From Acaryochloris thomasi RCC1774 (GTDB lineage Bacteria; Cyanobacteriota; Cyanobacteriia; Thermosynechococcales; Thermosynechococcaceae): a DNA stretch of 32,000 nt. Positions within the stretch are counted from its first letter, which is position 1. The number at the start of each line of letters is the position of its first letter. The position numbers were made by a program, and so were the translations under genes. Below the pieces are notes generated by a model that was not told the DNA's origin, did no database searches, and saw only the letters and a list, made by a program, of their open reading frames with translations. The stretch is taken from contig NZ_PQWO01000006.1 in the NCBI RefSeq assembly GCF_003231495.1, positions 90,001-122,000 of the forward strand, read 5' to 3'. Of this stretch, positions 1-32,000 are shown piece after piece.

Positions 1-244
1 CGCTCAGTGTTTGCTCACCTACAGCGACAATGGTATAGGTATTCAGCCAGAGAATCTGGAACGAATTTTTGAACCCTTTTTTACGACCACTCATCACAAA
101 GGCGGCAGTGGTTTGGGGCTTCATCTGGTCTACAACTTAGTGACGCAAAGTCTTCAGGGCTTGATCACGGTTACGAGTACTGTGGGAAGCGGTACGACTT
201 TCACGATTACGATGCCCCAAAAGTTGAAGGATAAAAAGCAGTAG
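1..244 (+). CDS. Sensor histidine kinase, C-terminal ATP-binding (HATPase_c) fragment; 5' end lies outside the window
   Basis: The frame of ORF 11..244 is open to the window edge. The translation contains DNGIGI (G1-like), FEPFFTT (F box) and GGSGLGL (G2 box). Confidence 0.8.
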   Translation, partial: AQCLLTYSDNGIGIQPENLERIFEPFFTTTHHKGGSGLGLHLVYNLVTQSLQGLITVTSTVGSGTTFTITMPQKLKDKKQ

Positions 245-278
245 TTTCTGTCTTCCACGGTGACTTCCAAATACTTCT

Positions 279-1568
279 ATGAAAATTGCCCTCATTAGTT
301 CAGGATTTTTACCGGTTGTTGATGGTGTATCTGTTGCGATCGCAAACCGTCTACAGCAGCTCAGTCGCCAAGGTCATTCTGTCTTATTACTGGTTCCCGA
401 TTACGCGGCTCTGGGGCAGACTTATCCCGATTGGCAAACCCACGTGGGTTCAATTCTGCCCAATGTGAAAGTGGTGCCTTTAGAAAGTAATCCGGCCCTG
501 GGCCTCGCCTTTGAGCGAGATGTCAAACCCAAAGCCTATCGAACTGTGCTCGCTGAGCTGGGGGCTTTTGCACCTGACATCATCCATGTCGATGAACCCG
601 AAAGGCTCTCTTTTTGCTTGCTTAAAAAGCCAGGAATTGCCTATGCACGCCAGCACAATATTCCCTGTGTGGGCTTTTTTCATACCCACTATATTGACTA
701 CATCGATGACTATGTAACCTGCCCTAAGATTTTTACTGCAGGTATCCAAGCACTCTTCAAAGTTCTGTTCGCTTGGATATATAACAGCTATGATGCCACT
801 CTGGTTGCCAGCCCTACAACCTACCAAGCCGTCTGCCGGATGGGGATTCGCAATGCGGTGCAGGATGATTTTTTAGGGTTCGATGCTCCTAGCTTTTGGG
901 CCGTTCAACGTCAGCCTCATTTTTTTGAGCAAACCTATGGGCTCAAGAATCTTGAAAACACCGTCAGGCTGGTATTCGTGGGTCGCCTCACACCGGATAA
1001 AGGCTGGGGCTTTACCTGCCACGCCGCTCGACAGCTAATCAAGGCAGTGAATCCTGCTGATGTTTCCCTAATCATTGTCGGCGACGGTCCACTTAGAGAA
1101 TCTCTTGAACAGGATTTAGGCTCACTTTTCACTCACGTTCATCTTCTGGGGCGCATTCCACCCCAGCAGATGCCTGCACTACTGGCGAATAGCGATATCC
1201 ACGTGACTGCCTCAGCGAAAGAAACGACGGGGTTAACGGTTCTAGAGGCGAGTGCATCTGGAATCCCGATACTGGCACCCCGAGCAGGCGGCGTTGTTGA
1301 CTATATCTACGATGGTCAAACAGGTTTCTTGTTCAATCCACAGGACCCAGAAGACTTTGTGCAAAAGCTTCGGTTTCTGATTGAGAATATGACTGTTCGG
1401 CAGGCGATGGGAGCCGCTGGCAAAGATCATGTCATCCCATACAGTTGGGAGCAGGCCGTCGAGAGATTATTGATATTTTGGCAAACAAAAATTTCTGAGC
1501 GTACACGAGAGAAGTTCCAGACCACTCTGCATTCGCCCCCCCAGCCCCCTGAGTCTGGAGGGAGTTAG
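279..1568 (+). CDS. Glycosyltransferase, GT-B fold family 4 (Glycos_transf_1 type)
   Basis: 429-aa ORF. The N-terminus MKIALISSGFLPVVDGVS is typical of GT4 enzymes. The C-terminal half has the E-x7-E motif (ETTGLTVLE) followed by GIPILAPRAGG. Confidence 0.85.
   Translation: MKIALISSGFLPVVDGVSVAIANRLQQLSRQGHSVLLLVPDYAALGQTYPDWQTHVGSILPNVKVVPLESNPALGLAFERDVKPKAYRTVLAELGAFAPDIIHVDEPERLSFCLLKKPGIAYARQHNIPCVGFFHTHYIDYIDDYVTCPKIFTAGIQALFKVLFAWIYNSYDATLVASPTTYQAVCRMGIRNAVQDDFLGFDAPSFWAVQRQPHFFEQTYGLKNLENTVRLVFVGRLTPDKGWGFTCHAARQLIKAVNPADVSLIIVGDGPLRESLEQDLGSLFTHVHLLGRIPPQQMPALLANSDIHVTASAKETTGLTVLEASASGIPILAPRAGGVVDYIYDGQTGFLFNPQDPEDFVQKLRFLIENMTVRQAMGAAGKDHVIPYSWEQAVERLLIFWQTKISERTREKFQTTLHSPPQPPESGGS
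336..343. repeat. HIP1 (GCGATCGC) highly iterated palindrome; first of at least 19 copies
   Basis: Copies read at 336, 2153, 3116, 8270, 9053, 10718, 12816, 15590, 19957, 20320, 21258, 21536, 22622, 23348, 25884, 27095, 27254, 28652 and 30983. Many are in the extended form TGCGATCGCA. Confidence 0.9.
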
Positions 1569-1575
1569 CGATACG

Positions 1576-3444
1576 CTAGCGAATGGCGGCGTTTAAGAAG
1601 GGTGGAATAGGGCAGCCGAGGGCAATCACAGTCCCTCGCAGTAGCTCTGCTTCTTCTACGGTGACGGTTCCGTCTAGCATCACGGTATAGGAACAGGCAT
1701 CCACTAAGGCTTTTTTCAGTTGTGGTGTGGTGTGGGCTAGCCGCTTGAGGCTTTCAATAAATTGCCTAAAGTTGTTGGGCTTGAGCTGATCAGGGATAGT
1801 GTGCTGATTGGCACCGGGGAGTCGGAACAAACCACAGCGGAGGGCATAGGTACAGGTATCGGGAATGTCATGACCGGCGCTGGCTAGGTGGGAAAGCACG
1901 GTGACGCTATCTGCCCAAATTTGATCGAGGGTGGTGTAGAGAACGGACGAATCGGGAGCTGCACCGAAGTGAGGCTGGAGTCGTCGCTCTAAAATGATCT
2001 GCAGGACGCTCTCTGATAAAGAAAGATGACCGTCGGCCTGCGTGAGCTGCTGGACCTGTTGGCAAAATTTTGTCCACTCTGAGTTTGTGCTGCGGCGAAG
2101 GGCTGGGATCGTGAGTTCAATTAGGGGCAGGTGGGTTCTGGGATCTAGAGTTGCGATCGCATCCCCATACTCAGTCACAGCTTTCACCACATCTGCAGGC
2201 TCAGTTTGTCGTAGTCCCTGGAGCTGCTGCTCACGCACCGCACTGTCTTCATCTAGCAGCAGGGCATAAACAATAGCCGCTGAGAGATGCTGGTACTTCA
2301 CAGCTTTCTTGAGGTTGCGGGGGAGTTTTTCTAAGAGCGATTGAGTATAGGCCAAATGCTCTGGCGCTGCCGTCCCGACCTGCTCTACCACCTGCTCTGG
2401 TGCCATCTTGATTGCAGGCTGCCCCTGCTGAAAGCCCATAACTGCCTCTGAAGCGACTGCTGCCTGGGTAGAAGATGGAGCTGATCTGCGACGGGATGGC
2501 GTCTCGACCGCTATCCCTAATCGTTGAATGCGAATGTCTAGAGGAGGATGCGTTGCCAACATCTCAGACAGCGAGACACGACCCACAGAGTTACTAAAGA
2601 ACATATGGCTCGCAGCTTCCGCCTGAGGCGACCTTAATCGAGAGGTAGAGTCACTGATTTTGAGCAGAGCATTACCAATTCCCTGGGGATCTCGGGTGAA
2701 CTGGACGGCAGAAGCATCTGCTAAGAATTCGCGCTGACGGGAAACCGCACTCTTAATCAAGCGGCCCATCAGTAGCCCAATGCTGCCCACTGCCATCAGC
2801 GCGAATCCCAACATTCCACCTGCATTTTTAGAATGGCTGGAGTAACTTTCGGCTCGTAGCAGCACCCGACCACTCAGATAGATGATCAGAATGCCATGCA
2901 GAATGCCCATGAGCCTGATATTTAGACGCATGTCTCCATTGAGAATATGGCTAAACTCATGGGCAATGACGCCCTGTAGCTCATCTCGGGAGAGTTCGTC
3001 TACGCAACCCCGCGTCACGCCAATTACAGCATCATTGACGGTTTTGCCTGCCGCAAAGGCATTGATACCCCGCTCTCTGTGCAAAAGATAGACCGACGGT
3101 ACTGATATACCCGATGCGATCGCCATCTCTTCAACGACGTGCAGTAACTTTTGCTCGCCGGGGTCAGTCGTACGCGGTAGAACCAAGACGCCTCCCAAAC
3201 CCTCAGCGACAACCTGACCACCCTGCCGTAGCTCCAAAGTCTTCTTAAGACTGCCAAAGCCAATCATCCCGATCACCCCGCAGGAGACAATGCTAAGAAC
3301 GAGTGGTGACCATAGCGCTAGCTTAAATATGGCAATAATCGCCAGGTAAAGAGCCGCAATCATCGCTAATATCGCAAAGATATACAGCACCAATAGCCGC
3401 TGGGTAATGCGGCGAGCCTGGTCTTGGTTCTCGAAGAAATTCAT
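1576..3444 (-). CDS. M48-family (HtpX-like) zinc metallopeptidase with a long C-terminal extension
   Basis: N-terminal TM helices, the HExxH motif (HEFSHILNGD) and the downstream REFLADASAV motif match the M48 family. About 300 extra C-terminal residues contain two DG-x-h-s-x-x-E helical modules (QADGHLSLSESVL, LDGTVTVEEAELL) that resemble TerB-like folds. The gene starts 6 nt downstream of lemA on the same strand. Confidence 0.85.
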   Translation of the reverse strand: MNFFENQDQARRITQRLLVLYIFAILAMIAALYLAIIAIFKLALWSPLVLSIVSCGVIGMIGFGSLKKTLELRQGGQVVAEGLGGVLVLPRTTDPGEQKLLHVVEEMAIASGISVPSVYLLHRERGINAFAAGKTVNDAVIGVTRGCVDELSRDELQGVIAHEFSHILNGDMRLNIRLMGILHGILIIYLSGRVLLRAESYSSHSKNAGGMLGFALMAVGSIGLLMGRLIKSAVSRQREFLADASAVQFTRDPQGIGNALLKISDSTSRLRSPQAEAASHMFFSNSVGRVSLSEMLATHPPLDIRIQRLGIAVETPSRRRSAPSSTQAAVASEAVMGFQQGQPAIKMAPEQVVEQVGTAAPEHLAYTQSLLEKLPRNLKKAVKYQHLSAAIVYALLLDEDSAVREQQLQGLRQTEPADVVKAVTEYGDAIATLDPRTHLPLIELTIPALRRSTNSEWTKFCQQVQQLTQADGHLSLSESVLQIILERRLQPHFGAAPDSSVLYTTLDQIWADSVTVLSHLASAGHDIPDTCTYALRCGLFRLPGANQHTIPDQLKPNNFRQFIESLKRLAHTTPQLKKALVDACSYTVMLDGTVTVEEAELLRGTVIALGCPIPPFLNAAIR

Positions 3445-3450
3445 GGGGGC

Positions 3451-4095
3451 TTAGAACGAAATTTGAGGTGCGTTCTGCATTTCTGGCGTAGCGATATCTA
3501 GCAGCTGAGCCGCCTGAAAGTTAAAGGTGTTCGCAATCAGACTACTTGGGAACACTTCGCGCTGTGTGTTGTAGAGTGTCACGCCGTCATTAAAAGCCTG
3601 TCGCGCGAAGGAAATGCGATTTTCCGTCGAGCGTAACTCCTCTGAGAGTTCAGACATCGATTTCTCCGCCTTTAGATCAGGGTAGGCTTCTGAAAGGGCA
3701 AAGAGCTTGCCTAGCGTACCGCCTAACGCCGCCTCTGCAGCCCCTAGCTGCGCCATTGCCTGCGGATCACCGGGTGCCTGAGCCGCCTGACGACTCGCGC
3801 TCATGGCTGAATTGCGGGCCTGAATGACAGCCTCTAGCGTCTCCCGCTCATGCTTCATGTATCCCTTAACCGTTTCCACGAGGTTAGGAATTAGGTCATA
3901 GCGACGTCTAAGCTGGACATCAATTTGGGCATAGGCGTTTTGGTAGCGATTCCGCAGTGTCACCAAACGGTTGTAAGCGTTGATCACAATCATGATCAAC
4001 ACTGCCGCAAAAACAACAAGAATAATCAGAATACCCATAGCAAGGATTAAAAACCGGACAAATTGAGGACATCTACTGCTATATAGTTCCCGCAT
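3451..4095 (-). CDS. lemA: LemA family protein
   Basis: N-terminal TM helix followed by YNRLVTLRNRYQNAYAQIDVQLRRRYDLIPNLVETVKGYMKHE, the LemA signature region. The true start may be an internal Met (MGILIIL). Confidence 0.9.
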   Translation of the reverse strand: MRELYSSRCPQFVRFLILAMGILIILVVFAAVLIMIVINAYNRLVTLRNRYQNAYAQIDVQLRRRYDLIPNLVETVKGYMKHERETLEAVIQARNSAMSASRQAAQAPGDPQAMAQLGAAEAALGGTLGKLFALSEAYPDLKAEKSMSELSEELRSTENRISFARQAFNDGVTLYNTQREVFPSSLIANTFNFQAAQLLDIATPEMQNAPQISF

Positions 4096-4415
4096 TCTGT
4101 CTTCAAATCACTTTTGAATCCAGTCTTCTTTGGCTAATAGGGAAAGAGAAGAGGCAGAAATAACATCAAAGTCTCTGTCTAAAAAGCTCAGGCGTTTGTT
4201 CTACTAAATTCTATGAATTTCCACTTGTCATATTCCCCGAGTCCCTAATTTTGCCCCTACTTTGACGGGGTGATTGGACTGACATGCTGGGTGAGCGTGA
4301 TTAAGCTTGGAAATGAGACAAGTAAGAGTCTTGCGTGCACAGGCAAGTTGACCAAGACACCTACAAAGCCAGCTTTGGTCTATCGTCTCTAACCCGACTG
4401 TTGGAGAAAGAACCC

Positions 4416-6017
4416 ATGAAACCCAACCTTGTAAGAACAACCGCACTCATTATCGGATTTGGAGTCATTAGCGCCATTTCCCCAGCTAAAGCTAGTCTTT
4501 CTCCTCAAAGTCTTGAAAACCAAGAGGAAAAAGCTTCGCTAGTGGTGGCACAGGCCACTAAAAAGCTTTCACCTGAACAGAAGAAGCGAAGAGCAGAGAA
4601 GCTCCGACGGCAGCGTCAAAAGAAGGCCAATGCACGCAAGCAGCAATCTCGGCAAAGACGACAACAGAATGCGAGTCAACGCCAGTCCAAGCGCCAAGCA
4701 GCGCAAAACCGTAGACAGCAACAAAATGCTGCAGAACGTCAGCGGAAGCTAAAGGCAATTCAAAAGCGACGACAGCAGCAAAATGTAGCTGAACGCCAGC
4801 AAAAGTTAAAGGCGATTCAAAAAAAGAAAGCCATAGAGCTGCAAAAAAAACAGAAGCAAAACGCGATTGAGCGTCAGCGGAAGCTAAAGGCGGTCCAGAA
4901 GCGGCGGCAGCAGCAAAATGCAGCTCAACGCCAGCAAAAGTTAAAGGCGGCTCAAAGACAGAAGACTATAGAGCTGCAAAAAAAGCAGAAGCAAAACGCG
5001 ATTGAGCGTCAGCGGAAGCTAAAGGCGGCTCAAAAGCGTCGGCAGCAGCAAAATGTAGCTGAACGCCAGCGAAAGCTAAAGGCGATTCAAAAAAAGAAGG
5101 CCATAGAGCTGCAAAAAAAGCAGAAGCAAAACGCGATTGAGCGTCAGCAGAAGTTAAAGGCGGTCCAGAAGAAACAGCCGCTTAATACCGTTAAACGCCG
5201 ACCCAAGCGCAAAGGTATTAAGGTGCAGCAGGCACGCCAACGGAAGCTACAGACAATCAAGAAAAACAACAAAAATCGGAAGCAGCTTCAGCCTGAGCGT
5301 GCATATAAACAACGGGCGATTCAAAAGCAACACCAGGATGCTCTTTGGAAGCAGCAGCGAAAGCATAAGGCCCACAGGCATTACAAGCGCTTGCAGGCCC
5401 AACGACGGAAGCAGCTTGCGTATCGCAAATATAAGCAAGACCATTATGATCGCCAGCTTACTCAGCAGCGATTAGCGTGGCAGCGAAAGCGTAGGCGCTA
5501 TCACCAGAGATGGCTAAAACAACAGAGACGAATTGAACAGGAACGTCGGCTAGATCGCATTGAAGCTCGACAGCGTAGAATCTACCGCAACTACGTCAGC
5601 AACTATAATCGCGATTATTGGAGGGACGCCACTTGGCGCAACCGTGACTACTGGGGCAATCGCGATTACTGGAGAGAGTCGGGCTATTGGCACGAGCGCG
5701 ACTACTGGCGGCAGCGTGGATATGTTTGGGACGATGTGTTGGCGAGACTCCTGCCTCGGTTAGTGGTTGGGTTGGTACAGGGAAACGTCAGCTCTGGTAA
5801 CTCTCCCTATCAATCAGCTGGCACTCTGTACAATCAGGGACCAGATATTCTCTCTTACAACGATTTGAGTCAGGCTTCTTGTGAACCGGGCAATGTTGTT
5901 ATCTTGTTGCCCAATCAGCAGGTCATGTGTGCTTATCCCACAGATTCCTATGTGCCTGGAACCTATCAAACAGCCGATTCTGACCTAGGCTTGATTCCTG
6001 CTGATGTTGAATATTAA
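4416..6017 (+). CDS. Secreted, extremely basic Q/K/R-rich tandem-repeat protein with an RDYW repeat block and a small C-terminal two-Cys domain; function unknown
   Basis: The ORF track starts at GTG 4335. ATG 4416, preceded by GGAGAAAG, gives a classical signal peptide (MKPNLVRTTALIIGFGVISAISPAKA/S). About 350 residues are composed almost only of Q, K, R, A, N, E, L and I. Five RDYW-like repeats follow, then a non-repetitive tail (SCEPGNVVILLPNQQVMCAYP). Confidence 0.7.
   Translation: MKPNLVRTTALIIGFGVISAISPAKASLSPQSLENQEEKASLVVAQATKKLSPEQKKRRAEKLRRQRQKKANARKQQSRQRRQQNASQRQSKRQAAQNRRQQQNAAERQRKLKAIQKRRQQQNVAERQQKLKAIQKKKAIELQKKQKQNAIERQRKLKAVQKRRQQQNAAQRQQKLKAAQRQKTIELQKKQKQNAIERQRKLKAAQKRRQQQNVAERQRKLKAIQKKKAIELQKKQKQNAIERQQKLKAVQKKQPLNTVKRRPKRKGIKVQQARQRKLQTIKKNNKNRKQLQPERAYKQRAIQKQHQDALWKQQRKHKAHRHYKRLQAQRRKQLAYRKYKQDHYDRQLTQQRLAWQRKRRRYHQRWLKQQRRIEQERRLDRIEARQRRIYRNYVSNYNRDYWRDATWRNRDYWGNRDYWRESGYWHERDYWRQRGYVWDDVLARLLPRLVVGLVQGNVSSGNSPYQSAGTLYNQGPDILSYNDLSQASCEPGNVVILLPNQQVMCAYPTDSYVPGTYQTADSDLGLIPADVEY
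4716..5172 (+). repeat. 135-bp (45-codon) in-frame tandem repeat, about 3.4 copies
   Basis: The string CAGAAGCAAAACGCGATTGAGCGTCAGC recurs at 4851, 4986 and 5121, exactly 135 bp apart. A more diverged copy starts near 4716. Hand comparison of copies 2 and 3 gives roughly 15 mismatches in 135 nt. Confidence 0.85.
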
Positions 6018-6104
6018 TTAGCATCAGCGCGATATTAAGAACGGGGGCTGCGATCAGCGAAAGATATTCTTAGAAGGTGATCTGACTTTTCTGAATATCT
6101 AACC

Positions 6105-6818
6105 ATGCTAGGGTGTGGACAACGCATGGGGATCAATTCGCAATGGTGTCGCAACCCCCAATACTTATATTCGAGTGAGGTGGACTCTCCCGTGAGTGAT
6201 GGGCAACTGATGGCCGATAGCACCCTCCAGTTTCGCTGGATTGTCACGCTCAAGGAAAATTTAGAGATTCTGTTCGCCCAGCAATCTGACGTCTTTATTG
6301 CCGGAGATCTTTTATGGTATCCCGTAGAAGGCGATCATGAGCGTTGCCAAGCGCCAGATACGATGGTGGTTTTTGGTCGGCCCAAGGGTGAGCGCCGCGC
6401 TTATGAACAATGGGAAGAAATGGATATGCCGCCTCAGGTGGTGTTTGAGATTTATTCCTACAGCAATACTGTCAAAGAGATGACTCGTAAGCTCTTGTTC
6501 TATCAAGAGTTTGGGGTAGAAGAGTATTACGTGTACGACCCAGAGAAAAATGAACTCATGGGTGCAATTCGCAAAGAAAATACTTTGACAGAAATCGTAC
6601 AGATGCAGGGCTGGACCAGTCCTCGTTTAGGGATTCATTTTGAGATTACACCAGAGGCATTGGAAGTCTATACACCCAACGGAGAGAGATTCCTGACGCC
6701 CGTTGAGTTGGCCAGTCAGCGGGACCAAGAACGTCAGCGGGCTGATCAAGAGCATGATCGAGCGGAACGTTTAGCTAAGCGTCTGCAGGAAATGGGCGTA
6801 GATCCAAGCTCAATCTGA
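6105..6818 (+). CDS. Uma2 family (DUF820) putative endonuclease with a C-terminal coiled-coil tail
   Basis: SDGQLMADSTLQFRWI, then PDTMVVFG, PPQVVFEIYS and EFGVEEYYVYDP, match the PD-(D/E)xK-type Uma2 pattern that is abundant in cyanobacteria. The tail is charged (RDQERQRADQEHDRAERLAKRLQE). The start may be an internal Met. Confidence 0.8.
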   Translation: MLGCGQRMGINSQWCRNPQYLYSSEVDSPVSDGQLMADSTLQFRWIVTLKENLEILFAQQSDVFIAGDLLWYPVEGDHERCQAPDTMVVFGRPKGERRAYEQWEEMDMPPQVVFEIYSYSNTVKEMTRKLLFYQEFGVEEYYVYDPEKNELMGAIRKENTLTEIVQMQGWTSPRLGIHFEITPEALEVYTPNGERFLTPVELASQRDQERQRADQEHDRAERLAKRLQEMGVDPSSI

Positions 6819-7084
6819 GATCGGTCTCGCTTAAACGTGGCTCAACTATCTCTGTATATAGAGAGCAGGGCTGGCGTCAGAGGTGCGCACCAAAATATTT
6901 AAAGAGCTATTGTGGGGCTTAAAATGAGAGTCTTGTGCGTGGCTAGGCGACGTTACGTTCGCTGTCCTGAGTGTTGATCGATACCGAGTGCCTGCTTCAG
7001 TGCCTCATCAGTTTTATTCTCCCAGTCTGGATCCGAGATTTTGATTGTTACTTCGGGCGATCGGGTTCTAATCGGTTCATCTTG

Positions 7085-7426
7085 CTAGCTGGTGTAGTGT
7101 TCTGCTAGTTGTATCCAGAAACAGAATGATTGATCACCTGAGCTATCATGGCTTGCCACTTCTGACTCGATTTGCGTTCGCAGATCCTTGTTTGCTACGG
7201 ACCATGCATCAATTAGAACCATTCCATTTGATTCGTAGGTTTTACCTACCACGATTGTTCCATCGCTGTGGAGTTTGACTACGGCCTCAATGACAGCATT
7301 GATACTGTCTGACTCGATTCGAGCTGGGTTCTGTAATCTCGCGATCTGTACCATCCAGCCAAAATAGAGAATGTCATCTTCCATTTGACTTTTGATTTCA
7401 TCGATGAGTTGTTGATCAATGTTCAT
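7085..7426 (-). CDS. Hypothetical small acidic protein (113 aa)
   Basis: Clean ATG-initiated ORF, divergent from the SWIM operon across a 139-bp intergenic region. I recognised no motif. Confidence 0.5.
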   Translation of the reverse strand: MNIDQQLIDEIKSQMEDDILYFGWMVQIARLQNPARIESDSINAVIEAVVKLHSDGTIVVGKTYESNGMVLIDAWSVANKDLRTQIESEVASHDSSGDQSFCFWIQLAEHYTS

Positions 7427-7565
7427 GAATACTTCGATCTTTCAACATCAAGCCAGATAATGTCTAAATTAGGCGATGCCACACAACTCGCTATGCATTG
7501 ATGTGTAGTCGTTCTATAACCCTCAAGGCATACTGGTTGTAAGTTAGCTCATTAATTTTGCCTTA

Positions 7566-8903
7566 ATGCCGATCACCTGGACAACTGAACAAGTCCTTGC
7601 GCTTTCTCCAGATGCAAACTCGACCAAAAACGGTAAGAGTCTTGCTAATCTCAGCAAATGGCAAACCCTTGGCTGCACTGACAATGTCACCTGGGGCGAA
7701 TGCAAAGGCAGCGGCAAGAAGCCCTACCGTACCCAAATTGACCTGACAGAACCCGCCTTCCGCTGTAGCTGCCCGAGTCGAAAGTTCCCTTGCAAACACG
7801 CCTTGGCTCTCTTTCTGTTACTGGCAGGACAAGTGGACTCCTTTACAGAGCATAGTCCCCCCGACTGGGTGCAAGAGTGGTTAGGGAAAAGATCTCAAAC
7901 CACCCAAAAGAAACAAGAAAAACAAACTGCTACTCTTACCGACCCCGCTGCCCGAGCCAAGCGAGCGGAAAAGCGAGAAGCAAAGATCCAGGCGGGACTC
8001 GTTGATCTTGATCTGTGGTTGCGAGACCTAATTCGTCAAGGGCTCGCAACCGCTCAGAGTCAGCCCTACAGTTTTTGGGATCAGCCTGCAGCCCGAATGG
8101 TAGATGCCCAAGCCCCAGCGCTTGCCCGCCGCCTGCGAGAGATGGCAAGCCTGCCCCACGGCAGTACCAGTTGGCCCAGTCGATTGTTGGCGGAACTCGG
8201 TCAACTACATCTCTTGATTCAGGGCTATCAGCGGCAAGAGACTTTGCCCGAGGTTGTTGTGGAAGAGTTGCGATCGCAACTCGGCTGGACTCAAAAACAA
8301 GAGGAGCTGCTAGCGACTGCAAAACAACCCAAATCAGGCATTGAAACTGTTCGCGATACCTGGTCAGTCCTGGGGCTACGAACCTTTGAAGAAGATAACT
8401 TGAGGGTGCAGCGAGTTTGGCTACAGGGGAGTCAGGGGCGATCTGCCTTAATCCTCAGCTTTGCCTATGGCTCCAATCCCATAGATGTCAGCTTGATTCC
8501 AGGTACGGCGCTAAAGGCCGATCTGGTTTTTTATCCGGGACTGTATCCTTTACGAGCGCTGGTACAAAATCGCGGTGAAGCAAAATCCTTTTCGACGGGG
8601 CACGGTGCTACCGTTGCCGACGCGATGACGGCCTACGGCAGTGCGATGGCTCAAAACCCTTGGTTGCTAGAGTTCCCGTTGCTGTTGCAAGATGTTGTCC
8701 CTTGTCTCCAGGACTCTGAATTATATCTACGAGATCTCGATGGGCATCAGCTTTCCGTGAGCTCGTCCTTCACCAAACAATGGGAAATGCTCGCCTTCAG
8801 TGGTGGACATCCCCTTACGCTCATGGGGGAGTGGAATGGACAAACGTTATTTCCTTTGAGCGTGTGGGCTGAAGATCGCTTTATGGCATTGGGGGCGCAA
8901 TGA
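7566..8903 (+). CDS. SWIM zinc-finger domain protein
   Basis: CxC-x7-CxH SWIM signature (FRCSCPSRKFPCKHALALFLL) near residue 66. The N-terminus MPITWTTEQVLALSPD...WGECKGSGKKPYRTQIDL is as I recall for SWIM proteins of MoxR-associated clusters. The stop overlaps the next start (ATGA at 8900-8903). Confidence 0.85.
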   Translation: MPITWTTEQVLALSPDANSTKNGKSLANLSKWQTLGCTDNVTWGECKGSGKKPYRTQIDLTEPAFRCSCPSRKFPCKHALALFLLLAGQVDSFTEHSPPDWVQEWLGKRSQTTQKKQEKQTATLTDPAARAKRAEKREAKIQAGLVDLDLWLRDLIRQGLATAQSQPYSFWDQPAARMVDAQAPALARRLREMASLPHGSTSWPSRLLAELGQLHLLIQGYQRQETLPEVVVEELRSQLGWTQKQEELLATAKQPKSGIETVRDTWSVLGLRTFEEDNLRVQRVWLQGSQGRSALILSFAYGSNPIDVSLIPGTALKADLVFYPGLYPLRALVQNRGEAKSFSTGHGATVADAMTAYGSAMAQNPWLLEFPLLLQDVVPCLQDSELYLRDLDGHQLSVSSSFTKQWEMLAFSGGHPLTLMGEWNGQTLFPLSVWAEDRFMALGAQ

Positions 8904-10471
8904 CTGGACCCTGGGAAACGTTAGTGGCCACGGCTTTGATGGGAACCGATCGCCCAACCCCTGACCTGTCTGGTTTTGACGGGGCATTGGGGCAGTTTTT
9001 GGAAAAGCTCGATGCCAGTGATGCTGAAGGTTTGATGCTGAGTATGGGAGGTGCGATCGCAACCTATACCCAAGCCGGTATTCAAGCCGCCAAGCACAGT
9101 GGGCCGATACCAGAACCCTGTGGCCCAGAAGTCTTACCGCGCTGTAGCAGCCTCAGTCGCCAGCACCTACAGCAAATCCTCAACGGTCCTCGTCAGCGAA
9201 TCTTGCCCGAATTTCTGGCGTATTTGCACACAGCAGGACAGCGCATTCCAGAAGAGCATCTGCCATCACTGCTGAATCTTGGACGCCAGCAGTCTCATCT
9301 TCGAGATGCGATTCAATCGGTGATCGGCAAGCGGGGACGTTGGCTGGCGGCTCATAACCCAGACTGGCGCTACGTCAGTGAAGAGGTTGCCGTCGCAGAT
9401 CTAGAAACCCTGCAAGAAAGTTGGGACACCGGCACCCTTGCTACTCGACTCACGGTTCTCCGCACGTTGAGAGAAACGTCACCTATCCAAGGACAAACCC
9501 TTTTAGAATTATCCTGGAAGCAGGAGAAAGCCAAGGATCGCACTGAATTCCTGAAGCTGTTCTTCACGGGTCTTAGCCCAGAAGATGAGCCATTTTTAGA
9601 AGCTGCTCTCGACGATCGCAGTAAAGACGTGCGGACTGTCGCCGCCGCCTTACTCACTCGTCTACCCGATTCTCAGCTTTGCCAAAGGATGATCGAGCGC
9701 ATCAAACCGCTCATCGATATTCAATCATCTGCCGAAGATCTAACGCTAAAAATCAAACTCCCTGAAGATCCTGACCCTGCAGCGATTCGGGACGGCATTG
9801 TTGCCACTAAAATGTACCGATTGGGGCAGCGAGCCAGCCTTTTGATGCAGCTTATCGGCGCAGTGCCGCTCCAGTTCTGGTCAGATCAAGCCCCTGTGGA
9901 GCAATTGATTCAGGCGGCGGGTCAACACAAATGGCAGGCTGGATTACTCAAGGGATGGGAGATTGCAGCCCAACGGCAGAACAATGCTCAATGGGGCCAA
10001 TCGCTCATTCATCACGCTCTCACTCAGGAGACCACCGTAGAGCAAGACTTGACCGATCTGTTAGCCATCCTGCCGATCTCAGAACGGGAAGCCTTGATGG
10101 TGCAGTGGCTCAATCAGCTTTGGTCTTCGGCCAAGCGCGAAGTTTGGCGAACAACCGTCGCTACGATTGCTCGGTCTGACCACTCTCCCACACTGGGCTT
10201 TAGTCGCTTCCTGTTTGCTGGCTTACAGGCTGATTTTATTGAGATGCAGTCATCATCTCAGGCGAAGGATTATCCTTATCAGTTGCGTGCCTACATTAGC
10301 GATCTGGCCTACTACCTTGACCCGCAGGTGGTCACTGAGTCTGACCTGCTGAAGGCGGCTCTGGAAGCTGACGATATCCATGCCTACCGCCGGGAGATTA
10401 TCGATGACTGGCTAGAGATCATTAACTTCCGCTTTGCCGTTCAACAAGCCTTTGCCCATCCTGATTCTTGA
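8900..10471 (+). CDS. HEAT-like helical repeat protein, DUF5691-like
   Basis: 523-aa ORF overlapping the upstream SWIM gene by 4 nt. It contains a HEAT-type motif (LEAALDDRSKDVRTVAAALLTRLPDS). The family name is assigned from memory of the SWIM/DUF5691/MoxR gene order and was not searched. Confidence 0.65.
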   Translation: MTGPWETLVATALMGTDRPTPDLSGFDGALGQFLEKLDASDAEGLMLSMGGAIATYTQAGIQAAKHSGPIPEPCGPEVLPRCSSLSRQHLQQILNGPRQRILPEFLAYLHTAGQRIPEEHLPSLLNLGRQQSHLRDAIQSVIGKRGRWLAAHNPDWRYVSEEVAVADLETLQESWDTGTLATRLTVLRTLRETSPIQGQTLLELSWKQEKAKDRTEFLKLFFTGLSPEDEPFLEAALDDRSKDVRTVAAALLTRLPDSQLCQRMIERIKPLIDIQSSAEDLTLKIKLPEDPDPAAIRDGIVATKMYRLGQRASLLMQLIGAVPLQFWSDQAPVEQLIQAAGQHKWQAGLLKGWEIAAQRQNNAQWGQSLIHHALTQETTVEQDLTDLLAILPISEREALMVQWLNQLWSSAKREVWRTTVATIARSDHSPTLGFSRFLFAGLQADFIEMQSSSQAKDYPYQLRAYISDLAYYLDPQVVTESDLLKAALEADDIHAYRREIIDDWLEIINFRFAVQQAFAHPDS

Positions 10472-10489
10472 CCGGAGACTAAATCCACG

Positions 10490-11596
10490 ATGCCCGCCAA
10501 AACCAAAAAGCAAGCCACCGATGCGGTTTTACGCCAACATGCTGAACAGCAGTTTGCCCATGAACTTGAAGAGCTAGCGAAGGCCGATACGCGCCAGCGA
10601 CCGCCAAACTGGAAGCTTTCCCCCTGGGCGGTGGCAACTTATCTGCTGGGCGGAACCTTAGAGAATGGGTTTGAGGTGAGTCCGAAATACATTGGTAATC
10701 GGAGGCTGATGGAGATTGCGATCGCAACTCTAACCACCGACCGCGCCCTTCTTTTGTACGGCGTCCCCGGCACCGCTAAATCCTGGGTCTCTGAGCACTT
10801 AGCGGCAGCGATAACAGGCGACTCCACACTGTTAATTCAAGGCACCGCAGGCACCAGCGAAGAAGCAATCCGCTACGGCTGGAACTATGCTCAACTGCTT
10901 GCCAAAGGCCCATCGCCTGCCGCCGTGGTTCCCAGCCCCTTGATGAACGCAATGGAGCTAGGCAAGATCGCCAGGGTCGAAGAGCTGACCCGCATCCCTG
11001 CCGAAGTGCAGGACACGCTGATTACTGTTCTGTCGGAGAAGGCCCTCCCCATCCCTGAACTAGGCACCGAAGTCCAAGGGAATCAGGGCTTCAATGTAAT
11101 CGCCACCGCCAACAACCGCGACAAAGGCGTCAATGATTTATCCAGCGCCCTCAAGCGTCGCTTTAACACCGTTATCTTGCCCGTTCCCGGCACCGCCGCC
11201 GAAGAAGTCAATATCGTTCAGCAGCGAGTGGCATCGCTGGGGAAAGCTCTTGATTTACCGCCAGAAGCTCCAGCATTAGAAGAAATTCGGCGGGTGGTCA
11301 CGATCTTCAGAGAACTACGGAACGGTGCCACCGAAGACGGTAAGACGAAGCTTAAGTCTCCCAGCAGCACCCTCAGCCCCGCAGAGGCCATTTCAGTGGT
11401 CAATAGTGGTGTGGCTCTGGCGGTCCACTTTGGCGATGGCGCATTGCAGGCCAGCGATATGATGGCCGGTTTGGTTGGTGCCGTAGTCAAAGACCCGGTG
11501 CAGGACCAAGTGGTCTGGAAAGAGTACCTTGAAACCGTCGTCAAAGAACGAGAAGGCTGGAAAGATCTGTACCGAGCCAGTCGTGAAGTGCTGTGA
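10490..11596 (+). CDS. MoxR-like AAA+ ATPase (AAA_5 / dynein-related subfamily)
   Basis: Walker A LLLYGVPGTAKS. Walker B region IARVEELTRIPAEVQDTL, with E-E where MoxR has D-E. Sensor-1 VIATANNRD and Arg-finger region SALKRRF. The gene starts 18 nt after the previous gene, preceded by GGAGA. Confidence 0.85.
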   Translation: MPAKTKKQATDAVLRQHAEQQFAHELEELAKADTRQRPPNWKLSPWAVATYLLGGTLENGFEVSPKYIGNRRLMEIAIATLTTDRALLLYGVPGTAKSWVSEHLAAAITGDSTLLIQGTAGTSEEAIRYGWNYAQLLAKGPSPAAVVPSPLMNAMELGKIARVEELTRIPAEVQDTLITVLSEKALPIPELGTEVQGNQGFNVIATANNRDKGVNDLSSALKRRFNTVILPVPGTAAEEVNIVQQRVASLGKALDLPPEAPALEEIRRVVTIFRELRNGATEDGKTKLKSPSSTLSPAEAISVVNSGVALAVHFGDGALQASDMMAGLVGAVVKDPVQDQVVWKEYLETVVKEREGWKDLYRASREVL

Positions 11597-11676
11597 TGGC
11601 GGACGGGCTTCATGAAGCCAAGATCAAATCTCCAATGCTAGGTTCATTTTCGCCTCAGGCAGGACCTTTATTCTAA

Positions 11677-11715
11677 AAACACTGAGGTTAGAGAAGTTGC
11701 ACATCTTCAGTGTTT
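11677..11715 (+). other. Stem-loop downstream of the AAA+ gene (possible transcript-end or stabilising hairpin)
   Basis: AAACACTGAGG (11677-11687) pairs with CTTCAGTGTTT (11705-11715). That gives 11 bp with one G-U pair and a 17-nt loop. No T-tract follows. Confidence 0.3.
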
Positions 11716-11808
11716 GAAAGGCTCACAACTGATTCATTGCTCTTGGTGTGCATGTTGTCTGTCCCTGCTATTTGTTTAACAGATAGATATTGAGTTCAGG
11801 TAAATATT

Positions 11809-11955
11809 ATGGCCACTCGTATTAATCAAGCAACCGAAAAGTCCAACCCAGTTGCGCTAGAGAAGCAGGCTAACAGCGATCCTAAGGTTGAATATTGGGA
11901 TCAGTATTGCGGGCTACACGCTGAAAATGATGCCTGCCGTGTCTATGACGTTTAA
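11809..11955 (+). CDS. CP12 C-terminal-module mini-protein (48 aa), below the ORF-track length cutoff
   Basis: ATG 11809 to TAA 11953-11955 encodes MATRINQATEKSNPVALEKQANSDPKVEYWDQYCGLHAENDACRVYDV. The C-terminus (YC-x8-C-RVYD) matches the CP12 GAPDH-binding loop, as I recall it from Synechococcus CP12 (QQYCDDNPDAAECRIYDD). A terminator-like hairpin lies downstream. Confidence 0.6.
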   Translation: MATRINQATEKSNPVALEKQANSDPKVEYWDQYCGLHAENDACRVYDV

Positions 11956-12025
11956 TGCTTTGCGTAGTGCAGATTAGGATGCAAGATTCTTCTGGTCTGC
12001 GCTGCTTCAAATGATTCGCTAACTC

Positions 12026-12057
12026 AAAGACCCTCAATACTGAAGGTCTTTTTTTTG
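12026..12057 (+). terminator. Rho-independent terminator candidate
   Basis: AAAGACC (12026-12032) pairs with GGTCTTT (12045-12051) around a 12-nt loop, and the pairing runs into a T-tract ending at 12056. It lies 70 nt after the CP12-like stop. Confidence 0.5.
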
Positions 12058-12146
12058 CATCAGACTGATGCCGATCTACAAAAAGTGCTCTAGGAAGCTT
12101 ACGTAAATTTTGACTCTATTCCTAGTTATGGCTTTTTACGACTGTT

Positions 12147-12368
12147 TCAAGACGAATGAGGTAAGCCCACTCGATCCATAAAAGCGATCATCGCAGCATT
12201 GCTTTTTTCCCAAGCCTGGGGGTCGGTACTGGGGTCGTAGCGTCTACCCTCTGCAGCGCGACGCTTGAATTCTTCATAGAACAGCGGATCTTGGTGGCAA
12301 TATCCTTCCTCAAGCATTTCCCAGAATTCTTTCTCGGACAGATGTGTATAGTTGATGGCTTCAGACAT
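12147..12368 (-). CDS. Hypothetical small protein (73 aa), second gene of an overlapping pair
   Basis: ATG-initiated ORF whose start overlaps the stop of the upstream 96-aa ORF (ATGTCTGA, 8-nt overlap). The protein is acidic and helical. No motif recognised with confidence. Confidence 0.5.
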   Translation of the reverse strand: MSEAINYTHLSEKEFWEMLEEGYCHQDPLFYEEFKRRAAEGRRYDPSTDPQAWEKSNAAMIAFMDRVGLPHSS

Positions 12369-12651
12369 AGAACTGCCTCTCTAAAAATTCACCGTCAGAG
12401 TAAATGGTGTACCAGTAACGCCATTCGGGGTTTGTCCCTTGCTCAAATATAACGACTAGTTCCCCCCCTGGCAAAACGTCTATGAATCTCGCTTTCCATT
12501 GCTGAGGTAGCCGATATTGAAGAATCTCAAACAGCCGCTGGAGCTGAATGTTATTGGGTTGCATAGCAAAAATAGTGCAGTCTTGTGATGTCTCTGTGAG
12601 ATTGATAGCTACAATGTCACATTTAGTGCAATTTCCTTGCGGAAGAGCCAC
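12361..12651 (-). CDS. Hypothetical small protein (96 aa, or 67 aa from the internal Met), first gene of an overlapping pair
   Basis: ORF on the minus strand coupled to 12147..12368. An alternative start at MQPNNIQLQ would give a 67-aa product. Confidence 0.45.
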   Translation of the reverse strand: MALPQGNCTKCDIVAINLTETSQDCTIFAMQPNNIQLQRLFEILQYRLPQQWKARFIDVLPGGELVVIFEQGTNPEWRYWYTIYSDGEFLERQFYV

Positions 12652-12813
12652 CCGATGCAGAAGATGTCCTTTAATTATTGGGGTATCCTACCTTGACTCT
12701 GCTGAGGCCATAATTTTAAAAACTTTCGGAATTCAGATCTCACTAGAAGATTTACTGCCTGAAGCGCAGTCAGAACTCACGGTAAGCTAGACCCTGATGA
12801 CTGTTTATCGGAG

Positions 12814-13563
12814 ATGCGATCGCAAGTGGCTACAATTCGGTGCCAAGACCAGAGCTTTACTGATATTGAAGCCGTTATTTTTGACAAAGACGGAACCCTT
12901 GCAGATGTAGCATCTTTTCTTAAAAGTTTGGCCCAGAAGCGCTCTCGCTTAACCGATGCTCAGGTTCCTGGTGTGCAGGAGCCGCTGTTGTTGGCCTTCG
13001 GTGTCGAAGAAGGACAGCTCAATCCAGCCGGACTGCAGGCTGTGGGCAGTCGGCGTGAGAATGAAATCGCTGCTGCCGCCTACATTGCAGAAACAGGAAA
13101 AAATTGGAACGCAGCCCTTGATATTGCTCAATCAGCCTTTGCTGAAGCTGACAGCTATCTTAAGCGTAAGGCTGACCATACCCCTCTGTTTCCAGGAACC
13201 CGTGAGGTTCTTCAGGCGTTGACTGCGGCGAAAGTCAAAATCGGCATTCTTTCAGCCGATATCCCCAAAAATATTGGTGATTTTATTGATTGCTACGAGC
13301 TAACATGCATTGACGCCTATCAAGGTGTAGAGGGCACAATCAGTAAGCCTGATCCACAACTCTATGAGCAATTGTGTACGCAACTAAAGGTTGCACCCGA
13401 GCGAACGCTGATGATTGGAGATGCTCAAGTCGATATGATTATGGCTCAATCAGCAGAAGCGGCGGGCTGTATTCAAGTCACCTGGGGCTGGCCTAACGCT
13501 AAATCTTATCCAGAAGCCCATGCTGTCATTGACCAGTGGCAGCATTTTCAGCTCGTGGCCTGA
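12814..13563 (+). CDS. HAD-superfamily hydrolase (phosphatase, subfamily IA-like)
   Basis: Motif I VIFDKDGTL (DxDGT) and motif IV MIGDAQVDMIMA, with a cap-domain insertion between them. Confidence 0.85.
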   Translation: MRSQVATIRCQDQSFTDIEAVIFDKDGTLADVASFLKSLAQKRSRLTDAQVPGVQEPLLLAFGVEEGQLNPAGLQAVGSRRENEIAAAAYIAETGKNWNAALDIAQSAFAEADSYLKRKADHTPLFPGTREVLQALTAAKVKIGILSADIPKNIGDFIDCYELTCIDAYQGVEGTISKPDPQLYEQLCTQLKVAPERTLMIGDAQVDMIMAQSAEAAGCIQVTWGWPNAKSYPEAHAVIDQWQHFQLVA

Positions 13564-13666
13564 ACCAAATGACTTGATTGTCGTCACGGTATCCTCAGTG
13601 GCGCAGTATCTGGATGCTATAATCGCTTGAATTTAGTGCCGTCTGCTGACTCGACCTACATGGAGG

Positions 13667-14938
13667 GTGAATACCTTGTCGAAACGTTATCTCTTCACTT
13701 CAGAATCTGTCACGGAAGGCCATCCTGATAAGGTCTGCGATCAAATTTCTGACACAATTTTAGATGCACTGCTCGCTCAGGATCCGATGAGCCGAGTCGC
13801 AGCGGAAACGGTGGTGAACACAGGTTTAGTTTTAGTCACCGGGGAAGTCACAACCAAAGCTGACGTCAACTTCGTTAAGTTAGTGCGTGAGAAGATCACT
13901 GAAATTGGCTACACCGACTCAGACAACGGCTTTGCCGCCAATAGCTGTTCTGTTTTAATTGCGCTTGATGAGCAGTCCCCAGATATCGCCCAGGGGGTCG
14001 ATGCAGCGCAAGAAACCCGCGAACAGAAAAGCGACGAAGAGCTTGATTCCATCGGTGCAGGCGACCAGGGGCTCATGTTTGGCTATGCCTGTAATGAAAC
14101 ACCAGAATTGATGCCGTTGCCCATCAGCTTAGCCCACCGCATTACGCGCCAATTAGCGGCTGTTCGCAAGCAAGGCAAGCTTCCCTACTTACGTCCTGAT
14201 GGCAAGTCTCAAGTGAGCGTCGCTTACGAAGATGGACAGCCCGTCGGAATTGATACGATTCTCATTTCGACTCAGCATGACGCCACAATTGAAGAGATTC
14301 GTGAACCCAGCGCAGTGCGAGATCGCATCCAGGCTGATCTTTGGGAGCATGTGGTGCTGCCGATTTTTGCTGATCTAGATCTAAAGCCTGATGACGATAC
14401 CCGCTACCTTGTCAATCCCACCGGCCAGTTCGTGATTGGCGGTCCCCAAGGAGATGCGGGACTCACCGGGCGCAAAATTATTGTGGATACTTACGGCGGC
14501 TACTCTCGCCACGGCGGCGGTGCCTTCTCCGGCAAAGATCCCACGAAGGTTGATCGCAGTGCCGCCTACGCCAGTCGCTATGTCGCTAAAAATATTGTCG
14601 CGGCCGGGTTGGCCGATAAGTGTGAAGTGCAGGTGAGCTACGCCATCGGAGTTGCTCGTCCTACCAGTATTCTGATTGAAACTTTTGGCACTGGCAAGGT
14701 GGATGAAGAACGGCTGCTAGAGGTTGTGCAAACGCATTTTGACCTCCGGCCTGCGGGGTTAATTCAGGCGTTTGATTTAACCCATCTTCCTCAGGAACGA
14801 GGGGGACGGTTCTATCAAGATGTTGCGGCCTATGGTCACTTCGGTCGCGCCGACCTTGATTTACCTTGGGAGAAAACAGATAAAGCTGACGCTTTGAAGC
14901 AGGCTCTCAGTCCAGCGATGGCAGGGGCTGCAGGGTAA
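13667..14938 (+). CDS. metK: S-adenosylmethionine synthetase
   Basis: [34 protein letters not shown] and [19 protein letters not shown] are diagnostic. The ORF track starts at GTG 13667. TTG 13676 ([11 protein letters not shown]), about 8 nt after GGAGGG, is an equally plausible start. Confidence 0.97.
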
Positions 14939-15017
14939 GTCGCCTTAGCTTCTCTTCAGTTCGAGGCAGATTCCTTCTTTCTTTAATGTGAAGTGAGGTA
15001 GGTTTGCCATAATGTAA

Positions 15018-15503
15018 ATGTTGGCTCTGAAGAGAGGCTACAGCATGACCTCGCTAGTTATACCAAAGTTTGAGGCCAAGCAAGTGGGGCAAGTCATTGC
15101 CACAATCAAGGTTGCAAACCGGATTGATCAAGTTATGGCTGAGCGAGGGTTTATCTCTACAGCCGAGGTTCGTTCATTCGTTTTGAATGATGTTCTGGTC
15201 GATACTGGAGCGACATTGCTCGGCCTACCAACCCCCGTTATTGAATCACTGGGACTCGTTCGGGGTAGCTCTACTGGTGTTGAAACAACCGCCGGAATTC
15301 AGCAGGGTTGGATTTTTCGAGATGTTGATCTAGAAATTTCAGGTCGTCGAGGAACCTTTGATTGTCTAGAACTCACAAATGTTAACTATGCTCTTTTGGG
15401 TGTTACGCCGATGGAAATTTTGGGATTGGAGCCAGATTTCCAAAACCAGAAGCTGCGAGTGTTGCCGATGACTTCTGAGCAGACTTACCTCAGTGTTCTG
15501 TAG
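15018..15503 (+). CDS. Clan AA (retropepsin-like) aspartic protease
   Basis: Active-site motif VLVDTGATLLGLP within a protein of about 150 aa, typical of bacterial retropepsin-like proteins. An alternative start is at ATG 15045. Confidence 0.7.
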   Translation: MLALKRGYSMTSLVIPKFEAKQVGQVIATIKVANRIDQVMAERGFISTAEVRSFVLNDVLVDTGATLLGLPTPVIESLGLVRGSSTGVETTAGIQQGWIFRDVDLEISGRRGTFDCLELTNVNYALLGVTPMEILGLEPDFQNQKLRVLPMTSEQTYLSVL

Positions 15504-15506
15504 GTA

Positions 15507-15944
15507 ATGTCTCTTGTTTTCACGCGACGGCTATCGGCTAGAGAACGTAAGGCTGATTTAGTCCTGTCGCTCACGGCAGAAGAGCGGATGCGATCGCGTT
15601 TTCCCTTTGCAACAGATGACGGAACTCAACTCCACCTCCAGCTCCCTAGGGGAACCGTGTTGAGAGATGGCGATCTACTAGAAGCTGAGGCAGACGGAAC
15701 TGTGCTGCAGATTTTGGCTAAGTCTGAATCAGTTTTGGTTGTCCGAGCCAATAGTCCTCATGAATTACTACAGGCTGCCTATCATTTAGGGAACCGGCAT
15801 GTCGCCCTTGAAATTACTCCCACCTGCCTACGGCTGTTACCCGACCCGGTTCTACAGAAGATGTTGAACCGGCTGCAGCTAGATGTCACGCTAGAGAATC
15901 GTCCCTTTCAGCCAGAGACCGGAGCCTACAGCCATCATCATTAG
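15507..15944 (+). CDS. ureE: Urease accessory (nickel metallochaperone) protein UreE
   Basis: Conserved AAYHLGNRHVALEI motif and a His-rich C-terminus (YSHHH). Starts 4 nt after the protease gene. Confidence 0.85.
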   Translation: MSLVFTRRLSARERKADLVLSLTAEERMRSRFPFATDDGTQLHLQLPRGTVLRDGDLLEAEADGTVLQILAKSESVLVVRANSPHELLQAAYHLGNRHVALEITPTCLRLLPDPVLQKMLNRLQLDVTLENRPFQPETGAYSHHH

Positions 15945-16349
15945 CAGCGATGGTGCAACAAAATGGGCACTCTATAAATATCCCTAGAACACCAACTTTC
16001 ATCAAGCCTTCTTGGCTTGTGGCTGAGGCTCAGCTGTATATGGACTGCGGCCCTCTGCATAGGTCAATGAACCACCCTGGCCTAAGCGACTCAATCAGCC
16101 TTCACCTACGACAATTCAGTCCAATAGCGAGACCGCTCCTGCTTCTCCGTTAAGAGATGCGGGTCGATTAAAGACGCCTCTTCACGGGATGTTGAAGAAT
16201 CTGATGACTCAGGTCATAGATGCCTAAGTCAAAGTGCATTCGCTGGTCAAAATAGCAATATCCGGCTGAGTTAGGACAACCTTACCGTGAGTGAGTTTTA
16301 GCCACTTTCGTGCCCTAATCAATCCGTATGTCGCTGTATACATAGACCT

Positions 16350-18350
16350 GTGCTGTCGTCAGAGTCAAACACTATGGATATTTTTGTGAACGTCATTAGC
16401 AGTGCACAGTCAATACCAGCTGATCGTATCGAATATGGATATCTACCGACATATATACAAGATATTCAGCGAGCTTGGCGACTGGCGGAACAGCCGTATG
16501 ATAAAGATCCCAAGGGTGCCGTTGACGTAGCTCCTATTCCGGGTTGTGAGAAGCCAGCAGCTATTGCACTTCAGGTTCGATATGCCGCAACCCTCTCAGT
16601 CCTCAATAGCCTTGTTAGTCAAATTCCTGCGCCATTGATAGCAGCTCTCGTGACTCAGCGAATCTGGACATTAGAGCAAGCCTGGACTCTCATGGAGCAT
16701 TCTTCACCAAGAAAGCAGGTGGAGATTTTCGAATGCTTAGTAAATCATCTATCTGATGCTGAACAACACCCGGCACTGGCTGCTGTTCTGTCCGTTCATG
16801 ACGAATCGGCACGCGCTCGTATGTTGAGTTTGCTAGCCCCGGTTCTGTCTGAAGCACTGTTGATCCAAGTATTAGAACACCTAGGGGAGCTGACATCGGA
16901 GCACTACCGTTCTCTGGTCCTCTGTCGTCTGAGCTGCTATCTCCCTTCTAGTCTTGTTCCACGGGTTATTAATCTCACCTATGAGATTAATAACCCGATT
17001 GACCGGCTGACTGTGTTGAGTTGTTGGGTACAGCGCCAAATATCACTGTTGCCTAAGATCTTCGCTGCTCTGAAGTTGATTCAAGAACCTCAGGTCTTGA
17101 GTCAGGTCCTCGCGACTATTGCTCCCCATCTGCCTGCTCACTTCGTACCTATCGCTATTCAGATGGCTCGAAGCGTTGATGAGCCAGAGGAGCGGTATGA
17201 CATTCTAAGCGCACTAGCCATCCATCATTCACCTTTGCAATCTGAAGTGCTAGAGCTGTCTAGCTATCTGGAAGATGAGTTCACACTCGCCAATTCTCTT
17301 GCGAGCCTAGCGGCTGACGGTGCTTTTGAGACCAGTGAGGAGATATTAACGAGGATCAGTCAGATTGAAAATGAAGCCGCTCGAACCCTGGGCTTGAGCC
17401 TGGTTGCCCCACACCTGGCAAACGTGATTATGGCCGAGCTATTACAGGAGATACAGCGCCTGCAATCTGAACACCATCGCGTCCAGGTTTTCAAGAACAT
17501 TCCTCTGTCAGCCTCGATTATCCCGCAGGTGCTGCAAATGACTGCAGGTTTCAAGAATGCTGGAGCGCTTGCTACAGCTCTCAGTACTCTGGTGCCGGTT
17601 AAGCCCACCCTCATGCCAGAAGCACTGCAGGCAGCTCAACAGATTGAAGATTTACGCGTTCGAGCTAATGTCCTTGGGGAGATCGCGATTCATCAACCGA
17701 CCCTCTGGCCCACTGTCTTGGATGCCATTCGACAAATCCCTAGTGAGTTATCACGTGCGACAGTACTTCGACATCTGGCTCCCCACTTACCAGAGCTATC
17801 TATGGCATCTGCGCTCGATCTAGTTGCTGAAATATCAGAGTTGCCTGTGCGCGGTCAAGCTCTTAGCGGCTTGGCGATGTATCTACCCCAGCATCTCTTG
17901 GGGAGAGCGCTGACTCATGTTCTGGAGATTCCAGATTTGTCGGTCTTCGCTTCGATTGCACAACAGTTTGAGCCGACTCAAGTCGTGGCCCATCGCTGTA
18001 TCGATAGAGTTTCTGTGCTTAATGCATTAGCCTCCTATGTACCTGAAGAACTGCTAACGGAAAACGTTCAGATAACTGAGCAGATTGACGATCCAAAACT
18101 CCGTGCCCAAGCTTTAAGTGGACTACTGCCCCAACTCAATCTGAAACCAATCGATGCTGCTAAGCTAAGTGAGCGGCTGCACTGTCTAGCCTCTCGCTGC
18201 CACCAAGATTTCTTGGCGGATCTATTGAGGTTGGGACCAGCAATCGCCCATCTTGGTGGACCTGAGTGTTTATCGGAAATTGCTCAGCATCTGCAAACCC
18301 TAGAATCTCAGTGGGTGCAACGTTCTCTCTTGAGGCCTCAATTAAAATAA
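16350..18350 (+). CDS. Helical tandem-repeat protein (about 14-15 units of about 31 aa, R-x-x-x-L-x-x-L-A-P-h-L-P type); function unknown
   Basis: Recurring units include ARARMLSLLAPVLSEALL, SQVLATIAPHLPAHFV, ARTLGLSLVAPHLANVI, RATVLRHLAPHLPELSM, RGQALSGLAMYLPQHLL, RVSVLNALASYVPEELL and RAQALSGLLPQLN. The track start is GTG 16350. ATG 16374 (MDIFVNV) is more likely. Confidence 0.75.
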   Translation: MLSSESNTMDIFVNVISSAQSIPADRIEYGYLPTYIQDIQRAWRLAEQPYDKDPKGAVDVAPIPGCEKPAAIALQVRYAATLSVLNSLVSQIPAPLIAALVTQRIWTLEQAWTLMEHSSPRKQVEIFECLVNHLSDAEQHPALAAVLSVHDESARARMLSLLAPVLSEALLIQVLEHLGELTSEHYRSLVLCRLSCYLPSSLVPRVINLTYEINNPIDRLTVLSCWVQRQISLLPKIFAALKLIQEPQVLSQVLATIAPHLPAHFVPIAIQMARSVDEPEERYDILSALAIHHSPLQSEVLELSSYLEDEFTLANSLASLAADGAFETSEEILTRISQIENEAARTLGLSLVAPHLANVIMAELLQEIQRLQSEHHRVQVFKNIPLSASIIPQVLQMTAGFKNAGALATALSTLVPVKPTLMPEALQAAQQIEDLRVRANVLGEIAIHQPTLWPTVLDAIRQIPSELSRATVLRHLAPHLPELSMASALDLVAEISELPVRGQALSGLAMYLPQHLLGRALTHVLEIPDLSVFASIAQQFEPTQVVAHRCIDRVSVLNALASYVPEELLTENVQITEQIDDPKLRAQALSGLLPQLNLKPIDAAKLSERLHCLASRCHQDFLADLLRLGPAIAHLGGPECLSEIAQHLQTLESQWVQRSLLRPQLK

Positions 18351-19327
18351 GTCTTATACTTTTTGTAGAGCTTAAGGCCAGGAATCGGCTGCTTAAAGGT
18401 CTTAGGGTAACGATACCTGCGGTCCATATATTCCTCTTGCAGGTGACGAATCGCTAGATAATTCTCGTACCATTGCTCAAGAAGAACGACAAGAGCCTGA
18501 AATTTTGGATAAGCTAACTTGTACTTTTCACTTAGGGCAGCGTACTGCAGTAAAATGCCGTAGGCTTTTGTACTGTGGAGAGTGGTCGGTAGCGCAATAA
18601 CCTGCGCCATTTTTTCAAAGGTCTCGTAGTTTGCGATAACTTCGCCATTCAAGTATGCGCGATCTAATAAATCAGTTCTCTGGAGCTGGTCAATAATGGC
18701 AGAGATTGTTCTCAATATAGAGAAATCGGTTAGCTGGTGCTGCTTGAATGAGCATAGCAGTTGAAAGCTGAGGGGATGGTTTGCAACAACTCTCAAGTGC
18801 TTGAAATAGGACTGTAAAGCTGTTTTGCCTTCAGACGTCCGCATTTGGGTGATTGTCTGGCCATATTGTTGCTGTACTGAATCGATAAATTCAATGGGCG
18901 ATAAATGGGCTGGATAAAGGGATTCAATAAACCGATAAAACTCGGACTGTTTAGTGCTGTGATGCCCAAATTCAATACTTTCAATGCCCAGGAAAGCAGT
19001 TTTCGCCTTGATCCCAGCCATTAATAGGTCGATATAGGCGTCTAAATTCTCATAACTCGAATTTCCTACAGCGAGATCTCGCTTCATGCGCACAAATGCA
19101 AGAAACTCTTGATTTCCGAATTTGTCTCGATCGATGGCGTTGGCTCGAACTAGCAATGCTTCAATATTTCTGAAATGCCGATCGTATAGGTGAATTGCAT
19201 TCTCTGGAACAGCTTCCTTCTGAAAGCTTTTGTAGAAGGCTGATATCTGTTCGACCATGCTTTGATTGCCAATGAGTGGCCGATTCCACCAAGGCTTTTT
19301 CTGCTTTAGGTTTTGTAAGACTGCCAT
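18338..19327 (-). CDS. Hypothetical protein (329 aa), A+T-rich gene
   Basis: Long uninterrupted ATG-initiated ORF, predicted all-helical, with no motif recognised. Its 3' end overlaps the convergent repeat-protein gene by 13 nt. Confidence 0.6.
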   Translation of the reverse strand: MAVLQNLKQKKPWWNRPLIGNQSMVEQISAFYKSFQKEAVPENAIHLYDRHFRNIEALLVRANAIDRDKFGNQEFLAFVRMKRDLAVGNSSYENLDAYIDLLMAGIKAKTAFLGIESIEFGHHSTKQSEFYRFIESLYPAHLSPIEFIDSVQQQYGQTITQMRTSEGKTALQSYFKHLRVVANHPLSFQLLCSFKQHQLTDFSILRTISAIIDQLQRTDLLDRAYLNGEVIANYETFEKMAQVIALPTTLHSTKAYGILLQYAALSEKYKLAYPKFQALVVLLEQWYENYLAIRHLQEEYMDRRYRYPKTFKQPIPGLKLYKKYKTYFN

Positions 19328-19832
19328 ACTCTACATCGCAATATCGCTAGCTCTCCCCAATATTACTTTGAAGGGTCGGCTAGAAACTGGGGAGAAGGCT
19401 TATATTTTACCTCGAAAGAATCAATATGATACGGATCATGTGTTCTAGCAACTGACCTTAGTTGGATGCTCTTTTTGTTTGGTGTCTATTTGTTTCGATT
19501 GATTGAATATTTATTTATGGCAGAAAATAGCTCGGGGAGCAAATTGTAGATAAAGTCGCTCTTGGCTTATAAAGAGGAGGCTGCTTTGTGATTCCAGGAA
19601 GGAAGAATTTTAGACTTAAAACTTTACAGGAATAAGTTCATATTTGTATAGAAATAAGCCTTCAAAGATAGACTTTTCCCTGCAAAAAAAACTGCCCCGT
19701 TTGATCTTTTATCGCCGCAGTGCTGATGAAGCCTCTTTGCTTGAACCTTGGAGCACTGTTGGAGGCTGAAGTGTTTGTAGTGTAAGGCTTTGAAAGACAA
19801 CCGTTTACTGGATTTTCAAAGAATGGATTTTT

Positions 19833-20762
19833 CTAGAGAGGGGAAGACTCATTTTGGGCCGATGTACTGCAGCGCTTGAGCCAAGATCCTTCTGACTTCC
19901 AGGCTTGTTCTTGATAGAGCAGAGCAGTGAGGTGAGTGATGGAGAGCAAAATAGCTGCGATCGCAAGTACATAGCTATGCAGCGCATACATGTGCTGGAG
20001 CGTTAGGCTGCTGATTCCGGCTCCTCCGGTCAAGAAGGCTCTTAGCCCAGGGCCAACCAGCGGAATAGAGGCGATAGTCCCCATTTCAATCTTGAAGCGC
20101 CAGAACCCTGCCTGGTCCCAATTGAGAACGACGGCAGTCCAGCTTAGGCCGATGGCTGAAACGGTCAAGAGCAATCCGCTAATCCAGGCTGTGAACCAGG
20201 GCAGCAAAAACTGACGTCCCAAGTACATCACTACAATCTGAATGAGAGCTAAGACAATTAGGCCATTGCCCGCAATGTTGTGCAGACTGAGGATGAGAGT
20301 GCCGCAGGAAATTTGGGTTGCGATCGCAACCAACGATTGATGGGCCCCCATTGCAGAGGGTTCATAATAAAATGCCAGCATAATACCCGTAAAAGCCGCC
20401 ACGCCGCAGAGTGTAAGCTCTGCCACAGCTAAGAGCGTCGCCAGCCGTTGGAGGACAAAGAAATACTGGCTAGTGAATGGGTTTTTATCTTGATCCAAAT
20501 CTAGAGGTTGGGCAGTGGTTTTTCTGCGGGGCAAGAAGCGCTGTAGCTGATGAATGACAATGATGCTGCCAACGTAAATGACAAAATAGAGCAGTCGCCA
20601 GCGAAAGATTAACGTGGCTTGCCAGTCTCGATAACGGGCTTGCAAGGCTGGATACGAAGCTGTGATGTCTCGCAACCAGTCCTGGTAAGTTAGCCATTCC
20701 TCTGGGAAACGGCTGATGAGTTTGCCGATAGCGCCTGCTCGTTCAATATCCTTTGCACTCAT
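19833..20762 (-). CDS. Cytochrome b/b6 N-terminal-domain-like membrane protein with an N-terminal extension
   Basis: Aligns by eye to PetB: TGIMLAFYYEPS / TGFAMTFYYRPT; LSLHNI / RSVHRW; LNWDQAGFWRFKI / LPWDQIGYWAVKI; IPLVGPGLRAFLTGG / IPVIGSPLVELLRGS; YALHSYVL / YSLHTFVL; SITHL / MLMHF. The second heme-ligand His is replaced (LIQIV versus ILHVF). The start lies 1 nt after the padR stop. Confidence 0.75.
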   Translation of the reverse strand: MSAKDIERAGAIGKLISRFPEEWLTYQDWLRDITASYPALQARYRDWQATLIFRWRLLYFVIYVGSIIVIHQLQRFLPRRKTTAQPLDLDQDKNPFTSQYFFVLQRLATLLAVAELTLCGVAAFTGIMLAFYYEPSAMGAHQSLVAIATQISCGTLILSLHNIAGNGLIVLALIQIVVMYLGRQFLLPWFTAWISGLLLTVSAIGLSWTAVVLNWDQAGFWRFKIEMGTIASIPLVGPGLRAFLTGGAGISSLTLQHMYALHSYVLAIAAILLSITHLTALLYQEQAWKSEGSWLKRCSTSAQNESSPL

Positions 20763-20763
20763 G

Positions 20764-21093
20764 TCATGCTCCCTTAGGTTCTGGGGTCCAATGCGCGATA
20801 CTTTTTAGCAGTAATTGTTTGGTCTCAAGAGCCTCGGCTCCTGTACCGGTTATGCGGTAGTACTTTCGTCTTGCTCCGGTATGTTTTTCAGGGGCTTCTT
20901 CTCCCCACTCAGATTTGACAAAGCCTTTCTGCTCAAGCTTTTTGAGGTTGGGATAAAGCGAGTTAAACCCAATTTGCTTACCACCACTTTGCTCAATCGC
21001 CTGTAATATCTCTAGCCCGTAGCGTCTCTTGAATTGAAGTGCAGCCAGAATAATCTCCTGGTTGGGTGTTAGACGCAAATCTTGAGTACTCAT
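20764..21093 (-). CDS. PadR family transcriptional regulator (short, about 110-aa class)
   Basis: Winged-helix pattern ILAALQFKRRYGLEILQAIEQ...GFNSLYPNLKKLEQKGFVKSEW...RRKYYRITGTGAEAL. Confidence 0.9.
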   Translation of the reverse strand: MSTQDLRLTPNQEIILAALQFKRRYGLEILQAIEQSGGKQIGFNSLYPNLKKLEQKGFVKSEWGEEAPEKHTGARRKYYRITGTGAEALETKQLLLKSIAHWTPEPKGA

Positions 21094-21104
21094 ATTGATC
21101 GCAA

Positions 21105-21161
21105 AAGACTATCACTAAGATATATCTACGGAAATAAGACTATATCTATTATTTAGATATA
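21105..21161. promoter_or_regulatory. Candidate PadR operator / promoter region
   Basis: Perfect 10-bp palindrome AGATATATCT (21118-21127). Perfect 8-5-8 inverted repeat TATATCTA-N5-TAGATATA (21141-21161). Each is preceded by the direct repeat AAGACTAT (21105 and 21136, 31 bp apart). All lie within 70 nt upstream of the padR ATG. Confidence 0.45.
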
Positions 21162-21205
21162 CAGTATCTGTGAAAGTCATGCAATGCTTATTGCCCTATA
21201 AATGT

Positions 21206-22678
21206 TTAGAATCCCTGTGGTGTTTGTCGATCTCCGATGATGCTGTCGAGTTGAGTTGCGATCGCAAACAGATCCCCTTCCCTCCACCGCTTACCAACAA
21301 TCTGCAGTCCCACAGGCAATCCTTCCAGAGTTTGCCCTACAGGAATCACCACCGCCGGATGTCCGCTCAAATTAAAGGGCATCGTATAGGCCCCATTCGC
21401 CACCCCATGCGGATAGGCACGACCGTCAACATCAATCGCAGTCCATGAGGGACGATGGGTAAACGCTGGAGTAACCGCCACCGGGCACAGCCAAGCATCC
21501 CACGGCTCAAGAATCGAATCGATGTGAGCCGTGAAGCGATCGCGTTCTGTCAGGGTTTCAAAATATCCCTTTAGGCTGGGGTTGAGTAACTCAGGCAAAA
21601 AGCGACTGAAGTTTCCTAACCGTCGCAGCTCCTTATCTCCCTGGGTAGCTGTCCGCCACAACAGCTTTACGCTATGGCGAATCGTGTGGCGATTCACCGG
21701 CTGGGCGTATTTATTGACGTAGGCCGCCATCCGTCCATAGAGTTCAAACATTTTTGAAAAGTCAAAGGAAGCCGGTTCCTCCATCCGGATGCCTGCATCC
21801 GTTAGTTTGCGGAGAACGCCTTGCAGAATCTGCTGTGTTTCAGCACTAATGGGAACCTCGGGCCACTCCTCTGTCCAGGCTAGTTTAAGAGACTGCAGAG
21901 ACTTCTCTGACGGAGAATTGAGCGGAATGGGTGGCACCTCTGGGCGACGTGAATCAGCACCCGCAATTAGAGAAAAGCCAAGCTTGAGATCCTGTAGTGA
22001 TCGCGCCAGGATCCCCACCGTCATCATTTGACGTAGGCAAACCGGCAGCCCAGGCACCTCTGGAATTGTCCCGGCAGTGGAAATTCGTCGATCCGTAGGC
22101 TTCAACCCGTAGATACCGCAGAAATGAGCGGGCTGTCGTACCGATCCAGCGATGTCGTTGCCAAAATCTAGGGCTGATAGTCCTGCCGCCACCGCAGCCG
22201 CACTCCCACCAGAGCTGCCGCCGGGAGTATAGTTCAAATTCCAAGGATTGTTGACCTGCGGGAAAAGAGAATTGGTGCTTTGAAAATCACCGCCCAGCTC
22301 GGCTAAATTGCTTTTGCCCATGATGATCGCTCCAGCCGCCCGCAGTCGAGCAACAACAGTGGCATCCTGTTGAGGAATATAGTCTTTGAGCGGCATATAA
22401 CCGGCAGTGGTCTTGAGTCCTGCGGTTTCAAAAATATCCTTGAGGGTGATTGGAACACCGTGCAGTGGCCCCCAATTTTCTCCCTTTGCCAGGGCAGCAT
22501 CTGCCTGCTTTGCTCTATTGCGAGCGCTGTCTTCATCTAAGGTACAAATTGCGTTGAGTTTGGGATTGTGCTGAGCAATCTGCACCAGATAGGCGTCGAG
22601 GAGTTCGGTGGCGGAGAGGGTGCGATCGCAAATCATTCCCGCCAACTCGCAGGCCGATCGAAAAACTAAATCAGTCAT
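21206..22678 (-). CDS. Amidase (amidase-signature family)
   Basis: The GGSSGGSAAAVAAG signature is present. Upstream lies LHGVPITLKD, containing the conserved Lys of the AS family's Ser-cisSer-Lys triad. Confidence 0.9.
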   Translation of the reverse strand: MTDLVFRSACELAGMICDRTLSATELLDAYLVQIAQHNPKLNAICTLDEDSARNRAKQADAALAKGENWGPLHGVPITLKDIFETAGLKTTAGYMPLKDYIPQQDATVVARLRAAGAIIMGKSNLAELGGDFQSTNSLFPQVNNPWNLNYTPGGSSGGSAAAVAAGLSALDFGNDIAGSVRQPAHFCGIYGLKPTDRRISTAGTIPEVPGLPVCLRQMMTVGILARSLQDLKLGFSLIAGADSRRPEVPPIPLNSPSEKSLQSLKLAWTEEWPEVPISAETQQILQGVLRKLTDAGIRMEEPASFDFSKMFELYGRMAAYVNKYAQPVNRHTIRHSVKLLWRTATQGDKELRRLGNFSRFLPELLNPSLKGYFETLTERDRFTAHIDSILEPWDAWLCPVAVTPAFTHRPSWTAIDVDGRAYPHGVANGAYTMPFNLSGHPAVVIPVGQTLEGLPVGLQIVGKRWREGDLFAIATQLDSIIGDRQTPQGF

Positions 22679-22714
22679 GAGGGGACTCTATGCCGCAGAC
22701 TTAATGGAGTTCAT

Positions 22715-22737
22715 TATATACCTATTTAGTTAACGGC
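22715..22737. promoter_or_regulatory. Candidate TetR operator in the divergent amidase/tetR intergenic region
   Basis: Perfect 9-5-9 inverted repeat TTTAGTTAA-CGGCA-TTAACTAAA in the 76-bp intergenic region, ending 17 nt upstream of the tetR ATG. Confidence 0.5.
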
Positions 22738-22754
22738 ATTAACTAAAATAAATT

Positions 22755-23342
22755 ATGGGTCGCCCCACAAAAGAAAATTCACTTTCTCGTCAGGATGTCA
22801 TCAACGCAGCGGTCGAATGCATCGATCAGGAGGGGGCATCTGCATTGGGAGTCAGTCGAGTGGCGCGTCGTCTGGGTATTAAGCCACCTGCTATCTATAG
22901 ACACTTAGAAAATGGTACCCATCTACAGCAGGCGACAGCTATCGAGATTTGGCAGCGGTACCTTTCTGATTGCGAGCAGACACTGGCGGGTAAAGATATT
23001 ACGCTGAGCTTGCTCAAGCAGCTCGGTTTTTTCATTCGGGACTTTGCCAAAAGCTATCCTGGGCGCTACCAGGTCATGATGCATGTGCAGCTCCAGCCGA
23101 ACGACCCAGATGCCGCCACTGTTATCAACCGCAGCCTTGACTTTCTGCGTCAAGCTCTCTGTGCCTATGACCTAACAGAGACGCAGCTTATTGATGTGAT
23201 GCGGATGCTGAATGCCGCTATCTATGGTTTTATCTCCGTGGAGCAGTCAGGTTTGATGACGTTAGAGCGACCTGCTGACCAGAGCTATGGCGTTATGCTA
23301 GAGGCACTGATCGCTGCAGTTAAATATGTTGAGGGACAATAG
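22755..23342 (+). CDS. TetR/AcrR family transcriptional regulator
   Basis: N-terminal HTH: RQDVINAAVECIDQEGASALGVSRVARRLGIKPPAIYRHL. Confidence 0.9.
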   Translation: MGRPTKENSLSRQDVINAAVECIDQEGASALGVSRVARRLGIKPPAIYRHLENGTHLQQATAIEIWQRYLSDCEQTLAGKDITLSLLKQLGFFIRDFAKSYPGRYQVMMHVQLQPNDPDAATVINRSLDFLRQALCAYDLTETQLIDVMRMLNAAIYGFISVEQSGLMTLERPADQSYGVMLEALIAAVKYVEGQ

Positions 23343-23434
23343 ATGTTGCGATCGCAAAGTCTTGTCCAACGATCATTCGCCGACTTCTAAGGTGAGAATC
23401 ACCCCTGTTGCCGATAGAGCCTGACCTGGAGAGC

Positions 23435-24037
23435 TTAAAACTCCTTCAGAGCCGTACCTTCAACGCAGGTGTCGTCCAGAATTGTGCCCTGCAAAGCTGC
23501 ATGGTCAATTTGGGCACACAGCAGGTTTGCCTGCGACAAATTAGCACCCCGCAGGACTGCGCCGCTAAGATTGGCTTCCTCTAGGTTTGCCTGGGAAAGA
23601 TCGGCCCCCGCTAGGTTTGCATTACTGAGGTCAGCACGATGCAGGATGGCACCCGTTAACGTTGCCCCTCGCAAATCGGCCCCCCGTAGATCCGTATCTG
23701 CTAAGTCCAGTTGGCTCAAAACAGCACCGGCCATAAATGCGCCGGCAAAGCTCGTTTGCCTGATGTTGGCTTCTAAAAGTGATGCACCCCGTAGGTCTGC
23801 ATTGCGAAAGTCTGCATCTCTGAGGTCTGCCCCGGCCAAATCAGCACCTCGGAAGTTGGCTCGTGCTGTTGCCTGCTGTAGGTTTGCGCCACTTAATGCC
23901 GCCCCAGCAAGATTTGCCTGTGAAAGATTTGCCTGCGATAGCTGGGCCCCGGCTAAATCAGCGCCCGCGAGGAAAGCATGAACCAAATCTTTGAGCGTAC
24001 CCTTCCGGATCGCCTCTACGTTAATGGATGTATTCAT
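23435..24037 (-). CDS. Pentapeptide repeat protein
   Basis: A(D/N)LxG/A pentads run through nearly the whole length (ADLAGAQLSQANLSQANLAGAALSGANL...). The start overlaps the stop of the upstream gene (ATGA at 24034-24037). Confidence 0.9.
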   Translation of the reverse strand: MNTSINVEAIRKGTLKDLVHAFLAGADLAGAQLSQANLSQANLAGAALSGANLQQATARANFRGADLAGADLRDADFRNADLRGASLLEANIRQTSFAGAFMAGAVLSQLDLADTDLRGADLRGATLTGAILHRADLSNANLAGADLSQANLEEANLSGAVLRGANLSQANLLCAQIDHAALQGTILDDTCVEGTALKEF

Positions 24038-25446
24038 AAAGCTGTTTCAGAAGTAGAGGGTTCAGCGTTAGACATATCTTCGAGCCAAACCTTCGGAACC
24101 TGGCTTGGCTGGCTGGGGAGCTGCATTAGCCCCATTTCAGTTAAGCGTACAACGTTCCCGAGGGTTTCCACTAAAGAAGGCTCGTAACGATCACCGCTGT
24201 GTACTTGGCATTTATCCAAGGCTTCGCTGAGGCTCAAGGCTGACCGGCTGCTTCTAGCCTGCGTCAGCTCTTGAAACCGAGCAACCAGACCCAAAATCCT
24301 TGCTTCAATCGGAATCTCTTCCCCCTGAAGACCGTCTGGACGACCACTACCATCCCAATGTTCACGCTGATGGCGAATAATCTTAGCAATGGGTTCTAAT
24401 TCTGGCATTGCACCCAGTAGTTGTGCACCGAGAATCGTGCGTCCACGCCAGAGATCTTTGGTCGAGTCCTTCAAGTCACTAGAAAGATGCGTAAACACCT
24501 CGGCAGGAGCCTCAGATAGACCGACACGGAACAGCAGGCCCGCAAGACGTAATCGTCTCAACTTGATTGTGGGTAGGTCTAGCATCTGGCCTAAGGTCTC
24601 TGAGAGCGCAGAAACCTGAAGTGATGCAATAGGATTAGCCGGATCTCGCTCGTCAACCCGTTGAGCCATCCTTAGAAAAGCCTGTAGTTTGTTGGCCGCA
24701 AGATTTCGATTAAGGCGCAGCGCTTGCCCTTCGAGTTCCCAGAACTCTCGCGTTTGACGGCTGACAGTTACGAGCTGCTCTTGGCTACTCTGCAAGTAAG
24801 AGACAACGCGAGAGACAACGCCACTCAGATCCACCGGCGCAACGTCACCACGGCTTTGAATTTGCTGGCACTGCTCTAACAATCGATCTGCTAATTCTGA
24901 ATTATAAGGACGCATCCTCTCGATCAGAATTTCTGCTGTCTTCTCAACCTGGCCCCTCTCAAAGGTCCAGAGTCCATAAAACTTGCGCTCAATGTCTTCC
25001 CCTGGCTGGTTCTGAGTCTGATAGTCTGCCTCAGATAGCTCATGACAGAGCACCATTGACGCGTAGCCCGGAGCGACAATCACGAGGTTCCACTCATTGA
25101 CGAGAGAGTCTTTGGGATTGAGGTGCACAAGGGAAACGTTATCAAGCTGACCTGCTTTATGGTTGGCAAAACCACTGTCAGGGACAGCCGCAACTGCAAT
25201 GTGACTGGAGCAGCGCGCAATATCGAGATACCGCTCAGCTTCTTGCAGGTACCACTTACCCTGCTGAAAAGTCACTAGAACAAGAGGTTGCTGGGCCGGA
25301 TCATCACTGCAGTTTTGCAGAATATGGTCTTCCAGAGCGTGACAGAGGGCCACCAGCGTGTTCTTAAAGTACACGCCATAGCTTGATGGCAGTTCGCCCG
25401 ATGGAAGCGATTCCCGAAGCTGGTTAAGAGTCGACTCTGGATGCAT
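24034..25446 (-). CDS. DICT sensory domain protein with a degenerate C-terminal HD-GYP domain
   Basis: The N-terminus matches the DICT pattern (YFKNTLVALCHALEDHIL...LVLVTFQQGKWYLQEAERY...EWNLVIVAPGYASMVLCHE). The C-terminus has HQREHWDGSGRPDGLQGEEIPIEARIL, which is HD-GYP-like with GYP changed to GRP. Where HD-GYP proteins have LLHDIGK, this protein has LLFRVGL. Confidence 0.75.
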   Translation of the reverse strand: MHPESTLNQLRESLPSGELPSSYGVYFKNTLVALCHALEDHILQNCSDDPAQQPLVLVTFQQGKWYLQEAERYLDIARCSSHIAVAAVPDSGFANHKAGQLDNVSLVHLNPKDSLVNEWNLVIVAPGYASMVLCHELSEADYQTQNQPGEDIERKFYGLWTFERGQVEKTAEILIERMRPYNSELADRLLEQCQQIQSRGDVAPVDLSGVVSRVVSYLQSSQEQLVTVSRQTREFWELEGQALRLNRNLAANKLQAFLRMAQRVDERDPANPIASLQVSALSETLGQMLDLPTIKLRRLRLAGLLFRVGLSEAPAEVFTHLSSDLKDSTKDLWRGRTILGAQLLGAMPELEPIAKIIRHQREHWDGSGRPDGLQGEEIPIEARILGLVARFQELTQARSSRSALSLSEALDKCQVHSGDRYEPSLVETLGNVVRLTEMGLMQLPSQPSQVPKVWLEDMSNAEPSTSETAL

Positions 25447-25973
25447 GGATATTATAAGGATATCTATTCTATAGCTTAACTTATGTTTATATTTTAAGAA
25501 AATTTTCTCATCTTCGCAGACTTCAACTGAGAAATAATTTTTTACGGCTGCTTACGGCTAGTCCAGTCTCTACAATGCACACAGGCTTATTGATCGTTGA
25601 TGTTGGGCGATTACCTAACTCAACAGATTTTTGCTGGTCAACTTGCTTACTCACCTTTCGGTGCAGGTTCACTTTGTAGCCCAAGATACTTTTGTTGGCT
25701 ACGACACACTGAAGTTTAGAGACATACTCTCCCGATCGGTTCAGTGCCAACGAAAATCTAGAATTCCTGATCCCTTCTATGTCGGCAGCTTCTAGCTATT
25801 TTTAACCGTTTTGTGAACTTGATAGCCCCTGTTTGTTCCAGCCTGTTGGAGAGATGGGGTGCTGCTCTGCTTGCTGATGACATGCGATCGCATCTAGCTT
25901 TACCCGTTTGCAGATAAATAGATGTTGCTGTCCATATGATTCAGCTGCAGTATTTTCTGCTGACTGAAGTTTA

Positions 25974-26046
<73 letters not shown>

Positions 26047-26174
26047 TAATGTCATAAACATTCGCGAACAGTATTGTAGCAGACAAATAACGATCAGCAA
26101 CAGGATTGATAATCTCCGCTTAGACCAAGGCCACGCTACGTTACTGTGAATGCGGTAAAAAATTTCGAGGTCAA

Positions 26175-26693
26175 ATGTCTTCTGGTCGGACGCATGATCA
26201 AATTACGTTCATTTGTTTGCCTTGGGTCGGTGCTTTGACCTTGCTCGTGACTTTCAATCTTGGCGTTTCGCTTTGCCTTTGTGGTGGCTTCTTGTTCAGC
26301 GGTCTGATGTTTGGCCCGGATCTAGATATCTACTCTAAGCAATACCAACGCTGGGGGCTGCTGAAATTTATCTGGTTGCCCTATCAAAAAGTATTGAGCC
26401 ATCGTTCGTTGCTATCCCATGGCCCGGTCATTGGGACTTTGCTGCGTCTTTTGTATCTTGGTCTCTGGATTATTCTTGCTTTGACGGCCTGTGAAGTGAT
26501 TTCACGGTTATGGCATTTGTCTTGGCAGATGCCGCCGTTAAAGACGGTACTTGAGCAAATGTGGATCCAGTCTCCTCATAGCTGTATCGCTTTACTGCTC
26601 GGGCTAGAGGCGGGAGCGATGAGTCACTCGATTAGTGATGGCATTAGCTCAGGACGCAAGGCATTCCTCAAGCGCTGGAAAAGGCGGTCGTAG
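26175..26693 (+). CDS. Membrane protein, DUF2227-like putative metal-binding protein
   Basis: N-terminal SGRTHDQITF, then FGPDLDIYSKQYQRWG and HRSLLSHGPVIGT motifs, with several TM helices. The family is assigned from memory. Confidence 0.65.
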   Translation: MSSGRTHDQITFICLPWVGALTLLVTFNLGVSLCLCGGFLFSGLMFGPDLDIYSKQYQRWGLLKFIWLPYQKVLSHRSLLSHGPVIGTLLRLLYLGLWIILALTACEVISRLWHLSWQMPPLKTVLEQMWIQSPHSCIALLLGLEAGAMSHSISDGISSGRKAFLKRWKRRS

Positions 26694-26728
26694 AGATTAT
26701 TGCTCACGATGCCAATATCGTCGAGCAA

Positions 26729-27952
26729 TTGTTAACTGGAACTTGTTTTGCAGTCAAAATGTCGCATCATGGGAAGAATCTACGCAATGTTAATCCCATG
26801 CAAAGTCCCCCCGGAGATGCAAAGCTCCAAATTGTGACGGTTTCAGATGCGCTGACCCAAGGGGTACAGTTGAGTGTGCCGGTTCTGATCACGCAAATCG
26901 ATTCTGCTGCAACGCTGCAAACGCTGAAGGCGGCTCTGCAGGCTAGATTCCCTGATGAGTATCCGGTGACTTTGATGGGGGATTTAGGTGATACGGATGT
27001 ACAGTCAGCCCAACTCACGCTTGAGCAACTTGACGATCAAATGCGAGTGGCTTATCCCATCAATGTGTATGTGCCAGTGCAGGTCTCTGAGCTTGCGATC
27101 GCACTTCAGCAATTTACAGGCATTGTGGCCCAGCTCCGAGATCCTGAAGATGGCTGCCCCTGGGATTTGGCCCAAACGCCCCAGAGTTTAACGCCGTATA
27201 TTCTTGAAGAAGCCTACGAGGCCGTTGATGCTATTAATCAGGGGGATCGAGATGCGATCGCCGAAGAACTGGGCGATCTGCTTCTGCAGGTTGTCCTGCA
27301 GGCCCAATTAGCCAGCGAAGAACAGGACTTCACCCTCAAAGACGTGACCCAGGGCATTGCCGAAAAAATGATGCGTCGTCATCCCCATGTTTTTGGTGAT
27401 ACCAAAGCAGCCAGCATCGAAGAAGTTCGCAGTAACTGGGAAGACATTAAAGCCGCTGAAAAGCAGCAAGACTCTGAAGAACCAGAGGTGTTTAGTCAAA
27501 AATTGCAGCAATATACTCGCAGTCTGCCGCCACTAATGGCCGGAGCAAAACTTTCTGAGAAAGCTGCTGCTGCTGGTTTAGAGTGGCAAGATATCGAGGG
27601 CGTGTGGGCCAAGTTTTATGAAGAACTCGCAGAATTTCAAGAGTCTTTGCTCAGCACTGATGTTGAGCACCAAACCTCTGAACTTGGCGATTTGCTGTTT
27701 ACCCTCATCAACATCGCTCGCTGGTGTCAGCTAGACTCAGTGGCAGCCCTCAGAAGCACAAATATAAAACTCGTTGATCGCATCAAAAGTATCGAAGCCA
27801 ATACTTCTAAGCCATTGATAGAACATACGCTGGATGAATTAGAGGCGCTGTGGCAGCAGGCTAAGCATGAGCTGGCTCAACCGCTAGAGCCAGCCGCAGA
27901 CTCGCTATCGATGCCGGCTAATTCTCGTTCTCCTGAGAGTGAATCGCTCTGA
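26729..27952 (+). CDS. mazG: Nucleoside triphosphate pyrophosphohydrolase MazG with an N-terminal extension of about 115 aa
   Basis: Tandem MazG modules: LRDPEDGCPWDLAQTPQSLTPYILEEAYEAVDAI, EELGDLLLQVV and MMRRHPHVFG, then ELAEFQE...ELGDLLFTLINIARW. The track start is TTG 26729. ATG 26759 is an alternative. Confidence 0.9.
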   Translation: MLTGTCFAVKMSHHGKNLRNVNPMQSPPGDAKLQIVTVSDALTQGVQLSVPVLITQIDSAATLQTLKAALQARFPDEYPVTLMGDLGDTDVQSAQLTLEQLDDQMRVAYPINVYVPVQVSELAIALQQFTGIVAQLRDPEDGCPWDLAQTPQSLTPYILEEAYEAVDAINQGDRDAIAEELGDLLLQVVLQAQLASEEQDFTLKDVTQGIAEKMMRRHPHVFGDTKAASIEEVRSNWEDIKAAEKQQDSEEPEVFSQKLQQYTRSLPPLMAGAKLSEKAAAAGLEWQDIEGVWAKFYEELAEFQESLLSTDVEHQTSELGDLLFTLINIARWCQLDSVAALRSTNIKLVDRIKSIEANTSKPLIEHTLDELEALWQQAKHELAQPLEPAADSLSMPANSRSPESESL

Positions 27953-27960
27953 GGTAAAAC

Positions 27961-29505
27961 TTAATGTGTAGGGCTTGGGGATGACTTCTGTTGGCCTAGA
28001 AATAACCTGTAGGTGGGATTCTGGCTTTCATCCCAGTATCGATAACCCAGGGTATCTAAAAAGGCATTAAAATCCTGCATCTCGTGGGGTGGGACCTGCA
28101 TTCCTACCGCAATGCGACCATAGTCTGCACCATGATTGCGGTAGTGAAAGAGGCTGATGTTCCAGTTGGGACTCATGCAGCTCAAAAATTTCATCAAAGC
28201 GCCAGGACGTTCAGGAAACTCAAACCGATAGAGCAGTTCATTCTCTGCTAGTGGAGAACGGCCACCCACCATATAGCGCAGGTGGAGCTTGGCGAGCTCG
28301 TCATCGGTGAGGTCTAAGGTCCGAAATCCCTGCTCTTCTAAATTTGAAACGATAGCTGTAGCATCAGCCCGGTTTTGAATTTTGACGCCCACAAAGATAT
28401 GGGCCTCTTGCTCATCTGTAATCCGGTAGCTGAATTCAGTAATGCCGTGCTTGCCCATGCAGCGACACAATCGCAGAAAGCTACCCCGCTCTTCGGGAAT
28501 TGTGACTGCAAGGATAGCTTCTCGCCGTTCTCCTAATTCAGCCCGCTCGGCGACGAATCGGAGACGATCAAAGTTCATGTTGGCACCGCAAGCCACTGCG
28601 ACCAAAGTTTGATCGGTGATTTGCTCCCGCTCGACGTAGGCTTTTGCACCTGCGATCGCAAGTGCCCCTGCCGGTTCCAAAATAGAGCGAGTGTCTTCAA
28701 ACACATCCTTAATGGCCGCACAGGTATCGTCCGTACTCACTAAGAGAATTTCATCAACGTATTGCTGACAGAGTCGGAACGTTTCTTCCCCTACCTCGCG
28801 CACCGCGACTCCATCGGCAAATAGACCCACCTGATCCAATCGGACTCGCTCTCCCACCTTCAGTGACTGGTGCATCGCGTCAGCATCAATAGGTTCAACC
28901 CCAATCACTCGAATCTCTGGACGCAGTCGCTTGAGGTAGGCCGCAATCCCAGAAATCAAGCCACCGCCGCCGATGGCGACAAAGACAGCGTGGATCGGCT
29001 TTTGATATTGACGCAGAATCTCCATTCCAATCGTCCCTTGGCCCGCAATCACATCGGGGTCGTCAAAGGGGTGAACAAACGCTAGCTCCTGCACATTGGA
29101 TAGCTCTCGAGCATGGGCATAGGCATCGTCATAGGTATCGCCATGCAATACCACCGCACCTCCCCGTGCAGCCACCGCATCAATTTTGACTTGGGGGGTT
29201 GTCACTGGCATCACGATTGTGGCGGTTGTTCCCAGTTCCTTGGCCCCCAGCGCAACGCCTTGGGCATGGTTGCCCGCTGAAGCTGTAATAACGCCCTTTT
29301 CCAGAGCTTCTGCAGGAAGCTGAGCCATCTTGTTGTAAGCTCCACGCAGCTTGAAGGAAAAGACAGACTGCATATCTTCCCGCTTCAGCAAAATCTTATT
29401 CTGCAGCCGACTGGAAAGTCGCGGTGCTGCTTCAAGGGGAGTTTCTTGGGCCACGTCGTAGACACGGGCCTTCAAAATGCGCTCAAGATAGTCTGGATGG
29501 CTCAC
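27961..29505 (-). CDS. ilvA: Biosynthetic threonine ammonia-lyase (threonine dehydratase)
   Basis: PLP-lysine motif SVFSFKLRGAYN, glycine loop VAIGGGGLISG, and a C-terminal duplicated ACT-like regulatory region. The 514-aa length is typical of biosynthetic IlvA. Confidence 0.95.
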   Translation of the reverse strand: MSHPDYLERILKARVYDVAQETPLEAAPRLSSRLQNKILLKREDMQSVFSFKLRGAYNKMAQLPAEALEKGVITASAGNHAQGVALGAKELGTTATIVMPVTTPQVKIDAVAARGGAVVLHGDTYDDAYAHARELSNVQELAFVHPFDDPDVIAGQGTIGMEILRQYQKPIHAVFVAIGGGGLISGIAAYLKRLRPEIRVIGVEPIDADAMHQSLKVGERVRLDQVGLFADGVAVREVGEETFRLCQQYVDEILLVSTDDTCAAIKDVFEDTRSILEPAGALAIAGAKAYVEREQITDQTLVAVACGANMNFDRLRFVAERAELGERREAILAVTIPEERGSFLRLCRCMGKHGITEFSYRITDEQEAHIFVGVKIQNRADATAIVSNLEEQGFRTLDLTDDELAKLHLRYMVGGRSPLAENELLYRFEFPERPGALMKFLSCMSPNWNISLFHYRNHGADYGRIAVGMQVPPHEMQDFNAFLDTLGYRYWDESQNPTYRLFLGQQKSSPSPTH

Positions 29506-29884
29506 GGTGGGCAGTATTGAACAGAATATCTCTCACTTTACGGGTTCATGGGAAGCCAGAATGTCTCTTTCCTGAAGATCTTGGCTGGATCAATGTCATC
29601 CCAGAAGCGCTCCATTTTGAACGCTGAGTGTATTGAACTTACTCAAAATTCATCATGCATGTTTTATTGCCAATGTTCCTTAGAGCAATGGATTCCGAAA
29701 GCCTAGAGATGATCTCTTTGCAATTCAAAATGGGTAGGCTAGATTGGAGTGACTTTGCTAGGGCTAACTGCAGTATTGAATCTCACAAATCAATCCGCAG
29801 ATTGAGTTTGAGTCAGAGCACTTGGGACAAGGGGGGTAGCAAATCCATCAACATACTTAAATCATTGGGGGAGCTACTTTAAGC

Positions 29885-30637
29885 ATGAACAAGAATCGAT
29901 TGACACAACGGCTGATTGCGACCGCTGGAATGACCCTGATCGGGCTAGCTTCATTTGGACTAGTTTCCAAGGCTGGGGCTGTTGGGATTACGGGCGGCAG
30001 CTACACCCTTGACAATCACCCTGATGGATCAGCCAGTTCTCCGTTCTACGGCTTACGTTTAGACGGGCTGTTATCAGGGAAGTCTAAAGATATTTACACC
30101 TTCAATTTCACAGAAGGTGGGGCAAGCGTGGCCCTCGATTACGACGACACAAGCAACACCATCAACATTTCAGGGACAGCTTACGGCGGGCTTGACCAGG
30201 GTGATTCGTACTCGGCTCCTGAGCTGTTCTCGATTAACTTCACCTATCGCAATGTCCAGCAGGTTGCGGGCGATGATGACCTATGGGTTGACGGCAGTCA
30301 GGCCGGAAGCAGCACAGGTACAATTACGCGTCAAACCTCTGGTGATGTCTATAATCTGGCCGATTTTTCAGGTGCAAATGCCTATAGCTTCCGGTTAGGG
30401 GACGGTGACAATAATCAAGGTCATCGGGGCCATCAGGGTATTTCTGGGTGGGGTTGGCTCAATCATGCCCCCGCAGATCAGGATCCAAGCCTCAGCCCCC
30501 ATCTCTACTCTTCTGATTGGCTGTTTACAGCTCAATCCAAACCTGCGGCTGTACCTGAATCACCCTTAACAGCAGGGGCATTGGCTCTACTTGTGGGTGG
30601 ATTCATTGCGCTAAAGCGGAAGCAGCGTATTGCTTAG
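29885..30637 (+). CDS. Secreted protein with a PEP-CTERM-like C-terminal sorting signal
   Basis: N-terminal signal peptide (MNKNRLTQRLIATAGMTLIGLASFGLVSKAGA). The C-terminus has VPES, a hydrophobic helix and a basic cluster (VPESPLTAGALALLVGGFIALKRKQRIA). GGGGGA lies upstream of the ATG. Confidence 0.7.
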   Translation: MNKNRLTQRLIATAGMTLIGLASFGLVSKAGAVGITGGSYTLDNHPDGSASSPFYGLRLDGLLSGKSKDIYTFNFTEGGASVALDYDDTSNTINISGTAYGGLDQGDSYSAPELFSINFTYRNVQQVAGDDDLWVDGSQAGSSTGTITRQTSGDVYNLADFSGANAYSFRLGDGDNNQGHRGHQGISGWGWLNHAPADQDPSLSPHLYSSDWLFTAQSKPAAVPESPLTAGALALLVGGFIALKRKQRIA

Positions 30638-30688
30638 GGGGCTGCTATCGTTGCATAAGTTGTTGCCGCACTGGAGCTGCTGCGACCC

Positions 30689-31252
30689 ATGCAATCAGAG
30701 TCTATAAAATTACGATTTTTAGATGCTGCCTTACTACCCGCTGCTGTGGAGCTGGATCGGCGGGCTTTAGGCGGCATCTGGACTCTGGACGGCTATCGCC
30801 AAGAATTTGAAAGGTCCAGCAGTGCTTTGGTTGGACTGGTCAAGTATCAAGGCCAAGATATTAATTTGCTGGGGATGGGCTGCCTGTGGGGAATTGACGA
30901 CGAGGCCCACATCATCTTGCTGGCCGTTGATCCGGTCTACCATCGGCAAGGGTTTGGGCAATTGTTGCTCTGGGGAATGCTTGCGATCGCATCTCAACGC
31001 AATCTAACTCGCGCTACCCTCGAAGTCAGAGCCTCAAACCAAGCTGCACTCTCTCTTTATCAAAAATTTGAGTTTCAAATCGCAGGACAACGGAAGGGCT
31101 ATTACTCAGAAACCGACGAAGATGCCCTAATTCTGTGGCTAGGCAAAATACAAACCCCAGCATTTCAGCAGAATCTCAAAGACCAGCAGTGCGACATTAA
31201 AAAACGAATGGAGTCGTACGGGTTCAACCTATCTTTTGACATCAAAAGTTGA
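30689..31252 (+). CDS. rimI: GNAT acetyltransferase, ribosomal-protein-alanine N-acetyltransferase (RimI)-like
   Basis: Acetyl-CoA binding motif AVDPVYHRQGFGQLLL and LEVRASNQAALSLYQKFEF. The size and N-terminal ELDRRALGGIW pattern fit cyanobacterial RimI. Confidence 0.75.
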   Translation: MQSESIKLRFLDAALLPAAVELDRRALGGIWTLDGYRQEFERSSSALVGLVKYQGQDINLLGMGCLWGIDDEAHIILLAVDPVYHRQGFGQLLLWGMLAIASQRNLTRATLEVRASNQAALSLYQKFEFQIAGQRKGYYSETDEDALILWLGKIQTPAFQQNLKDQQCDIKKRMESYGFNLSFDIKS

Positions 31253-31499
31253 GCTAATTTCCTCTAGAAAGGGTGAAATTCCCGTACCTAATCGCCGGAA
31301 AAAGTTTCCCCTGCTGCTATGACAAAACCGTAGAATGGTTGAGAGGAGACCAAGCTACATTCTAAATCGTGATTCAGCGTCCCTGATCGGGTCAATGCAA
31401 AACAGGTAGGAATGTAGTTAAACTCTCTCATAAAGCCACATTGACAAGATTTGTCTATGTTAAGATTGGCTTTACCAGCAGCAGGTACGGGAAGACGCG

Positions 31500-32000
31500 A
31501 TGTTTGAACGCTTTACAGAAAAAGCCATCAAAGTGATTATGCTGGCCCAAGAAGAAGCCCGCCGCTTGGGACACAACTTTGTCGGTACAGAACAGATCCT
31601 TTTGGGCTTAATTGGCGAAGGGACTGGCGTAGCGGCCAAAGTCCTTAAGTCCATGGGCGTCAATCTCAAAGATGCTCGGGTCGAAGTTGAAAAAATTATT
31701 GGTCGCGGTTCTGGGTTTGTAGCCGTGGAGATTCCCTTCACGCCTCGAGCCAAGCGCGTACTAGAGCTATCGCTGGAAGAGGCCCGTCAGCTCGGCCACA
31801 ACTACATTGGTACAGAGCACCTGCTCCTCGGATTAATCAGAGAGGGTGAAGGTGTTGCGGCTCGCGTTCTAGAAAACTTAGGCGTTGACCTCGGCAAAGT
31901 TCGCACCCAAGTGATTCGGATGCTGGGTGAAACAGCCGAAGTAACCGCTGGCGGAAGCTCAGGACGCACTAAGACACCAACACTAGACGAGTTTGGCTCT
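31500..32000 (+). CDS. clpC: ATP-dependent Clp protease ATP-binding subunit ClpC, N-terminal part (3' end outside window)
   Basis: ATG 31500 opens [49 protein letters not shown]..., the duplicated Clp_N repeat. The frame is open to the window end, so the gene is absent from the ORF track. Confidence 0.95.

Follow-up and report, generated by a model that had tools for sequence, protein, structure and literature searches.

We place the probability at roughly 0.7 that three co-directional genes of Acaryochloris thomasi RCC1774, which encode SWIM, DUF5691 and AAA_5 proteins, are one half of a YehL-type MoxR/vWA system with five components, and that the other half, a DUF5682 and VWA_CoxE pair, is encoded in this genome on another contig. 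The genes lie in a 32-kb stretch of DNA, here called the window. The locus thus is an unremarkable member, with a split layout, of a known, functionally unstudied system. An earlier note on the window had described the operon as ending with no vWA partner and had suggested a minimal three-gene version, with the hedged alternative that the partners are encoded elsewhere. Of these readings, only the last was correct.

The three-gene locus

The three ORFs lie on the + strand. The first (7566-8903, C1752_02256, an exact match to PZD73190.1) encodes a SWIM zinc-finger protein of 445 aa, the second (8900-10471, C1752_02257, 100% identical to P0001) a DUF5691 protein of 523 aa, and the third (10490-11596, C1752_02258) a MoxR-family AAA+ ATPase of 368 aa, which we place in the YehL subfamily by similarity. 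An ATGA stop/start overlap at 8900-8903 (+ strand) couples gene 1 to gene 2, and 18 nt (10472-10489) separate gene 2 from gene 3, such that the arrangement described earlier is borne out by the ORF coordinates. The same is true of the domain calls, since a Pfam profile search returned SWIM (PF04434), DUF5691 (PF18944) and AAA_5 (PF07728) for the respective proteins.

The SWIM match in gene 1 covers residues 66-85 (E 7e-7, 29 bits against a gathering cut-off of 19.6 bits). A motif search places the finger, CSCPSRKFPCKH, at positions 7764-7799 on the + strand. While the finger is present as claimed, its spacing had been given as CxC-x7-CxH, and the sequence reads CxC-x6-CxH (C67-S-C69-PSRKFP-C76-K-H78). 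For gene 2, the DUF5691-like call is upheld by a near full-length match (profile positions 1-490 of 491, E 3e-125, 420 bits against a cut-off of 27 bits). The AlphaFold2 model of this protein is an all-alpha solenoid (pLDDT 82, pTM 0.72), for which the comparison with the PDB returned generic HEAT/ARM fold matches only, and both results agree with the earlier description of a helical, HEAT-like protein of 523 aa. In three lineages (L031, L034 and L058), SWIM and DUF5691 are fused as a single ORF.

The orthologues in L001, the closest relative with all five genes in one operon, share 84% amino acid identity with gene 1 (dN/dS 0.086), 75% with gene 2 and 96% with gene 3 (dN/dS 0.02). The dN/dS of gene 2 is 0.11-0.13. 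All three genes are therefore under strong purifying selection, and this range of 0.02-0.13 includes the comparison of the window with L090, i.e., between two split lineages.

The ATPase and its Walker B motif

Gene 3 carries an AAA_5 match with an E value of 3e-36. Of 70 orthologues, 69 conserve its Walker A motif, GVPGTAKS (10760-10783, + strand). The sequence also has sensor 1 and the Arg-finger region, and the motifs are kept in 69-71 of the 73 aligned sequences. The claim that the ATPase motifs are intact is thus confirmed both in the sequence and in the alignment. The Walker B region, IARVEELTR (10967-10993, + strand), does read E-E, but this is not peculiar to the locus as had been supposed, because the E-E form occurs in 69 of 70 orthologues as well as in E. 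coli YehL. The subfamily follows the pattern R-[VF]-E-E-[LI]-T-R, with RVEELTR in gene 3 and RFEEITR in E. coli YehL. Being common to the family, the E-E Walker B is not a defect and, judged from the alignment, is a family trait.

Gene 3 aligns over its full length with E. coli YehL (39% identity, 353 aligned residues, E 4e-76). Since E. coli yehL-yehM-yehP-yehQ is homologous to the module, with the genes in a permuted order, the ATPase by homology belongs to the YehL subfamily of MoxR, which is recognised but uncharacterised. Membership in the CGN (CbbQ/NorQ/GvpN) subfamily was not found with NCBIfam profiles (GvpN, 26 bits against 267; MadB, 45 against 475), and the bpMoxR profile (PF20030) stayed below threshold at 21.3 bits against 27, covering just 49 residues around the P-loop. 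By sequence, the AAA ring of midasin is the solved structure nearest to gene 3 (E 5e-8); a solved close homologue was not found for any component.

The partner genes

The window itself contains neither a DUF5682 nor a VWA gene, except for a 60-nt DUF5682 relic discussed below. However, the rest of the genome encodes both. C1752_03180 (P0361), on another contig (226 kb), is a full-length DUF5682 protein of 814 aa (Pfam E 2.5e-284), which is 84% identical over its full length to the in-operon DUF5682 of L001. C1752_03181 (P0244) is a VWA_CoxE protein of 387 aa with an intact DxSxS motif, and its conservation at 94% identity to the L001 copy implies continued use. That the two genes adjoin each other rests on their consecutive locus tags, their shared contig and the layout in L091, the closest relative, where the DUF5682-VWA pair stands alone.

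Hence, all five families (SWIM, DUF5691, AAA_5, DUF5682 and VWA_CoxE) are encoded in the A. thomasi genome, with both halves of the split system intact and strongly conserved, and the apparent oddity of a MoxR ATPase without a vWA protein disappears. The five genes are not contiguous in one operon, but contiguity is a feature of layout and does not define membership; nine surveyed loci are also dispersed.

The downstream region and a relic of DUF5682

Between the stop codon of the ATPase gene and the next ORF, of 48 aa (11809-11955), lie 212 nt, in line with the roughly 210 bp of non-coding DNA and the mini-ORF noted before. The description of this DNA as structured hardly applies, as it folds just slightly more stably than shuffled sequences (z = -1.84), and the stretch has no Rfam match. 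Furthermore, the mini-ORF is annotated as a gene (C1752_02259) and is conserved together with its leader (11620-11960, + strand) in a relative: the segment matches L089 3534-3880 at 75% identity over 347 nt and lies there upstream of a stand-alone DUF5682-VWA pair. The product is named 'CP12 domain-containing protein' in UniRef and resembles the CP12 C-terminus, though the Pfam match (E 0.016, 16.4 bits against a gathering score of 22.7) is confined in both orthologues to the C-terminal Cys loop (profile positions 43-70). Leader and mini-ORF are inserted between what were the halves of a single operon, and they probably do not belong to the system.

Behind the mini-ORF, a terminator-like hairpin with a T-run (AAAGACC...GGTCTTT TTTTT; 12026-12056, + strand) can be read directly from the sequence. 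A consensus terminator scan, which accepts loops of 3-8 nt, did not report it, presumably on account of its 12-nt loop. There follows C1752_02260, a gene of 73 aa on the - strand (12147-12368), which precedes DUF5682 in L092 and serves as a synteny marker, not being a system component. The window from 12150 to 12564 matches L092 13606-14020 at 78%, and the two loci also share a GT4/LemA context.

The relic of DUF5682 lies at 12636-12695 (+ strand) and corresponds to codons ~34-53, interrupted by an in-frame stop (LAEEPPDAEDVL*LLGYPTL, the asterisk marking the stop). By tblastn, it is identical at 14 of 20 positions to the DUF5682 proteins of both L001 and A. thomasi itself (P0361; E 0.006-0.01), and by blastn it matches at 83% over 35 nt (E 0.004). 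In L092, where DUF5682 is still in place, codons 34-53 of the gene lie at the colinear position. Because the relic sits exactly at the site of the intact L092 gene, the split into three plus two genes is secondary, and the DUF5682-VWA pair once lay directly downstream of the three genes. Small genes were first inserted between the ATPase and DUF5682 in the A. thomasi lineage, and the pair subsequently ended up at its other locus, leaving the 60-nt relic behind.

The relic and its in-frame stop could also be taken as a sign that the operon was broken by deletion and that the three remaining genes are turning into pseudogenes, all the more as the region between ATPase and relic is a hot-spot of insertion, occupied by the mini-ORF in the window and by a toxin-antitoxin pair in L092. 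However, the 4 kb of coding sequence contain zero stops or frameshifts, the dN/dS values given above extend to the comparison of window and L090, the catalytic motifs are all intact, and full-length partners survive elsewhere in the genome. We therefore regard such decay as very improbable.

The five-gene module across genomes

In its canonical layout, the module is one operon of the order SWIM-DUF5691-AAA_5-DUF5682-VWA, which is seen in L001 and in a Chloroflexi genome. Among 61 informative loci, drawn from many phyla, 58 carry DUF5682 downstream of the ATPase and 41 also have VWA, which confirms the gene context given in the earlier note. The module occurs in at least 472 species-level genomes of many phyla, and also in E. 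coli K-12 as yehLMPQ. The five-gene operons (in cyanobacteria, Chloroflexi, Planctomycetes, Acidobacteria and others) encode orthologues of the A. thomasi proteins, and in L001 the first three genes share both order and coupling with the window, whereas A. thomasi has the last two genes at another locus, with the relic in their place. Comparable dispersal is displayed by A. marina and some Oscillatoriales. L090 has only the three genes and L089 only the pair, while L092 retains all five genes with small genes inserted, including the toxin-antitoxin pair.

Taken by itself, the 32-kb window, with no vWA or DUF5682 gene, would fit an autonomous NTPase system made of SWIM, DUF5691 and MoxR proteins without partners; L090 has the identical three-gene form, and in L011 and L061 the AAA_5 gene likewise has no DUF5682 within 8 kb or more. 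But the intact and highly conserved pair in the same genome, which means that this is not a new minimal system, the relic in the window, the 58 of 61 loci with DUF5682 and the continuing use implied for the VWA protein leave this explanation scarcely credible; partner pair, relic and survey largely refute it.

In E. coli K-12, four of the five families are in common with the A. thomasi module: YehL is the AAA_5 protein, YehM is DUF5682 (Pfam E 2e-98), YehP is VWA_CoxE and YehQ is a SWIM-finger protein. The order is permuted, with SWIM last, and the E. coli genes are contiguous, whereas those of A. thomasi are split over two loci. Outside of the finger, YehQ cannot be aligned with the A. thomasi SWIM protein, and hhalign against YehI (DUF4132) and YehQ found no DUF5691 counterpart in E. 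coli. Both modules are functionally uncharacterised.

Possible function and mechanism

The literature searched reports neither function nor biochemistry for any member of the YehL subfamily, and within this scope the earlier statement that no function is established holds. YehL is one recognised subfamily of MoxR, a group of chaperone-like remodellers that work together with vWA cofactors (PMC3893208, PMC11432383). RavA-ViaA, CbbQ-CbbO, NorQ-NorD and CoxD-CoxE likewise pair a MoxR-family AAA+ ATPase with a vWA/MIDAS protein, and the vWA partner in A. thomasi is of the CoxE-like Pfam family, as in these characterised pairs. They differ from A. thomasi in that they belong to another MoxR subfamily, and that the A. 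thomasi module adds SWIM, DUF5691 and DUF5682 and has no known client.

By analogy with these pairs and with midasin, the AAA_5 protein may form a hexameric ring, whose putative ATP hydrolysis would remodel a target protein or complex that the VWA_CoxE protein would hold via its metal-ion-dependent adhesion site. A tight scaffold or substrate-recognition subcomplex is proposed for the SWIM and HEAT-like DUF5691 proteins, because they are translationally coupled here and fused into one protein elsewhere. DUF5682 would, again by analogy, act with the vWA protein.

AAA_5 modules also occur together with a long helical region and a MIDAS domain in midasin/Rea1. One could thus envisage the YehL-type module as a midasin-like machine of separate proteins, with an AAA_5 ring, HEAT-like scaffolds and a MIDAS/vWA protein, which matures a large complex or strips it of its assembly factors. 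We consider this a long shot. Midasin is a single eukaryotic polypeptide of ~4,900 residues with six AAA modules, and the similarity of the A. thomasi protein is limited to ~70 residues of the AAA core. If the module were such a machine, the break points between SWIM plus DUF5691, AAA_5, and DUF5682 plus VWA would mark subcomplexes, and the cyanobacterial splits would show that it is assembled from unlinked genes.

The earlier note had also suggested a defence or conflict role, for which we found no direct support. A role of the five genes in anti-phage defence or another conflict, instead of housekeeping remodelling, would agree with the proposal of MoxR-vWA ternary systems as conflict systems (PMC7159879). 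Moreover, the genomic context of the module differs among close relatives. In one Leptolyngbya (L030), it lies on a plasmid scaffold, a transposase adjoins it in L061 and L005, and L092 has the toxin-antitoxin insertion. In E. coli, yehL/yehM are silenced by H-NS (PMC3686432), which together with the variable contexts is weakly suggestive of such a role. However, PADLOC gave no match to a catalogued system for SWIM, DUF5691, DUF5682 or VWA and just a marginal IetA P-loop match for the ATPase, the match to bpMoxR, the ATPase domain of the MoxR-vWA-VMAP/beta-propeller ternary conflict systems, is below threshold, and no effector-type domain (nuclease, protease, TIR, pore) was detected. Furthermore, the module does not occur in phages and hardly at all on plasmids, the genes flanking the three-gene locus are housekeeping genes (metK, HAD hydrolase, ureE), and identities of 96% for the ATPase and 94% for the vWA protein at a dS of ~1 amount to exceptional conservation. 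A conflict function therefore seems unlikely to us.

Implications

The window itself matters very little, since the oddity of an ATPase without a vWA protein is gone at the scale of the genome. The wider interest lies in the family, a strongly conserved five-gene MoxR/vWA module. Its split layouts show that the genes of the module need not be linked, and split and fused layouts together provide testable hints on its subunits, pairing SWIM with DUF5691 and DUF5682 with vWA. In this way, the layouts may help in the characterisation of the YehL subfamily.

The window locus is a split-locus member of a known, functionally uncharacterised five-gene module of the YehL type (SWIM, DUF5691, AAA_5, DUF5682, VWA_CoxE). 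The apparent lack of a vWA partner, on which the earlier note built its case for a three-gene MoxR operon, is an effect of viewing 32 kb only.

Three genes under purifying constraint

The three ORFs lie where the earlier note had placed them, and its domain assignments were right. The SWIM gene (7566-8903, 445 aa; Pfam SWIM, E 7e-7) shares an ATGA overlap with the DUF5691 gene (8900-10471, 523 aa), whose product gives a full-length Pfam match (E 3e-125) and is thereby confirmed as the middle protein that had been proposed. The AAA_5 ATPase gene (10490-11596, 368 aa; Pfam AAA_5, E 3e-36) follows after an 18-nt gap. Six window proteins, with locus tags C1752_02255 to 02260, are identical to NCBI records of strain RCC1774 and belong to a 289-kb contig. 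The SWIM finger that had been described is present, CSCPSRKFPCKH, but its spacing is CxC-x6-CxH and not x7. The HEAT-like character ascribed to the second protein was borne out by an all-helical, confident AlphaFold2 model (pLDDT 82, pTM 0.72). Because a Foldseek search with this model returned weak generic HEAT/ARM matches only (PP2A A subunit, beta-catenin, karyopherins), "HEAT-like scaffold" is a fair description, and nothing finer.

The three genes carry no stops or frameshifts, and Walker A, sensor 1 and the arginine-finger region of the ATPase are all intact. The dN/dS ratios are 0.086 for SWIM, 0.11-0.13 for DUF5691 and 0.02 for the ATPase, at a dS of 1.1-1.8, where synonymous divergence is near saturation; they are identical whether the comparison is made with the unsplit locus L001 or with the split locus L090. 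Judged by their sequences, the three genes are functional. As for the E-E Walker B, the motif had been read correctly, but it is not peculiar to the window ATPase: R-V-E-E-L-T-R is near-invariant among the orthologues, with E-E in 69 of 70 (from an alignment of 73 taken from fetched loci), and the equivalent motif of E. coli YehL is R-F-E-E-I-T-R. This comparison marks the E-E Walker B as a signature of the subfamily rather than a local degeneration.

Some further features of the window may be recorded here. The only defence-catalogue match in the neighbourhood of the locus is a Uma2-family putative endonuclease at 6105-6818 (PADLOC PDC-S03, E 2e-10). A 560-aa ORF at 4335-6017, in a region of strong AT skew (0.23-0.32), consists largely of K/Q/R-rich tandem repeats (QQNAAERQRKLKAIQKRR...) and has no Pfam match. 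Two ORFs at 16350-18350 (plus strand, 666 aa) and 18338-19327 (minus strand, 329 aa) gave no significant Pfam or PADLOC match. Within the SWIM gene, 8259-8280 matches DUF5682 genes of three relatives perfectly in antisense over 21-22 nt (L089 6286-6307, L091 2875-2895, L092 15494-15514). Pairing between the mRNAs was considered and rejected, because the match follows trivially from both genes encoding L-R-S-Q-L via the cyanobacterial HIP1 palindrome GTTGCGATCGCAAC.

The canonical context and its dispersal

The closest relative with available DNA, a metagenome contig (L001/L002), encodes proteins with 84%, 75% and 96% identity to the SWIM, DUF5691 and AAA_5 proteins of the window, in a series of five tightly packed genes that continues with DUF5682 (805 aa) and VWA_CoxE (387 aa). 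The same five genes occur in a distant Chloroflexi genome. A DUF5691 profile found a relative in at least 472 species-representative genomes; 80 of these loci, together with loci from other look-ups, were classified with home-built HMMs, and 61 were informative, in that the ATPase was present with enough flank to judge. The co-occurrence of the three genes that the earlier note had assumed holds in other genomes. DUF5682 lies downstream in 58 of the 61, and VWA too in 41 of those 58; the window, L011 and L061 are the only ones in which no DUF5682 appears over 8 kb or more. In another six loci no ATPase lies near DUF5691; one of them belongs to Acaryochloris marina, whose DUF5682 is a lone gene at a different site again. 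Therefore the five genes are normally one operon, which in cyanobacteria is sometimes dispersed.

L061 (6840-12022) is an independent SWIM-DUF5691-AAA_5 locus from the marine MAG "Cyanobacteria bacterium J06642_2", with a DDE transposase directly upstream and housekeeping genes downstream. The junction between ATPase and DUF5682 is a recurrent cyanobacterial insertion site, as seen in L092 (12823-13529), L003 (11668-15300), L008, L014 and L068.

The partner genes in A. thomasi

Protein searches for DUF5682 and vWA partners elsewhere in the genome, as suggested in the earlier note, found both on another contig, of 226 kb, whose products include PZD72708.1 / WP_110986636.1. A query with the VWA protein of L001 retrieved C1752_03181 (protein record P0244), a "hypothetical protein" of A. 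thomasi RCC1774 of 387 aa with 94% identity to the L001 copy and an intact DxSxS MIDAS motif. The same contig encodes C1752_03180 (P0361), a DUF5682 protein of 814 aa with a full-length Pfam match (E 2.5e-284) and, from end to end, 84% identity to its L001 counterpart. An apparent absence of DUF5682 from A. thomasi arose only because proteins had been clustered at 90% identity, which left C1752_03180 inside the cluster of another protein record (P0123). The claim that the operon has no vWA partner thus falls, for intact partners are present in the same genome.

The protein records and the relative L091 indicate that C1752_03180 and C1752_03181 form an adjacent DUF5682-VWA pair, because the locus tags are consecutive and the contig is shared. 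L091 (MAG P01_A01_bin.17) is the closest relative with DNA for the pair, its DUF5682 sharing 90% identity or more with that of A. thomasi; it has a stand-alone DUF5682-VWA pair preceded by the gene for an AMP-binding enzyme. Two contigs of related MAGs each have one of the two halves: in L090, SWIM-DUF5691-AAA_5 is succeeded by a cadherin-repeat gene that is unrelated, and L089 carries DUF5682-VWA only. The conservation of the remote vWA protein matches that of the ATPase (94% versus 96%), which fits with the two still working together.

A relic at the ancestral site

DNA similarity to L001 ends 7 bases past the ATPase stop and returns for 35 nt at 12633-12667 (83%, E 0.004). The translation of 12636-12695, LAEEPPDAEDVL*LLGYPTL, contains an in-frame stop and is identical in 14 of 20 residues to LVEGPPDAEDVLKALGHPDL, which corresponds to codons 34-53 of the A. 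thomasi DUF5682. A six-frame profile search of the window for DUF5682 or VWA remnants gave only the short motif PPDAEDVL, at a non-significant score; the assignment rests on BLAST and synteny, not on an HMM, and the BLAST-level similarity is weak by itself. In L092, whose DUF5691 shows 61% identity, the genes run GT4 ... LemA ... SWIM-DUF5691-AAA_5, a Gp49/HTH toxin-antitoxin pair, an 85-aa minus-strand gene, DUF5682 and VWA. In window coordinates, colinearity with L092 covers GT4 (279-1496), LemA (3451-4033), the SWIM-DUF5691-AAA_5 block (7526-11592) and, at 78% identity, the small minus-strand gene (12150-12564), and 12636-12695 aligns with codons 34-53 of the in-place L092 DUF5682. This synteny settles 12636-12695 as a DUF5682 relic.

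From the colinearity and the relic together we infer that an ancestor of A. thomasi had DUF5682 here, with small inserted genes already lying between it and the ATPase; VWA presumably lay at this spot likewise. The split of the operon is secondary, and the functional pair may owe its place on the other contig either to duplication and later loss or to a rearrangement.

On the minus strand at 12132-12651, two overlapping small ORFs of 73 aa (C1752_02260) and 96 aa were found, with no family match for either. This region resembles L092 through 144 codons of one and the same frame, which suggests that a longer gene of the ancestor has been truncated, or else that an upstream region is conserved.

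Between ATPase and relic, the stretch 11620-11960 comprises a non-coding leader of about 190 nt and a 48-aa mini-ORF (C1752_02259, 11809-11955). It shows 75% identity to L089 3534-3880, about 1 kb upstream of the DUF5682-VWA pair there, and the leader is conserved at least as well as the ORF. Both mini-proteins have a sub-threshold Pfam match (E 0.016) to the C-terminal Cys loop of CP12; in C1752_02259 this loop reads YC...DACRVYDV. The product may be a small regulator of redox type, or the stretch may be a 5' UTR element under conservation. At 12026-12056, 3' of the mini-ORF, a hairpin and T-run look like its terminator. The description of the DNA after the ATPase as structured is not supported: 7000-13000 has no Rfam match, and the fold of 11597-11808 is not significantly more stable than that of shuffled sequence (z = -1.84). 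Apart from L089, the mini-protein was not found near the module in other loci, nor in metagenome contigs. We regard the mini-ORF as a passenger within a variable junction: in L092 the toxin-antitoxin pair takes this position, Coleofasciculus has an FHA-domain gene there among other inserts, and further loci have gaps of 3-5 kb.

Relation to known systems and possible working

E. coli K-12 yehL/yehM/yehP/yehQ encode AAA_5, DUF5682 (E 2e-98), VWA_CoxE (E 2e-72) and a SWIM-finger protein, and the full-length identity between YehL and the window ATPase is 39% (E 4e-76). YehI, a DUF4132 protein, is encoded upstream; hhalign detected nothing between DUF5691 and either YehI or YehQ. Among the seven to nine recognised subfamilies of MoxR proteins, which have been described as chaperone-like remodellers acting with vWA cofactors (PMC3893208; PMC11432383), one has YehL as its type member, and yehL/yehM are H-NS-silenced in E. 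coli (PMC3686432). That this architecture has no established function still stands, as the literature searched gave no functional study of DUF5691, DUF5682, yehLMPQ or the YehL subfamily.

The module is found in varied genomic surroundings, now and then beside transposases or toxin-antitoxin genes, and the conflict or defence role that had been considered keeps some probability. We give this reading less weight, since none of the five proteins is covered by a PADLOC model save for a marginal P-loop match, the conflict-type bpMoxR domain is below threshold in the window ATPase, no effector domain was found, and the module, whose core proteins are unusually conserved, is absent in phages and nearly absent on plasmids.

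No close homologue of any component is solved in the PDB, where the window ATPase comes nearest to the midasin/Rea1 AAA ring (E 5e-8). For DUF5682, the AlphaFold2 model is of low confidence (pLDDT 62), and a fold search gave generic helical-repeat matches only; one idea is that its N-terminal "GIRHHGPGS" region might be TraB/TIKI-like.

The SWIM and DUF5691 genes, translationally coupled in the window, are fused into one ORF of about 960-990 aa in three lineages, Chloroflexia, Planctomycetota and an uncultured bacterium (L031 8579-11524, L034 1655-4531, L058 6622-9582), and because of these fusions a stable SWIM-DUF5691 complex can be argued for. DUF5682 and VWA remain paired in split layouts (L089, L091). 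By analogy with RavA-ViaA, CbbQ-CbbO, NorQ-NorD, CoxD-CoxE and midasin, the ATPase would form a ring that, driven by ATP, remodels a client caught via the MIDAS site of the vWA protein, and the helical and zinc-finger proteins would serve as scaffold or specificity factors.

Follow-up and report, generated by a model that had tools for sequence, protein, structure and literature searches.

A maintained helical-repeat gene derived from a cyanobacterial STAND receptor, and its convergent partner gene

The solenoid gene P0001 encodes a helical-repeat array that stands alone, and it raises the questions of where such an array comes from, whether the gene is still maintained, and in what role it might act. 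The window referred to here is the whole stretch of DNA that was analysed (32,000 nucleotides), and G000 is the genome to which it belongs. The features of the locus are the following.

15945..16349: intergenic region upstream of the P0001 gene, after ureE, 405 nt.
16350..18350, plus strand: solenoid gene P0001, 666 aa from the GTG at 16350, with alternative starts at ATG 16374 and GTG 16386; STAND-derived and headless.
16425..16724, plus strand: post-winged-helix (WH) linker, P0001 residues 26-125, homologous to the segment following NB-ARC/WH in full-length STAND proteins.
16803..18140, plus strand: repeat array, P0001 residues 152-597, a HEAT-like alpha-solenoid of some 14-15 degenerate units, each of two helices and about 31 aa.
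18156..18329, plus strand: C-terminal helical cap, P0001 residues 603-660, closing with ...QW; full-length STAND proteins have its homologue at their extreme C-terminus.
18338..19327, minus strand: partner gene P329, 329 aa, all-helical product, convergent with the P0001 gene.
18338..18350: 3' overlap of the coding ends of P0001 and P329, 13 nt.

In the alignment, the GTG at 16386 occupies the position of the Met of the orthologues, which start with M(N/S)VISS. The signal in a promoter and terminator scan did not exceed the shuffle expectation.

The preliminary description had proposed an array of 30-33 aa repeats closed by a cap, and this was borne out by autocorrelation, an external HMM, structure prediction and the alignment of the cap. 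Autocorrelation with BLOSUM over residues 150-630 of P0001 peaked at lags 32, 63 and 95 (z of 4.6, 3.4 and 4.2, respectively), and these harmonic lags indicate a repeat length of about 31.6 aa. A repeat HMM of 31 positions, trained solely on units of seven full-length STAND proteins with P0001 excluded, scored 86.3 bits on P0001, compared with a mean of -0.2 and a maximum of 5.9 for shuffled sequences (n=200). It marked 12 in-phase units, starting at residues 155, 190, 251, 282, 345, 408, 438, 469, 501, 553 and 585, plus one in the cap; the consensus of the repeat family is RANALSALAPKLPELLPEALEAARGIQDESY. The AlphaFold2 model, computed from a 12-sequence alignment, is all-helical (mean pLDDT 81.6, pTM 0.74) and shows about 15 consecutive helix pairs at residues 152-595 followed by a four-helix cap at residues 603-660, thus the stacked antiparallel helix pairs of an alpha-solenoid. 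Foldseek matched this model to HEAT solenoids such as SF3B1, PP2A-A and importins (61 matches at E≤0.001), with the best rows reaching a probability of 1.0 and E-values down to 8.6e-6 at TM-scores of only ~0.3. Membership of an ordinary HEAT/ARM family, or an enzymatic N-terminus, had been named beforehand as evidence against a STAND-type sensor; the fold is HEAT-like, but Pfam gave no match to either, and HEAT, HEAT_2, HEAT_PBS and Arm were all without a match at E≤1. Neither Pfam, NCBIfam nor PADLOC holds a family for P0001, the entire length of which is covered by linker, repeats and cap.

The origin of this array was addressed by homology searches. Among proteins of similar length, we found five stand-alone orthologues, of which P0002 is 91% identical to P0001 and P0003-P0006 are 44-48% identical, and weaker matches to NB-ARC, AAA_16, NACHT, TIR, trypsin and CHAT proteins. 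The search for longer homologues retrieved 137 proteins that range from 1167 to 3330 aa and originate in cyanobacteria, Chloroflexota and actinomycetes, nearly all of them effector-bearing STAND NTPases. Their NTPases are of the NB-ARC, AAA_16 and NACHT types, and their effectors include trypsin, caspase, TIR, CHAT, EAD11, PNP, metallophosphatase, Mrr and kinase domains. The repeat and cap together correspond to the C-terminal half of more than 100 NB-ARC, AAA_16 and NACHT STAND proteins, in agreement with the earlier assignment of both to the sensor of cyanobacterial and actinobacterial STAND proteins, which these searches extend to Chloroflexota. In direct BLASTP comparisons with P0039, P0040 and P0044, the similarity extended over 86-95% of P0001 (E 2e-62 to 3e-63, 29-32% identity), and the cap found its counterpart in the final ~50 residues of both P0040 and P0044.

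On the other hand, the view that the N-terminal ~140 aa carry no recognisable motif proved wrong. Residues 6-125 of P0001 align just after the NB-ARC/winged-helix region of the full-length proteins, from residue 430 in P0040, 575 in P0044 and 628 in P0039. An HMM of the linker, which contains the motifs YIxDIxRAWRLAE and LQxRYA...SQIPAPLIAALV...W and is the best-conserved segment among the P0001 orthologues, was found in 115 of the 161 retrieved relatives, where it normally lies 450-800 aa from the N-terminus; the start of P0001 lies only ~25 aa before it. Considering that residues 26-125 are this conserved linker, P0001 represents the complete post-NOD half of a STAND protein, and its head is not an unrelated sequence.

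What precedes the linker in a STAND protein is missing. P0001 gave no match to NB-ARC, AAA_16 or NACHT at E≤1 in Pfam and NCBIfam, and no effector domain in Pfam or PADLOC; the best blastx E-value in the upstream spacer (15945..16349) was 5.4, with no NTPase remnant there. The earlier statement that both domain types are lacking thus holds. When the parts that make up a STAND protein are considered in turn, the repeat sensor is present, while the P-loop NTPase (NOD, Walker A/B) and the WH/ARC2 plus helical module are absent. Since the defining NTPase was looked for and is absent, P0001 falls outside the STAND NTPases, and with neither a nucleotide switch nor an effector it cannot function as one. 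The alignments identify P0001 as a NOD-less ('headless') protein that descends from a cyanobacterial NB-ARC-type STAND receptor.

The headless relatives of P0001 retain different amounts of the ancestral head. Orthologues of the type found in the congeneric genome G003 carry ~65 extra N-terminal residues that are missing from P0001 and P0002; longer N-termini are found in further relatives, namely proteins of 833 aa in genus g11 and, in the MAG P01_E01_bin.42, three paralogues in tandem (989, 1273 and 998 aa). The N-terminal parts of the g11, bin.42 and G003 relatives show 37-51% identity (E 1e-41 to 1e-73) to the WH and helical module of full-length STAND proteins, and six headless relatives showed marginal APAF1_C matches. 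None of the g11, bin.42 or G003-type proteins has a P-loop domain, and at no locus examined is there an NTPase (NOD) gene upstream or adjacent. The g11 and bin.42 proteins keep WH, helical module, linker and solenoid, the G003 protein keeps helical tail, linker and solenoid, and P0001 keeps linker and solenoid only, the WH relic having been lost in both P0001 and P0002. A FastTree phylogeny of the 95-aa linker had pointed to several independent head losses. This was set aside, as an AU test on a 91-column marker does not reject a single clade comprising all 12 headless proteins that are verified in genomes (p-AU 0.864), the constrained tree being the likelier one. The test left out the metagenomic headless candidates P0008, P0011, P0015, P0017, P0021, P0022, P0025, P0028, P0031, P0037 and P0115, because these may be fragments or split genes.

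A change is also seen in the repeats themselves. Unit-to-unit identity is 32-41% within headless proteins vs 52-82% within full-length STAND proteins, the latter set including six that were not used in HMM training, and in the headless proteins of g10 and g11 the repeats fall below HMM detection. The headless arrays thus undergo no further homogenisation, with each unit diverging separately.

A truncated gene with degenerate repeats could be a relic of a STAND gene, without a function of its own and drifting to loss. The comparison with the congener G003 bears on this, as the solenoid gene lies there in the same position, behind a 249-aa gene, metK, a protease-like gene and ureE. While these neighbours are 77%, 94%, 82% and 70% identical between the two genomes, respectively, the solenoid is only 48% identical, and this low value, the degenerate repeats and the progressive erosion of the N-terminus across lineages are what decay would produce. 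For the pair G003 and G001, in which the solenoids are 81.6% identical and dS is 0.2-0.3, the solenoid dN/dS of 0.31 (NG86) or 0.55 (YN00) also exceeds that of P329 (0.11 and 0.20, respectively) and of metK (0.02); the comparison of G000 with G003 was not usable due to saturation of dS. However, dN/dS is clearly below 1 at this unsaturated dS, and at least seven genomes (G000, G001, G003, G012, G013, G020 and G024) have kept an uninterrupted frame of 650-870 codons, besides three in bin.42, after identities have fallen as low as 22-48%. Across three genera, moreover, P329 is conserved and stays closely arranged with the solenoid gene. We therefore regard decay as very unlikely. The intact frames and the dN/dS values together indicate purifying selection, but of a relaxed or partly diversifying kind, and they identify the P0001 gene as a fast-evolving gene that is evidently maintained under moderate purifying selection, and not a pseudogene. 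The raised dN/dS of the solenoid could reflect relaxed constraint instead of adaptive change.

If the gene is maintained, its product might act on other STAND proteins. One such role, suggested in the preliminary description, is that of a decoy or dominant-negative protein, which would titrate the ligand of a full-length paralogue with the same repeat or heteromerise with it. Genome G012 does encode a full-length STAND protein with the same repeat elsewhere, but the paralogue search found no other protein with a P0001-type linker, repeat or cap in G000 or G003, leaving no target to regulate in G000. The decoy idea is weakened accordingly, and we consider it hardly probable at all.

A second role would be that of one part of a split STAND system, with the solenoid as a trans-acting sensor that docks through its linker onto a separate, sensor-less NOD protein. 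The linker is indeed the segment most conserved among orthologues, and short NB-ARC/STAND proteins that have no repeat sensor are present in the genome, e.g., one of 548 aa at G000:C4. This 548-aa NB-ARC protein is, however, only 27-29% identical to the NODs of STAND proteins with the same repeat and has its own HTH-like head. Together with the lack of an adjacent NOD gene at any examined locus, and the loss from P0001 of the WH relic that would pack against the NOD, this makes a split system quite unlikely.

The gene on the opposite strand offers another candidate for an interaction. P329, the N-terminus of which has the conserved motif KPWWNRPLIG, was searched for together with the solenoid in 41 relatives; the solenoid was matched in 9, P329 in 11 and both in 8, the counts not being independent as the genomes are related. 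The solenoid and P329 genes lie side by side in convergent orientation in G000, G001 (with a contig break between them), G012, G013, G020 and G024, which represent three genera of family f1, the named MAGs of which belong to the Thermosynechococcaceae. Their 3' spacing varies, from -13 nt in the P0001/P329 locus to +25 in G013, +38 in G020 and -131 in G012, and a related-locus search of genome contigs returned three loci. When the 14-20 kb around the pair were compared pairwise among G000, G012, G013 and G020, essentially only the solenoid and P329 were in common, even between two g11 species, with the exceptions of one weak flanking-ORF match and one shadow ORF. The ratio of their divergence is equal in g1 and g11 (P329 69-70%, solenoid 48% identity). 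From this gene order, P0001 and P329 are identified as a two-gene cassette, the convergent arrangement of which is conserved in three genera of family f1.

The coupling is not strict. In G003 the solenoid and P329 are found on two separate contigs, P329 having a Mutator transposase as its neighbour, and since solenoid and P329 are nevertheless intact, adjacency is not essential. Because of the convergent orientation, the two genes are not co-transcribed. Of 301 genomes sampled from the class, 10 carry a member of the P329 family; four more distant cyanobacteria have P329 without a recognisable solenoid neighbour, and P329 was not found in the bin.42 genome, which bears the headless trio. The P329 gene is AT-poorer, and a foreign origin was considered on this account and rejected, its GC3 being the same as that of the solenoid gene.

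Searches with P329 gave no match in Pfam, NCBIfam or PADLOC, and none of the PADLOC-DB defence models matched P0001, P329 or the homologue from g11. For P329, AF2 gave a confident model that is helical throughout (pLDDT 85.8); Foldseek found no match to it at E≤0.001, and VIA-align recovered generic three-helix bundles only (Z≤9.6 over ~86 residues). An assignment to DUF6339 was discarded, as its protein-atlas score of 0.75 was within noise. Weak, non-significant Foldseek rows for P329 pointed to ClyA-type helical pore formers. The family is rare: in 1.84 billion proteins, an exhaustive HMMER search returned only 223 cluster representatives, which fall into length classes of ~330, 420-600 and ~700 aa. 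The ~700-aa class consists of Hanks-type Ser/Thr kinases with a C-terminal P329 domain (e.g., G000:C1); a word-based search for longer P329 homologues gave no match, although these kinase fusions exist.

With a partner gene of this kind, the pair might form an NTPase-independent defence or conflict module, in which the solenoid would detect a foreign protein, e.g., that of a phage, and then set free or activate P329, the effector, as in a Dsr1-type protein split over two genes. Such a module would be in keeping with an ancestry within a conflict-system family, with a solenoid that evolves faster than its partner and neighbours, and with cassette contexts that differ even within a genus, which suggests mobility. 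NTPase-less proteins with a shared Avs sensor are documented (PMC13581612; PMC12803255), and the ClyA-type rows for P329, weak and non-significant as they are, would fit an effector. However, neither P0001 nor P329 has a PADLOC match, the flanks are housekeeping genes (metK, ureE) and no defence island, and the repeats are frozen, showing no diversification through unit shuffling. Besides, neither an enzymatic nor a toxin signature is seen in P329, its fold matches do not rise above noise, and its fusion to the C-termini of kinases looks regulatory. Overall, we judge a defence module to be unlikely.

We hold it to be somewhat probable that P0001 is instead a NOD-less STAND derivative acting as a HEAT-like scaffold or adaptor with P329 as its partner; a role as a decoupled sensor or adaptor, which the preliminary description had raised, is plausible. 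The ancestral STAND protein has lost its effector and its P-loop NTPase and, in the P0001 lineage, even the WH relic, while P0001 has retained the linker, ~15 HEAT-like repeats and the C-terminal cap. Without the NTPase, no nucleotide-driven oligomerising switch should be possible, and P0001 would most likely be a static protein-binding solenoid, i.e., a scaffold or adaptor, for which P329 or P329-type domains are the putative constitutive or regulated ligand. A static solenoid with P329 as its ligand would be the sensor of a former immune receptor reused as one half of a two-protein module. As the sensor half is complete, under selection and paired with P329, a component of a receptor seems to have been put to new use as a stand-alone binding scaffold. 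We further hypothesize, as a tentative possibility at best, that the solenoid and P329 form an NTPase-independent, STAND-derived sensing module, in which a ligand would be read by the solenoid and the signal passed on by P329 or by P329-type domains, among them the domains found on Ser/Thr kinases, as a new route of defence or signalling.

If the reading as a sensing module is correct, sensors of bacterial NLRs can be domesticated into nucleotide-free adaptors. STAND/NLR receptors are defined by their nucleotide-driven switch, whereas here the sensor half is long-lived without it. The locus thereby provides a natural experiment in the reuse of immune-receptor parts, with a sensor that is selected, no longer homogenised between its units, and tied to a small partner gene. 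We found no description of a sensor-only, effector-less STAND derivative with a dedicated partner in the literature searched. The two-gene cassette also offers a tractable route to the ligands of the 31-aa repeat sensors, which are common in cyanobacteria and uncharacterised, and it gives a first context for P329, a rare family that also decorates Ser/Thr kinases.

The closest known systems are the cyanobacterial AP-ATPase/NB-ARC (and AAA_16/NACHT) STAND conflict proteins with C-terminal alpha-helical repeats described by Kaur et al. 2020 (PMC7159879). P0001 is homologous to such proteins (P0039, P0040 and P0044) over the linker, the 31-aa repeat and the cap, and its relatives still keep the WH and helical module. 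It differs from them in lacking effector and P-loop NTPase, in having ~15 degenerate repeats instead of 20-26 near-identical ones, and in being paired with a specific small partner gene. A second comparison is with Dsr1 and other NTPase-less defence proteins, which share the Avs7 TPR sensor (PMC13581612; preprint PMC12803255). Like these, P0001 is a STAND-type sensor module outside a STAND NTPase, but the Dsr1 group has a fused effector (SIR2, nuclease or kinase) and TPR repeats, whereas P0001 has no effector and belongs to a different repeat family.

P0001 is predicted to fold into a long superhelix in which the paired helices run antiparallel; in this it resembles PR65 (the PP2A A subunit), SF3B1 and importin-beta, and this predicted HEAT superhelix suggests a role as a protein-binding scaffold. 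Unlike these scaffolds, P0001 belongs to no Pfam HEAT/ARM family, matches them at TM-scores of only ~0.3, and has its evolutionary roots in a STAND sensor. In plants and fungi, truncated NLR genes (e.g., the TIR-only, TN and CN types) also persist without canonical domains, and they usually retain the N-terminal or NOD part. P0001 is likewise a persisting derivative of an NLR-type receptor and lacks canonical domains, but it differs from the truncated plant and fungal NLRs in keeping the C-terminal sensor half only, in a bacterium, and with a dedicated partner gene.

The coding regions of the solenoid gene and of its convergent partner P329 overlap by an apparent 131 nt in the related genome G012, well beyond what the other genomes show, and the final ~40 residues of the 871-aa protein of G012 may be a read-through extension. 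Besides, the solenoid gene contains two short open reading frames, of 84 and 88 aa, which are shadow frames; nothing marks either of them as a gene, and a weak match of an equivalent antisense frame was also observed between the related genomes G013 and G020.

L036 7861-7991 (G012): apparent overlap between the solenoid gene and P329
Window 17360-17614, (-): 84-aa ORF within the solenoid gene
Window 17557-17823, (+): 88-aa ORF within the solenoid gene

Upstream, the odd pairing of a retropepsin-like protease gene with ureE is not confined to A. thomasi, because the same gene order is conserved in the congener (G003), with 82% identity for the protease and 70% for UreE.

Window 15018-15944, (+): retropepsin-like protease gene and, directly after it, ureE
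L019 2551-3491 (G003), (+): retropepsin-like protease gene and, directly after it, ureE

Headless proteins also occur as three tandem paralogues (989, 1273 and 998 aa) in Cyanobacteria bacterium P01_E01_bin.42, each with a winged-helix relic, a linker and 18-22 repeats. The trio, immediately preceded by obg and a Uma2-family nuclease gene, comes with no NTPase, and P329 is absent from this genome. A. thomasi itself encodes a 548-aa protein in which an HTH-like N-terminus and an NB-ARC domain are present without a C-terminal repeat sensor. It also encodes several further short STAND NTPases of 475-611 aa, among them one NACHT+DUF1822 protein.

L046 1914-11782 (JBCCVR010000130), (+): three tandem headless paralogues
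G000:C4:245270-245902, locus L013 1069-2712, (+): 548-aa NB-ARC protein

The family defined by P329 is rare, numbering 223 representatives among 1.84 billion proteins. It is all-helical and carries the conserved motif KPWWNRPLIG at the N-terminus; a search for structural relatives found none. Copies adjoining transposase genes in G003 and in the related genome G022 have no paired solenoid gene, and these neighbours could account for the break-up of the solenoid-P329 cassette. In A. thomasi, a Hanks-type Ser/Thr kinase of 708 aa also has the P329 domain as its C-terminal half, as do open frames of 686-687 aa in G003 and the related genome G001.

Window 18338-19327, (-): P329 gene
L042 6822-8057 (G003), (-): Mutator family transposase gene adjoining P329
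L039 3240-4589 (G022), (+): IS66 family transposase gene adjoining P329
G000:C1, locus L041 5138-7264, (-): P329 paralogue (kinase fusion)

Follow-up and report, generated by a model that had tools for sequence, protein, structure and literature searches.

In the cyanobacterium Acaryochloris thomasi RCC1774 a short PadR-type regulator is encoded directly upstream of a divergent cytochrome b6-like membrane protein, and padR and the b6-like gene form a small two-gene unit in many cyanobacteria. The favoured reading, to which we give a probability of roughly one half, is that this is an autoregulated PadR and membrane-sensor unit, in which an N-terminal domain of the membrane protein (the N-domain) is the PadR partner and a b6-derived core, probably with one haem, is the input. 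New here are the conservation of the padR junction (22/22 loci), a conserved palindrome upstream of padR, and the finding that PadR linkage tracks the N-domain. Features are given in Table 1 as positions in the window, that is, the whole 32-kb stretch of DNA that was analysed.

Table 1. Features of the padR and b6-like genes and of the region upstream (positions in the window).
Feature	Position	Strand	Description or basis
padR	20764-21093	minus	109-aa single-domain PadR-type winged-helix regulator; Pfam PadR 1.6e-17
b6-like gene	19833-20762	minus	309-aa ORF downstream of padR
Coupling junction TGA-C-ATG	20760-20766	minus	1-nt gap between padR stop and b6-like ATG
N-terminal PadR-associated domain, residues 1-56	20595..20762	minus	AF2 fold, invariant residues, profile search
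Hydrophobic continuation of helix 3, residues 57-73 ('extra TM helix')	20544..20594	minus	
Basic, poorly conserved linker, residues 74-106	20445..20543	minus	pLDDT below 50 for 78-95 (AF2)
b6-like four-helix core, residues 107-283, helices A-D and cd loop	19914..20444	minus	Pfam, PDB and Foldseek b6 matches
C119 codon, near-invariant helix-A Cys, one residue off b6 Cys35	20406..20408	minus	
H161 codon, b6 His86, p-side haem ligand	20280..20282	minus	Invariant in family
Q175 codon CAG, b6 His100 position, helix-B n-side ligand	20238..20240	minus	Alignments
H257 codon, extra clade-specific invariant His; Arg in b6/bc1 (b6 R182)	19992..19994	minus	
H262 codon, b6 His187, p-side haem ligand	19977..19979	minus	Invariant in groups A and B
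H277 codon, b6 His202, remaining n-side haem ligand	19932..19934	minus	Invariant in group A
Candidate PadR operator ATATCTATTATTTAGATAT (ATATC-N9-GATAT palindrome)	21142..21160		Starts 67 nt upstream of padR ATG
Second short palindrome AGATATATCT	21118..21127		Between operator and padR start; sequence reading

The padR and b6-like genes

The original prediction described the padR stop and the next ATG as one nucleotide apart, which reading of the minus strand bears out (TGA-C-ATG), and a Shine-Dalgarno-like run, AAGGGAG, was read within the final padR codons. A survey of the linkage across cyanobacteria showed that the coupling is real and conserved. The b6-like gene has padR directly upstream in 22 of 24 species-level loci, padR being decayed or beyond the contig end in the other two, and all 22 cyanobacterial loci that retain padR have a stop-N-ATG junction with GGGGG or GGAGG upstream. 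Culturable carriers of the cassette, which appears to be restricted to cyanobacteria, include Acaryochloris marina MBIC11017, with the b6-like orthologue at about 6,081,888-6,082,826 of NC_009925.1, and Hyella patelloides LEGE 07179. Besides the two genes themselves, no neighbour is common across the group A loci, that is, those of the b6-like family (petD, Rieske and transporter genes were sought), and no petD-like or Rieske (petC) gene is conserved beside the b6-like gene in 25 loci. Simple scans gave no Rfam family or terminator-like site and one weak promoter-like match, located inside the b6-like gene, fewer than in shuffled sequences.

The PadR protein scores 63.7 bits against Pfam PF03551 (cut-off 27) over residues 15-90 of 109. 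It belongs to the short single-domain subtype, as its score clears the profile threshold, it is ~110 aa long and its winged helix leads into a single C-terminal helix. The nearest NCBIfam model is TIGR03433 (padR_acidobact), at 55 bits and under that model's cut-off.

A candidate operator for this regulator, ATATC-N9-GATAT, was found upstream of padR; its right half, read on the gene strand, continues into the -10-like hexamer TATAGT. This is the single exact match in the whole window. In 13 related loci, too, padR is preceded by an exact copy, each of these loci having one exact site within about 6 kb. With up to one mismatch, the palindrome is located 61-79 nt upstream of the padR ATG in 20 of 23 upstream regions, compared with 1.35% of shuffled regions. 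The conservation of this palindrome suggests that the operon regulates itself, and it lends computational support to the earlier description of the membrane protein as 'under a PadR repressor'. The second palindrome, AGATATATCT, may be an auxiliary half-site, and ATATATC-type strings were seen by inspection at an equivalent relative position in several related loci. PadR repressors of Listeria regulate mainly their own operons, which encode transmembrane (TM) proteins (Hauf et al., 2019; PMC6624303). LstR and LltR of Listeria monocytogenes are similar to the present system as PadR-type regulators in autoregulated operons with transmembrane proteins of unassigned role (PMC6624303), but they come from another phylum, their partners are a RodA/FtsW-like protein and Lmo0600/0601, and no redox-cofactor domain is present.

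The cytochrome b6-like core

Homology to cytochrome b along the four-helix core, which had been proposed from alignment by eye, was recovered by an HMM search. Pfam Cytochrome_B (PF00033) matches residues 117-283 at 8.6e-23 (81.6 bits, cut-off 27.2) and the match spans profile positions 22-187 of 189. The core also matches Pfam Cytochrom_B_N_2, and all 53 homologues scanned match the Pfam cytochrome b profile. The best PDB sequence matches are cytochrome b6 chains (1.6e-24 to 1.3e-23), with one alignment pairing query residues 96-280 with b6 21-205, and b6 chains are also the top Foldseek matches. Taken together, the region that matches cytochrome b6 is residues 96-283. AF2 models the core with only moderate confidence, at a mean pLDDT of 71.7. 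As in PetB, the core contains helices A-D and a cd loop (24-30% identity in structure-based matches), both p-side histidines, the helix-D n-side histidine and the haem-packing glycines, with G126, G196 and G205 mostly retained. The WDQ...W..K motif of the cd loop, which lines the quinol site in b6, is also well conserved (W215, Q217, W221, K224).

The ligand pattern is where the protein departs from b6. HMMER and MAFFT alignments place H161, H262 and H277 at b6 H86, H187 and H202, and Q175 at b6 H100, a ligand of the n-side haem; three canonical histidines are thus kept and the second helix-B histidine is Gln, as originally proposed. The four-His, two-haem pattern of the cytochrome b/b6 superfamily is therefore incomplete, with three of four His present. 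All four residues are invariant in 120/120 homologues, so that Q175 is neither a sequencing error nor recent decay. There are further differences from PetB. The haem-propionate arginine b6 R103, three residues past H100, is replaced by V178, a loss that is clade-wide, and R182 is replaced by His. At the p-side site the conserved Arg b6 R83 is replaced by L158, which makes even a single haem uncertain. Position 119 is Cys in 118 of 120 family members. In the HMMER and MAFFT alignments, however, b6 Cys35, to which haem cn is attached by a thioether, is aligned with L118 and not with C119. Attachment of haem cn through C119 was considered and is unsupported, since C119 falls out of register and group B (described below) does not conserve it. 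Databases carry these genes as 'cytochrome b6' or as 'cytochrome bc complex cytochrome b subunit', labels that mislead metabolic reconstruction.

The N-terminal domain and membrane topology

Ahead of the core, the original prediction had placed an N-terminal extension of about 100 aa with an additional TM helix. The extension itself stands, at about 75-100 extra residues relative to PetB (b6 21 corresponds to query 96), as does a hydrophobic helix at 57-73, but a membrane span is doubtful. AF2 predicts N-domain helices at residues 3-16, 20-43 and 46-76, with pLDDT of 88-96 for residues 1-70 when the full length is modelled, and the first 78 residues modelled alone gave a pLDDT of 87.8 and a pTM of 0.72. 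The motifs of the domain are F19, W23, Y26-Q-D-W-L30, W47 and I52-F-R-W-R-L57.

Helix 57-73 contains about 14 apolar residues with Arg/Lys flanking both sides, and its best 19-residue hydrophobicity sum averages +3.5, compared with -1.3 to +0.8 for core helices A-D. The linker that follows has a mean net charge of +4.6 in 120 homologues, so by the positive-inside rule it would be cytoplasmic. A single extra spanning helix would put either the N-domain, or the basic linker and b6 core, on the wrong side of the membrane. Judged from its charge distribution, this helix is unlikely simply to span the membrane.

PadR linkage follows the N-terminal domain

A profile search with the N-domain against 1.84 billion protein representatives gave 29 matches, and in that search the domain was found only in the b6-like family and in small cyanobacterial membrane proteins. 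These small relatives are 80-230 aa long and most have about two TM helices, followed by the N-domain, an equivalent of the hydrophobic helix and a strongly basic C-terminal tail. They contain no recognisable effector domain, a Pfam scan of 10 having given nothing. All five small relatives examined are encoded directly after a padR gene, and four full-length padR products beside them are about 50-60% identical, by eye, to the PadR of the window. Palindromes of a similar kind to the candidate operator are found upstream of these padR genes as well. No PadR-domain fusion ('Rosetta stone') was present among the N-domain matches, those of 120-190 aa being membrane proteins.

The reverse case is provided by group B, a set of core-only b6-like paralogues without the N-domain from Nostocales, Chroococcidiopsis and Leptolyngbyaceae. 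Group B proteins are 52-59% identical to the b6-like protein over the core. Like it, they have no His where b6 has H100 and no Arg at R103, and they have H257, E226 and R222 in common with it. They differ in being 196-240 aa long and in having less constrained n-side residues: position 175 is Q, E or N and never His, position 119 is C, S, T or V, and 8/32 have N or Q at 277. H161 is lost in 2/32. No padR was found within 6 kb in any of the 32, and no neighbour is common to group B outside Nostocales synteny. Since the small relatives are paired with padR (5/5) and group B is not (0/32), PadR linkage is assigned to the N-domain: it follows the N-terminal ~56-75 residues and not the cytochrome core.

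Comparison with HAAS-PadR pairs

HAAS-PadR-like wHTH pairs have been proposed as an alternative to two-component systems, with a membrane sensor that controls PadR release (Ravi et al., 2024, mSystems, PMC11237479). The HAAS partner domain is named 'permease prefix domain 1' at NCBI (NF038403). The analogy with PadR-associated membrane partners, drawn when the locus was first described, is a good comparison, although the link belongs to the N-domain and not to the cytochrome core. In both systems a standalone ~110-aa PadR is encoded immediately upstream of, and tightly coupled to, a membrane-protein gene, an N-terminal helical domain, presumably cytoplasmic here, comes before a multi-TM module, and the unit is self-contained; nine Firmicute HAAS examples have the same tight padR junction. 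The N-domain therefore occupies the HAAS position, next to a standalone PadR and at the N-terminus of a membrane protein. The module fused to it is different, as a cytochrome b6 derivative is absent from the HAAS fusions quoted here from PMC11237479. The HAAS domain has three consecutive helices of which the third is kinked with a GxP. In the N-domain AF2 predicts three helices at high confidence; there is no GxP, and most members have a break at R-Y-P45 instead.

Membership of the N-domain in HAAS was rejected at the sensitivity reached. Neither the protein nor the family consensus nor any small relative gave an HMMER match of NF038403/DUF1700 type at E<=10, whereas a Bacillus thuringiensis PadR-adjacent VanZ protein, used as positive control, reached 31 bits (cut-off 30). 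Comparison with nine Firmicute HAAS N-termini by hhalign gave a probability of 0.07%, with a narrow HAAS profile that may miss very remote kinship. This profile was built from plasmid records, as a 78-aa Firmicute HAAS query of a large protein database gave just 7 near-identical matches. Foldseek of the N-domain gave no PDB matches, a PDB profile search gave only chance matches to designed helical proteins (E >= 0.09), and a Pfam scan gave nothing for the domain in 53 family members and 10 small relatives. With no detectable HAAS similarity, gene neighbourhood is the sole line of evidence that points to a PadR-binding role. A literature search for a PadR-b6 link, cyanobacterial b6 paralogues or any family member found nothing relevant. 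The best reading of this analysis is that the N-domain is a new, previously undescribed PadR-partner domain, apparently restricted to cyanobacteria.

Alternative explanations

PadR might itself sense a small molecule, with the b6-like protein as merely a regulated effector. It could be an inducible decoy or resistance protein against b6f quinone-site inhibitors, or a small electron sink that detoxifies a redox-active compound. LmrR and phenolic-acid PadR proteins sense small molecules themselves, and direct ligand binding together with control of a neighbouring resistance gene is seen in many PadR regulators. LadR-mdrL is one such pair (PMC6624303). The conserved quinol-site motif of the cd loop fits this proposal, as does the Trp in the PadR C-terminal helix, kept in all five cassette PadRs aligned. 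Yet padR tracks the N-domain and not the cytochrome core, the small relatives carry nothing recognisable as an effector, and the b6f quinol site requires subunit IV and the Rieske protein, neither of which is encoded nearby; we regard this explanation as unlikely, though worth keeping in mind. Somewhat less probable again is a haem-free pseudo-cytochrome, whose b6 fold would be only a TM scaffold that signals the state of the membrane (lipid, potential or stress) to PadR by way of the N-domain. In its favour, an axial ligand and two arginines that bind haem propionates have been substituted, some core-only paralogues have lost H277 or H161, and HAAS-PadR pairs are typically tied to envelope stress (PMC11237479). 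What it does not easily explain is the invariance of H161, H262 and H277 in 120 members, which is hard to account for without a cofactor, and the haem-packing glycines are largely retained.

The protein could also be a second form of PetB, which under certain conditions would take the place of cytochrome b6 in a variant b6f complex. Alternative Rieske isoforms are known in cyanobacteria, and the best structural and sequence matches of the protein are b6 chains. However, identity to b6 is just 24-30%, and the NCBIfam cytochrome b6 model (NF002990 / PRK03735) gives 95.7 bits, far below its cut-off of 325. An n-side ligand and R103 are missing, and neither a Cys in register with Cys35 nor the pairing with petD that marks PetB is present. 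The n-side face would have to accommodate the N-terminal extension of about 75 residues, and the gene is coupled to one for a transcription factor, with no petD, petC or petA adjacent (petD and petC being absent next to it in 25 loci). An isoform of PetB is thus highly improbable, and the earlier statement that the protein is a divergent b6 paralogue and not a b6f subunit is supported.

Proposed mechanism

The favoured reading, a sensor unit built on PadR and the N-domain, is inferred by us from the gene structure, homology, ligand pattern, residue and operator conservation, and the association of the domain with padR. A PadR dimer would bind ATATC-N9-GATAT, overlapping the -10 region of its own promoter, and would repress padR together with the translationally coupled membrane-protein gene. 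The three-helix N-domain (residues 1-56, EW-x2-YQDWL ... FRWRL) would be cytoplasmic and may contact or sequester PadR. In the core, the bis-His site of the p-side haem (H161/H262) would be kept, while the n-side pocket would be remodelled through H100 to Q175, R103 to V178, and E115 and C119, both specific to the family, H277 being retained. The core would most likely bind one b-type haem and act as the input module, and a redox, ligand or occupancy change in it could pass through the basic linker to the N-domain, which would then alter the amount of free PadR available for the operator. The first interpretation of this locus, a b-type cytochrome controlling PadR, is partly supported: the b6 paralogue, three of its four histidines and the coupling to padR stand, the PadR link is reassigned from the core to the N-domain, and a simple extra TM helix is doubtful.

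A bolder version, which we hold only tentatively, is that the b6 fold has become a sensory domain, with one bis-His haem, a rebuilt n-side pocket and the N-domain gating PadR. The n-side pocket (E115, C119, Q175, H277) might then bind a five-coordinate haem, a quinone or a metal, and PadR would have, in the EW-x2-YQDWL domain, a second family of membrane partners, independent of HAAS.

Significance

Cyanobacteria must convert readings of photosynthetic and respiratory electron flow into gene expression, and to our knowledge few direct membrane-to-DNA sensors are known in them. Through the two-gene unit, gene control may be tied directly to membrane redox or haem chemistry. The b6-like core would illustrate how an energy-conserving cytochrome can be converted into a signalling domain, and the invariant replacement of His by Gln offers a natural experiment on how the n-side haem is ligated. 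A new PadR-partner domain would widen the idea of PadR plus a membrane partner beyond HAAS. If the favoured reading is true, the coupling of a repressor to a haem module derived from b6 would make a compact, testable redox or ligand sensor. On the bolder version, membrane redox, quinone or gas chemistry would have a new way to reach transcription in oxygenic phototrophs.

The padR and Cytochrome b6-Like Gene Pair

The original prediction described a padR gene translationally coupled to a divergent cytochrome b6-like gene lacking one haem-ligand histidine. This observation was found to be correct throughout, in each testable detail, since the junction, the profile matches and the HMMER and MAFFT ligand alignments agree. 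Read on the gene strand, the sequence GCA TGA C ATG AGT spans the junction, placing stop and start 1 nt apart as predicted, and a Shine-Dalgarno-like run (AAGGGAG) lies within the last padR codons. The upstream product is a PadR regulator (Pfam PF03551, 1.6e-17).

Features of the padR cassette, with positions counted within the window
Feature	Position	Strand	Description
padR	20764-21093	minus	ORF, 109 aa
b6-like gene	19833-20762	minus	ORF, 309 aa
Candidate operator palindrome	21142-21160		Sole exact match in the 32-kb window

HMM searches bear out the b6-like homology, with Pfam Cytochrome_B matching residues 117-283 of the downstream product (8.6e-23) and Cytochrom_B_N_2 also matching. The closest solved structures are cytochrome b6 chains (1.6e-24 to 1.3e-23), while the bc1 cytochromes b among solved-structure sequences are far weaker (~1e-13 or worse). 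The protein scores 95.7 bits, well below the NCBI cut-off of 325 for genuine cytochrome b6, and in databases these genes carry generic cytochrome b or b6 labels. Three of the four canonical ligands are kept (H161, H262, and H277, in register with b6 H86, H187, and H202), as shown both by ungapped HMMER alignments and by aligning the protein to b6 and further cytochromes b with MAFFT. Q175 is in register with b6 H100, the histidine on helix B that ligates the n-side haem; this is the predicted His-to-Gln replacement.

A search of 5.8 billion proteins revealed a family of at least 120 clusters (54-83% identity, all ~290-390 aa), whose named members are cyanobacterial without exception. Q175, H161, H262, and H277 are invariant in 120 of 120 homologues, as is an additional histidine, H257, where b6 has R182; C119 is found in 118. 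The haem-packing glycines are mostly retained (G126 invariant, G196 in 103/120, G205 in 104/120). The family is under constraint and not decaying. In b6 and bc1, an arginine three residues past the n-side helix-B ligand (R103) anchors the n-side haem propionate. This position is Val across the whole clade, the R83 position is Leu in this family, and the family-specific polar residues E115, C119, Q175, and H277 all fall in the n-side half of the bundle. Most simply read, with haem content predicted from residues, the protein would retain the p-side bis-His site and have a remodelled n-side pocket.

Distribution in Cyanobacteria

One genome per species was scanned and the matches fell into three groups. 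Group A comprises 24 loci with full-length relatives, from taxa including Acaryochloris marina MBIC11017, Leptolyngbya sp. PCC 7375, Hyella patelloides, Lusitaniella coriacea, Mastigocoleus testarum, Symploca, and Xenococcaceae. Group B comprises 33 loci with a shorter relative matching only from residue ~62-104 on, mostly ~97 (the gene was readable in 32, on which all group B counts rest). The third group consists of ordinary cytochromes b (~30% identity). The survey confirmed the padR linkage: of the 24 group A loci, 22 have a padR orthologue immediately before the b6-like gene, and the other two have a contig end (L023) or a decayed padR (L012). All 22 junctions are stop-N-ATG with GGGGG or GGAGG just before. 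When all neighbouring ORFs were clustered, only padR and the b6-like gene were conserved in group A, and the other loci did not have in common the amidase, TetR, and pentapeptide genes found near the window copy.

Some loci depart from the common arrangement. In Leptolyngbya sp. PCC 7375 (L012:5903-5994) tblastn recovers padR only as two short fragments, with the b6-like gene intact downstream, which appears to be a natural padR loss. In M. testarum BC008 (L022:2138-4562) the b6-like gene is split past codon ~40, where an insert of ~2.4 kb resembling a group II intron sits in the part coding for the N-domain; its products are a reverse transcriptase and a maturase/HNH protein (Pfam RVT_N, RVT_1, GIIM, HNH). 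Two Symploca genes (L004:5860-6939 and L005:1606-2685) encode ~44 additional residues before the conserved N-domain, with the usual stop-N-ATG start.

The 32 group B proteins form a second, core-only family of b6-like paralogues; they are 196-240 aa long, show 52-59% identity across the core and have no N-domain. Their genes stand alone, with padR found within 6 kb of 0/32. At the b6 H100 position they carry Q, E, or N, never His; H277 (b6 H202) is lost in 8/32 and the b6 H86 equivalent in 2/32. Their loci (L025-L057, e.g., L031:5989-6618) belong to Nostoc, Chroococcidiopsis, Leptolyngbyaceae, and Microcoleus. Judged by eye, the Nostocales genes lie near plastocyanin-like and c-type-cytochrome-like products, a neighbourhood that may simply reflect shared ancestry.

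Other features surround the window copy. In the region 21206-23342, a 490-aa amidase gene shares the padR strand and stops 112 nt before padR, with a TetR-family gene divergent from it; the two appear to form a regulatory unit of their own, and their position beside the cassette is not conserved across species. Two large convergent ORFs, at 16350-18350 (+, 666 aa, leucine-rich and repetitive by eye) and 18338-19327 (-, 329 aa), share 13 nt where their 3' ends meet; no Pfam match at E<=0.001 was obtained for either. The HIP1 octamer GCGATCGC occurs 19 times in the window against 0.6 expected (e.g., 19957, 20320, 21258), twice within the b6-like gene, and identifies the window as cyanobacterial DNA.

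The N-Terminal Domain and Its Link to padR

AF2 models residues 1-76 confidently (pLDDT 88-96 in the full model; 87.8 and pTM 0.72 when modelled alone), with helices at 3-16, 20-43, and 46-76; confidence for the b6 core is moderate only. An N-domain profile (residues 1-78) gave 29 matches among 1.84 billion representatives. Those outside the b6-like family are proteins of ~80-230 aa, most with about two TM helices and a basic linker followed by the N-domain, with the motif EWEEYQDWLHDILL...WKVSLITYWRL. The named ones come from Coleofasciculus, Fischerella, and Xenococcaceae and are annotated as "hypothetical proteins". These small relatives (L081-L090, proteins P0123-P0148), in which EWEEYQDWLHDILL...YWRL follows mostly two TM helices, include Coleofasciculus chthonoplastes PCC 7420 MC7420_4746 and Fischerella sp. 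PCC 9605 WP_026731423. In all five looked up, padR lies immediately upstream; four are complete (110-115 aa), align closely to the window PadR and have similar palindromes upstream, and the fifth contig holds only the padR 3' end. Because 5/5 of the small relatives looked up follow padR, and group B has neither N-domain nor padR, it is the N-domain that padR accompanies. At least two modules, the b6-like core among them, are joined to this domain.

Further cyanobacterial padR genes (~45% identical) were seen on plasmids of Anabaena cylindrica PCC 7122 (L091:2477-3524) and Pseudanabaena sp. PCC 7367 (L093:2456-3881), each followed by an unrelated hypothetical membrane protein (gap of 1 nt in L091). 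These partners carry LPEDW/VPYEY...W motifs loosely resembling FPEEW..YQDWL, and neither matches the N-domain profile.

The predicted additional TM helix is present as a hydrophobic helix at 57-73, but that it spans the membrane is doubtful. It has only ~14 apolar residues with Arg/Lys on each flank. Its best hydrophobicity sum over 19 residues is +3.5 on average, compared with -1.3 to +0.8 in helices A-D. The linker (74-106) has a mean net charge of +4.6. Since one extra span would bring either the N-domain or the basic linker to the outside, we infer that the helix probably lies at the interface or enters the membrane only in part, and that the core would be oriented as in canonical b6, its rebuilt pocket toward the cytoplasm. 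In the small relatives, a strongly basic C-terminal tail after the equivalent helix and a basic loop before the domain would place the domain in the cytoplasm, which argues against the helix spanning the membrane in those proteins.

A Candidate Operator

The regions upstream of padR share a palindrome (consensus TATATCCATTTWTTAGATATAGT). ATATC-N9-GATAT with at most one mismatch was found 61-79 nt before the padR ATG in 20 of 23 regions, versus 1.35% of shuffled regions, and is exact in 13 loci. Its right arm continues into TATAGT, a -10-like hexamer. This arrangement fits a PadR that would repress its own operon. Listeria PadR repressors with membrane-protein operons repress their own operons (PMC6624303).

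Proposed Mechanism and Relation to Known PadR Partners

The best-supported model, to which we assign a probability of about 0.5, is that PadR bound at the palindrome would repress the operon, that the N-domain would bind or release PadR, and that the input would be the b6-derived core, probably with one haem. PadR could itself sense a ligand with the cytochrome as cargo, an unlikely reading that the domain-neighbourhood evidence weakens. A haem-free core is somewhat less probable still in view of the invariant histidines. That the protein is an alternative PetB isoform is very improbable, as identity is low, ligands are missing and neither petD nor petC lies nearby.

The system would work like the HAAS-PadR pairs described elsewhere (PMC11237479). 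In these, the N-terminal domain has three helices, is joined to TM modules of many kinds and always adjoins a standalone PadR, and an alternative role to two-component signalling has been put forward for it. As a positive control, a PadR-adjacent VanZ protein from a B. thuringiensis plasmid scored 31 bits with NCBIfam perm_prefix_1. Nine further Firmicute HAAS examples were examined; the eight annotated ones have padR directly upstream, with junctions overlapping or of 1-20 nt, and the ninth record is without gene annotation at that place. The cyanobacterial N-domain is not demonstrably a member, since perm_prefix_1 had no match at E<=10 to it, its consensus or the small relatives, hhalign of the 57-sequence N-domain profile against nine HAAS N-termini gave 0.07% probability, and Foldseek returned no PDB match for the domain. 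Very remote homology is possible because this HAAS profile, built from nine N-termini, is narrow.

Our literature search turned up nothing that links PadR to b6 or describes such b6 paralogues. PadR and membrane-partner pairs are already known; what is new is the partner domain, and likewise the proposed cytochrome-derived sensor module. With its decayed padR, Leptolyngbya sp. PCC 7375 could act as a ready-made "derepressed" strain.
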